Shown here piece after piece: positions 1 to 64,000 of a stretch of 64,000 bases of DNA (the first letter of the stretch is position 1; each line of letters begins with the position of its first letter). The position numbers and the translations under genes were made by a program. The notes below the pieces were generated by a model, which worked only from the letters and a program-made list of their open reading frames with translations, had not been told where the DNA came from and did not search any database. The DNA comes from Perna viridis (Eukaryota), in NCBI GenBank assembly GCA_037379345.1, contig CM074511.1, forward strand, positions 50,226,862 through 50,290,861. The letters are read 5' to 3'.

Positions 1-3000
1 GGAACCACTTCGATCCTATGTCTCTGGAATAAAAAAAAATAATCGTTCAATGACTAGTGGTAATAAAATTGATTGATAGTTTATAGTTTATGTCCAATTG
101 CAGATATTTTATGGATTTTGATTATTCGTGTTGATCCTACTTTTTGCAAGCTCGATACACTAGTTTCTTTAATGTGCTAGCACATGGAAGCAACACGCTG
201 CAGGGTGGAATAACATCCCACTTTGATAAGTCTGACTGAATTAATAAATAAAAATAAAAGACGAGAAGTAGTATTTTCTGTCCAGAGGTTAGCTTAGGCA
301 TAGGTATAAGCATATTTTTCAGAGAGCCCATCCCCAATCTCTCGTGTTCAAGCTTGTTTTATATGGTTGTGAAGCATATTGTTCGGTAAGCCCTACCCAA
401 TCTTCCGGGCTTGTTTGTTTTTGTCTTGGTTGTGGTCAAAAATGTCCTAAGTAGTCCGGTTAATTCAGTTTTATGTTTTAACTATCAAGAAACATAAAAC
501 CGGAGAGATATCTAACAAGAATCAACACAAATATACTTTTTATGCACAATACTTGTTCAAGAACCCAATTAAATCGGAAGTGGATATTCACGGGCAGTTC
601 AGGAGGTAGACCAAGGGTAAGAGACAGAACTCTTGAAATCAGTGATATGTTTGTATCATATGCAATTTCACCCAAGTCTATCAAGCTTTCATTTTAAACA
701 GAGTGAAATCAGTCCAAGTTACTTTTATGCTTACAAACATTCCAATGATTTTTAAGAGTTGTGTCCCTTACCCTTGGTCTACCTCCTTAAACAAAATGTA
801 AAGAGACGACAAACATAAACGGAAAACTACCAACATTAAAAATGCACAAAAAAATAGCATCCCTATAGTAATATATGGTTAGTATAGAGCATTATATTTT
901 AAATTTATTGTATATATCGCGTTAAAAAGGCAAGTGTATTGTAATCCTCAAAAGGCTGGCCGCTAAAAAGTGAATGTCTTAAAAATGTTCATACATATAT
1001 ATAGCCTAGCTGGCCGAGTGGTCCAAGGCGCTGGACTTTGTGCAGGTGGTGTTGCCATAGATGTCTACCAAATATCTCTTGAGATTGAATGAAAATTGTG
1101 GTTACCCATTACCAATATTTGTGACAATCCACAGTATATAAAGGTTACATAATAAAAAAAAACTTACCTGTGAGAGAATTTTTGAGTGTGGATATTGGGT
1201 TTTTTGCTCGGCAATCAGTCTAGCAGAGGCAGCAACTACACTTGGTTCATCACAGTGAGATATGGGTAGTAGCTAAAAGTAAGTAAAAACTGTTTTCTAC
1301 GGTCAGTCAATTATTATAATTTCTCAACTTAAAAAAAATATTGATATTTAAACACGGTTTCCTTCTGTACCATTTTCAATTAGAATCTCTCACTTTAATT
1401 TCAGGAAGCATGCGATATCTTTCTCGAATTTAAGTCAAAGACAAAATCCAGACGAAAGGAACTCTAGTTAAAGAATTTGGTCAATTTTTTTCCATATACT
1501 AGAAATTTGAAAATAAATGTGTGCGCATGTCCTTTTGTTTGTGTTCTAAACGTGTGCGTACGTCTTTGTGTTTGTGTGCTAAAGGTGTGCGTACGTCCTG
1601 GTGTTTGTATGCTACAGGTGTACATACGTCATGGTGTTCGTGTGCTGAAGGTTTTCGTACGTCTTGGTGTTTGTGTGCTTTTGCGCTTCCAGTATTTTGT
1701 ACAACAAATATCATCGTCGTTTCTTAAACATAATTGATGATAACCATCATACCATGGGGTGCTCGTCTTCAAACACAATGGTCCCTGGAACTTCACTGAC
1801 TAACACCTGGGGCACATTATCCGTGCCAGCAACAAATTCAGTCTTATATGTTTTCCTTGGAGCAAGAAAAATATCACGTATGTATAAAAGTAAAGTAAAC
1901 CCATTGTGAAAGAAAGAAAGAAAGAAAGAAAGCAGATACATCCGATACAAGTTTCCGCCACAGAGTATCTTCTCGGTTTAGACATGAAATTTTTCTCTGA
2001 CCATTATCCAACAATTTATATGATTCCGAATGTTCACTACTTCTTAGTTTTGTTGTATTTTTTTATTGTTTTATTTTTTTGTTGTTGTTTTTTTTTAATT
2101 GTTTTTTTTCTGTTTTTTTCGTTTTTGTTTTTGTTTTGTTTTTTTTACTTTTGAATATATAACTTTTCTTACCACACGACTTGAAGTTTCAAGAACCATT
2201 TCACTTGTTTTAGGCCTTGGCATGCTGGGCAGGTTAATCGAGCAGACCCACTACACCGTTGGCACCTTAAAAATAGATAAATCTTACGTCATGTTAATAA
2301 GTTCCGGAGGACGGTCGCATGAAGTATTTTGGGGAGAAAAACGATTTTTATAAACAGTTAGTTATATATAGTTATGTGATTTATTTAGCTACTATAAACT
2401 GGTGTTGTACTCACATAGATATTTTACATAATGTTGTCATATATACACTCACGACTTTTTCCCACTACCGTTGCAAACATCGCATGTATTTTGCCCAGCT
2501 CGTAAATTGCCATGACTATCTTTAAATCTCATGTGCCGCCGTCCTTTTCCTTCACATATACCACAGTACAACTAAATAATAGAGAAGAAAGTGGAAATGC
2601 GGGATGAGGGAATTATCAAAGAGAGGGGGGGTTCTATGGGGTATGCCCCTCGGTTTGCCTACGTTCAGGAGGAACCCTAACCAAGGAAAACATATTCGAA
2701 AACGAGATGATACATCCTGCATATGGAAATAAAACACGTTATTATGGATTTATTATTAGTGTGTGCTTATTTGGTTGAACATACTTTGGAGATAATGAAC
2801 AATTTTAAAGCTGCATTAGCTGTCATTTTCGTAAATTTTTGTTTCTGTTGAAATATGCCTTAACTTTGAATTACTTCTACTAAATTGAACCTTTACTGTA
2901 TAATTTTATTTGATATCCACAAATAAAATGTATCAAGAACATGGAAATAGGTGTCGATACATTTATTGTCTTGCAAGACAAAAAATCGACCAAGATAAAT

Positions 3001-6000
3001 TCGTATGCATGTAATTTCTGGTGACCTTAACCCACGCATGTCCTGTAAGGGTCGATTTTTAAAAAATAAAAAATCTGATTGCAAAGCGAAAGTCGTTAAT
3101 CAACGGCAAGGAAGACCGACGGACCGTAAAAGAAAAAAGTTCGAATATAACGCAAGAATCCTTTACGTATTATATTTTTTTATCATTTATTTGAGAACTA
3201 ATCAAGAAACAGATTAAATAAAATTTAAACGAGACACGTGCTTACCTGTGTATCCGTTATTGTTATTTTTTTCACCAACGTATTTTTAACCTAGGTGATT
3301 GTGTCATGTCGGCTATCTTCTGAAGTAATGGCGAAAAATAATTAGATCAGAGCTATGGATATTTTTTGATTAAAAAAACGTTCTTTTCACAATATTCTGT
3401 AGATATTATCGACATTTATTGCTTCAATTGCATTACTACAAACTTATTTCATAGATTCAGCAAAATCCAGTTTAATCAGAACTGAACAAATTTGGCAGCT
3501 AATGCAGCTTTAAACAATAAACCTCCAAATCAAGTCGACAACACAACCACGATTTGTATTATTTAACACCGTTTTCGTTTTTTCTTCTTTTTTTTTCAAG
3601 CTGAGCTTTAAAAAAAAATAAAGTATTTTTTTTATCAAGGGTGAATTTCGATTAATTATTTAAAGGTTTTTTTCTATTAAAACACAAACATTATTAACAT
3701 CAAGATGTGCATAAAAAATATTAAAATAATGAAAAATTTCGGCAAAATGGGATTCGGATTTGGCAGATGAGAATCGGCAAACCAGGTCTAATTCTCATTT
3801 TTGACGCCTGCTTACCGTCCCTCTTCCTTCACAACCACTACATACATGAAATCCATGGCCCTGACATCTATGACATTCCTGAAATGAAAAATGTACATAA
3901 AAAGCACGAAAGAACCCTTATTTACATTCTGAAATATTTTACAACTGAAGGAACTATATGATTGAAATTAATTTGTTTTCTTATTGGAGACATGACACAA
4001 AAAATACATTTTTTAAACGTTTATATTTATAAAAACTATCGTATGTTTAAATACGGGTATAACAAACGTGTTCTCATGAGGTTAGCGCTAAATAAAGTCA
4101 GAATGATTTATTTGTGTTATCACGACGACCTAGTTAATATGCATAAATGAAAACCAGAAGTTACATCCACTTACTATATATGGGAGTGCTACGTCATTGG
4201 TTCTCAATCTCCATTTGGGTGCTTTGAAAATGTATACACGTGCCCGAAAAAATTAATAAATCTTCCAAAATATTTTGTATATATAATGCAGAGTGGGCAC
4301 ATGATCTGTGTATGAGTCTGATAATCGTGTTTAGAAAGTAAGAAGATTAAAGTTCTTATCGTTTTCTGTCAGCTTTTCATTTTCTTTAGGCATATATCCC
4401 CGCGTGGCGAAAACACAACTACTTTACACACTATTTTTAGTGAACAGGAGGGTGCAAATAAAATAGTGTATTATTCTTTCTTTGCCGCGGGGTTGTATCA
4501 ATTAACAGGCCCGGTAGTCTTAATTATGGCGAAGGAAAGCGTGGGCGGCTTCTTTAATCTTTACATGGTTCGGCGCCTCGTGTCACAGATGTCGATGCAG
4601 GTGTATGACTTCGAAAATTGAAATATAATTGCATTTCATTTGACTTACGAATTTTAAAATAAAACTATTTACATGGAGAATTTTACACAATACACAATTC
4701 AAATAGGCGACCCTAGGTGAGTTTAAGGAAGCTTTTCCGGTACAAACAATGCATTTTTTTTACAGGTCAGTTAAAATACTTAATTTTAGCAAAAATGATT
4801 TAGAACACAAGGATGCTTCAGCAAGAAACTTTTATGGGTTATCAAATGAAATTATCAAAAACCAATAAAAAATGAACATGTTCGTATTATCCTATAGCTG
4901 TACTTTCGGGGTACTGATACACTTGTCAGGAGTAACGTTCCGTAAAAAAAGGGTGAAATCAACATTTTCATTGAAGATCGAGATCGGAACAGTTTAAATC
5001 TTACAATGTCAACTAATTTAATTTATGTAAAAAGTCCAATTAGAACATAATAAAATATTTCTATGTAATCTTCGAAAAGAAGTGGTGTCGTCTTTCTGTG
5101 GATCCTAGTCTTCACACATGTATAAGTTAAATATTTCTGTCATTGTTTATCATTTTCTTCTCGAAGTTGTTTAAATTGATACAACTGTAAGTATTTATTC
5201 GCAGACAAACCAAAAGTTTAAAAATTTTAAGATGACCCACGCATTTCAACCTCTCCATCTATGAATTGAGAACCAAATGACAGTCACGTGACCACATGGC
5301 TAATTAAAATTTATATGGCTCGGGTCATCATTGATTTCAAATCAATTTATCTTCAATTAAACGCCGTAAATGACTACAAGGGGCGTTTTTATGATATATA
5401 TTAGGTGTAATAAATCAAATAAACCAAAAATTAAAAAAAAATATTGGTGTCATGTCTCCTTAAAACAATGTTGAATTACCCACTCGAATAAACGCTGTAT
5501 TTGGAATTTCAATCGAACGAACTTCGTAGTCCCTAAAATTTTCACTTGCATACAGTGGAATGTCCCATGGGAATGGTGTTGGACCGTTCTGATGACTATC
5601 TACTGTTTGTCCTAGTAAATAAAATCATTGATACAACATACACCACTGTAAAAAAGGCTTCATCAACTAAAGTTCTTTTCATATATCTGTATACTAATTC
5701 TTGATTCTTACTTGTACATCAGCACTTGAAACAGTAATCAAAGAAACCAAGATTCGAGCAAGAATCAAAAGAATATATTCTAAGGATAAAGACTAGAAAG
5801 GGAAAATAGACACACAAAACAAAGAAAATGAAATAACCAAATTAATACGTACCAAAAAAAAAAAAAAAACAAACAAACAAACAAAAAACATATGTAAATG
5901 AGCAAACCAAACTCCATTAAAAACTGAGAGTATGAACCAAGTACACTGGTTTCAAGTTTGAGACGATGTTTTTTTTTTGTTTTTTATTAATTAATTAACT

Positions 6001-9000
6001 TTCAAAATAATTCTAATGTCATTTATATATACTGGTACTATTTAGACGTACCGTTTTGATATTTCATAAAGATAATTGTAATTTACCTCTATAAGCTTCG
6101 AAATCCCATTGAGGAGTTCTAGTTTCTGTAAATGTTTCAAGAATATACTGAAATAATAATCATTCTTCTAAATGTTATCTATAAACAGTTTTATTGTGCA
6201 TTGAAGTTTATTGAATCTCCACGTTATTTGATACAATGATGATAATATGCTAAAACAATAAAGGAAAGATTAATATATGAACATATTAAGACTCCGAGGA
6301 CCCAATTTTGTAGTAGTGAATTTTCTATTTAGTACATGAAACACTAGATGGTGAATAGAAATTTCAAGCATCAAAATGTGGAAACATCAAGGCAAATAAT
6401 TTCGCATTATCATTTTAAATTCAGACTGTATTGCGACTGTAACTTGGAATCTAATTGTACGAAAAAAACGACATGAAATATTAATTAACATCTGTTCAGC
6501 ATAATTTCATTCACCAAACATGTTAGAGTCAATATTACAATAACTCGTGAAGTCCGGTGGCAAAAAGTAACGTTTACCTGGTATGAGGTAGTGGAGTCCA
6601 GTTTTGTAAACGATGTTATATCATAGGTTGATTTCTTTCCCCAGCAGGACTGGTATTCTACGTGATTCAACAGAGCTTGTTTAGCAGTAGTCTCAGATAT
6701 AACCGGCACACTGAAAGCATACATAAATTTAAACTGTGCTCGGCAAATATACAGTGAAAAGTCCTAGCACACTCAAACACTTATTATAGTATAATGATAT
6801 TCAAGCAACCCATGAGATTGTCTGGCAAGCTATTTTTAGACTAGGTGTTCCCAACTTCTTTTGTTGTAGTAGTGAGTATAATCAGTTTCATGCTGAAGTA
6901 TTGTGTGCCGCCCAATGTTATCTGTCATATATAAGTAACAGATAATAGTGTCTACAAAATAAGTCATACATATAAAATGATAAACAGACTTCCGATTTAT
7001 TTTGTAGATTACACTCACATTTGCATTTCAGGTTCTTTGTAAGTAGTCTTATCTGGAATAGCTGAGGCATCCAGCGGTGGAGGGGGGATTGGGCCTATAA
7101 AGAGAAATCTTAAAATTCAACATCGAAAAAAAGAAGCACGATTAATCACTTAACAATGCGAAATATTCAATGCGTAGAATTTCTTTACATGTAAAAAACG
7201 GGAAAATCTCTGGCTTTCCAGCATAAATAAAACCGCTATCTTGGTTTATGTTGCTATGAAAAATGACCACAAAACACTTCAAAGATTAAATTACCATAAT
7301 GCATCGAGTGGAATATTTTACCTGCACCAGAAAAGGACAATTCAGTAAATATGGCCAGAGACCTACCTCCGAGATTTGAGTATCCCTGGAAATCAACCAA
7401 ATCTGCTGGGAGACCTGTCATGTCATTCTCTCCAACACCTTCCACGATAGCTGTTATCACATAAGATAAAATCAAACAATTTGAAAAGCTCAATTTTGTT
7501 TTTCCTTATCTTTTAAGTCAGGCATCAAGCTCCACGCAGCGACAGACGTTTGTTTCCTCTCTTACTAACCGCTGCAGACAGGCCTATCGAAATTCTCGGG
7601 CGTAATTCAAATCACACGTCGTTTGGCAATCGGATAGCGTCGCGTAAAATCATTCAATTCAAGATTCTTGCAAATTCTGAAAGGGCTGGCTGCAGTGTCT
7701 AGAGTGAATTTCGAACGTCAGACTATGTTCGGAGCTTGGTTAGGCAGAAGCAACCAAAATATTTTAAACATCACTTCCGGTTTTATAACACGGATTGTAA
7801 AAAAATAAAAAGGCTAAGACAGCGTCATGAATTATATACAACACATATTCGACATTTAAAGACGATATAAGTCAGTAAACAGTTGATTGAAAATCTACCG
7901 GTAATTGTATGCATATGCCATGATAGTTGTGAAATGATACATTGAAACACAAATAATTTACTAACGCAGTGTCTGTCTTTTTTCGTTTCAATCGTAAAAA
8001 TGGTTGGAAGTCCTAACTATTTGAGAGTAATTTTTTATCTTACAAAATCATGCAAAGGACATTTATATCGTATTACCTGGGTCATTTTTGTCAACTGTGC
8101 GTAGTTCACCCACTTCACCTCCCGGTCTGAAGTATCAAATAATATAAATATACAAACAGAAGTTTTGAAGTACTTTTACCACCTTGTCAGCAGAAGACGA
8201 TGACCTCTTGTGTTTTTGCACAACATGTGCTGTTTTTATCATTGTTTCGTGGATATTTACCCATATCGCTGTTCAGCTACTGGTATTAATACAAATATAA
8301 AGTTGTCATGTACTTCATATGGTTATATACCATACATCATTTTCATGATTTGAAATAAGTAGTGACAGAAGTCGTTTGTATGATTTGTAATTAAAATTCT
8401 TGCCTCATTTTCCTGCTCCTGCGATTGCGATTGATTCTAAGCCAGATTAGTGCTGCGGACGGCTAAGGATTTTTCGAACTTTAATGGACCTAGAGGGTAT
8501 ACGGCTATATCATATGTCAACGGAAAGATAACTCAATGTAGTTTTTGAATATCATTCTTTTCTAACTGAAAAGTGGTAGAGTTTTCCGCTGTTTTGTATT
8601 AATTAGAGAAGGGGTCAAAGATCAATCGACCCCAATACATTTGATCAGTGATTAAAGTGAAATCGTTCATTGTAGATATCGGAAAACAAGTAACATGTAA
8701 AGATCATATGTATAAAATTTCAAAAATGTAAAAAAAAAAGAACTTTTTCCGACAATAGTTGACTATTTAATCACAGAACAAATTAAAATGCCCCTAAAAT
8801 TGGTTGCATTTTAGTGCATTTTCAATGATTAAGAGATAATAAGACACCGTAGAATATTACAATGTATATCTAAGTATTATTTACTGAATAACAAATAAAA
8901 TAAACACAACGTTCTCGATTCGATCTGCAACATGGGCTTTGCAAAATCAGTTTGTAGTTGCAATAGGGGACGAATACCATTTTATTATGAATGTCCATCA

Positions 9001-10097
9001 CTTGCAACAGAGAGAAAACTATATCAACAAGGAGCTTATAAAGCGTCCATGTATTTTAGACTTTAGTGCAATAATATCAACGAAAGATAAAAAAAAGTCT
9101 GATTTGTGTAAATTTATTAAAATTATAAACAAAAGGGTGAGTCCTCCTGACTAACTTCATCGATACGTACTGTAATGTGTCTAACTTGTCTGTAAATAGT
9201 TCTGTATAGCACGTATTGTATTTATATTATGTGTCTCTGTACCAAATATGTGGTTTATGAGAATAAAGATTATTATTGTTGTCTACAGGCACGAGACCGC
9301 AATTCATTGTCAAGTGCATTTCAATATACACATTTGAGCAGATTAAACAAATTCCACCGGCGCAAACTGAATAAAACTTCTCTGACCTAAAGATATGTAC
9401 AAACAGGATTTTATATATAAATTGTAGAAAATTTTACCATCATTTTCTGAAATTAATACATATAATTCAGAGATGGGGTAAACATGACAAATGAACTGAG
9501 TTAAAAGTCCTAAATTTTAACCTTCTTCCACTGAACCAAATCACAGCTTTTAGTCAGAATTGATTAATGAAAAAAAATCCCATGTAATTTTAACCTATTT
9601 TCTACCAATTAGAGGCAAAACTTCAGCAAATAAGTTTCCAGTAAAAATATGAAAAAATGTGGAAGGTACCTACTACCAAAGTTGGAACTATACAACGAAA
9701 CCAAGGGGAATTAATTGTGTTCTCGTACCTACACCTGTGTATCCCACGGTGTATTCAAACTGAATCAATAGGCATCTGTGTATCCCACGGTGCACCGTTA
9801 AACTAATCATTTATTGATAATCTATCTACAAGGTTGCCATATTATCTACGGTAACCATACATCTATCTATATTGCGTGAATATTTATGTACTATTTGTCA
9901 ATTAAAACTGTGGCCAAATATCGCAAAACCATATCTCCTTTTGGAGGACTTAAAGTTATGTATGTATGTACCCCGTTTATCCGACTGGTACCAATCGTGA
10001 ACCTTATCCTTATTTCTAATGTAGCCAAAATCAAAAGTTCGTTAATGCTTATGCATCTGTAATAAGGACAGAAAATTTCTTACCCAACTTGGTTCAT
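1..10097 (-). CDS. SSUH2: SSUH2-like protein, paralog B (multi-exon; 3' end runs off the left edge of the window)
   Basis: Manually joined GT-AG exons with consistent phases: 10084-10097 (MNQVG, least certain), 8077-8126, 7367-7450 (alternative donor 7322), 7019-7094, 6578-6710, 6087-6147, 5484-5611, 3816-3878, 2453-2571, 2173-2265, 1753-1855, 1168-1272, 1-23 (partial). Peptides include ISETTAKQALLNHVEYQSCWG, YILETFTETR, GPTPFPWDI and six CxxCxGxG-type repeats (CHRCQGHG, CSGCEGRG, CGICEGKG, CDVCNGSG, CQRCSGSA, CPACQGLK). Intron phases match paralog A exon for exon. Confidence 0.88.
602..786. mobile_element. 185-bp hairpin MITE, TTAA-target (Kolobok-like)
   Basis: Arms of about 60 bp, GGAGGTAGACCAAGGGTAAG... 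and ...CTTACCCTTGGTCTACCTCC, are reverse complements. Flanks are TTCA (598-601) and TTAA (787-790). Confidence 0.75.
1003..1065 (+). mobile_element. tRNA-derived SINE head (truncated)
   Basis: GCCTAGCTGGCCGAGTGGTCCAAGGCGCTGGACTTTGTGCAGG contains a Pol III A-box (TGGCCGAGTGG) and a tRNA-like D-arm. No T-arm or acceptor stem follows. Related sequence lies at 32168-32190 (-) and 32383-32470 (+). Confidence 0.55.
1519..1680. repeat. 33-bp minisatellite, about 5 copies (intronic)
   Basis: Units such as GTGTGCGTACGTCTTTGTGTTTGTGTGCTAAAG. Explains the repetitive spurious ORFs at 1477-1737. Confidence 0.85.
1908..1932. repeat. (GAAA)n microsatellite
   Basis: About six direct GAAA units. Confidence 0.8.
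2809..3509. mobile_element. 701-bp non-autonomous TIR element with TTAA target-site duplication (Kolobok-like)
   Basis: Perfect 14-bp TIR AGCTGCATTAGCTG / CAGCTAATGCAGCT. TTAA on both sides (2805-2808 and 3510-3513). Confidence 0.85.
3986..5459. mobile_element. About 1.47-kb non-autonomous TIR element (Kolobok-like)
   Basis: 13-bp TIR GGAGACATGACAC / GTGTCATGTCTCC. Right flank is TTAA; left flank is degenerate (TATT). No coding capacity seen. Confidence 0.6.
7526..7738. mobile_element. Old palindromic MITE-like element
   Basis: Ends are CAAGCTCC... and ...GGAGCTTG. Internal matching blocks (GACGTT, CTGCAG) extend over diverged arms of about 70 bp. Confidence 0.5.
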
Positions 10098-11756
10098 GTT
10101 AAGTATTGCATCACTCCGATTTTATTTCCTGTTTACTAGAATTAGTAATCGTTCCGAATTATCATTTTTGATAGCAACGACTAAATATTGATTGCCCAAA
10201 CAGGTAACTACTAAGGGAGTTTTTAACGTACAAGCCTCACACAGACCGGTTAGTAAGAACAGGTCGGTAAACAAGGTAAATATACCGTGACCGCCGCGAC
10301 CATAGGTAGAATAATTACTTTAAATCGATCTTAGAATAATCAATGGGCTTTAAATATACGTACACACAGTGTTTGAATAATTGTGTCATCAAAAGTTAGT
10401 TAAAATAATCCTCATTAAGAAGTGTTCATAGTGGGAAAATAAATAAAATGTATAGTCTATTTGAGTTTTATAAATCTTCAACAAAATATGCTATCTTAAA
10501 AAAATCAGTCTTCTAAATAAACTTTTCTGCAGAAGATCTTTTTCTATAGTACATATGAATTCTGGGAAACATTTTCAGAATTTCATTTCAACCAACAACA
10601 AAAAATGTTTTCCATTTGGCATTTGGGCTGAAGTGATATACCTATTATTTTTTGTATACGTAAGAGTTATTTGAAAATTCGGGTACATATCTAAGTTGTG
10701 TGACACTATCACAAAACATATTTTTGCATTGAAATTACCTTTCTTTGTTATGCAGCCCGATCACAAGAACTTTTGTTCATATTAACACCAAATATTCAAA
10801 TTTTTGCCCCCAACCTTCAACCATACAAAAGGTAAATTATGATATTTAATTAAAACTGTATTCAGCCTATTGAAAATTTCTTTGGTCTTTCTTTGAATAT
10901 TTCGCAGTGTTCGTTTGTTCTATAGAAAAGCATATCCAGCTCAAATTGAATTTATGAAAAACGTTTTTTTTATAAAATTTATGAACGTTAAGTTAGATGA
11001 TGAAACCAAAGCGTTACAGCACTGAATCAAAGAAGACTATTAATTTATGAAAATAATCTGTTTTAGTTTAACGGATCCAAGTTTTACTGGTTAAGTATTG
11101 CAGAAACTTTTAATCTTTACGCCAGAACAGTATCAATTTAAATGGTCCTTATGCTGTTATTACACACAATGTTGTCATACAAACTAGATGGGCTATTAAA
11201 ATCGGAATATTATAGAGTATCAGTCCAACATAACTAATCAGAAGAAATTAAATGGAAATTATAGGTACAACAACGACCTGGACCAGAAATTCAGTTTCTG
11301 AAATGTACCGGTAAGCCGTTGGTGATTTGGTTTTAAGGTGATTCAAGACTGCCCCAAAATGTTCTTTCTTTTCCTGATGAAATCATAGAATTTTGTCGTA
11401 TATACTGATTAGAATTTTAGTGCGTTAATTAATGTGCTATATTATCCATTTTGTTTATGCCTTATGACAAATATACTGTATGTACCCCTAGCTAAGGGTA
11501 AGGATATGGTTATATTTGTTTAATGTATATATATAACAATATCAATACTGTACAACAATATTTTTGATGGAGTCGAGGTAAAGAAGTTTCATTTATACTT
11601 GCGTGTATATTGTGTCAGTCGTTTGCGTCATCAAAGGACTAGTAAAGCCTTACCAAACATATTTGCTTTTATTTGTATTTTAAACATTGTTTTAAAAGGA
11701 CGACCATAAGGAGATGGGCTTAGGAGATTTCTACGGGTTAAAATATTTACATTCAC

Positions 11757-11897
11757 CAGGGGCGGATCCAGGATTTGAGTTTAAGGGGGGCGTTAATTGA
11801 ATTAAATGCCGTGTAAAGCAAGGCAAAAAAATATTATGGGGTGAAACTTGTGGTGGCAATTTTTTTTATCGGTTTATGGTTCTTGGATCCGCGCCTG
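11757..11897. mobile_element. 141-bp CAG-terminal mini-element with 5-bp TSD
   Basis: TIR CAGGGGCGGATCCAGGA / TCTTGGATCCGCGCCTG, with TTCAC duplicated on both flanks. Confidence 0.8.
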
Positions 11898-12361
11898 TTC
11901 ACCATGTTACCGGTTAAAACATTTATGATGTTCAGCTGAGACTGATTTGAAATTATATCAATCTTCAAAATCAAAATACTTATTTTCAAAAAGGTCGGTG
12001 TGAAAATATTCATTCTAAAATTCTTCCAAGCTCGCCCAACCGTCGCCCCTTCCTTCAAAATCAAATTGTCGTTCCCCGATGATTCAGAGGTCACCACATA
12101 AAGAAAGTGCCATGAAGTTTAGATCATATTAGTTTATTTTATAATATAAAAGTAACAAATTTATAAATTCTAGACTCTAAAAATACAGTGTATAAATATA
12201 AATATTCATTAGAGAATGACTAAAAATATCTACACTTAAATCATTACAATTTGAACTGTAGATCGAGTAGTGAAATCAAATGTTTTTGTATAGCATATAT
12301 AAATAGTACAGAAAATGATTGCACGTCAACCGCTCAGTCAACAAACTTTAAAATTGAGGAC

Positions 12362-15300
12362 TTAAAGAATAGTACAGCCCCAACAACATTGGTCCGGGTA
12401 TGTCGGGGCATGAACTTTGCAGTCCAGGCCATATACAAAATAGTCCAGGTCCTTGCTCTTTGCTTTATAGTAGCACTGTGTAACTGGAACCATCCGTATC
12501 ACGTGACGCTGGAAGTATAAAATTCATATATTACATAGTATTATGTACTGCTTTCAAGGGTGTGCAGTAAATATTTGATTACCAAAATTTGTATAGTTCT
12601 TTCGTCTGATCTCTATTAGTAATCTTTAAAAATAGTGCAGAAAATAATGTGAAACTTTAAAGAAAAAAACTGAAAACACAAAAGTCTTCTTCTACACTGT
12701 TCCCATGTTTACTAAGACACACACTATTTACTTCTCGAAGGGGAAGGTTTGTGAGCAAATTGTGTATATTTTAAAATTTACACTATTGTGTAATAGGAAG
12801 GCCTGAGTAAAAAATTAGTAAAAAGAATTAACCACCCCCTCAAATTTAAAATTTTAAAATCCCAACCTCCTACTAGCTATTAATCTGGTTGTTGTCTAGT
12901 AATTAGTTTCTTTTACCTGCATAAGAATCCGACTATTGGGAATGTTACCGTGTTCATTCACCAGTCGATGTGATGCCTGGTTTATTTCACCCTCAGGAAA
13001 CATAGCTATTGGTAAAACCTGAAAAATAGCAAAACTTAACATCTTGGTCTGCAGTGGAAACAGGAAACAGTTCTTTTTATAAAAATACCATTCGGCTAAA
13101 ATTGACATTTTAAAGACGAGAGGGTAAACTATTCAGTGTTCTGTTCGTTATTTTTTTTCTGTTTTGAATATCCAAGTTTGAAGTTCTTTACTTCGCAATG
13201 AACAAACCATTGTGAATATTCAAACGGAACTATTCAACTTCTTGACAAAGCCACATTTTCTTTAATGTAGACGACAACAATGCCCGTGGTTCTGGGAAAC
13301 TCTAACACGAATCTCACAACATTTGTTACATGTTTGTAATGTCTTTCAAAGACCTTAGGCGCATTACAGTATCACATGTGGAAACGCAGTTACTAACCCT
13401 TGGTTGAGTATCTTGGAATCCCAGAGTTCCTGCGACATCTTTTATTAATTCATCGGGTAAGTCAGTCTTCTCCACAATATGGTGTCCCATGTGATTTTTC
13501 CTGAAAAGAACAAAACATGATTTACATTTAAGTAATATAAAACAATGGTTGTGTCGTCAAGCTGATCATGATTTCAATGGTGGTGAAAAAAAAAATGATT
13601 TTGATTTGTTATTGTAGACCCATGTGTCAAGGTATACCCGTACATATACAGCGCAATAATTTGTTCTGTGATCTTTTTATTTCTTCCTTGTGTTTAATAA
13701 TGATGTTATGTGTAAATCCAATGCGTATCTAAGCGGTTGGACCAGTATGTCTAAATAAAAAAATCCAAGTTTCCTTATTGGTAGGCAAGCATATATAAAC
13801 GGTAGGACCAGAGTGTCTAAATATAAAATCCAAGTTTCCCTAATGGTAGACAAGAAACTTTTTGAAACTGACAATGGTCTATAAAAACATTAAACGCATG
13901 CAGTCTGGGTATCAGTTTTCATGTACTTACCAGGTGATAGTTAACTGAATAAACCATTTAACTTGAGTTGTTCCGTCACATGTCGGACAAACTACTCGAC
14001 CAGAACCATTACATCTCCCACACCTAGATAATACATATCAATGTTCGGTACAATAACTTTGGAAAGTTGTATGAAATGACAAACAGCATACTAATGTTTA
14101 CAATTAATGAAAGTTCTAAAATCGTGAATGAAGTAAGACATTGATACTGGTCAATATTATGTAATTCAGCGTAAGAAAATATAGAATTGAATGACTTGGT
14201 GATGTGTGTCATCTCGTTTTTAACCACCAACTTCAATCGCAGATTCTCGGCCAATCTCGGGATCCGAGCATTGCCGGGATTGGCCGAGGATGTACCGATT
14301 GCAACAACTTACGTTCTTTTTCCAGATCCATGACAACTTAAACATGTCCTATGAACGGTTCTCCATCCATTTTTACGTTTAACTCGTCGCCTTCTCTTAC
14401 CTCGTCCATGACAAGCTCCGCATCGTTTCTGAAAAAAAAAATAAATGAGAAATCGAGTGTCCTATAAGGCTAAAAACCACTAATTCCACTTCCCATAGGC
14501 TTCTATGCTAATTTCACAATATTCAATGGCTTCTCTGGACTTTACCTTAACTTTAACCTGCAGATGACTATATATCAGCATGATTCTACATATGTCAGCT
14601 CACAATCCTCAGAATGGCATGTGGGGTTAGCAGACTTGCAGTGCAGTACTGGTCACCGGAAGTGAAGGGTCTATAAATAGCATGGGAAATCCCAGTGTTT
14701 TCACAAGATAGGGGTATATTTAAAAATCATTATGGAGATTAGGCTTCACATCACAAGAAGCAAAATGCACCTATAAAATGTACAGAAATGTTTTTCCTTT
14801 CAGAAACTGTTTAAATTTTTAAAATAAGATGAGAACTTTTTTCACAGCACTATGAGGAACAGGGGTAATTTCTGCGTAGGACTATTTTTGCGTACGTTCC
14901 AAATGCTCATTGGTTGAATTGGTGGTCTGTAACCTATATTCAACACGTACTTAACTGATTGATGCGTCTTGTTTGTTGGTTGTTTTATGATATCTACAAA
15001 GCTTTAACAATAGTGGTTCTAGGAATTTTATGGTCGTTTAACATTTTCTAGCTGATATAGACTATTTCCTTTTCGTCAATATCGTAGATGTTTGAAAGAT
15101 AATGTTTGTCTTACCCTGCCTCTACCACTGCAGGAACTACAAATTAGATATCCTTTGGCAGAACATCTGTGGCAATTCTAGAAAACAAGAAACAATAAAA
15201 TGCATTTTGAAATGTTATATAGGATTTTGGAGTTTAGCATTAAGTTTGTAACAAAATGACTGAACTCATAATCATGATTCAGGAAGAGAATATTAAAAAA

Positions 15301-18300
15301 AAATATACAAACTGGCAATATAAAGGAGAAACCGGAAAGTGAAATTATTCGTAATGTGTCCTGGCTTGGTACAGACATTCCAATGTGAAATGTTGGGTTA
15401 AATCAGGTTTGTATGACCAGCCAAACCACCCGCCTTTACAGTGGCCTTAATAGTTCTGGTGTAAGTTGTGTTGTGCACACAAGAATCAAAATGAATAAAA
15501 CAGTAGTCAACTCAGCGTTTGACTGGACAACTGATGTAGTGAAAACACACCAGTAATGATTTGTTCCGTTGGTACAGAATAACCTACGATATTTCAAGAT
15601 ATTGATATCGACGGGAGAACTTTTTAAGAAAGGTTAAGAAGTCAGGTAACAAGATCACGATGGGAGTTTTTTTTTTAAATCTACGTAATTATTGCAGACT
15701 ATAGTTGTCAAATCAATTGTGAGATTAAAAACCCACATACAGGAGAAGCAAGTAAGCTGCTATACATATGAGGAACGTCAATAATTTGGAAATCAAACTA
15801 GTTCATTTTTCATGAAGTCTAGTACTGAAGAGACCACTGGTGTCAAATTGAGAAAGTGTGTATTAAAATGAGGCGGATGAAGCCATTTATGTAGTTTTCT
15901 GGAGGATATCACTTGATAGTTATCACGTCAAACTGATAGCCAATCAATTTCTCTGCAAAACACCGATTTAGTTGCAGAAAGAGGTGTGGATGGACGAACG
16001 AATGGAGACATCATAATTACAATACTTCTCCTGCTTTCAAAGCGATGTGTATACACATCACAAGCAATGACCAAGGTCACTTACAACAACCTAATATTTG
16101 TAACGCTGATTTTTTTACCAAATGGAGTAACACGAATAGGCGACATCCTTTGCACCTATGCTTCTATTTTGTATACATGTATCAAGTTTCATTTCGATCC
16201 ATCAATTCAAAATAAATTTTGAGATAATGGAGGAGCGGTTGATTAAAAGCCTTCTTCCACGGGATTTGCTTTCGCAGAAGACAAAGATGAATCAAAGTAC
16301 AAGTTGGTGCTTTAGATAAACACACCTTTCCCACAATCCGATAAATCTTCCTATTCGAAGTAAAGTAGCTCTTTATCGAATGACTTTTGTCTTCAAATCA
16401 ATTTCCTATTTAATATTTTTATGACGGCTTTTGAAACAACATTCAACATGAAAAAAAATCATAACACGGGTTTTGTTTTGCATGATTCCTCACCATAACG
16501 CTAGCTGTATGCGGAATTTCCATGGTTCGAATCTCATCCTGGAATAGGTCACAAGGTTGAGAGACTATATCCCATGGTCCAGGTGCGGGTCCATTGTGTG
16601 GTCCATCAATGGGCTGGCCTGTTAAATACCACATAATAGAATCATTTATTAGTATTAGAAATAACATCGTTCCGGAGAAGTCCCCCTTTTATAGTTTGAA
16701 ATATCATTGCATTTTCCCCTTACATATGTAACCACTGAGCCCAAAAACATTACATGGTGTTACAAATGACTCCACCTTCCATGCAAACACGAATAAAGAC
16801 TAAGTATACAAATCAAAATGCATTTTTTTTATCTTATTGAAATGAACATTAGTTTTCTTTGAATCGGTGTCTTGGTATGTCAGATTACACTTCAAGATGT
16901 TTTAACGCGAATTTAATTAGTGCCAGATACAAATTTAGATGTTCAATTTATATTCCCTTTGGTCGTGAAATACTTTATGATCAATGGATTTAGAAAATAT
17001 ATCTCCATGTTGGTATTTATGTAACTCTAAATAAAAACTTTCATCCCACCCCGAAAAAGCATACTTGTTCCAGTAATATTACATACTATATTATCATGAC
17101 ATAAAACAATACATGACAGAAACAATTGATTTGAAAACATGTTTATGTACATATAATTGTATTTTTAACAGTGTACCCTCCCTGTTGAACATGATCAGAG
17201 AATCCTATGATAGAAAAAGGAACAGAAATGATGAAATTCAACAAATGCACCATCGTATACCCTTTATAAAAATTGTAAATACTTAATACTGAAATCACTA
17301 AAAGGTCTTCAATACGAGTAACACGCAGATATCAGAATATAATTCCATACATTTACAGACGAAATGAGCTAAGTCTTATATCAAGAGAAACAACAATGTA
17401 TCTTTGCTCGTCACTGGTATTTTCTTTTCGAATAATATATATAATATATGTATTTCATTTATGATATGAAGTAGGTCAAATCTGAAACGCTCCCGAACAA
17501 ACAAAATTACTACCACTATTTAAGGCCGTTTGGTCCGACCGAATCTTGGGCCGATATATTTACATTCGTAAGACTGATAACTTCATTTTCGTAAACACTT
17601 TGATGACTTTTTGGCTATATCTGTCTTGGTAAAATAATATGATTTGATCTGTATTAAGCTAGAGAATATTTTCCGATACATATTTAGTTCTCTCTCGCTT
17701 TTAACAATATACGAAAATATATTAGTTTGCCATGTTCATTCGTATTTACCTCCTGCATGAACGTGCTTACTTTATATGACATAAGTTTAATGAAACCAAG
17801 TTGGTATTAAATACTACTCTTTACGCTCCTTTCGTGCGCATTTAATATATATAAACATATTCCAATATGTTTTAACCGTTTTTTTTTTATGTTTGCCATG
17901 TTCGAGTTGTGCAAAACGTTTCTAAAAATGACTTATCAACATATAGAACGTCACCTTTAAATGGTACACTCTCCCAGTTTGTAGCCCTCTGTTCTGTATA
18001 GGTCTCTAAAATATACTGAAACAAATAGATGACACTGAACTGATGTCTCGCTTTGTAGTTTTCGTTTTGAAAGTAGTTTGTAAAACTCTTTTTTGTATAA
18101 TCTTAAGCTAAATATATAAATGTTTTGTTTTCACTTGAATTGTCATTAAAATATGACTACATCTTAATCTTTCATGTAAAAGACAAACTGAAGCTTAAAT
18201 TCACAGTAGGTTACGTTTGTTGATCTAACAGGAAGAACAAATACACATTCACTGGTTTAAAAAATACGAAAGAAATTAAAGATCCGTTCACGCCTTTTAC

Positions 18301-20590
18301 ACGCCCGTCTTTTGATGGCACTTGTTGGACTCTAAACATGAAGAAAGGAGGAAACGACTACACAATTATCTTTAATATAACACAACTCTTCATGGAATAA
18401 TGTTTTGAAACAAGTTATATTGGTTACAAACGAATGAAATATCTTCGTAATTCAAATACATGAAGCGTGCTTCAAATATAATCAACAAGATATTTTCCTA
18501 GCTTCGACCTACATGATAAGAGGTAGAAGACTGGAGATTTATAAACTGAAGTTTTTCTGCCGTTCCTTTCCCCCAACAACACTGCGTCTCTACAAACTCC
18601 AAAAGAGCTTTTCTTGCAGTATCTTCAGAGATTACCGGGACCCTTTAAAGCAAGCAAATATTTCCATTTTTAGTCTGATTTTTTGTAGGTTTTTGTTTGT
18701 TTGTTTGTTGTTTTCTTTTGTTTGATTGAACCGGCACTTGTCCATTTTATGGTCTTATATTTGTCTCAGTAAATTAACCATTCAGTATCTCGAAGTTCTA
18801 AATGTAAAATTAGCCAGGTTAATGCTCTTCGAGATATTTGCAAAAACACTACTTAAAGACAGCTAGCTTGAATACCACTAAATACATATAGCATTGATAT
18901 GTTCCAGTAATATTTGATTCAATGCACAAATAACTTCACTGCATACAACATTTACATATAATTGCAACTTTGAAGTCGATCTATGTGGTTGCATCTAAAT
19001 AGAAACTTGACTCACTTAGCAAATTCAGGTTGTTTGTATTCCGAAGGTTTCGGTGCATGACTGGGAGGTGGTGGTAATAAGGCTGGAAAATACAACATTA
19101 ATTTCAGCAATGACAAATGGGAATACCAAATGCTTTTGAGAAAATAGAGATCGACACGGGCGTTGAAATATATCAGTGCTTTACATTGATAGTGCAGTGC
19201 ATTTACGTTTGATTCAGTAGACATGACTTGAAATCTAGTTTAACAATGAAGAAGGGAAAAGCTTTCAATGAAGGTGAAACTATATTATTGCAGCAAGCGC
19301 CTGTAATCAATGAAGACACTATCTTTATTTAAATTATCAAATATGGAGCCTTGTAACATAAAACTTAATTATGTTTCTGCCTAAAAACCAAGCAGGGGTG
19401 ATTCATCATATCTTCTAAAAGATAATCGTTGAAACTGTATAAATACATTTGTTGGGTCCTAAAAACAACTCTTTCTATGCTCATATTCTTGAATCTGCTA
19501 CTTATCGTGAAATATTTGGGATCTCCTATATATATCCTGAATATTTGGGATTACGAAAAGCATGAATCACCCAATATAAGCCTCAGCCTGGTTTTAGTTG
19601 CACTTAAAAACATTTTCACAATACACAGTACCATACATTAGGTTGTTCAGTGAGTTGAAGGAAAGGCTATAAAAACACGTTAACTTACAAGCATCGAATC
19701 TAACACTTGGATAGCCAGGCACACTTCCGATATCGGAGGGTGGTTTTATTTTTGCATTTTCATCTATACCCTCGCCTGCTACAACTGAAATTAAACAAAC
19801 CAATGTTTTAGTTGTTTCATTCTAAGCTAATTGGCATGCTTAAGAAAGAAAAAAAAAGCACACAGTTTCAATTTTTAAGCCTTCACTATATAATTTTGTT
19901 GTTTATTTTTCTCATACATGTATCATTAATTATCAAAGTCATTTTCATCTATTCCCAACAAAGCTTAAAAATGGTATCGCAAAATGTTTTAATTGGTCAT
20001 ATCAAGAAAGAAAGGTGTATAAATATCGCCAATATTAGTGACATGTAAACGTGTTATTTTTTCGAACACAACAGTCATCACAGCGATATAAATTAAGCAT
20101 ACTGATGGAATCGATAATGTAAACAAGCCAGACTTCCCTTGCTAATAACCCTCTAAAACGAAACCGAAAATAAATCGAAAACATTCGATTTTGTTGTTAA
20201 TTATTTAGGCTTCCTGTTTAGCCTTGATGGTTTGAAACAGTCAGCATTTACCGGCAAGCTTGAAACATCCCATAGCTCTACAAACGTATCCACTGCTCAA
20301 TGAATAAAACGTTTCTACAGCTATGCTTATTAAACCACATAAGTACTACCTGGCACTGTATCATCAACATCATCTTCTCCACTTTCATCCTGTTCGCTTT
20401 CTTCTGATGGTCTGTACAAAAGTTAATACTACATATATACATCAAATCATATTACAAGTATAAACAATAACAACAAAACAAAAGACTAACGCACAAATTG
20501 GAAAATAATACACAAATCATACAGTATATTTTTAAATTGCAGTAGATACAATTAGACAAATTTTAAACACTACCTTGATTCTTTTTCCAT
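12362..20590 (-). CDS. SSUH2: SSUH2-like protein, paralog A (13 coding exons, 393 aa, C-terminal CaaX)
   Basis: Exons 20574-20590, 20350-20411, 19689-19784, 19016-19082, 18513-18642, 17955-18015, 16494-16618, 15115-15177, 14313-14428, 13931-14023, 13398-13500, 12917-13018, 12362-12508. All introns are GT-AG and the total is 1182 nt in one open frame. Motifs: ISEDTARKALLEFVETQCCWG, YILETYTEQR, GQPIDGPHNGPAPGPWDI, six CxxCxGxG-type repeats, and C-terminus VYGLDCKVHAPTYPDQCCWGCTIL*. A minus-strand AATAAA lies at 12133-12138. Confidence 0.93.
13732..13856. repeat. Two-copy tandem duplication of about 67 bp
   Basis: GGACCAG..TGTCTAAATA..AAATCCAAGTTTCC...GGTAG.CAAG occurs twice. Confidence 0.7.
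14468..14934 (+). mobile_element. 467-bp element with short imperfect TIRs (putative solo KolobokP-type LTDR), copy 1
   Basis: Ends are GGCTAAAAACCACTAATTC and GAATTGGTGGTCTGTAACC. Near-identical inverted copy at 52547-53013 (about nine substitutions by eye). Flanks are TAA and TAT. Confidence 0.8.
15600..16280 (-). mobile_element. Degenerate HINE/Helentron-like remnants
   Basis: GGATGGACGAACG microsatellite remnant, plus AAGGTCAC and ATCAAGTTTCAT motifs typical of these elements. Boundaries are unclear. Confidence 0.3.
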
Positions 20591-20934
20591 ACTGCTATTG
20601 TTTTTTTCAACATCAGTTTATAAATGTATATTACCATGGCAATGGTCAATCTCGTCTGAATCTCTGACTACGCACTGATAAACTACTAAGACGATTTACA
20701 TTCAACAGAAGCAAAAAGAGATAAGATAAAAAAATTTTGCAACGTTGCGAACTATCAATATCATGAACAGTCAGGCTTAGTTATCGAGGTGTCTGATAGC
20801 GTTAGAGTTCAATCCTCGAAATTAAGTATCAAGGTTTCCAGACTCCGGAGTTCAGAGTGTCGCCATATTTTTCCAATAGTAACTTGGTCTAGTATCACCC
20901 ATACGCAACAACCGTGTTAGCAAACGTATCGGTC

Positions 20935-20937
<3 letters not shown>

Positions 20938-20971
<34 letters not shown>
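20938..20971. repeat. (CA)n microsatellite
   Basis: About 17 CA units roughly 350 bp upstream of the SSUH2-A start codon. Confidence 0.95.
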
Positions 20972-20976
<5 letters not shown>

Positions 20977-23900
20977 ACAACGCATCCGACATTAGATACG
21001 TATAAAGTAATAAACATACTTCTCGCTGGCTAGGTTGATAATACCATGTGAAATATAACATTCTAAGACTCTTTAGACCACAGCCATGGTAAAAAAATGA
21101 TAAACACATAACCAACATTTCGTGCAACACATAGGCTGAGCCTATTCAAAAATACCATGAAGCTAGTCCTATTAAAATCGAATAAATCACGGAAACTCCA
21201 TTTATCTGAAAACAGGGTCTTTGAAAGCATTTTTGTTTTGTGACTTCGCAGTATTAACAGGTACAACATTTGTTATGAGATTCCAGATATTAAGTTTACT
21301 TTGTTCTAAATGCACAATTCATTTATACACGTTATCTAACAAATTATTATATATAAGAAAAGATTACGATTTAACTATTTGCACAATGTTAATAAACAGA
21401 TCATACAAATTAGCCGTATTTAGATGTTCCCTAATATCACAATGAACATTAAAATTAGACAAAAATTAATCAAAGTTTAAGAACAATTTCTTTTTATTAT
21501 GAGCAATCACACATAAATCCATAAACTATCACCCAAAGCTATCCACTTTAATGTACTGCAAAGACAGAGAAAAGAAGGTGATGTGTAATGTTTGGCTTAC
21601 ACGGCAAAACACAATTACAAATAAACTGGTGATAGAAACCAGATGTGGGTCTGCAAAATACCATAATACAGTAGTCCCATGTGGATTCCCAGTAGGATTA
21701 TCATTATTGATCGTAAACTATAGTTTGCCTGCGATTAACTAGGTTTAGCGGCCGCTGACTACAGTTTTTGAGCGATAAACCCAGATAATCGATGTTTTGT
21801 CGCTTGTCATAGTAGTCAGTAGAAATAAGAACGATATTGAGAGATATTGAGAGATTCAGAAAGGTTAATCGCATTTCTGGCAAAAAGCTATTGATGGCAC
21901 GACCCGGTATAGTATATTGATTTATGACAAATAAAATATCCTAAATGGTATATAATAATAGCAAATATGCGACTCCAATTCATATAGACAATGCGGGGAA
22001 AGGACATAGTCCACTAGCGACCTCTACTTTCAAAAATAAAAAATGCACTTGTAAACGAGTAAAATGTGACAATATAAGCAAATGTCCCAATTAAACATTT
22101 TAGCTACCGTACTTGCTATACTTAATTTAAGAAAAAACTTTTATCAAGATAACATATATCCAGTCTTCCCTTTTAAATTATCACACAATCAACTGGCGAT
22201 CGTTCTGTTATGGCAACCCGCTATGAACAAGAAAATAAATCTACTACTTGAACCCTTATGAATAGAAGAACATTCAAAAACTCAAGTTGAATGTACAATC
22301 AATGTCTAAAATGGTTATATTAATAACTTAGGTAAACATGATATTCGATATATAGAACTTTAAACATTTTAACTACATGAACATTAAATGTTTCTGTTCA
22401 TGGTGCGAGTCTAATGGCAAGACATGCGCATCAGTGTACAATACTAATTGACCAACTTACACAATATACCTTCTAAATCGACTGGGGGAAAAGAGGCCAT
22501 GTTGCAAGAATTGAATCCAGTGGAGGATAAAAACGTGGGTTCAAACGAAACACTTACAGTCAGCTGTAAAACAATGGTTTTCAGTTTATCATTGCAGACC
22601 TGTATACAGATGGTTGCTCTAACCATCATTAAGTCCGAGGCGATTACATCATAAATAGATATATCAAATGCTTAGACTGTCCCATTTATCTGATTTATAA
22701 CCCAACGCCACATTTTTAATTTCTGACAGACGCCTGAATCCTTAGAATAAAAAAAATCTAAGAAAAATAGTAAGATCATTTTTGTGTGAAATATTGATGA
22801 AAGTGTTCTACTTAGCATTCACCATTTTCTAAAACAAAAACAAAAAACAAAACAAAGCAGACTAGACATTGCCTGAATAAAAACTAGAATATGAAAGTGA
22901 CACTACTTCCGCAAGGCGTAAGCTTCTCAGACAAGATGAAAACGACGACGCTACACAGTATGACGAAAACGACTTTTTGCCCAAAGATGAAACGTACGCA
23001 AAGGCATCGCATGAAAGGAAGGACATGTCAACTAAACCAATGTTACACAAACTGCGGAAAAGGGAGTTCATTTTAAAACTGAGGCAGGGACAGTGTCAGT
23101 TTATATCTTTATACAAAATAAATAACTAACAGTTAATCTGTATAGTTACTTTCCGACACGTGTATATACATATATGCCCCAAGCAGGTTTAATTGTTTTA
23201 AAGACGTCTTCCTCATACACAGAACATTCCGAGAGACACACATAAAATACTAAGCTTATTGTGGCTACAACCGTGTTATCATCCCATTGTTCCATCAACT
23301 ATAATTGTTCATCTCCATTCTAAATATCCTCCAAAATGAATTGTCAGATACAAACATTATATAAACATTCAATACAACTCTATTTGAGTAATATCATATC
23401 CTATTATCAGACGACCTATTGAAAACACGAATTCTTAAAGTTGAATTTACATATTTGTACTTGGTAAGCAAATACTTTTACCTATAGGTCTTACCTGACT
23501 TGTGGCATTATTCTGATAGCTTTAGACATCGTTAAGCCACCGCTTTTATATGTAAATCCTACTAGATTTAGGCCACAATAAATCAATATAAGCCAAGATT
23601 ACGACAAAATTCCAGTTGAACTAATAATAGGTTTAAATACAAGAATTTTTAATTTAAATTTTAGGATTTGTCATCTTGATATTATTACAATACCAAACTA
23701 TGTTTAAAGCTTAATTGTGGTTAGATTTTAGAACACATAAAATTATCAACTATACACATCTTTTGTCATTAATGTAACAAAAGTTTTGTTTCAATCGATT
23801 CTTTGTTAACCTTCAATACAATAAATACTGCATGAAGTCGTGTAGTAAAACATGACTACTTTTAAAATCAATATATGAGCCAATTAACGGTGCTTAAATA

Positions 23901-25392
23901 TTTAAGTCGGGAGAACTATATTTAAATCTCACAACAAAATTTTAAAATTCTTCTGCAGTAATAGACAGTTATCTTCCTTTGTATTTGTTTATAACTGCTG
24001 ATGAAATTATTCCTTATTTTTTAAAACACTTGTAACGCATTATTGATATATGATTAGTATTTTTGTATTTGGAAGATTTACGAAAGTTTTCACAAGCTCA
24101 GTTGTCCGACTTATCTGACTTGAATAATATAACAAATTATTTACCGAAATTTGAAGTATCACAAAGTTTAAATACTAGTACCCTTAATAACTGAGATTTT
24201 CTTGTTTTTCACATGGTAGAACTTCTGAATTCTGAATTGGGCTTCCTATTTATAACTACTTTATGCGGAGGGTGGAATCAGCCTTTATAGGTTTTATGGT
24301 ATATGTGTCCGTTATGTCAAGTCACATTTTTTAAAACATTGATCGTGTTTTGTTTTGTTTTGTTTTCGTAAAGAGACCGGGAAATGATATTCAAATTACC
24401 ATTATTTCTACTTCTGCTAACAGACACACAAATATTTCTCGAGTTCTATTTCTTTCCACAACATTGACAACTTCTCTAAGCATGTCAATAACTCTTATGG
24501 AATTGTTTTAAATTAATAGATTTTAACGCACATCAGGTCGAGTTACAACCACACACGTGTAGTTGGCAGTCTTTATAGATATCAGACAGGAGATGATACA
24601 TGCATGTAAAAATCCACTTTTATTTCTAGTTCAGAAACAGTTAGAGATCAAATAGCCAATAGGTGTCAGTTTTTCATTCGATTGTTGCACTCTTGAGATA
24701 AAAATCACATAGATTGTATATAAAATTGACATAACAATCATCACCATCTACACTTATAGGGAACGTGTATATCAAAACATTTTCATTACACCACACAACA
24801 TATAACGATAAAGACTTTAGAATGAAAAAGAAATGTATTTAATAAAATAAAACAACTTACAATACAGACAACCATTTTGTTTGTAAAAAATGCCCGACAT
24901 AAATAATGAATTGATGTAGATTACCGAGCATCGAGTAATTAATTAGCTTAACACATCAAACTCTATCGATCGACCTACCACAATTTGCTTGGTATTTTTA
25001 TAAGAAATTTCTGTTTGGTATATGATCGGTAAGTAATGAAATTGAAAACACCTCTGTAATAAATTTCTTTTGTTTATCAAATCATATTGAAATATTATCC
25101 AGACATTTATGATTATTCTTGCTTATAAAAAAAACAAGAAACTGTAATTCCAAATCACAAAGCAATACAAATCGGTCTTATTTTGCTTACCAAAGTCATC
25201 GATCAACCCATTTAAGACCGGTTAGTGTTCAATTAACACAAACATAACTGATTACCATCCAAAATATGACAGATCAGTTTAATCAATAAATTAAGTCTGA
25301 AAGTCATTGCACAGGGTATCAACAAGTATTCAATCACCAAGATTTGGTTCGTCATAATGGACATAAATATGAAGCAACTCTGTAAAACAAAA

Positions 25393-27612
25393 TTACGATG
25401 GAGCTGTCATCATTCGACCCGTCTGAGGAGGATTCTTAAATTCCCTGAAAATGGCTGATGTTGGTTTTGATTTGTCCATGAAGAGAGGTAGTCGGAAATT
25501 CTCGCGTTCTTTTAATAGTTCTATTTGTGATTGACGTTTTCCCTTTGGAGACATAGAAAATATGAGGTCGCTTACCTCCTTATCAATGAATTTACGCATC
25601 TGAAACGTTGTTTTACATTCGCCAGGAAATATTGTTCTTTCTCTAGTTAAAACAAAAGTCTTTTCCCTTCGTTTCAAACGTCGGGTGCTTCTTACATTTA
25701 CTACTTTATCATCGACAATTGTGTCAGTGTTTTGTCCTTTGAGTTTATGGACTAAACCTTTCCAGTTGATTGGGTTGTTCGTTGCGGCATTTCCCATGTG
25801 GGTTGTATCAAAGCGTAACGACGAAGCACTGCTTGATCTTCGTGTTTCATCCGTCATGGAGATCGCTGTGTTTTGTTTGGATGCTTCTTTTGATCTTGGT
25901 CGCTTCATGACACTTGGTGCAGTAGTTGGGGGTTTAAAATTTGAAGATATTGTCCCTGAAGCATTTGCTTTTGTCACTGTTTTTGGCGGCGTCGTTACAG
26001 AGTCTTTATAACTAGCAGTGACCGTATTGTCATCTTGCTTTCCAATGGACTTTGATGAGTTTCCGCTTTTTACTCTATTTGAAGCCAAAGTATTCTTCCC
26101 TCTAGATGTTGATGCTGATGTCTTTCCTCTAGACTTTGATGATGTTGAGATATCAGATCTTTCTCTTGACACTGACGGCATCGACAAATTTGTTTTTTCC
26201 CTAAGCCTTGTTAAGGGGGAAACGCTAGTGTGTTCTTTCTTAAAAGGTACTGTCTTTGCTTTATTCAAAGATCCTTGTTCTGAAATTTTCCTATCGTTTG
26301 CTTTCGAGTAAATTTGATTTGATTCTTCCGTTTCCGTCCTCTTTTTAATCTGATGGACAAGTTTAGATGCTGGCTTGAACATATTTTTATCGCGTTCGCT
26401 AAATTCTTTGTTTTGTTGAAAAATATTTTTCGCTACTTTACAATTTCGCATTTCTTGAACAGTTCTTTCTACCATTTGACCATTGGTTTGGTCATTCTTT
26501 GTTTCATTCAGTCTGTTTTGACTTGAAATGGCTTTATCTATTGCTTTGTCTTTACCGTGGTCAGAATTAACACAATTATTTTGTGGTCTACTGAATGAAC
26601 CAGAACGATCAAGTCCATTTTCACCCTCAGAATCAAATTCTTTTATTTCGCTTTCTATTTTCGCTTCAGTAGTAGTAGGTAAGATAAGAGAAACCAATTT
26701 CGTTACGTCTTGTTTTGAATCTTTGGAATTTGTTTTTTCTATATTATTCCCTTGGCTTCCGTTTTGGTCAACACTTGTATCACTTTCCTTCTCTTTAATA
26801 CTTTGCGAAGATTCGTTTTCTGAATTTAAATTAGAACCACCCGTTGTTATAGTTAACTTGTCCTTGTTATGGATTCTATTTTCAGTTATCATTTCATCAT
26901 TTCCGATCGACTGTCGTGGAATCTGCATATCGTTATAATTAATCCCTGAATGCGAACTTTTTTTGTTTTGAACGAAAGAATACTTTGGCGAGTTATTGTG
27001 AACTTCAGCAAAAGCAGCCTGTGCATTGTCTACATCACTATGTGCAGTGTCTTCATCAACAAGAGTGTCGAGATCCCATTTTGGCTCCTCGTGAATTGTT
27101 TCCGAGAGAAGATTTCCCCACGTATTTCCTTCTCCTGAAATAGAACTTAACTTTCGGCTTCTTCCGCTAGTTATACGCATGCGTTTGAAAATCGAAGATG
27201 GTGGGCGCGATTCTGTTTGTGATTGTATATCAGGTTCAGACTTTTCTATCGATATTGTCTTTCCTTTGAACCACATTTTCATTAAATCCCGTGCATCTAA
27301 ATGACAGTAACGATTTCGTTTTTGTGGGTGTAAAATAGGATCGTACTTGTCAAAGCTGTGCCGTTGGTAGATTTTCCGTAACGCAATCATATTTGTCAAA
27401 CATCGTCTTTCATTATTGATATTTCTATTTGCGTGTATCAGAACAAGTTGTTCGTCGTCTTTGATTTTCTTTCTCTCAAATTCCAGTAGATTTGACATGT
27501 GTTTATTTTTGGTTTTTGTGGTGAACATTATCTGTTTGCTAGAACGCATGATTGAGTCCATTCTTGATTCTCTCGAGAAGCCTAAACTGTGTTGTATCAG
27601 TTTTTGTGGCAT
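25393..27612 (-). CDS. Uncharacterised 739-aa protein; single coding exon; S/T/K/N-rich and largely disordered
   Basis: 2.2-kb uninterrupted ORF in AT-rich DNA. A splice acceptor at 27646-27647 and an in-frame TGA shortly before the ATG indicate non-coding upstream exon(s), with candidate donors at 27797 and 28790. No domain recognised. Confidence 0.85.
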   Translation of the reverse strand: MPQKLIQHSLGFSRESRMDSIMRSSKQIMFTTKTKNKHMSNLLEFERKKIKDDEQLVLIHANRNINNERRCLTNMIALRKIYQRHSFDKYDPILHPQKRNRYCHLDARDLMKMWFKGKTISIEKSEPDIQSQTESRPPSSIFKRMRITSGRSRKLSSISGEGNTWGNLLSETIHEEPKWDLDTLVDEDTAHSDVDNAQAAFAEVHNNSPKYSFVQNKKSSHSGINYNDMQIPRQSIGNDEMITENRIHNKDKLTITTGGSNLNSENESSQSIKEKESDTSVDQNGSQGNNIEKTNSKDSKQDVTKLVSLILPTTTEAKIESEIKEFDSEGENGLDRSGSFSRPQNNCVNSDHGKDKAIDKAISSQNRLNETKNDQTNGQMVERTVQEMRNCKVAKNIFQQNKEFSERDKNMFKPASKLVHQIKKRTETEESNQIYSKANDRKISEQGSLNKAKTVPFKKEHTSVSPLTRLREKTNLSMPSVSRERSDISTSSKSRGKTSASTSRGKNTLASNRVKSGNSSKSIGKQDDNTVTASYKDSVTTPPKTVTKANASGTISSNFKPPTTAPSVMKRPRSKEASKQNTAISMTDETRRSSSASSLRFDTTHMGNAATNNPINWKGLVHKLKGQNTDTIVDDKVVNVRSTRRLKRREKTFVLTRERTIFPGECKTTFQMRKFIDKEVSDLIFSMSPKGKRQSQIELLKERENFRLPLFMDKSKPTSAIFREFKNPPQTGRMMTAPS

Positions 27613-29861
27613 TTTGTGATGTTTTCACAAAAATCTTTCACGTATCTGAAATCAGAAATACGATTTGTATCGATATTCTGCTGCCTTTAAATTAATAATA
27701 ATTTTCATAAGAAACATTAAAAGAAGTTTTACATATTAATTCCTAGAACCTGATTGATAAACATATACAATAGATTAATGACAATTATAATACTTACTTC
27801 GACAGGGTTGTTCCTTTACATTATATAGAATCAACCATGGTAATATCCTAAGTATCAAACTCTCTACATTTCTGCCTCGTTGACAAAAGAATGCGTCAGT
27901 TTTTGACAACAATTCAAACCGAATGTATACCGTCAAACAATATTTCATCAATAACTATATATATATAGACATTATAGAATTCTATACAACAATATGTTTC
28001 AGTTAACCCTATGAACAACTTATGGAAAACTTCAATAAAAAGATATTAAAATTTGAATCTAGTCTTTAGCTGTTGCATTGTAAGATTCTATCATACAAAT
28101 ACTAATATGATCTCCTAAACAATGATAAATCAAAAATAGCTTGCAATATCTTCAAAAATTATCAATATATCGCCTTTGATAATACATGTATTTTTTGTTA
28201 TTGTACTTAAAATACTTACGGTCATTAATTAATATGTTATGGTGAACAATGAGGAACTTACTTTTATCTGTAGTTGTAAATAAAAACGTAAAACAATCAT
28301 TGGTTTTGCAATTTAATTGTTTCACAGTTGAAGATTGTCTATTGTTTTTTTTATTTGGAGTCAATAGGGTGAACGGATAGTGTTTTCTTCTAATAAAGTT
28401 ACAATTGTGAAATGGGTTGATTTTTTTTCTTGTAATTGTAATACGAGAATGAGCTTTAGTTTGACAAAGGTTTCGTTTCCATGTATATCATTTCTTCTTA
28501 GTAGTATCGCCTTACAAAAGAAAACATCAAACTTAGCAGTATTATGTTTCTACGGACGAGGACGAAGACATGGACGATAGCGCCATATCATTTTAAGACA
28601 GTATTTTATATCTGAAAGCGAAAAACAGACAATAATCCAAAAATCTTACTGGTTTTCCTTTTGCACTTTACGGTAACTTATCGCATCATATAATTAATAT
28701 TAAGTTGTAGTCAAAGCACAATTAATATTAGTTTAGAACGTATTGCCATTTGTGTCAAGTGAATATGACTGACAAAGATACAATGCTTACCTACAGATGA
28801 GTTCAGAAGCATCCAAATCATAATCTGGAAATCATACAATCATATGATCAAGTATACTATGATGTTTCATAAAATATATTCAATATTTTTGCCATTGTTA
28901 ATAAGTTTTCATAACACTAAATATTCGTCTTTTTTCGATTTTACCGTTTGTATCATGACAAAGGAGAATAAACATAGGGGTTGTACAAGTATTTTTGGAC
29001 TGGTTTTTATCAAATAGAGACTGAGTGATAAGTTTTGAAGATCGATCAAAATTCCTGTTTCTTTTCTGTTTAACATTTTACAAAGACCAAATGTACACAG
29101 TAGCTATTGACAATTTATTGCGGCTGTTTTATAGTTGTTATAGGCATCCGTCACTACCGCAGCATTTTACGTCATTCGGTCGCATAAACATTTAAAAGGA
29201 TACCATATTATTTGTAAAATTCGAATAATCGATATTATTTTGGGTTTTTTTTCTGTTGTGCTTTTAAAAGTATAGAAGTGGGTACAACAAAACTTTTTTT
29301 TTAATGTTGAAAAGTAACTAGACTGTGATACGTGCTATATTTTTGATAATGAGATAATAAAAAACTTACAACGTATTTCTAACTAAAAACTCCGAATTTG
29401 AAGGTATTACATAAATACATACGGTACTTGAATTATCCCACTACTGACCCTTGGTTTTTTTCTTCTTTTTTTAAACGACATTCAGCTATAAATGCTCTTT
29501 TGGACTAATCTACTTAGGCGATTTCTAAGCTTGAATCCGACTGTCCGTTTTCTCTCGATTATATTTTCATCTGCATTTAAATCTCGGCTATGTTTTTAAG
29601 GTATACCAGGCTAATACGTTGATATATGGGTACTTCTTTAATTTTTATTCGATATTCATCCAGCAGAGGCTAATGTATCCCACTTGATACATGTAAGTTG
29701 TAACGGGCTATCATTGTCTTTCATAGGGTGACCACGACAATCTCAGAAGATCAGCATACCTGATGGTGGCGCCAGACAATTGTCATTTGCATCTGCTATC
29801 TTCTTTTTTTCTTTGGGGGGGGGTGCTTTTTACCGTGTTTATTTGGTATTTTTTTTCGTAT

Positions 29862-29952
29862 TGTTTTGTTTTGTTTTTGTTTTTGTTTTTGTTTTTGTTT
29901 TTTGTTTTTTGTTTTTGTTTTTGTTTGTTTGTTCGTTTGTTTGTTTGTTTTT
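29862..29952. repeat. (GTTTTT)n/(GTTT)n simple repeat
   Basis: Long G/T simple-sequence tract; source of the Phe-rich spurious ORFs. Confidence 0.85.
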
Positions 29953-30280
29953 TTTTCCTATTTTGTTTTAGTCCGGATTTGATAAGCTTCCATGTTCAGC
30001 ATTTGCAATATATTTTATTTTTTATACGTTAAGATGCGAACGTGTGGACGAATATTGTGAGCATACTCCCCTTTTCATCCCATTATATAGTTTACTCTTC
30101 TGGATATCTGCTTGCCTTATTTACACTTGTTTGTATTCATCTCTCAGTTTTCAGTGGAAAATATATTTAAGTTTCCGATTAAAAACGAAGCTGTTTTTTA
30201 ATGAAGTCATTTAGTTTCTTTCTTTTATTTCCTTTTTAGATATAGCAATAGTAATAAGTCCCTTACCAATCTATTATTTT

Positions 30281-32686
30281 CTACACAGTTATTTTTCTTT
30301 TATAAGAAAAGAGAAAAAAATCGTTTTGATATACCTCCTCTATTCCTTGTAAGATTTTCTTGTCAACAGCAGCGTATGCATCTCTAAAATGTTTTTGTCT
30401 TTGGTTGCGTTTTTCTATCGAGGATAAAATTTTTTCATTATGTTTCGAGTCAAAAATCTCAACAATTTTCGATTCGTTACGATATGATAAATTTTCAAAC
30501 AAATCCGCATTGAACACGGTGTCATCGCTTATGAGACCTTGTGATTGTAGTGAGACCCAGAGTCTTTTCATTGTGTCAATAAAACTCACATATCTACTTT
30601 TTTCACGATGCTCAGACGTAAACTGTCGAGCTAATTTTCCCACTTCGTCTACACTGTGTTTGTCTGACAAAATAGAATACAAAGTTGCACTACTGTTGAA
30701 ATGATTAGGAAGCACTTCTCCAAGTACAAATGATGAATCCTCAACGAACGATTCCATCTGCAGGACATATGTGTATTTATATCTACAAACACGACATAAA
30801 TTACTGATTGGCATCCAGTGGGGGTCCAAGTCATGTCCTTTTTTATAATTAGAAATTATGTACTTCAAAAACTGTTGAAAGGTTGGGATTTTTCCGCTAT
30901 ATTCACCACGCTCCCCTAACATCACTTGTGCATTATGAATGAAACTGGTCTGAAGACGAAAAATCTTATCCATGTAGGCAGAATAAATCCTATGCCAGGG
31001 ATTTCTTGTTACAAGCATTAAGATATCTCTTGATTTTGGTCTCCAATTTCTTAAGATTACCTTTTCTTGGAGAGATCCATGAATGGTCTCTCTATTTATC
31101 TTTTCAAAGTGGTCTACTTTAACAAAGCCAGCCATTGCCAAGAAAGCTTGTGTCCAGTATGTTGAACCACATTTGGGTACTTTGCACAAGTGGTGCGAAT
31201 GGGCTTTCAGCAATATAGGTATTCTGGCATTATAAATAGGACTATTTCCTCTTTGTGAAATGAGTTTACAATTTCGCAGTAAATCGTTTGCTCTTTTCTT
31301 CATTCTTGCTTCGAAAACAGCCTTATCCGTTGCTAACAAATCATCTGAAATGCAAAATATCTTATTATAGTTTCTGAAATACAGAAATGTCAAAGTTTGT
31401 AGTAACATTGCAGTGGTTGCCCTACATTTACATCAACATTATTATTATTGATATACTGACAAATACATAGCACTCAATTCCATATCAATGGAATGAATGC
31501 CGTCTTTGATATAATGCCTTGATAATATCATGCCTTGATAATATCATACCTTGTTTTAAACTACGTGATACTTGGATCTTTTTATTTACAATAGTTTCAA
31601 CTGGTGTAGAAATGGTCCTTTCTGGAAAAAAAATATATATTTAAGTAATGATTATAATGACAACATGGAATCATGCACATAAACCTTATGAAACGTGTGT
31701 CTAACGTTATTGAACAGGTATACGGAGATCACCATGAAAATAAATATACTTGATGGAAGACGAGTAATCACGAGCATATTTAGGCAAATTATGTTTTTAA
31801 CCCTGCAGTCATTAACTACTAAATCATAAAAAATATTAATATAGATTTTAAGTATTTTTGAGTAATTACACTTTTGTTGTATGAAAAAATGAGAAAAAAC
31901 AATATTGTCCCCATGTACAGTTTCTGAAGTTGCACTCTTTTGAGCAATCGGAAACCATCGAGTTCGTAGCATTACAAAACTGAAAAAAATTCAAAGTATG
32001 GTTTTTTAATTTTCATTTGATGGAGAAATTTCTGAGACTTCTGGCCACGCCAAATTAACTCGTTGGATTAGCCGTGTATTAACATTCGATGTTGATCCTC
32101 GCCAAGCATGAGATTTATCTACATAGTAATGCACTAGCAAGTAAGATGGTCTAATTTCCACGAAATTCCACTCGACCAGCTAGGCTATATGAAAACACGC
32201 CCTTCGTAGCTTAAATATATGGTTATTACATCGTATATGATGTTTTCTAGTACAGGACAGCCCATCTAGGAATTATTATTCAGCATAGAGGATCAAATTA
32301 ATGATACATATCACAACAAAATTAATATTATACAAACGTCTCATATCGTGACTACTGTATTCACTACACTGCTCCATCGAAGGGCGCTGGATTTAGTGCA
32401 GATGGTATTGCCATAAATGGCACAGAGGTACGAGATCGAGTTCCGCGGAGGGAACAACCGAAAATTTGTTTTTGCATAAATAATGATCCGATGGAATCGT
32501 GAAGTGCATATAGTAGTCACATTCTAAGACGTATGCATATAACTATATATAAGATTAGATAAATCCTATAAAAAAGAAGTTTTCTTCTTTTGTGTTATAC
32601 CTACGTTTCAAATTCGCCAGTTGAACGAACAATAGGATACTGAGTAAAGTGAATCCACCAATGATCTGTTTGTTAGCAATTTTCAT
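30281..32686 (-). CDS. Golgi carbohydrate sulfotransferase (CHST11-like, Sulfotransfer_2 family), about 405 aa, 3 coding exons
   Basis: Exons 32605-32686 (MKIANKQIIGGFTLLSILLFVQLANLK, a type II anchor), 31550-31621 (stem) and 30281-31344 (catalytic); phases 1/1, total 1218 nt. Motifs: 5'-PSB CKVPKCGSTYW, 3'-PB VTRNPWHRIYSAYMDK, PTFQQF, LDPHW...C..C, and terminal YQNDFFLFSY. Confidence 0.9.
32383..32470 (+). mobile_element. tRNA-derived SINE fragment
   Basis: GGCGCTGGATTTAGTGCAGATGGTATTGCCATA matches 1027-1059 and continues into a B-box-like GAGATCGAGTTCC. Confidence 0.5.
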
Positions 32687-33908
32687 CCTGCACAAAAAAT
32701 CTTGGTACTATAAAACACAACATAATCTTGTGTCACCTATTTGTGTTGTCTTGATCCATTCATTTCTATTCTTTTTGGTTCCGATTTTTACCGGATCCAA
32801 TGACTTCTGTTACGAGCGCTTGATAGACTTATTATCTATCGTAAGCAAAATAAAAACGAGGTGGGCAGTAAAGAGTCAAAAGTGAAAACAGCAAAACACG
32901 CGATTCTGACACTGAGGAATTCTAAAGTATAATACTGTACGGTATCCACGTATATCACTCTATATGGTGAGATATTGAGTGGTGTTCAAGAATTAATTCT
33001 TTTTTGCCAAGATCATAGACAAGTTTTACAGCCAAATCATAATTGGCTCGTCAAGCGTTCTAATTGAGTAGCTACCTGAGCTACCACACTGATAGAATGT
33101 CCACTGTAAATGCTTTATTACCTATATATTTTTGTTGTATCTTTATTTGTTGTTATTCCTATTTAAGATCATTTAGTTACTAGCCAGTTTGCACCTTTGG
33201 GCCAATCATACTTAGCCTATACCTCTTTTTTCTCGTGCCGTAGAATTATATTCATATATCATAGTTTTTATACGTTTGGGCACCAAAGGGTATGATGTGT
33301 GAATGGTCTGATTATCATTTTATATGATCTCTGAATACCGAAGAGCTTATTACTAAATTAGAAGAAAATCAAATACCTCATTTTTGATTCATAAAGTTAT
33401 AATCAAGTGTTATATAAAAATTAACAGACTTTTTTGTTAGAAAATGTTGATAATTCTTTTATAAAACTAGAGCAAAAATGCTTTGTCGGAACTGTAAGAG
33501 GATCCAATGACGGGTTTGCTTCGTTGTTATAAATGTAGCTCCGCAAAATTAGAGTAAGCCACTAGGGTTACATTGTTGCAGCTACCCAAGGTCCCTTAAC
33601 GAAGAATACTAAACCAAATAAGTTCCCTTTTCTAGAAAATGGACAAATATCTCATGCTATAAAATCACTACACAATTTTAGAAGATTACGTTGTAGGTGT
33701 ATATTGCGGGTTGTATATGGCTTCACTCAAATCTATGTCGCTTTGGTTGTTGTTAAGGACATTATTGATTCGAATTTGATTTTCCGGGAGGAGTTGTTAT
33801 CATCTTATTTCTCGAGCATTCCAAATACGATTTGTAGGGTCTTTATGGAAATGTGCGAAATAAAACTAAAAGCTGAGAAAAAGTCTCAGTTACATACGTG
33901 TTCTCTCT

Positions 33909-33919
33909 GTGTGTGTGTG

Positions 33920-33934
<15 letters not shown>
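33909..33934. repeat. (GT)n microsatellite followed by poly-T
   Basis: About 13 GT units followed by a T run. Confidence 0.9.
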
Positions 33935-33950
<16 letters not shown>

Positions 33951-36187
33951 TGCTTGAAAGTTTACATTAAAAATGAAATGATCGGTTAGCATTGAACATT
34001 ACCCAGTTTCCGATTCTGACACAGGAGCTCGTTTACAATTGACTATATAGGTCATATACATTATCAGGACCCCAATATCTTTATATAGCCATTGCCAGTA
34101 ACCTGTTCTTTTGAATGAAAACATTCGGGTCATTACGGTTATACGAAAGAGTAATCATATCAAGGGTACCAAGATTCTATCGGAAGTCACCCGATTTTAG
34201 AGCATATTGCATTCGTGCCATTTCGAATGTTGAAAGTAAGCCAAAATTTGACGATTAGCGACTTAAGAAATTCCCATTAGGTGTAATACAATTTTAATTT
34301 CAGCTATGTCTGTTTGAATGTTGGAACAGCTATTTGATGTAAATACAAAATCAGAGACTGAAGTCATCAAAGTCGCTACTCGCCGCTGATTTGGACAGTG
34401 GCAACGCTTGACGCACCAATTGTGGTATGCCTGTTAACATATTTTTTTGTGATGAACCTTATTTAGAACAAAACTTAGCGCGGCCTCATCGTATAGCCTT
34501 TTATAATTTTTAATGAGAAGTAGCAAACCTGATATTATGCAAGAAAAAGGTACGAAAAAGAGCCCGTTTAAATTGTATGAATGAAACAGTAGATAAATAT
34601 CTTTTACTTTTATAACATGTTAATTAAATAATGATCTTATACAAACTTCGTTCATTATGGCATCCATTTAAATCATTATTTTTATCGGAAGATTAAAAAA
34701 AGAAATTATGTAGTAATGAAAGTGTTTTTGCTATTGTTCGTAAAAAAACTGCTACGATATATTATGGAGAAGAAATAGAATTTTGTACTTACTTTCATTT
34801 TTATTTGTATGTATATAACCTCTCATACTACTTTAAGAACGATACATACTTAGCTTTATCAACAAAAAAAAAAAAAAAAAAAGAAACAATGCATACTTAA
34901 AATATAATAGGTGTCAGTCTACATATTCATGTAGTGAGATTCTAATAAAATTTTAAATCAAACATGATTTTAAAAAATTCTGAAAATAGAATTAACAAAT
35001 TACCTTTTCTATAAGTGAACATGCATCCCGACAAAAAATTTAAGCCACATAAGACAGAACATAGATACAGCCCCGGGGCGTAGTTGTCATGTTTTATTAC
35101 GTCCCGGTTCCTTGAATTGCATAAGTTACCAACCATTAAAGAGGGGGACTGGAATGTTAGAATATTATTTCCGATATTTGAATACTTAAGTTCTTATTTG
35201 CAATACTACGCTTATATGCCAAAAACGTCACTCCGACCAGAATCTGCAGAACAAAGTACACATGAATGAATGTTTATTAACAGCCGTTACAATTAGACCG
35301 AAAGTTTGTCGAAATATATATTGGTTTGCCAAATACCTCGGATATATATGTCTAGAAAGCTTAGTGCACGTTTTCAGAATATATGGTAGCCTACATAACT
35401 TAATTTTTGTCAAACACAACACGCAATTTTTATAATTCACTTCAATTTTGTAGGCATTTTTGTGTAATGAAATAGAGTAAGGCCATTTATTCTTAATTTG
35501 TTGATGATCGTTTTTGTTTTGTTTGTTTGTTTGTTTGTATGTAAGAAGTTAACATTGAACTCTTTGATTCATATTTAAATTCACCATTCTAATTATGAAG
35601 AACATTGAAAACACATACATATAAAAAATCAAGATGTAGCAGTCCACCAGCTGGTGTCATACATTAGCCAGGCTCAATATCGGTTTACATGGAAAAACTT
35701 GGATGAATGAACACAAAACTCTCCGACATTATCCTAAGTGCCACCACACATCAAGTAACCGAATGCTGATTCAGTTGGGGTATAAAATTTTGGGGAGCAT
35801 TCAGTAACATAGAGTGTGTACAAACCAGAGAAGACGGGCGGGGGGGGGCATAAAATGGGGGGGGGGGCGTAAAATGAAACTTTCCTGACATACAGCATCT
35901 AAAAGCTTGGCAAACCAGGTTAAAAGTCAATTATCAAGGATGGAAATAAATACCTTCCAATCGGAAGCGAGTTTGCAGCAAATGCCTAAACTGTGTCAAA
36001 GAACATTACAATCAGTTGAAATACGCCTCTCTTCATCCAAAGCAGTTCGAGAAGTAAATGTGATTAATCATTCTCGTTGCTTCTCGCGTGATGTCGCTCA
36101 GGATATGACACTATGTAACCGAATGCTGATTCAGTTTGGGCATAAAATTTTGGTTCCGCAATGGATGAAATTAGGTGCGTAACCTGC

Positions 36188-36850
36188 GATACTACAGACA
36201 CTGTAAGGTCAGCCTCATAGTTTGACCTACACTTAGAAATCGATGGTAAAGGAAAACTACAGTCCAAACTTTACGACAAACGTGATGACTTTTCATTCAG
36301 AATGGTCAACTTTCCTTTCATCTGTGGCAACATCCCTCCAGCACCAGCGTATGGAGTGTTCATATCACAACTCATACGTTATGCCAGAGCTTGCCGAAAC
36401 TATGCAGACTTTTTGTATCGCGCTAGAACTCTAACAAATGGGCTTCTGGCTTCTGGGACAAGGTTATGTTGCTACAAGATTGAAGTCATCACTACAGAAG
36501 TTTTATGGTCTTCATCATGAACTCGTGGATCGTTATGTTGTATCCATCTGCACCATGAAAACTGATTTATTCAACGGGTCATAGTTTTCCTTTCCTCGTT
36601 TGTCTACCCCGCACTTGACTTTTTATGAGCAATTCGGCGGTTGTTTCTAGAAAAGCAGAGAACGCTTACCCTACCGGTGCACCTGGTCCATGCTCCCAGT
36701 TTTTAGTGGAGTCCGAGTTGCTCAATTGTTTTTGTTACTTTGTATGTATGATTTTAGTTACTTCATGTTCTTTGTTGTGTATGTCTGTTTTCTATGTCTG
36801 GTCTTTGTCCCTGGCTTTTGATTACCGCTACAACCTAGGTTCTCTTGATT
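36188..36850 (+). mobile_element. 5'-truncated Penelope-like retroelement fragment (RT C-terminal region plus 3' tail), disrupted
   Basis: Translates as DTTDTVRSAS*FDLHLEIDGKGKLQSKLYDKRDDFSFRMVNFPFICGNIPPAPAYGVFISQLIRYARAC... After a 7-bp duplication/frameshift (GGCTTCT) it continues QGYVATRLKSSLQKFYGLHHELVDRY. These motifs and the GCTTACCCTACCGGTGCACCTG tail are typical of an abundant bivalve RT family. Confidence 0.8.
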
Positions 36851-36863
36851 AATCTTCCATAAT

Positions 36864-37770
36864 TTAGCAAGGAAAATGATCCCCAAAATTTTCAAAATCA
36901 AATTGATTCCCGGTGACTACCTCTTCAGCGGAAGCAACATGAAACGGAGGTTTGAGAACCATTCCTCTGTAATTGTCATCGATAATCTCTAAAGGATCAA
37001 AATTCGAATCTACTTTCCAATCAGGAACGACTAGATTAAATTTAAATCTCTTAACTGGGCCTTCCTATAAAAAATAAAAACAAAATTTAACTATTACAGA
37101 GAAAAGATTTCAAACCTCCATCCTACATGACAAACGCCACTAAAGGATTAGACCCTTTTGGATTGAAAGTAAGAAAATATGCATTAATATGAAAAAAAAA
37201 ACGGATTCGGTCTGACAAAAAGAATGGAACATAAAAACTCAGTATACACATAACAGTCTATTCCCTCTTCATTTTCCGGCAGTTATTAACAAAGTGTGTA
37301 GTTTCTTTACAGAAAAAAACATGCACCCATTGCACGCTGAAATCTAGGTCCGAAGCCTGGTCTGCGGGGTCAATGAACGGAGGAAAACCTGGACCTTGAA
37401 CAAACGGCATCGGCGGATAAAAAGGAGGATAAAAATAGGCCAAATTTCGCTGATCCGGCAAAACGCTTGCTTCTGGATTACCTTTGGTCTCCTTATTGCC
37501 GATAAAACTACATGTCTACACACCGAAAAATCAACCTGAAAAATGCACACTTCCTTACTAAACAGTCTAATAATTAACATACTCTAAAATATATCATCAA
37601 GGTGTCCTAGCTACAAAAAATCATTATCAAATCTAAACAAAATTGCAAATGCCCTTAAACCAAGATCAATAGTACTTACCCTTGCAAACATAAACAAGAA
37701 ATGACTGAAAAGGTTAATATTAGTTACCACAATTGTCCAAAAACAAGACCAGACGTGTACCTATGATTAC
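36864..37770 (-). pseudogene. Possible 3-exon secreted-protein gene with lesions (orphan)
   Basis: Exon-like blocks: about 37680-37770 (hydrophobic LW*LILTFSVISCLCLQG, donor GTAAGT); 37327-37535 (Pro/Phe-rich YFYPPFYPPMPFVQGPGFPPF, needs one frameshift); 36864-37064 (strong acceptor, open frame EGPVKRFKFNLVVPDW...DHFPC*). Confidence 0.35.
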
Positions 37771-39667
37771 ATCTATCGAGTGCACCCTGTCCCTATCATG
37801 ACAAAATTGAACTGTTTGACATTATCGATTAAATCCAAACAATCAACAAGGCACTGGAAATCATTCAACAAAGCACAAAATAAAACTACCGAGTTGAATA
37901 AAGTATTAAATATAATTATTACCGTATAAATTCTGAAAAAAATTAATAGTGTATCTAAATAAAGATCATCAGAGCTTATAGTTTACTTGTTATACTATAC
38001 CGAATCAAAATAAAATTGTCTCTGTCCTCGTCGTATTCTCGTTGCTTTTCGCATGATGTCGCTTAGGATAGGAAATGATCGTTTATAGCATACACGAACT
38101 GTACACAATCTGGCATTTATTATGGAGATCTTCTTGCATCAATCACATTGTCAAGTAAAATTATGCTTTCATTGTCCTGTAGACGACAACATATTACAAA
38201 AAAGGGAAATTAAAGAATAAAACAGATTATCACGCATTTTAGCGCGTAGATTGTATCATTTTTGTTTAAAATATCACAGTTTTTACATGATTTGATTTTG
38301 TTTGCTATCATTATTTTAATACATATACGGTTTCAAAGAAGCAACTACGATGAATAATTGGCATACATTTGTCCAATACCATTTAAAAAATGCAAATCTA
38401 CCATATACGAATTCTGGGGTTTTCACAGACATTTTATTGGTTATGGGGTACCATCCTTACGCCTTTATGGCTTGGACTACGTTAAAGTATGCGATGCCTT
38501 GTCACATTAGATAGCTTAGATGCTACATAGATGTGTTTGTGTATGCAAAAGTTTGTTTGAAGTGGGGTACTTGAGAAAAAATGCCAATTACAGTTGAAAT
38601 GGAAGAAAATATGAAAATCCGAAAAAAACCCTCTTTAATATTGTCATATTGAAACTGAAAAATACGCCCCTGAAATGAGCAGGTATGTTGAATACATCTA
38701 TAATTAAAATACTAGAACAAAACATGTCTATTGTACACCGTTTATATGCCAAAAATTAACATTTTAGTTCATGTTGAGGCATTTTTAATCATGGGTAGGG
38801 GTGGAAATTTTCCACCTATTTGGACTTGACAAAGTTCAAATATTTATTACTTGGGCTCGTTAGAAAGCTAAGACACTATATAATTGTATTTGAATATACA
38901 AAAGCTTGTTTGAAGTACGGTATTTAAAAGAAATCGCCAATTATAGGTGAAATTGAAGAAAATATAAAATTCTGAAAATTCCTTTTTTATGAAAAAGTCA
39001 TTATTATCACATTAAAACTGAAAAATACTCCTCTGAAATGAAAGGATATATTGAATACATTGACAATTAAAACAATAGTACTCAAAATGTCTATTGTACA
39101 CCGTTTATATATTAATTAGTAACATTTTATTTCATAATGAGGTATTTTTATCATGGGAAGGGGTGGCAATTTTCCACCTAACTTAACTTGGAAAAGTTCA
39201 AATATTTATTACTTGAGCTCATTTTGAAGTTAAGACATTACATTAATGAACCGTATCACACAAAAGCTTGTTTAAACTAGGTATTCTGAAAAAAAAATAT
39301 ATCGGGTGATGTAGTAGAAAATTCTTAAATTCTGAAAATTCCCATTTTCCGATCTTATAGTAATGTCACCCAAAAGGAAAATCTAAGCGCTTGAATTGAT
39401 CAGATATGTTAGATACATCATTCTCTTAATTATGAATGACTAAAATATGAGTACTACAATGTCAGTATGCTATGAATGAGAATTTTGTTTGATGCTGAGA
39501 CCAGTTTTCTAGGGGTAGGGGTGATATTTTTAACATTTTCTGAAAATCCTTTCTTGAAAATTAGATTATATTATTTATCGAATGATACTAACTGAAAATT
39601 GCCAAAATTCATCAAAAGAACCCCAGAAGTATAAATTGTGATAAAACTGAAAATATCAAATGAGCAA

Positions 39668-42394
39668 TTTTTAGCTCACCTGGCCAAAGGCCATGTGAGC
39701 TATTGCTATCACTTGGCGTCCGTCGTCGTCGTTAACAATTTTTCAAAACTCTTCTCCTCAGACACCACCTGACCAATTGGAACCAAACTTGGTATGAATG
39801 TTTCTTGGGGTATTGTGCATAGAAATTATGAGGGGATTTTTGATCCGTCGAAAAACATGGCCGCCGTTACTAAAAATAAAACACAGGGGTCAGACAGTAG
39901 TTTTTCGCATCTATCTCCAAAACCGTTAGGTTTAGCCAAATTCTGACATGGGATAAAAGTGTTCAGCATGATGAGATTTACCTGTGGTCAAATTTTAATT
40001 TTGATATGTTAAGCCTTGTCGGATTTATTGCCCTTTTTCGACGTTTTTTTTTTGTTGCTATTTTGAATGTCATTTCTTTCAAAAATCTTCTCCTCTGACA
40101 TCACCTGACCAATTGGAACCAAACTTGGTGTGAATGTTTCTTGGGGTATCGTGCATAGAACTGATGTGGGGATTTTTATCCGCCCAAAAACATTGCCGTT
40201 ATTATTAAAAATAGAACAAAGGGGTCAGACAGTAGTTTTTCGCATCTATCTCCAAAACCGTTAGGTTTAGCCAAATTCTGAGTGTAGTAAAATTGTTCAG
40301 CATGATGAGATCTATCTGTGGTCAAATTTTAATTTTGATATATTAAGCCATGTCGGAGTTATTGCCCTTTTTCGACATTTTTTTTTTGCTATTTTGAATA
40401 ATATTTCTTTCAAAAATCTTCTCCTCTGACACCACCTGACCAATTGGAACCAAACTTGGTATGGATGTTCCTTGGGGTATCGTGCATGAAACTGTCGTGG
40501 GGATTTTTGATCCGTCGAAAAACATGGCTGCTGTTACTAAAAATAGAACAAAGAAGTCAGATAATAGTTTTCCAAAAAAGTATCTCCAAAACCGTAAGGT
40601 TTAGTAAAAGTATTTCTATTGCTGAAATGACCCTTATGATAAGGTCTCACTAACCACTTCTAACGTTTCCATTACTTTACATGTTAAAAAAGTAATTTTC
40701 AAAGTCTCACTGTGAATTCCCAGGACAAATGACATCTTAAAGCTGCATACCGTTGCGAAGCTTGGAAAATAAGGCTTCCAAAATCATTATGCTAATGGTA
40801 CGATCATAGTATAAATTCTTCACAAAATTTACTTGAATAAATAATACTGAAAATCCACATTTTTACCTGTTCTGCTAACTGACAGCATGGAGGCAAATTA
40901 CTCACACATGTAAACAATATTCATACACTTTTGTAGTTAATTACATATATGATTTTAAAGTTCACATTCTCAGCTTTATTTTGACTACTTTTAATCATAA
41001 TACACACAAATAATGCACTTACAATGCATATGTCTAGGTTCAGTGTGTTTTTGGTACTACATAGGGGGGGTGGCCATTTGACCCGGAAGTGGTTAGTGAG
41101 ACCTTAAAAACATTTTATGAGTTTTTATGTTTTTCTGTTTTTACATTTTATGAAAGCTTGTGATATTGTGAGTCTAATAAGACCAAAACTATCAAAATAA
41201 GACATAGGACTACAAAGAAATGGTCATTTTTATATCATGCCCCTCAGTGATATTTTCCCTAAATTACTAAAAAATTACAATTTTAACTAACTTGTCACAC
41301 CAAATTGATATCTATGATAATTCAAGAAGTTGTAATAGTAAATATCATTTATCATTATGAAAAAAGAACAGATTTCAACAATTTATATCATACCTATTTC
41401 ATTACTGTGTGATTCTTAGTCTGTGCTGTGTGACTATTCGAGTACTTTGAATATCCCAAGCAGTGACGTTGTGTATTTCATGGATGACGTCAAGTTATGA
41501 GTCACTGTTACTGATAAAAATCTTGTTGCTATGGTGTTTTTTAAATTACCTTGCACAATGCACATCTTAAAATATAGCCAGATTACCAATATCACTATAC
41601 TGATTTTATGGGAAAATGGAAATAATGACCAGGAAAGGCAATTTTCCTCAAATTATGCATTTCTCTGAAATATGCCATAATTTAATTTATGGTCTCACTA
41701 ACCACTTCTAACGTTTCCATTACTTTACATGTTAAAAAAGTAATTTTCAAAGTCTCACTGTGAATTCCCAGGACAAATGACATCTTAAAGCTGCATACCG
41801 TTGCGAAGCTTGGAAAATAAGGCTTCCAAAATCATTATGCTAATGGTACGATCATAGTATAAATTCTTCACAAAATTTACTTGAATAAATAATACTGAAA
41901 ATCCACATTTTTACCTGTTCTGCTAACTGACAGCATGGAGGCAAATTACTCACACATGTAAACAATATTCATACACTTTTGTAGTTAATTACATATATGA
42001 TTTTAAAGTTCACATTCTCAGCTTTATTTTGACTACTTTTAATCATAATACACACAAATAATGCACTTACAATGCATATGTCTAGGTTCAGTGTGTTTTT
42101 GGTACTACATAGGGGGGGGTGGCCATTTGACCCGGAAGTGGTTAGTGAGACCTAAGGCCTGTAAGAGTTATTGCCCTTGAAATATGAAAAATGACAGTTT
42201 TTCTGTACAGTTTCCAGCCAATATCTTTGAAACTAAAAGAAAGAAACTTTCTATCGCTGAAATGATCCTATTGATAGTACTACCAAAGTCTTGCGTAAAA
42301 ATTGTTGGACAACTCCTTGTCAAATTTATTGCCCTTGAAAAAAAGACAAACTTTAATTAGGTGAGCAATTCAGGTTCCTGGGAATCTCTTGTTT
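39668..42394 (+). mobile_element. Helentron-associated interspersed element (HINE) with internal satellite-like array
   Basis: 5' TTTTTAGCTCACCTGG..GTGAGC stem, then a (GTC)n microsatellite, then about three 335-bp units (dimers of about 167 bp), then 3' GGTGAGC subTIR and CAGGTTCCTGGGAATCTCTTG palindrome. Inserted in a T-run with no TSD. Confidence 0.85.
40643..42152 (+). mobile_element. Composite-like non-autonomous DNA transposon (KolobokP-type): LTDR-INT-LTDR
   Basis: Direct repeats 40643-41103 and 41691-42152 differ only in a G7/G8 run by eye. Each has a perfect 18-bp TIR GGTCTCACTAACCACTTC / GAAGTGGTTAGTGAGACC. The internal region is 587 bp. TAA is duplicated at 40640-40642 and 42153-42155. 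Confidence 0.88.
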
Positions 42395-43049
42395 ACTCTA
42401 GCATTAATACTTTAGGGTTTCGACAAATATGTCAATATAAGCCATTTTTCGGCGGGGTAGGGGTACATTTTTCGCATTTTACCGCAAAACCCTTAGTGTT
42501 AGCCGATACATTGGGCTATACGATGACACCTGTATTTGTTTAGTTTATTCACACATGCTATCCCAGGAAGGCTAAGACTCTCAAACAATTGAGTCACAAA
42601 AATCTTGGCTTTTGAACCCAGTGGGGTACAAATATAGGCTTATACTGAAAGAGAATCCGAGAATATTCCTTGGCGACAAATTGATTCGGTAATGGGAGGT
42701 ATAAAGGTACCTAAAAATCACTACACTACGAAGTTGATGAATGGGGGGTGCACGGTGGACCCTCCCAGCCCATGGACTACAACAGGTGCTGATAATCAGA
42801 GTTTAGAGATCAACTCTTTTATTAATTGGATCAATCAAATTAATCAGCATATTTATTTCACAGTAAAAGTTGTTTATTGGGTTTATTTATTGACATAAGT
42901 AACACAGAATTAATTTTATATATTAGAAATACCTATAAAGTGGACCTTACTATCTGCATTTGAACTTTAATGGGGTATGCCAATAGAACTATTTTCCTGC
43001 GGTAGTGTGAAATAATTACAGATGCTAACAGGCTTTACAAATCTAAAGG

Positions 43050-44250
43050 CTCTGGTGATTGCTGTCAAACAGGTTGTCAGAAAATCCAAAAGGAAATATT
43101 TCGCCCTATGCATATTATAATAGACATGAACACATTTTATTAGGGCTTCTACAATTTTCCTCAACTTTGCAGGCATTCAAAAGATTAAGTCTATTTTTAT
43201 TCAGAATAAAATTAAACATGTTATATGTATTGTTTTTGTTTTATTTTGATAAACAGTACTAAGTATCAAATTATACTTACAATTATGGTGAAGGAGGCAG
43301 TTAAGATTTTTTTAATCGTGAACAATTTACTTGACTTAGTGTGAAACTACACAAAAGATACATTGGCTTCAGTTTAATGTAGTTTAAACACATTTTATTG
43401 TCAATAAACCAAGCACAAGTAATTAGACTTCTTCTAACTACATCCCATAAATCATATTATTAGGGCCCCGCCACCAAAAGTGGCGGTTGTCCTATAATGA
43501 TCCCTCTGTCCGTTATTCCGTCCGTCCGTTACAAACTCGTGTGGGTTGGCATGTGGGTAGATCTCCTAAAATGATGTTTTGGGTTTCATAAATAAAGGCC
43601 TATGACCTTTAACTTTGACCTCAAGGTCAAATTACTGTTTTTCAGTGACAAACTCGTGTCCGGACTGTAACTTTTTGTCTTTCGATGTGGGCTTTTGATA
43701 ATTGGCACGTGGATAGATCACGTAAAATTTATTTGTCGCGTACCATGGATAGTGGCCTTTGACCTTAAACTTTGATCTCAAGATTAAATTCCATGTGTTT
43801 CAGTGACAAGTTCTTGACCAAGATGTAACTTTTTCCCTTGTCTTTGATGTGGGTTTTTGATGTTAGGCACGTGGGTAGATCACCTAAAGACAATGTGGTG
43901 CGTATCTTGGATAGTGACATATGACCTTGAACTTTGACTTCAAGGTCAAATTCTTGCTTTCCGTTGACACTCTTGTCCAGGCGGTAATATTTTTGTCTTT
44001 CGATGTGGGCTTTTAAAATTTGGCATGTGGGTAGATGATTTCCAGTTACACATACGTACAATTAACAATTCACATAATTATTTATCTTAAATGTTGTTCC
44101 TCAATAGAAAAAAAAATAGATTGTTGATAAAGTTGAGGAAAATTGTAGAAATCTTAATTGAATGTGTTCACTTATATGATGAAATGCATAGGACGAAGTG
44201 TTGTCTTTTGCATTTTCTTACAAACTACCTGTTTACCAAAATCAGTGGAA
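43050..44250. repeat. Diverged inverted repeat of about 150-170 bp (old long-TIR element) enclosing a HINE fragment
   Basis: About 43050-43210 is the reverse complement of about 44100-44250 (for example TTCTACAATTTTCCTCAACTTT / AAAGTTGAGGAAAATTGTAGAA). Confidence 0.65.
43458..44040 (+). mobile_element. HINE-like element of a second family, 3'-truncated
   Basis: 5' hairpin CCGCCAC-CAAAA-GTGGCGG, a (GTCC)n microsatellite, then about three tandem units of about 160 bp with TGACCTT...AAGGTCAA. Confidence 0.7.
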
Positions 44251-45962
44251 CGTTACTTCATATCCTGTGTAGATGGTGATCGTTTGACAGACAGTTGCAG
44301 TTTTGCTGAAATTGTTGGAACAGTAACAAAAATGAACAGAAAAGCTCCTAATTAGTGGTTCACGATCCTTAACGTCCTCTATTCACGATCAAGCTGTACT
44401 ACTTGACTTATTTTATCTATGCGTCCACGTTCTTTTTTCTCGCTTTACATTTTGATTGAGTGGTCTTGTACCATTAATATCCCTACTTAACTTTGTTCAT
44501 GCAAACGTTCAGCCGGTGCAACAAATCATGAAAATAAGATACAGTAATGCAACACAGAACATTATACAATGTATATACAACGTTTATTAAACTCAACATT
44601 TATGTATAAAGCAGTAAAAGTAACAGTTTTTGACAAGTTAAAAGGAACAGAAATAACTGCAGGAACACGGGAAACGAATTGTTCCGACCATTCACCTGTT
44701 CCCCCACAAACATGTTGTCTGTCTAAAAAAGAAAATCTTATTAAAAACCGTATTTTTGTCATCTTTAATGAGATTACTGTGGGCGTAAAAGGGGGGCCAG
44801 AACAACCTGTACCTATGGGAACAGATAAAATAAATTTAAAGCAGTATTTTTTTTATTTGAAAAATCATATATCTTATAGGTTTCGCAAAAAAAGACACTA
44901 CAACATTTTTTAGATGTCATATGTCTATTCACGGTTGACGTGCATTTAATGCATGTGTAAGTTCCAATTGTGTGCAGCAAGTATATGAAGCTCAGGATCG
45001 TTTTTTTTCGAGAGAGAATCTTTTAGGAACTTTACTGCAACAATAAATTTGCCAACATGCACTACAGAATGGATTGCCCCACAAGAGCTTCATTCAGAAA
45101 TGTCACATTGTCATTGTTATATTATCAGCATGATGCAAGTCTTAAGTGTAACAGTAAATTACATCAAGTGTTTTCTTATAACAGTTAGATCATTTATATG
45201 AATACAAGTGGAAATGCTGAAGATGAGTAAGTAGTTCTCACAAAGTGTATGGATGTGTTATTTGGGGTTATCAGCTTCATATATGAATTATAAGTGTTAT
45301 GCCTCCTGCTTTCGGCGGAAGCCAACCGATAATTCATTCCACCGCTACGCGCTCGTGTCAAAGCGGGACATAAAGCCGAATTCGGAATTGTCTCCCGTCT
45401 TATTTGAATCGTAAAAATTTTAAGTTACTTCATTCTTTTCAGAGAGGCGATGTTACAATAAATCGTCGCAGTTAAATTGGACAAGGTCTGCTTCCAAACA
45501 TAAAAAACCTCGACAAATTTCCCATGATGTAAAGTAATATGTGTGAAACAGGAATTATAATGACTCATTATGCCTGTTACAATCCAAACTTTCAACATAC
45601 ATGTTGAATAAAATGAGTTTAAAGTGCCATATTGATCTAGATCTCTCGCTGATGCTCATGCGCATAATACGGACCGAAAAAGCTAACTCAGGAGAAACCC
45701 CACAGATACTTTTACGCGTTTGGTACATGTAGCTATTCAAAATAATTAGTTAAAACTCAAAGATATTTTAGATATAACTTCAAATGAGTGGCTTAATCCC
45801 TTTATCATACAAATATAAATGACATCCATGTATGTTGCACGATCGGTAATATGATGTAGGGTAACAAGTTGAATATATTTGCATTTTTAAAAGAATAATC
45901 ATGTTTTTTTTTAAGTTTAACATTAACTAGGATTTTTTTCATAAATTCATAAAACTTTAATA

Positions 45963-46790
45963 CGAAAGCCCATTAAGCTCATTTTCGTAAACTATGAATT
46001 AATAATTGTCTGCGGTATAAAACGAAACATACGCGTAATAACGCGATGTTTTCGCCTAATAACGCAAAATTTCAACGAGATAACACGTAACTTACGTGTC
46101 ATTACGCGAAACTGTTGCATAATAACGCGAAATATTTATATATATTATGAAAACACGCATTATGGGGACCGAGATTTCATATTATTTTCAAATGTCTATT
46201 ATTTAGTTGAAATATACGTAGCAGTGAGTTCCCTCGCTACCATGACGGTCATGAATAAAGTTCTCCTTGAAAGTGAAATGATATTTAATCAATGACAAGC
46301 AAATACCTATTTAGCAACCGCAATTTTTTTTTATATCAAAGCCTAATGGTGACTGCCAACCAAAGATGATTATTACTTCTATATTCTGTTTTTGTTTTGT
46401 TTAATTTTTGTTTTTGTTTTTGTTTTTTTTTTTGTTTGTCGCTTTTATTTCGTTTCATGTTTTGGGTTCCTTTTCGTCCCATTTTCATTCTTGACATAAA
46501 AGTTTCATAAATGATTTCGTTTGACCAAACAAAACATAAGTACTACTTTATATACAGAACAGAACTGTTTTAAATCTCCCTATTTCGACCTCCACACAAA
46601 AAAAAAGGAAAATTAAAAATTCTAGGGTAAAAATTATCTAGAAAGTCCTAGTTTAAAAAACAGGCGAACAAATCAAAGGTTTTCTTCTTTTTTATATATA
46701 CGAACAAGACAAACGTTTCGCGTCAAGTTTCGAGTTATATCGCGAAAAAAAATTGTTTTTGGTCTACGAAAATGAACTCAATGGCTTTCG
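45963..46790. mobile_element. MITE of about 830 bp with TIRs of about 26 bp and subterminal TAACGCG repeats
   Basis: CGAAAGCCCATTAAGCTCATTTTCGTA versus TACGAAAATGAACTCAATGGCTTTCG. Short (TAATAACGCG)-type repeats at 46030-46132. Confidence 0.55.
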
Positions 46791-47423
46791 GTGTGAGCTT
46801 AATATTAAAAAATGTATTTGTGGAAGATACGAAACTAGTAAGATCCTCATTCTGTATTACTGGTCCGACCGGGGTTTTCCTAAACCTACTTATGTTATAA
46901 ATTTAGTATACCAGGTTACATGTTCTTTCAGACTGGAATCAGGCTCTCCGTGCTTCTAAAGTCAAAGGTTATATTCGTATTGATTACCAGTATGAGGACT
47001 TCGTGCTCTATTTATACCGACCTTTAAACGGCTATTAAAAACTAAATAAGATGACGCTCGCCGAATTTTAAGTTAAAAACAATGAACGCCAAGTGGTGAC
47101 TAAAAGCGTGACAATCTAAAAGCAAACTCCTTAGAAAGTTGATGAATATCGTTAGATTGTTTCAAAAATATGATCAGTTTCATGCCTTTTTCTTTATTTA
47201 CACCAACAGCTGATTTATATGAACTATACATGAATCACGGTCTGGTAGGTATAGTTCTCGTATGTTTTATTTGCATCCATTTATTTTTTATACATTGGCA
47301 AAGATGATTTTAACGTAGCCGTGATCAGTATAACTTATTACCGGCACTATTCCTGGTCTTCAGTGCACATATATATATGCTTAAATTTCTATCTAGTTTT
47401 AATTTTCTACTGAAAAACAGACA

Positions 47424-50400
47424 TCAAGGAATATCAACTGGATTTTGTTGGCTGTCGTCTATTGTTGAATACTTCATAGTATTTGTCATAATGCTTTGCA
47501 TTTCGGAGTATGGATTGTCTCCTCTTTGGCCAAAGAATAACTTAGAGTGAATCCAGCGTCTTAATTTATACAACTCAAACAAAATAATTTGACTGAGACA
47601 AGATTGAATGACACAGATAATACAAGTTATAACTGCCTCTTGTGGGTGATCCCAGTTAAGAACGTTGTAGGCGTAATGCCGTCCTTCAAGTATGGTGCCA
47701 TTATTAAGGAAATACAGAGCATTGAACAAAGAATAAATCGATCCTAACATGACAGGAATGAACAGATGTAATATCCGGATTGGTGTTGCAGATAACATTA
47801 AATCTACCATTACATAGACTGTATTTAGGGTATGCTTCAGGCGACTCATGTCAGTCATCAAAATAGCTGTAAAGATAAAAATATTTCTAATTGAATAGCT
47901 CATTCGATTGATTTGATGGCTAAAAGAGAAATGGTATAAGAAACCATCAATAATTACCTGTGTGGTCTATGAATGCAATAAAGGACCAATAAGAAATAGT
48001 CACAACAAACGCAGAGTTGTATCCCAGATTCTGTAGAACCCATTGTACTTTCAATGACGGTGGCATCTTGTCAAACGATTGTCGATCTGAAATTAAAGGA
48101 AAAACATTATATACATTGAACACTTATCTCAGAAAAAAATCCTATGATCATAAGGGTAACTATGGAATAGCTTTGAGATGTGTCTGTGATTGTACCAAAA
48201 GGTGCTATATAGATATCCTTACGTCCACATGCAAGAAATTGATTCTTTTCACTTGACTGGTTGTTCTCACACAAAGGTTTATGATAGGAATGGACCGAAC
48301 TAGAAATATATACACAAAAGACAACTATAGCATGAATTTAAAGTTTCCTCATTTTACCAGGTATCGAGTGGAGAAAGCAACCAATATTGTCATTTTATAA
48401 TACAAGTTAGCAGTAGGCCTTTGTAAAGTCGACACCAAATCCAGACAAAGTTGGACAGCATTAAGGCATCTAGTTATCTGTCTCTAGCCCGAGGATGATA
48501 ACTTCTATTATCACTTTACAAATTTTGGTGCGTAATGTTTATTTAGCGATTTTGATACAAAGTGTAAGACGTGTTTAGTTTTTTTAGTCTTTTTCTTTTT
48601 GTATTTTCTTCCTACTGAATGAAATGTAGCATGATATAACTAAGATCCCTATTGTCAAAATAAATAACTTGATATAATGTCATTTCTCTTTCTGAAGATG
48701 TCATATAGAAGAATTTGAAGCATGATCCCATGGAACAGTGTTTCGAATAGAGTCGTCACATTCTGAGACATATATAAAATTTTGAAGAATATATACATTT
48801 AGCCTTTTTGTAAAGTGCTTCACTTCCTGTATACCACTGACAACACAGTTTCTTTTATCAAGTATATATTAATTTCATAGAAAGCTGATTGAACTTACAC
48901 GAACGGAAGGAAACAGTCTAGCCACTATCTGACATGAATTATTTTCCCATTTGAATGGCGAGTTTTAATGCATAAAGATCAATCACGTGACTACCTCTAT
49001 GTATTTTTTTGAAGCTACCCCCATTAATAATAATACACGTAATAGTAATAATAATACAGTGGCCGATCCAGGGGGCAGGGGGCCCGCCCCCTCTTTGAAA
49101 AAAAAATTTGGAAAAATTGTGTGTGTTAAATCATGAAAAACACTCACTTCGTGATCGTAACCGGTGATCCTGTCAAGAAATTTGTTTGCCCCCCTCCTAC
49201 ATAAAACTCTGGATCCGCCACTGTAATAATAATAGCCTTTATTTAGACAGAATAAACACATATTAGTACTTCATAATATAATAGTTCACCTAGTAGTCCT
49301 GTATTATAATACATACATACATCATACAAATACAAAAAAAACCAAATATATGTTATGGGTTTTCATATAAGCATATAAACTGACATCAATAACTTAATGT
49401 AGAAAAATATTCTCCTGAACAAGATTTTTTTAAAAGACGCTAACGTATTACAATTTCTGACGTATTCGGGTAAATTGTTCCATAGACTGGTACCAGACAC
49501 TGTTAGCGAACGTTTATAATATTCAGTACGAGATATTGAAGTAAATAACAAATTACTACCACTCTATCTAGTTCTTCTAGAAATAATTTTATGTACATAT
49601 TTAAATATATCCATATATGTAGGTGTTAAATAGTGAAGTACTTTAAAAACTGAACTTACCTTTCTGAATACAAAATACTCTGGTATTGGCATCTAAGCAC
49701 AAAACATTTTACTTGATAATGTAGATTTTCAAATAAAATTTTGGACTACGGCTGCTCAAAAACTAAAAAATAAAATCCCAGGCCCCCTCCCCCTCGAGAA
49801 GAAAATGGTCTGTGTCTTATGGTACCATTGTAGCGTTGTGCGTCCGTTAAGCGTCGTTTATTACTCTTGCACGATAACTTGGGTAAAATTTGAAATACTC
49901 TGTTGTTCCCGTTATTCTTCAGTTTATATTTCTATGTTTTAAACTTATTTGATAGAACCCCGAATCCTAGAAAAATGAATTTTAACAATGACAGGCAAAA
50001 CAATTCCGTATTCATTTCAACTACAATGGTTGTTGTTTTACATTCGATGCAATACTATGTTTTAGACCTAGGAGACATATATTTATAGTTTGGTTCTGTG
50101 AAATAATTTTAACAGCGTTACCCTTTTATCTACTGTTTTAGCTGGTAGGACTTTCTACAGTGGAATTCCAACCTCTTACGTTACAGGAGTAGGTGTCAGG
50201 CTCTACCTTATAATTTTAATACTAGTACTAATACATGTAATAAGAAAAAAGGCAATGCTTCAGGAAGACGTTATGAATTATTGCCTTCCAGTTTTAGGTT
50301 TCTAGAACTTTGTATTTAATATATTTCATTATTACCATTTCAGAAAAACGCAAAACAACATTTATTGTTTAGAATACTGGAACCTGTAACCTCTAAACAT

Positions 50401-53400
50401 GGAAAAAAACTGAAATCAAATTTTGGCATATGCCACCTGTTTCCTGTGTCTTCTATGAATACACTCTTAAATTTAAGCCCCTCACCTAAAACACAATAGC
50501 TGTACCATTTTTTTTCTAATTCTATTCATTACACTGCAGTTTGAATCAATTAAAACTCGCGTAAAATAAATATTTGTTTTCCGCATCTTTATCAGAAATG
50601 TATACATTTGCAATAACATGCAAGAAAAAGGTATCTTAAGCTTAATTATTAAATCAACTGACGATTTTCACGTGAACTCTATCGGGCTCCTTTAAGTGAT
50701 GTGTGGTTTTAGTTTCTTACTCCAGAGGAGTAACTAAATTTTTCCTACTTAAGGGGGGGCGGACCCTCTGGGATCCGCCTTTGTACTCGTAAAACCAAAT
50801 TAAGTTAATATAGAGAGTAGAAAAATTGTATTACTGTTACCCCCCCCCCTCACAAAAAAAAAAAAAACAAACAAAACAAAAACAAACTAACGAACAAACT
50901 AACAAACAGTCTGCAATTTCTTTTTCTTGCTGGTAGATTTTTCTAATGTTTCTATTGATTTAAGCTTAGTATCTTTAAACTCCTGCCAATCTATGAATTA
51001 ATTGTCTGTCTTTTTCCAATAAAACGTTAGAATTAAAAAGACAGTAGATTTCTCCAATATCAAGAAGATATAGAAAGGATTGTGTATTGTTTAGAATGAA
51101 TTTCTATAGTCTTTAAATGAAAAGCACATATAATATGCCAAATTCATATACATAGCATGTGTTTAGTCCATTCTGGCATAAAAAGCAATAATAGAAGCAT
51201 TTAAATTTGAAGCAGTAGTATGGTATTTATAAGCTTTTAAAGAAAATGACATTTAAGCAAGACATTTTGTTATTAATTCTTGCATGTTTTCCTTCTTTCC
51301 TGCTACACACTTGATTTTGTAAAACAAAGGGATGGACGTACGTAGCCGCTTGTTATCAAGTTTGTCTTATCTTAATACTGTTTTCTTTGCTGTTTACTTA
51401 CTTGGCAGGGTGTCCATAGTACTGTTTTCTTTGCCGTATACTTACTTGGCGGAGAGTCCATAGTGCTGTTTTCTTTGCCGACTACTTACCTAGGCAGGGT
51501 GAAGCTCGTGTGACATAGAACATAGCACACAATGCCTGGTAGCAGGTACACAGAACCAACAGAATGAAGCTCCAGTTAGTAGCATATACCAGATAGAACC
51601 ACATCTTGTCATGGTAAAACTTCTGGGACTCGTACATTAAATCTGATACGATCCATGCTACCATCAACACTCCAATAATAATCCGATACGCTGTAAACCC
51701 CTTCAAGTTGATTGGCCACTAGGAAACAAAAAACAAAAAAAAACAAGTATCATAGATGCAGTTTTTGGATCAACACATTATATATTCACTGTTATAAACT
51801 TACCGTTTTGAAAAAAAAAGAAAGATGGAGTTAAAAACTTGATAAATTGCTTCTGCATGTAAAAGAAAAAACGTTTTTTTTTTGTTTTATGTTGAATTTG
51901 ATTGTTCTATGTTTTTAGTGAAATTTTGATTTTGCTTTTTTTTCTTTTTATCATGTTTTAGTCATATTGGTACGAAACTGGTCTATTTTTGTGTAAACAG
52001 GAAAACACATTTACAAATGATAGCCATTTTTTGTTTTAAAAGACAAACTGATACTATTGACAACGTGGGCTGACATTTGAATAAGCGGCAAAGTTAATTG
52101 CTTTTTAATCGATCTTAAATGTTATATCATATTATTACATTTGTATTATCACTCATTTTATTAATGTTTATTGACCAATGTGTCAGTTTTAAGTACATTT
52201 TTCTTCTTTTTTTTGACACATGTTACATTTAAGTTTCCTATTATGTATTTTATTTATGATTGATCAATAACATATCATGGGTGCTGTCTTCCTGTATAAA
52301 CCGGATTTCTGATAACATATTATGGGTGCTGTCTTCCTGTATAAACCGAGCTTTAGGCATTGGAATGAAGCCTATATAAAGAAATCTATGAAAATAAGTT
52401 CTTAATAACATTGTCCAGTTCCTCTTATATTCCAAAGAAGCATCTATATACATGAATGTAAATAAATGAAGTTGATATACATGTTCTAGTACATCCCCAG
52501 TACACAGTCAAACGATAGACATAATCGTGAACAGATCGGTAATTTAGGTTACAGACCACCAATTCAACCAATGAGCATTTGGAACGTAGGCAAAAATAGT
52601 CCTACGCAGAAATTACCCCTGTTCCTCATAGTGCTGTGAAAAAAGTTCTCATCTCATTTAAAAAATTTAAACAGTTTCTGAAAGGAAAAACATTTCTGTA
52701 CATTTTATAGGTGCATTTTGCTTCTTGTGATGTGAAGCCTAATCTCCATAATGATTTCTAAATATACCCCTATCTTGTGAAAACACTGGGATTCCCCATG
52801 CTATTTACAGACACTTCACTTCCGGTGACCAGTACTGCACTGCAAGTCTGCTAACCCCACATGCCATTTTGAGGATTGTGAGCTGACATATGTAGAATCA
52901 TGCTGATATATAGTCCTCTGCAGGTTAAAGTTAAGGTAAAGTCCAGAGAAGCCATTGAATATTGTGAAATTAGCATAGAAGCCTATGGGAAGTGGAATTA
53001 GTGGTTTTTAGCCTGTATGCCAATAATTACTGAAGCATATTCTGACTCAACTTTGAAAGATTTCTGTCTGACCTCATTAACTATCATGAAATATTGGAAA
53101 TGTTTCAGTGATTAAGCGTCTATTACAAAATGGTCAAAATAAACAATTGTCATTTACTAAGCATACAAAAACATAAATTTTAAAATCGAATGTAGACATG
53201 CAAACATAACGGCTGGGTCGGTAAAATATCGTTCGGAATTCGATTTCCGATCAATCAACATCGGTTTCTGTCATTTGTACTATCTTTGTCACTAAATATC
53301 ACCAAAAGACCTTTATACTGAATTGATTGGCCTTATCATCGTCCCCTATTAACTCATACAACCGAAAGAATAGCCCGGCTAAAGATAATGAGGAAATATG

Positions 53401-55630
53401 ATTGTTGTCGTACAAGCAATATCTTCTGTCAGTCAATTACAAAGTTTGTCTTTATCCTATGGCCACTGGAGGAATTGTATGCATGATTTCACTCTCATAA
53501 TATCCATTAGAAATTAATCAATTGGAAAAATATGGAATTATGATATAGCGTTGGCATCGCGGTTTATTGGTTCTACTGGTTACTGGAAACGGGGAATGAA
53601 ACACAATCTCTGACCATTTCTAAGTGCGATATCAATCCTAGGTTGAAAAAAATATTTTGCTTGGTTATTAACTATAGATACATGAATACACTTCATCTTG
53701 AATGATGTGTAAAACATAAGTTGTACAAATAAGATATCAAAACTTTTTAATTTTAATACCTAAAACTGCAATTCATAGACTTATACATGATAAGATTGAT
53801 ACATTGTAGAATACCTGATACAATTTTGAATCTCTCGATTTGATTTCACGTCATCCACACTAAAAAGTACCTCGGTATAGATATACTTTCTTACTATACT
53901 GCAAACACGTACCATGCTTTGGGCATCAATTACAACATGTTTAGTTTGCTCTCAGGGTCTGATACGGTAAGTACGGCTAGTGACGAATCAATATTTTTTG
54001 TCGGTATGGCATTTCGTATTTAAAATTTGTGTAAAAAATAGGGTATTTTAATCGGTAACAAATTAAAACAACTTTAAACATATGTGTTTGTAATTCATGC
54101 CGCACCAATTGACATTTAGATGCCTTCATCTTGTTTATTTTAATAATTTTTAAGAAGTTATTTAAATGAACCAAAACGTCTTTTTAAAACTGCTTGATAC
54201 ACTCATTGGTTTAACGTACCAGAAATTTGTCATTTATACACATGAGTAACTTGGTTTGAAGTACCAGGAATTGCTGTTTATACACATGAGTACTTGATCT
54301 GAAGTAAAAGGAATTTGTCATTTATACCCATGAGTACTTTGGTCTGAAGTACCAGAAATTTTTCGTTTATACACACAGGCGCGTAGCTGCCGTTAGGCAA
54401 AAAAGCTTTTGCCTGCACTTAATTTATTTTTTTTTAAAATACATCCAGGAGAGGCATAAATGATGCTCTAAAACGCTATCTCCGCGGAGCTTCGGGGGGG
54501 GGGGTTCGCCCCCTGGACCTGCTGGGGGCCTTAAGCAGCCCCCAGACCCCCTGCCGTAATTTTGCCTACACTTCAATTTGGCCTCAGCTACGCGCCTGAC
54601 ACATGAGTACTTTGATCTGAAGTACCAGGAATTTGTCATTTATTCACATGAGTACTTTGATCCGAAGTATTAGGAATTTGTCATTTATGCCCATAAGTAC
54701 TTTGGTCTGAAATACCAGGAATGTGTCGTTTATGTACATGAGTACTTTGATCTGAAGTATCAGGAATGTTTTGTTTTAGCCGGAAATATATGACACATTC
54801 AATTTATCACAGGTTTTTCAAAGAAATCTCTAAATGGATTTTAGAGCACAGCTCGTATACTTCTTAACTACTACGCTTAATTATTTGATATATTTCACAA
54901 ACAAATGTGCATGCATTGGAGTATCTTATTTCACTGAATTGAAATAGAGTTTACAAGCATAGCAACTAATAGTTGGTTTTCAAGGATGCTTCTATCGATT
55001 GGAACACGATTCAAAGTAGAAAATGGCAATACACTATCACGCCATGTCTTCTTTCACGGTCACCAAAGGAAATGTATTATTCATTACTAATTTTGTCAAC
55101 TAGTTAAACATTTTTTCTGGTATTTTTTATTGTTTTTTTTTCTGATAGAATGATTGTATATCATGGTAATAACTTAAATTTTAAATGATAAATAGCAAAA
55201 TTTGTGTTTTAATTCGCACCAAACAGGTTTGTGCGTTTTAAGTAGCATTAGCAAGTTTGAGTCTTTGCAAATTAATGACCACATCTAATGTTGAAGGGTT
55301 TCTATGATACATATATATGACTATTTATACATAAACTAAAGTTCTTGTTACAAGTTTTTCTTCAAGAAGTATCATGAGAACCTTTTTATGCTGATAACTT
55401 TCCCAGCGAATTACATGTATGTACAATGACGTGGCAATTCAATTGTGTTGTTGCTCCCAGAAATTGAATATTACATCTTCTTTCGAATCAATGGTGGTCA
55501 AGCTTACCTGAGGAGTGACAAAATGAGATGGATTTTCATATTCCAATCCTATATTATCTGGTTTGAATTCCTGTACAACACTTTCACAACAACGCGTTCG
55601 TTCAGTTGACATTCTCCTCTCCGGTTCCAT
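47424..55630 (-). CDS. rost: Protein rolling stone-like multi-pass membrane protein (4 exons, 307 aa)
   Basis: Exons 55508-55630, 51490-51718, 47958-48086, 47424-47866; GT-AG introns, phases 0/1/1, total 924 nt. Family motifs: FVTPQW, YLVYATNWSF, QWVLQNL, TISYWSF, HTLNTVYVMVDL, PIRILH, YAYNVLNW. Confidence 0.92.
49030..49740 (-). mobile_element. 3' end of a CR1/L2-group LINE
   Basis: Degenerate ORF2 C-terminus VFKVLHYLTPTYM...RTEYYKRSLTVSGTSLWNNLPEYVRNCNTLASFKKIL, followed by AATAAA and a (TAT)n tail. Confidence 0.75.
49057..49223. mobile_element. 167-bp CAG-terminal mini-element inserted in the LINE tail
   Basis: TIR CAGTGGCCGATCCAG / CTGGATCCGCCACTG. Flanked by TAATAATA on both sides; TSD length is ambiguous because the target is a microsatellite. 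Confidence 0.8.
51376..51501. repeat. 44-bp tandem repeat (about 3 copies) spanning the rost exon-2 donor site
   Basis: ACTTAC (GTAAGT on the minus strand) at 51396, 51440 and 51484, each embedded in near-identical flanking sequence. Confidence 0.85.
52267..52348. repeat. 45-bp tandem duplication
   Basis: ATAACATAT(C/T)ATGGGTGCTGTCTTCCTGTATAAACCG occurs twice. Confidence 0.8.
52547..53013 (-). mobile_element. 467-bp putative solo KolobokP-type LTDR, copy 2
   Basis: Reverse complement of 14468-14934 with the same length. Flanks are TTA and TGT, so there is no clean TSD. Confidence 0.8.
54213..54770. repeat. Minisatellite of about 45 bp (about 7-8 units) interrupted by a mini-element
   Basis: Consensus GAAGTACCAGGAATTTGTCATTTATACACATGAGTACTTTGATCT. 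Confidence 0.85.
54376..54598. mobile_element. 223-bp GC-rich CAG-terminal mini-element with 5-bp TSD
   Basis: Perfect 14-bp TIR CAGGCGCGTAGCTG / CAGCTACGCGCCTG, with ACACA duplicated. The empty site is given by neighbouring minisatellite units. Confidence 0.88.
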
Positions 55631-56214
55631 CTCTCCTGCAAATTCACCATGACTAGTTATCCATTCTGATTACTAAGCAGTTGTCTGATGTGCCAGAGAG
55701 AATTTGTAAATTGTCACAGCCACTGATAGACTCCAGGTCGATAAGACAGTGTCGTTCTATAAATCAAATGTAAATCCAAACAGCTGTTTCACTCTTTGCA
55801 TGAAAAAAGAGTATTTGTGTGTGTAGGTTAGTATAATATACTATCGATTTTGAGCATTTTAATTGAATTTGATCGTTTCAACCTGCAATATATTTCAATT
55901 TTTAAGTATCTTGGGGTTTCGTCTTTTTTACAAGGTCACCTTTATTACCACGTCATTCATAAATTATTCAGGATTTAGTTAGGATGTTTTTACCCACCCT
56001 TTTAACAATTGCAAATAGGTCTTTCGCTGAAAATGATATTTTTGCTTTATTATGGCAGTCAGTGAAAGTTACATAATGTTAACATTTATATAACGATTTG
56101 TAAAATGTGGCCATGACATGGAATTATCATGTAGATTTACTACATGTAAATGTGTACTTAACCAAGCTCTACATAATAGCTTTAACTATCTAGTCAGAGA
56201 CTCTTCTAAGATAG

Positions 56215-58550
56215 TAGTCCACCGTGCACCCCCACTCATCAAGTTCATGGTGATTTTTGGGTACCTTCATACCTCCCGTTACCGAATCAATTTATCGCCA
56301 AAGAATATTGTCGGATTCTTTTTCAGTATAAGCCTATATTTGTACCCCACTGGGTCAAAAAGCCAAGATATTTGTGACCAAATTGTTTGAGCATCTAATC
56401 CTTGCTGGGATAGCATATGTGAACAAACTAAATAAATTTAGGTATCATCATACAGCCCTTTATAATTCTTCGAACTTCTTTCACAAAATGAAGTCAACTA
56501 ACATATACAAATAACTATATATATACGAATCTATTCGCTTCACTGCTCCATCGGATCAAAATTGATACAGGGAAGATAAAGTTAGCATGGAAACCCAACA
56601 TTTCTGATCAATTTATGCGATTAGATTTTTTTTGAGTTTACAATTACTGTAAAATCGTGAAAAGGAGGATTTTCAGAATTTCTTCTATATCACCCGTTAT
56701 TTTCATTTTTTTCAGAATACTGTAGTTTAAACAATCTTATGTGTGAAACGGTACATTAATATAGTATATTAGCTTCGAAATGAGCCCAAGTAGTAAATAT
56801 TTGAACTTGTCCAAGTCAAAATAGGTGGAAAATTGCCCCCCCCCCAATCCATGAAAAAAAAACTCAACATGAACTAAAATGTTAATTTTGGCATATAAAA
56901 GGTGTTCAATAGAAATGTTGAGTATTAGTGTTTGATTATCGATGTATCTAACATATCAGTTTCATTATGACAATAATGAGTTTTTCATCAAAAGGGAAAT
57001 TTTCGGAATTTCATATTTTCTTCCATTTCACCTATATTTTTTTTGAAATACCTAACTTCAAACAAGCTTTTGTATATTCAAACACAATTATATAGTGTCT
57101 TAGCATTATAATGGGCCCGAGTAATAAATATTTGAACTTTTCCAAGTCCAATTAGGTGAAAAATTGCCACCCCTACCCGTGAAAAAGGTACCTCAACATG
57201 AACCCAAATGTTAATTTTTAGCATAAAATCGATGTAAAAAAATACAAGTTGGATACTAGTGTTTTAATTATACAAAAGCTTGTTTGAAGTACGGTATTTA
57301 AAAAAAAATTGACAATTATAGGTGAAGTGGAAGAAAATATGAAATTCCGAAAATTCATCTTTTTATGAAAAACTCATTATTGCCACATTGAAACTGAACA
57401 AAATTGAAATGAGGAAATATGTTTGATACATCGATAATTAAAACAATAGTACCCAACTTGTATATTGTACACAGTTTATATGCCAAAAATACACATGTTG
57501 AGGTTTTTCTTTTTCACAGGTATGGGATAGCAAATTTCCACCTAACTCGACTTTGAAAAGTTCAAATATTTATTATTTGAGCTCATTTGGAAGTTAAGAC
57601 AATTTATTAATGTACTGTATCATACAAAAAAACTTGTTTAAACTACGGTATTATAAAAAAAATGGAAATAACGGGTGATATAGAAGAAATTCTGAAATTG
57701 TGAAAATCCCCCTTTTTACGATTTTACAGTAATTGTAAACCCGAAAAGAAAATCTAAGCGCCTCATGCATAAAATATGAGTTTAACGGTGTCGGTATGCT
57801 TTGAATGAGAATTCTGTTAGATACTGAGACCAGTTTTCAAGGGGTAGGGGTAGAATTTTAACAATTTATTGAAAATTCTTTCTTGAAAAGTAGTTTTTCG
57901 TGTTTTTTTTATTTTTGTGTAGAAAAATGAATTATCTATCGAATGATACCAAATTTGAGACGTTTTAGTTGAGTATTAGATTATTGATTTGAATTTGTGT
58001 TACTTTTTTCGGAAAATTCGAAAATCCCATTTTTCCTTTCTGGGATAAACTGTTACTACGAAATTCGCCAAAATTCATCAAAAGAATCCGAGAAGTATTA
58101 ATTGTGATAATACTAAACAGAAAATACCACATAAGCCATTTTTTACTGAAGCATAAATACTCTAGGGGTTTTGATATGGAAAAATATGTCAATTTAAGCG
58201 ATTTTTCGGTAGGGTAGGGGTATATATTTTTTTTTAAATTTTACCTCAAAACCCCAAGTGTTACCGCAGTTTTGTTGGTACCATTGTAAAGCTGAGATAT
58301 TGGGCTTTATAATGATATATATATTTGTTGGTTTACTTCATTTTGTAGAAAGAAGAAGTTCAAAGAATAAAAAGCTTTAAAAAGTAGACTTTTGCCTCCG
58401 CGATGTACAAATAGTAGCCAAAAAATACAAAAATGCTTCAGTTTATTTTTTGGCGACAAAACGATTCGTAAATGGGAGGTATAAGGAAACCTGAAAATCA
58501 TATTTTGGTTGATGATTTGGGTGCACGGTGATATCTCAGCCCAGGTACTG
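56215..58550. mobile_element. Academ-like non-autonomous fold-back element, both arms
   Basis: Begins TAGTCC(A)CCGTGCACC and ends GGTGCACGGTGATATCTCAGCCCAGGTACTG, with TAG on both flanks. About 56620-57260 is an inverted copy of about 57270-57760. Confidence 0.7.
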
Positions 58551-59191
58551 TAGCAAGGTTATTAAATATTTATGGAAAGGAGAATGAAACTACACTAATG
58601 GGACTAATACCTCCGCAGCCTGTTGAACCCTGTATTGTCGGGGAACAATGTTGACACAAGATTTGTAGTGGACTTAATTTTTATGGTGGATGGACTAACG
58701 ACATATCTTGTGGGAACGGCATAGTATCTTGAGGGAATGATATATGTATGTTATGGTAACGACATATTTTCTTGAGGGAACGAGAAACTTATCTTTAGAG
58801 AACAACATAATATTTTTATTTCATGGCCGCTTTCTGCCACCGTACTTTTGACACACAATTTTACTGCCATTCTAAAACACCCAACTCCAAACAGAAATCA
58901 GTATTATTTTTTATGTGTTGACAACACAATAACAGAATATGGCTGCATTTTTACTGTAAACATAAATTTCTGACAATATGCACACTAACACTCCGTTGGG
59001 TTTCATTCAATCCTGCAATTTATTGAGGAGTTGCGGAAAACGCATCAGAGCAAATTTTGCTGAAAACGCCTTTAGTTAGTCCATCAGCCGTCATTTCTAC
59101 AATTTTTGCCCAAACTTTAATTTCCGACACTATGTACAACTCCATGTGGTTATACCGAGTATTACTCCCACAAAATAAGTTTCAGAGCATT

Positions 59192-60063
59192 AAACAAGAG
59201 GCTCTCAGGAGCCTGAATCGCTCACCTGGTTCAAATTTTCCCTTTCAAGGGCAATAACTCAAACAAGATGTCCCAAGAATTTTGACTCACGAAGACTTTG
59301 GTAGGACTTATCATAAGGATCTTTCCATCAATTGAAAGTTCCTTCTATCTATCACAGTTCTCAAGAACTGATTGAAAACTAAAAAAACGGCTTTTTTACC
59401 TTCCAAGGACAATAACTCTAACAAGGAGTCGTCCCACAACTTCAATCCCATGCAGGCTTTTGTAGGCCTTATAAAAATGATCATTTCGGTAATTGAAATA
59501 ATTTGGCTAAAACTAACGGTTTTGGAGATGTACGAGGGAAAAAATCTGACTGACCCCTTTGTTCTATATTTAGTTACTGCGGACATGTATTTCGACGAAT
59601 CATACATCAGATCTATGCAGAAAACCCTAAAGAACATTCAAACCAAGTTTGGTTCCAATTGGTCACTTAATGTCAGAGGAGAAGATTTTTGAAACAAAAA
59701 ACATTAAAATGAGCTAAAAAAAATGTCCAAAAAGGGCAATAAAACAGATTAAATCGAAAATTTAACTACAGACAGATCTCATCATGCTGAACACTCTTAT
59801 CTCATGTCAAAATTTGGCTAAACTTAACAATCTTGGAAATATATGCGAAAAACTTCTGTCTGACCCCCATCTCCTACTTACAGAAACGGCAGAAATGTTT
59901 TTTGACGGATCAAAAATCCCCACATCAATACCAAAATTTGGTTCAAATTAGTCAAGTAATGTCGGAGAAGAATTTTAAAAAATTGTTAACAACGACTGAC
60001 GATGACGACAAACGCCATGAGATGGCGATACCTCATATGGCTTTGGACCAGGTGAGCTAAAAA
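59192..60063 (-). mobile_element. HINE, same family as 39668-42394, inverted
   Basis: AAACAAGAGGCTCTCAGGAGCCTGAATCGCTCACCTG at one end; GACGATGACGAC microsatellite and CCAGGTGAGCTAAAAA at the other. Shares the internal units. Confidence 0.85.
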
Positions 60064-62471
60064 GCCAATCCGGGTATATGGCAATGTTCATACGTATGTA
60101 CATAAATGTTTAGAATGTTATTCTTTGTCAGTTTGAACTAGGGAATCCTTTGAAGTTTTAGGGTGCATCACCATGTCAGTGGTGAATTATTTTTAATATA
60201 CCTTGAGTGGGATGTGTAAGACAAACTAAGTATTCTGTGCGAGTCAAAATAAGCTGTATCAGGCATTAATGTTACAATACGTTTGATTTCTCTCTCACTT
60301 TCACACATAAGGTGAAAACAAATTGGAAGGCTGTTTTTCTTAACTCTGGTTTATGCTTTGCAAATTTAAATATAACGTTGAGTGGATGTATCGGCAACAT
60401 TTTGAATACTTGGTCACTTGTTGCTGACATATGGCAAAATCTTCCTTGGTGAGCCATTATTCAGAAAGGACGAAATTTGTGGTCGATATGACCTGCTATG
60501 GGTCATTTTTGATAGTGGGTGAAATTCATTTTTGTAGGTGTGGTCTACATTATTTTTTTTAACCTCTCATTCAAATGTACCAATAAAATGCTCTGCCACG
60601 CGTATCTATCTACAACAAAAAACAACCATAACGTAATATCAACATATCAATAATTTAATACAAAATATTCATGAAAATGGATTGTGTAAAATGCTTCACA
60701 GCATGCACCAGAATATAACTGCAAATATTGAAACCTGTAAGACTGGACAAATGTGGACAACATTACCCGTGCTTGAAGTAGCTTATGCCTCCTAAACAGC
60801 TCCATGAGGGGCAGTAATATTTTACTAATTATTTTAAAGATCCCACCTGTCAGTATTCCAGTAAAATTTACAATAATAGCCTTAATGATTTTAGTGGAGT
60901 TGAACTGTAAAAAGAAGACAAAAAATGGCATAAAGGCACAAAGAAAACTGAAAATCTTTCAATTGAATCAGATTAAATACATAATGCAAGTACATTTTAC
61001 ACATTCTACTTGAATTTCTTGTTACCATCAGCTTAGGACTGAGAAAACTTTTTAAAATGTAAGGACAACTGTTGCAGTGATAAATAAGCTCATATAGACC
61101 AACGACATAAGTAGGCTAAAAACTCATCTTTACAAAAAAGAAACACAGAACAAATTGTTTTCTTCTTAAGTATAACAGTACATGTTAGTATGTACAATAA
61201 AATTTTTTAGCATTAATGTACAAATAAAATTATGTTTCTATGTACATGTCATACATATATATATATATATTTACAAGTTCTTTAACTGAAATACATAAAG
61301 TATTGACAAATTGATGATAGTCTAGACACTAATGATTAGTAATAAACAAGTATTTGTTTATATTGTAATCCAAATCCTACACTTTTAATCCAGTTGGTGC
61401 CATCATCTTGAGGCATTTCATGGAGAATATCATAAAGAAATCAATCACCTTGTTTGGAAGTAAAGGAATTGAATGTTATAAAAATACAATAATATATAGT
61501 TTCATAGAATGTGATAAAAACAAAATCATATGCATCATCTTTGGTACTTTCCAGAAGATTTTTAAAAATATATTTACCTTAATTTAATACTATATCCAGA
61601 TACATGCTGAATCGAAAACACCCAAAAAGTTTTAAGTGTAACAAAATCTCAAACTTGTATCAAGAAAAATAATCAGATCTTCCCTTCTAATATGCCATGG
61701 AATGAGAGTTGGACGGATTTAATAAATGCTATTTTTTCTGTATCTGATTAGATCTCACATTTTTGCCCATTTTTAACAAACTAATGTAAACAAATTAAAA
61801 TTTGCAGTTGCCAGTTTTTATGAACTCAGTCAAGTGAATAAATTTGCAGGTATTAATTTTCACAGCTTCGAACAAATAATCAGTGTAATAATATATAGTG
61901 TTAAAATCAATTTGCTGCATACTATTTTTCAGGCTTTTCTGTCCACCCCTAAAATAAGGAATTTAATTCACTGCTAAAATTTATACCTAAACAGTATTTT
62001 ACCAGTACTTATCATATGCTACCACAATTGGAACAACTGTATTTCCTCATAGCACTGTTTCATGTGATAGTAAAGTATAACATTACTTGTGTACGATACT
62101 CGTTCTGTCATGATAGACTGTAGTCTAGTATTTAAGATATTGGTATTTGTTTTAGTTTTTTTTTCATAAAATTATATCATTTATGAAACAGATTCTGTTA
62201 AAATGCATTTGAATATGTACACAAGAATATTCATCATTTTTAGAATACTAATTTCATCGTAGAATGTGTTGATTACATAAAACTTCCATCTCTCAAACCC
62301 TTCATTAGTAATAATAATTCAATAACTCACTCCCTAAAAATCTCTAACAGTTTAAAATTTTCCAATTTAGCTGTAGCAATATCTAACAATATTAAAGTAA
62401 TCCATTCTAAGATAGACTGACGTAACTTGATTACAAACAAATAATACAGTGAGAAATCACAAAGAGGTTAT

Positions 62472-62576
62472 TCAATCTGTCGGCTGAATCTGTAACGTAA
62501 TTTTCTGCTGATTGTCCAAACACTCACGCAATTTATTTTCCGTCATTGTCAATCTCTGTTCCAGTAAAGATACAGT
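62472..62576 (-). CDS. POC1: POC1 centriolar protein, last coding exon (C-terminal coiled coil); the rest of the gene lies to the right of the window
   Basis: Acceptor TTTTTTCAG followed by [34 protein letters not shown]. This matches the conserved POC1 motif TVSILEQRLTLTEDKLK.CLENQQ. Confidence 0.9.
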
Positions 62577-63294
62577 CTGAAAAAATAAATTATTCCTCAG
62601 ACATTCAGTCAGCAACATACCAACATGACAAACATTAATTAAAATAACTATGAGATTGAACAGGTTTTAAGAGTGCTCAACAAGTCACATTCTCACAAAT
62701 GTATACAGAATAACCAAGCGTAAATATCTGTCGTGTCCTATAAATAGAGATGTTTTGGTCTTGCTGTGTTTTGTTTTATTTCACCCCTCACTAGAAAGTG
62801 CTAAAATTAAACACACTAAAATATAAGGTATGTGACTGACAGCCAATATGTATCAGTAGGTGTGGACAAGTTTAGTGTTGTTATGTGTGTCAGACTTAGA
62901 TACTAACTGTTACAGATTTTAAATTAAGACATCACAGAACACAGTATGATACAACCGCAGCATGTCACACTCTGTTCACTTCGGGCAAGTATGGTCACAA
63001 CATTAGTTTTTGACACATTTAAGCATAGGGACTTACAGCCTATCATGGACAAAACAACTAGATGATACCATCATACAACAGAATTTTTTTTCACTCGTAT
63101 AAAAAGTTGATATTTTGGGGGGCATGGCCCCCTTTTGCCCCTAAAAAGTCAAACACCATAATAGAAAAGACATCTAATTAAAATATGGAGGCAGGTACTT
63201 CCATGAGTATTTAAAAAATAAAAAATAATTTAAAACTCAGACTAAACATTTTAAAAATTTAATTTTTTTTAGGGGTGGTCCCCTTTGGCCCCAT

Positions 63295-64000
63295 TAGTAC
63301 ATGGGCTGAGATAACCCCCCGTGCTCCTCCCCCTCATCAAAATCCTTTTTTCAAAATTAATTTTGGTGGTTTAATTATGTAGAAAATTAAATTATTTATC
63401 GAATGATACCAAATTTCAGATGTTATAGTTGAGTAATAACTTGTAGAGTCAAATTTATTCGACTTTTGACCGAAAAATCGAAAATCCCATTTTTTGCATT
63501 TTTTGATAAATTCTGACTACAAAATTCGCCAAAATTCATCCCAAGAACCCCAGAAGTATAATTTGTGATAATACTAAACAGAAAATACCAAATAAGCCAT
63601 TTTTTACTGAAGCATTCATACTCTAGGGGTTTTGACATATAAAAATATTTCAATTTAAGCAATTTTTCGGCGGGGTAGGGGTACATTTTTTCATTTTACT
63701 GCAAAATGTGAAGTGTTACCGCAACTTTCTTGATCTCATTGTAAAGCTGAGACATTGGGCTATATGATGATACCAAATGTGTTTAGCCAGGAAGGCTTAG
63801 ACTTTCAAACAATTGAGTCATAAAAATCTTGGCTTTTTGACCCAGTGGTGTACAAATATAGGCTTATACTGAAAAAGAATAAGAGAATATTCTATGGCGA
63901 CAAATTGATTCGGCAATGGGAGGTATAAAGGTACCTAAAAATCACCATGAAGTTGATGAATGGGGGGGGGGGGGTGCACAGTGGACCCTCCCAGCCCATG
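63295..64000 (+). mobile_element. Short internally deleted copy of the Academ-like family (right terminus just beyond the window)
   Basis: Left end is TAGTACATGGGCTGAGA and the window ends in CCCTCCCAGCCCATG. The body is homologous to 57930-58300 and 42400-42779. Confidence 0.75.

What the first reader, a model, noticed from the sequence alone, without database searches (positions are those of the whole stretch)
40643..42152. Very young composite DNA transposon: two TIR-bearing long direct repeats around a non-coding core, moved as one unit
Seen: two 461/462-bp direct repeats that appear identical except for a G7/G8 run. Each has its own perfect 18-bp TIR, and they enclose 587 bp with no ORF. 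Only the outermost ends share a TAA duplication; the inner junctions read TTA and TAT. Removing the element restores ...ATGATAAGGCCT..., matching the uninterrupted HINE copy near 59470. Established: this LTR-like, composite-transposon-like layout with units of about 450 bp is the described architecture of KolobokP elements, which are abundant in bivalves and whose autonomous copies encode a DDE transposase and a His-Me finger nuclease. Inference: this is a miniature non-autonomous member, recently inserted and probably mobilised in trans. How the two repeats stay identical without reverse transcription is an open mechanistic question.
Basis: partly seen in the sequence, partly recalled or inferred. 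Interest (0 to 1): 0.78.

Follow-up and report, generated by a model that had tools for sequence, protein, structure and literature searches.

The report
Non-coding KolobokP composite transposon copy
This is one very young, non-coding copy of a KolobokP-type DNA transposon, a kind described in bivalves in 2022, so it is ordinary in kind; the one new point is that about a tenth of its family's roughly 1,300 insertions sit at one exact spot in another repeat.

Summary
Window 40643-42152 is LTDR(461)-INT(587)-LTDR(462). [quoted passage not shown] Each has perfect 18-bp inverted ends (GG...CC). Only the outermost ends share a 3-bp TAA duplication.

It is not a one-off. The genome holds 3,194 exact copies of the 18-bp end (about 1,600 LTDRs). 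About 275 copies of the same core (INT) sit between LTDRs. Solo LTDRs, monomers, (LTDR-INT)n-LTDR arrays and LTDR-(INT)2-5-LTDR forms with a 4-bp loss at INT-INT joints all occur. Sampled copies have 3-bp duplications in 13 of 14 cases. This matches the published KolobokP architecture feature by feature (Kojima & Bao 2022). That paper already lists an equally small non-coding family (1,463 bp). The genome also carries many coding KolobokP copies.

No coding partner with this end sequence was found in about 50 nuclease-adjacent loci.

Two additions:
- Both subfamily-diagnostic substitutions occur in the left and right LTDR of all 9 monomers, so the repeats are homogenised.
- About 9% of insertions, in both orientations, hit one TAA in a 331-bp host repeat.

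Verdict: a new member of a known kind, of modest interest.

The parts
40640..40642 (.). Left copy of the 3-bp target-site duplication (TAA)
   Evidence: Sequence read. The same TAA follows the element at 42153-42155. 13 of 14 sampled family insertions have perfect 3-bp duplications.
40643..41103 (+). Left long terminal direct repeat (LTDR), 461 bp, G7 run, non-coding
   Evidence: Identical to the right LTDR apart from one G. 99-100% identical to at least 40 scored genomic copies out of 1,565 first-look candidates.
40643..40660 (+). 5' TIR of the left LTDR (GGTCTCACTAACCACTTC)
   Evidence: There are 3,194 exact occurrences genome-wide.
41086..41103 (-). 3' TIR of the left LTDR
41104..41690 (+). 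Internal region (INT), 587 bp, non-coding; starts TTAAAAAC and ends AATTTAT
   Evidence: No ORF longer than 53 aa and no Rfam match. 538 first-look genomic candidates, with the 40 scored at 99-100%. Exact LTDR-INT junctions number 275 and INT-LTDR junctions 273.
41691..42152 (+). Right LTDR, 462 bp, G8 run
41691..41708 (+). 5' TIR of the right LTDR
42135..42152 (-). 3' TIR of the right LTDR
42153..42155 (.). Right copy of the TAA target-site duplication
39733..40642 (+). The repeat continues after the element from 42153.
   Evidence: Tandem Repeats Finder. Alignment of the flanks to uninterrupted monomers.

Best explanation
The element is a non-autonomous KolobokP-type composite DNA transposon monomer, laid out LTDR-INT-LTDR. 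It belongs to a large and very young family in this genome. A Kolobok-type DDD/E transposase supplied in trans most likely moved it as one unit. That enzyme would have used the outermost pair of the four identical 18-bp TIRs and made a 3-bp staggered cut at a TAA inside a 331-bp host repeat (inferred). Any pair of TIRs can apparently be used, which explains the solo LTDRs and the INT-INT joints. Unequal crossover or reintegration of LTDR-INT circles between LTDRs makes multimers and solo LTDRs, and also homogenises the two LTDRs. That homogenisation, together with the youth of the copy, is why the two repeats are identical (partly shown, partly inferred).
For: - Anatomy and TSD.
- Family census: 3,194 exact TIRs; 275 LTDR-INT and 273 INT-LTDR exact junctions; monomers of 1,486-1,510 bp, solo LTDRs and a multimer of more than 15 units with a 1,047-bp period on C8.
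- TSDs: 13 of 14 are perfect 3-bp duplications at unrelated loci.
- A C3 array is LTDR-(INT)2-5-LTDR with 4 bp missing at each INT-INT joint (and the junction spacings). This is the footprint the KolobokP paper describes.
- The paper's definition (LTDR ~450 bp, TIR 11-18 bp, RR...YY ends, TSD 3-5 bp, solo LTDRs, multimers) is met point by point. Its Table S1 already lists a 1,463-bp non-coding family.
- The genome is rich in coding KolobokP: 574 His-Me nuclease candidates, many of them in arrays of 3.97-4.43 kb period. One unit carries a 680-aa Mutator-like/Kolobok-type transposase (PF20700, E=3e-59) convergent with a PF05551 nuclease (E=3e-14).
- Concerted evolution: the two sites that define the subfamilies (LTDR positions 170 and 320) carry the same state in the left and right LTDR of all 9 monomers. 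There are no left- or right-specific sites.
Against: No coding element carrying this TIR or LTDR was found. The TIR, allowing up to 3 mismatches, is absent from about 50 nuclease-adjacent loci. A sequence model of LTDR positions 1-200 finds nothing in 35 of them. The sampled autonomous families have two other TIR types. Pairing the junction lists on contigs C1-C3 shows no 3-4 kb INT. Membership therefore rests on architecture, not on a transposase link. In the paper's Table S1 a 3-bp TSD goes mostly with the ~650-bp LTDR class and is less usual with ~450-bp LTDRs. Recent insertion at this locus is inferred from identity only. Reads could not show either junction of this copy or an empty allele.
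Confidence: 0.87

Rival explanations
1. A PIF/Harbinger-type MITE family (3-bp TWA duplications) happens to occur as direct pairs, and is not related to Kolobok.
For: The TSD is 3 bp. About 39% of outer ends are flanked by TAA or TTA, against about 7% expected from base composition (searches give the denominators).
Against: About 60% of TSDs are not TWA; examples are ATA, AAT, ATT, AGA, TCA, CAA and TGA. The LTDR-INT-LTDR layout, multimers, INT-INT microdeletions, the 461-bp repeat length and the RR...YY ends are the KolobokP signature. Kolobok itself targets TTAA, so a TWA bias is expected. The genome is full of KolobokP.
Confidence: 0.06
2. The structure is a fragment of a 1,047-bp satellite dispersed by segmental duplication or eccDNA reintegration, not a unit that transposes.
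For: Long arrays with an exact 1,047-bp period exist on C8, C2, C9 and C10.
Against: Monomers at unrelated loci end exactly at the outer TIRs and carry perfect 3-bp duplications of different sequence. The arrays end in an LTDR. Insertions at the hot spot occur in both orientations, in host-repeat copies that have diverged from one another.
Confidence: 0.03
3. Two independent solo-LTDR insertions happen to bracket unique DNA, or a local duplication or assembly artefact produced the pair.
For: None beyond its possibility a priori. The G-run difference could in principle be a homopolymer sequencing error.
Against: The same 587-bp INT sits between LTDRs about 275 times. Only the outer ends share the TSD. 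An independent sample's 640-bp contig spans LTDR-INT-LTDR (record 21).
Confidence: 0.01

Closest known systems
KolobokP non-autonomous families (Kojima & Bao 2022, Mob DNA 13:24, PMC9587614), e.g. KolobokP-N1_CorFlu (1,463 bp, LTDR 473 bp)
   Same: LTDR-INT-LTDR layout with LTDRs of about 450 bp that carry their own 18-bp TIRs. GG...CC (RR...YY) termini. A short TSD. Solo LTDRs, (LTDR-INT)n-LTDR multimers and LTDR-(INT)n-LTDR forms with a 3-4-bp loss at INT-INT joints. A non-coding INT of about 0.5 kb. Copy numbers in the hundreds to thousands.
   Different: The TIR and LTDR sequence was not found in the paper's supplementary files. The TSD is 3 bp, whereas most ~450-bp-LTDR families in Table S1 have 4 bp. 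There is a strong single-site insertion hot spot, whereas the paper reports no strong target preference. No autonomous partner has been identified.
Autonomous KolobokP elements of this same genome (e.g. L061 = C8:44324000-44329999; families with TIR AGGATACAA... or AGGYACGARACCACAATTA)
   Same: The same architecture and LTDR length class (about 455-470 bp). They form large tandem multimers. They are the presumed source of the transposase.
   Different: They encode a 680-aa transposase and a His-Me nuclease. Their TIRs and LTDRs show no detectable similarity to this element's.
Bacterial composite (compound) transposons such as Tn10 and Tn5, and IS26 pseudo-compound transposons
   Same: Two copies of a TIR-bounded unit bracket cargo, and the whole moves by use of the outermost ends. 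The flanking unit can also move alone.
   Different: Here the flanking units are non-coding and always in direct orientation. Any transposase is supplied in trans or, in autonomous relatives, encoded by the internal region.
TRIM / LTR retrotransposons
   Same: Long direct terminal repeats, solo repeats and tandem LTR-INT arrays. The two repeats are identical in young copies.
   Different: Each repeat has 18-bp TIRs and ends GG...CC rather than TG...CA. The TSD is 3 bp. Nothing suggests reverse transcription. Repeat identity is maintained by DNA-level homogenisation.

Membership tests
KolobokP (Kolobok superfamily) | Composite-like LTDR-INT-LTDR architecture | tested here: met
   461-bp + 587-bp + 462-bp layout. 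It recurs genome-wide.
KolobokP (Kolobok superfamily) | LTDR length in one of two classes, about 450 bp or about 660 bp | tested here: met
   461/462 bp here and 459-461 bp in 25 aligned copies. The classes are defined.
KolobokP (Kolobok superfamily) | Each LTDR has its own short TIRs (about 11-18 bp, up to 25) with 5'-RR...YY-3' termini | tested here: met
   A perfect 18-bp TIR, GG...CC.
KolobokP (Kolobok superfamily) | TSD of 3-5 bp flanking monomers, solo LTDRs and multimers | tested here: met
   13 of 14 insertions have perfect 3-bp TSDs. About 39% of outer ends are TWA.
KolobokP (Kolobok superfamily) | Solo LTDRs, (LTDR-INT)n-LTDR multimers and LTDR-(INT)n-LTDR forms with a 3-4-bp microdeletion at INT-INT joints | tested here: met
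   Solo LTDRs and a C8 multimer. A C3 array with (INT)2-5 and a 4-bp loss at each joint (and spacings).
KolobokP (Kolobok superfamily) | [quoted passage not shown] | tested here: inconclusive
   The element has no ORF. Coding KolobokP elements abound in the genome. None of about 50 sampled nuclease-adjacent loci carries this TIR or LTDR. Only 150 of 574 nuclease candidates were scored, so absence is not shown.
PIF/Harbinger MITE (Tourist-like) | Strict 3-bp TWA target-site duplication | tested here: not met
   6 of 14 sampled TSDs are not TWA. Genome-wide, about 39% of outer ends are TWA.
PIF/Harbinger MITE (Tourist-like) | TIRs shared with an element that encodes a DDE_Tnp_4 transposase and a Myb-like protein | not tested
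   No search for Harbinger transposases was run.
LTR retrotransposon / TRIM | Direct repeats ending TG...CA without long TIRs; a primer-binding site and polypurine tract in the internal region | tested here: not met
   The repeats end GG...CC and have 18-bp TIRs. The INT starts TTAAAAAC. PBS and PPT were not searched for formally.
Bacterial-type composite transposon | Flanking units are insertion sequences that encode their own transposase | tested here: not met
   The LTDR has no ORF longer than 37 aa.

The most novel reading that the evidence does not exclude
This KolobokP family integrates with real sequence specificity. About 120 of roughly 1,300 insertions, in both orientations, lie at the same TAA in the motif ...AATCTGT|TAA|GCCATGTTGGAG... 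of a 331-bp host repeat. That repeat makes up on the order of 0.2% of the genome. The implication is that its still unidentified transposase, or an accessory protein acting in trans such as the I-PpoI-like nuclease whose relatives cut at a central TTAA, recognises an extended target. That would be a property not reported for KolobokP. Together with the LTDR homogenisation seen here, the family would become a workable system for studying how composite eukaryotic DNA transposons pick targets and keep their repeats identical.
Probability: 0.5. Interest if true: 0.55.

Novelty: new member of a known kind. Interest (0 to 1): 0.33.

Why it matters
The element adds one more non-coding family to a transposon lineage that is already described, so the architecture itself is not news.

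Three points make it a useful test case:
- **Size and youth.** The family has about 1,600 LTDRs, and many copies are 99-100% identical, so it may still be active.
- **Homogenisation.** There is direct evidence that the left and right repeats are homogenised. This bears on the published unequal-crossover and circle models.
- **Hot spot.** There is a precise insertion hot spot used in both orientations, which contradicts the general statement that KolobokP lacks target preference.

For genome annotation it also matters that this family, and the multi-kilobase KolobokP arrays around it, are recognised as transposons rather than satellites.

Tried and rejected
- **Scripts.** The script machine was lost. 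No genome-wide BLAST census, tree or divergence dating could be run. Counts therefore come from exact-pattern searches and are approximate.
- **Large fetch.** Smaller fetches were used instead.
- **Reads.** Only Logan short contigs were available. The region is too repetitive for them to show this copy's flank junctions, an empty allele or circles. This gives no verdict on polymorphism or on the assembly of this locus.
- **Partner search.** All of the following were negative:
  - the TIR with up to 3 mismatches;
  - 8-mer and 12-mer ends;
  - an internal 22-mer;
  - a sequence-only model of LTDR 1-200 over the nuclease-adjacent loci;
  - pairing of the junction lists on C1-C3 for 3-4 kb spacings.
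- **Wasted search.** One search used a badly chosen degenerate pattern and did not filter anything. It did show that every listed TIR is attached to LTDR-type subterminal sequence, and that older copies with CpG decay exist.
- **Paper's supplements.** The TIR string was not found. The consensus-sequence PDF could not be searched by family name, so identity with a listed family such as KolobokP-2_PeVi (LTDR 456/455, TSD 3, TIR 18) cannot be excluded.
- **Homing or gene conversion as the cause of the hot spot.** Rejected, because both orientations occur (72 forward against about 49 reverse) and the flanks are diverged.
- **Rfam** gave no match.
- **Species.** Fifteen large contigs, and a 4,069-bp array period equal to KolobokP-1_PeVi's full length minus its LTDR, suggest a Perna-like mussel. 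This is unverified and nothing in the report depends on it.

Full report
**Observation.**
- Two direct repeats lie at 40643-41103 (461 bp) and 41691-42152 (462 bp). They differ only in a G7 versus G8 run.
- The 18-mer GGTCTCACTAACCACTTC occurs exactly four times in the 64-kb window, at the four repeat ends in inverted pairs. Shuffled sequence gives 0.04 matches on average.
- The 587 bp between the repeats have no ORF above 53 aa and no Rfam match.
- TAA flanks the whole unit on both sides. The inner junctions read TTA and TAT.
- The element sits near the end of the third monomer of a 331-bp tandem repeat at 39733-40604. Aligning the two flanks to uninterrupted monomers, including the copy at about 59470 on the minus strand, places the insertion at a single TAA.

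**It is a family, not a one-off.** The window is G000:C1:50226862-50290861.
- A whole-genome search with the repeat gave 1,565 first-look candidates. All 40 that were scored are 99-100% identical.
- The core gave 538 candidates, with 40 scored at 99-100%.
- Exact-pattern counts are 3,194 TIR 18-mers, 275 LTDR-INT junctions and 273 INT-LTDR junctions. That leaves about 2,650 outer ends, or roughly 1,300 insertions. This is an approximation: mutated ends are missed, and a sister family is included.
- In 30 fetched loci I found solo repeats, monomers of 1,486-1,510 bp and a multimer of more than 15 units with a 1,047-bp period on C8.
- Of 14 independent insertions, 13 have perfect 3-bp duplications (TAA, TTA, ATA, AAT, ATT, AGA, TCA, CAA, TGA).
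It is therefore not met.

**What it is.** Kojima & Bao (Mob DNA 2022, PMC9587614) define KolobokP by the following features:
- long terminal direct repeats (LTDRs) of about 450 or about 660 bp;
- LTDRs that carry their own 11-18-bp TIRs with RR...YY termini;
- short TSDs;
- solo LTDRs and (LTDR-INT)n-LTDR multimers;
- LTDR-(INT)n-LTDR forms that lack 3-4 bp at INT-INT joints.

All of these are present here. An array on C3 aligns as LTDR-INT-INT-LTDR with exactly 4 bp missing at the INT-INT joint. The junction spacings in that array correspond to (INT)2, (INT)3, (INT)4 and (INT)5. Table S1 of the paper already lists a comparably small non-coding family, KolobokP-N1_CorFlu, at 1,463 bp. So 'miniature' is not new.

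The genome is rich in coding KolobokP. Pfam PF05551 (the His-Me nuclease loop) has 574 candidates, and the 150 scored all pass the cut-off. Many lie in arrays with periods of 3.97, 4.02, 4.07 and 4.43 kb. One unit (L061) has a 680-aa ORF matching PF20700 (Mutator-like transposase) at E=3e-59. It lies convergent with a PF05551 ORF at E=3e-14. Earlier notes from this scan on other windows of the same genome reached the same classification for sister elements.

**The missing link.** I could not tie this LTDR to a coding element.
- The TIR, with up to 3 mismatches, is absent from about 50 nuclease-adjacent loci at 20 or more genomic sites.
- A sequence-only model of LTDR positions 1-200 finds nothing in 35 of those loci.
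- Those loci do contain their own LTDRs, with two other TIR types: AGGATACAA...GCGCAATTATTTG and AGGYACGARACCACAATTA. So the sampling design did capture LTDRs.
- Pairing the two junction lists on C1-C3 shows no INT of 3-4 kb.
- A sister family (L063, C1:0.495-0.514 Mb) has a 466-bp LTDR that is about 90% identical, around an unrelated 1,252-bp non-coding INT. So this LTDR lineage carries at least two unrelated cargoes.
- Mobilisation in trans is therefore inferred, and its enzyme is unknown. Only 150 of 574 nuclease candidates were scored, so a partner may still exist.

**How the repeats stay identical.** I aligned 25 LTDRs: both sides of 9 monomers, 5 solo LTDRs and 2 array units.
- Two subfamilies are defined by two linked sites: position 170 (T or G) and position 320 (T or A).
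- In all 9 monomers the left and right LTDR carry the same haplotype. No site is specific to the left or the right side.
- A composite that is merely copied as DNA should accumulate side-specific differences. Instead, both diagnostic changes are present on both sides, which requires homogenisation.
- The INTs of the two subfamilies differ more (about 1.4%) than the LTDRs do (about 0.5%).
- This fits the published models, in which unequal crossover between LTDRs, or recombination of LTDR-INT circles with LTDRs, makes multimers and solo LTDRs and re-forms monomers.
- I cannot tell these models apart. For the window copy, simple youth is also sufficient.

**An unexpected target bias.**
- Four of the first 14 insertions lay at the same place in the same host repeat.
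- Genome-wide, 129 TIR ends are followed by TAAGSC.
- Of 12 newly sampled ends, all 10 TAAGCC ones lie at the identical position of the 331-bp repeat. Their flanks differ from one another by roughly 5-15%, while the LTDRs are about 99% identical. They are therefore independent insertions. The 2 TAAGGC ends are elsewhere.
- The empty consensus 25-mer occurs 1,063 times. About a third of occupied sites match it exactly, which suggests a few thousand target copies, or roughly 0.2% of the genome.
- Those copies receive about 9% of all insertions.
- The right end of the element adjoins TAAGCC in 72 of about 121 cases. Both orientations are therefore used, which argues for transposase-type integration rather than homing or gene conversion.
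- More broadly, about 39% of outer ends are flanked by TAA or TTA, against about 7% expected. That is in line with Kolobok's ancestral TTAA target.
- The paper states that KolobokP shows no strong target preference. This family appears to be an exception. Retention bias has not been excluded formally, because insertion density at other TAA sites within the repeat was not tabulated.

**Limits.**
- The script machine failed, so there is no full census, dating or phylogeny.
- The available public runs are short Logan contigs. They confirm the family and the LTDR-INT-LTDR junctions in independent samples (record 21). They cannot test this locus, its zygosity or circular forms.
- The family's TIR was not found in the paper's supplementary text, but the consensus PDF was not reliably searchable.

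**Verdict.** The element is a new member of a known kind. Interest is modest. It is raised slightly by the site-specific hot spot and by the evidence for LTDR homogenisation.

Noticed in passing
Genome-wide; examples are window 40640-40642, L003, L027, L004 and L087-L095: About 120 of roughly 1,300 insertions of this family lie at one TAA in the motif AATCTGT|TAA|GCCATGTTGGAG of a 331-bp host repeat. Both orientations occur (72 against about 49), and the host copies are diverged from one another. The published view is that KolobokP has no strong target preference.
   Followed up: partly
L063 = G000:C1:503100-505400 (array at C1:0.495-0.514 Mb, period 1,718 bp): A sister family has a 466-bp LTDR about 90% identical to this one, with the same left TIR and 2 mismatches in the right TIR. 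It carries an unrelated, internally repetitive 1,252-bp non-coding INT. So this LTDR lineage carries at least two unrelated cargoes, which hints at de novo capture as in bacterial composite transposons.
   Followed up: partly
L062 = G000:C3:43318250-43320450; array at C3:43.313-43.333 Mb: An array of LTDR-(INT)n units with n = 2 to 5. Each INT-INT joint lacks 4 bp. LTDR-(INT)2 is the commonest unit, as if it had itself been amplified.
   Followed up: partly
L064 (C1:1218320-1218420) and L065 (C1:1621327-1621427): Two places where an LTDR right end and the next LTDR's left end are separated by exactly 14 bp. The spacer sequences differ. One spacer repeats the last 11 bp of the TIR. This remains unexplained; possibilities are nested or aberrant insertion next to an existing end.
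   Followed up: no
G000:C8:44.29-44.43 Mb, C2:60.46-60.57 Mb, C15:25.73-25.80 Mb, C13:2.13 and 23.15 Mb, C7:34.24 Mb, C3:32.6 Mb, C1:0.53 and 13.7 Mb: Very large tandem multimers of coding KolobokP units, with periods of 3,971, 4,023, 4,065-4,069 and 4,417-4,428 bp, plus 919/1,838-bp nuclease-only units on C2. There are dozens of units per array, and the nuclease reading frames are open.
   Followed up: no
First 100 TIR sites on C1: Many LTDR copies show CpG-to-TpG/CpA changes just inside the TIRs (TAACG to TAACA or TAATG; CCGGG to CTGGG or CCAGG). The family therefore spans a range of ages and has been subject to CpG decay.
   Followed up: no
L066 = G000:C1:3520780-3521810: An LTDR copy interrupted or replaced over about 530 bp by GC-rich unrelated sequence. 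Both TIRs are intact and the element is 990 bp long.
   Followed up: no
window 43597-44036: A separate 162-bp tandem repeat (2.8 copies, 75% matches) about 1.4 kb downstream of the element.
   Followed up: no
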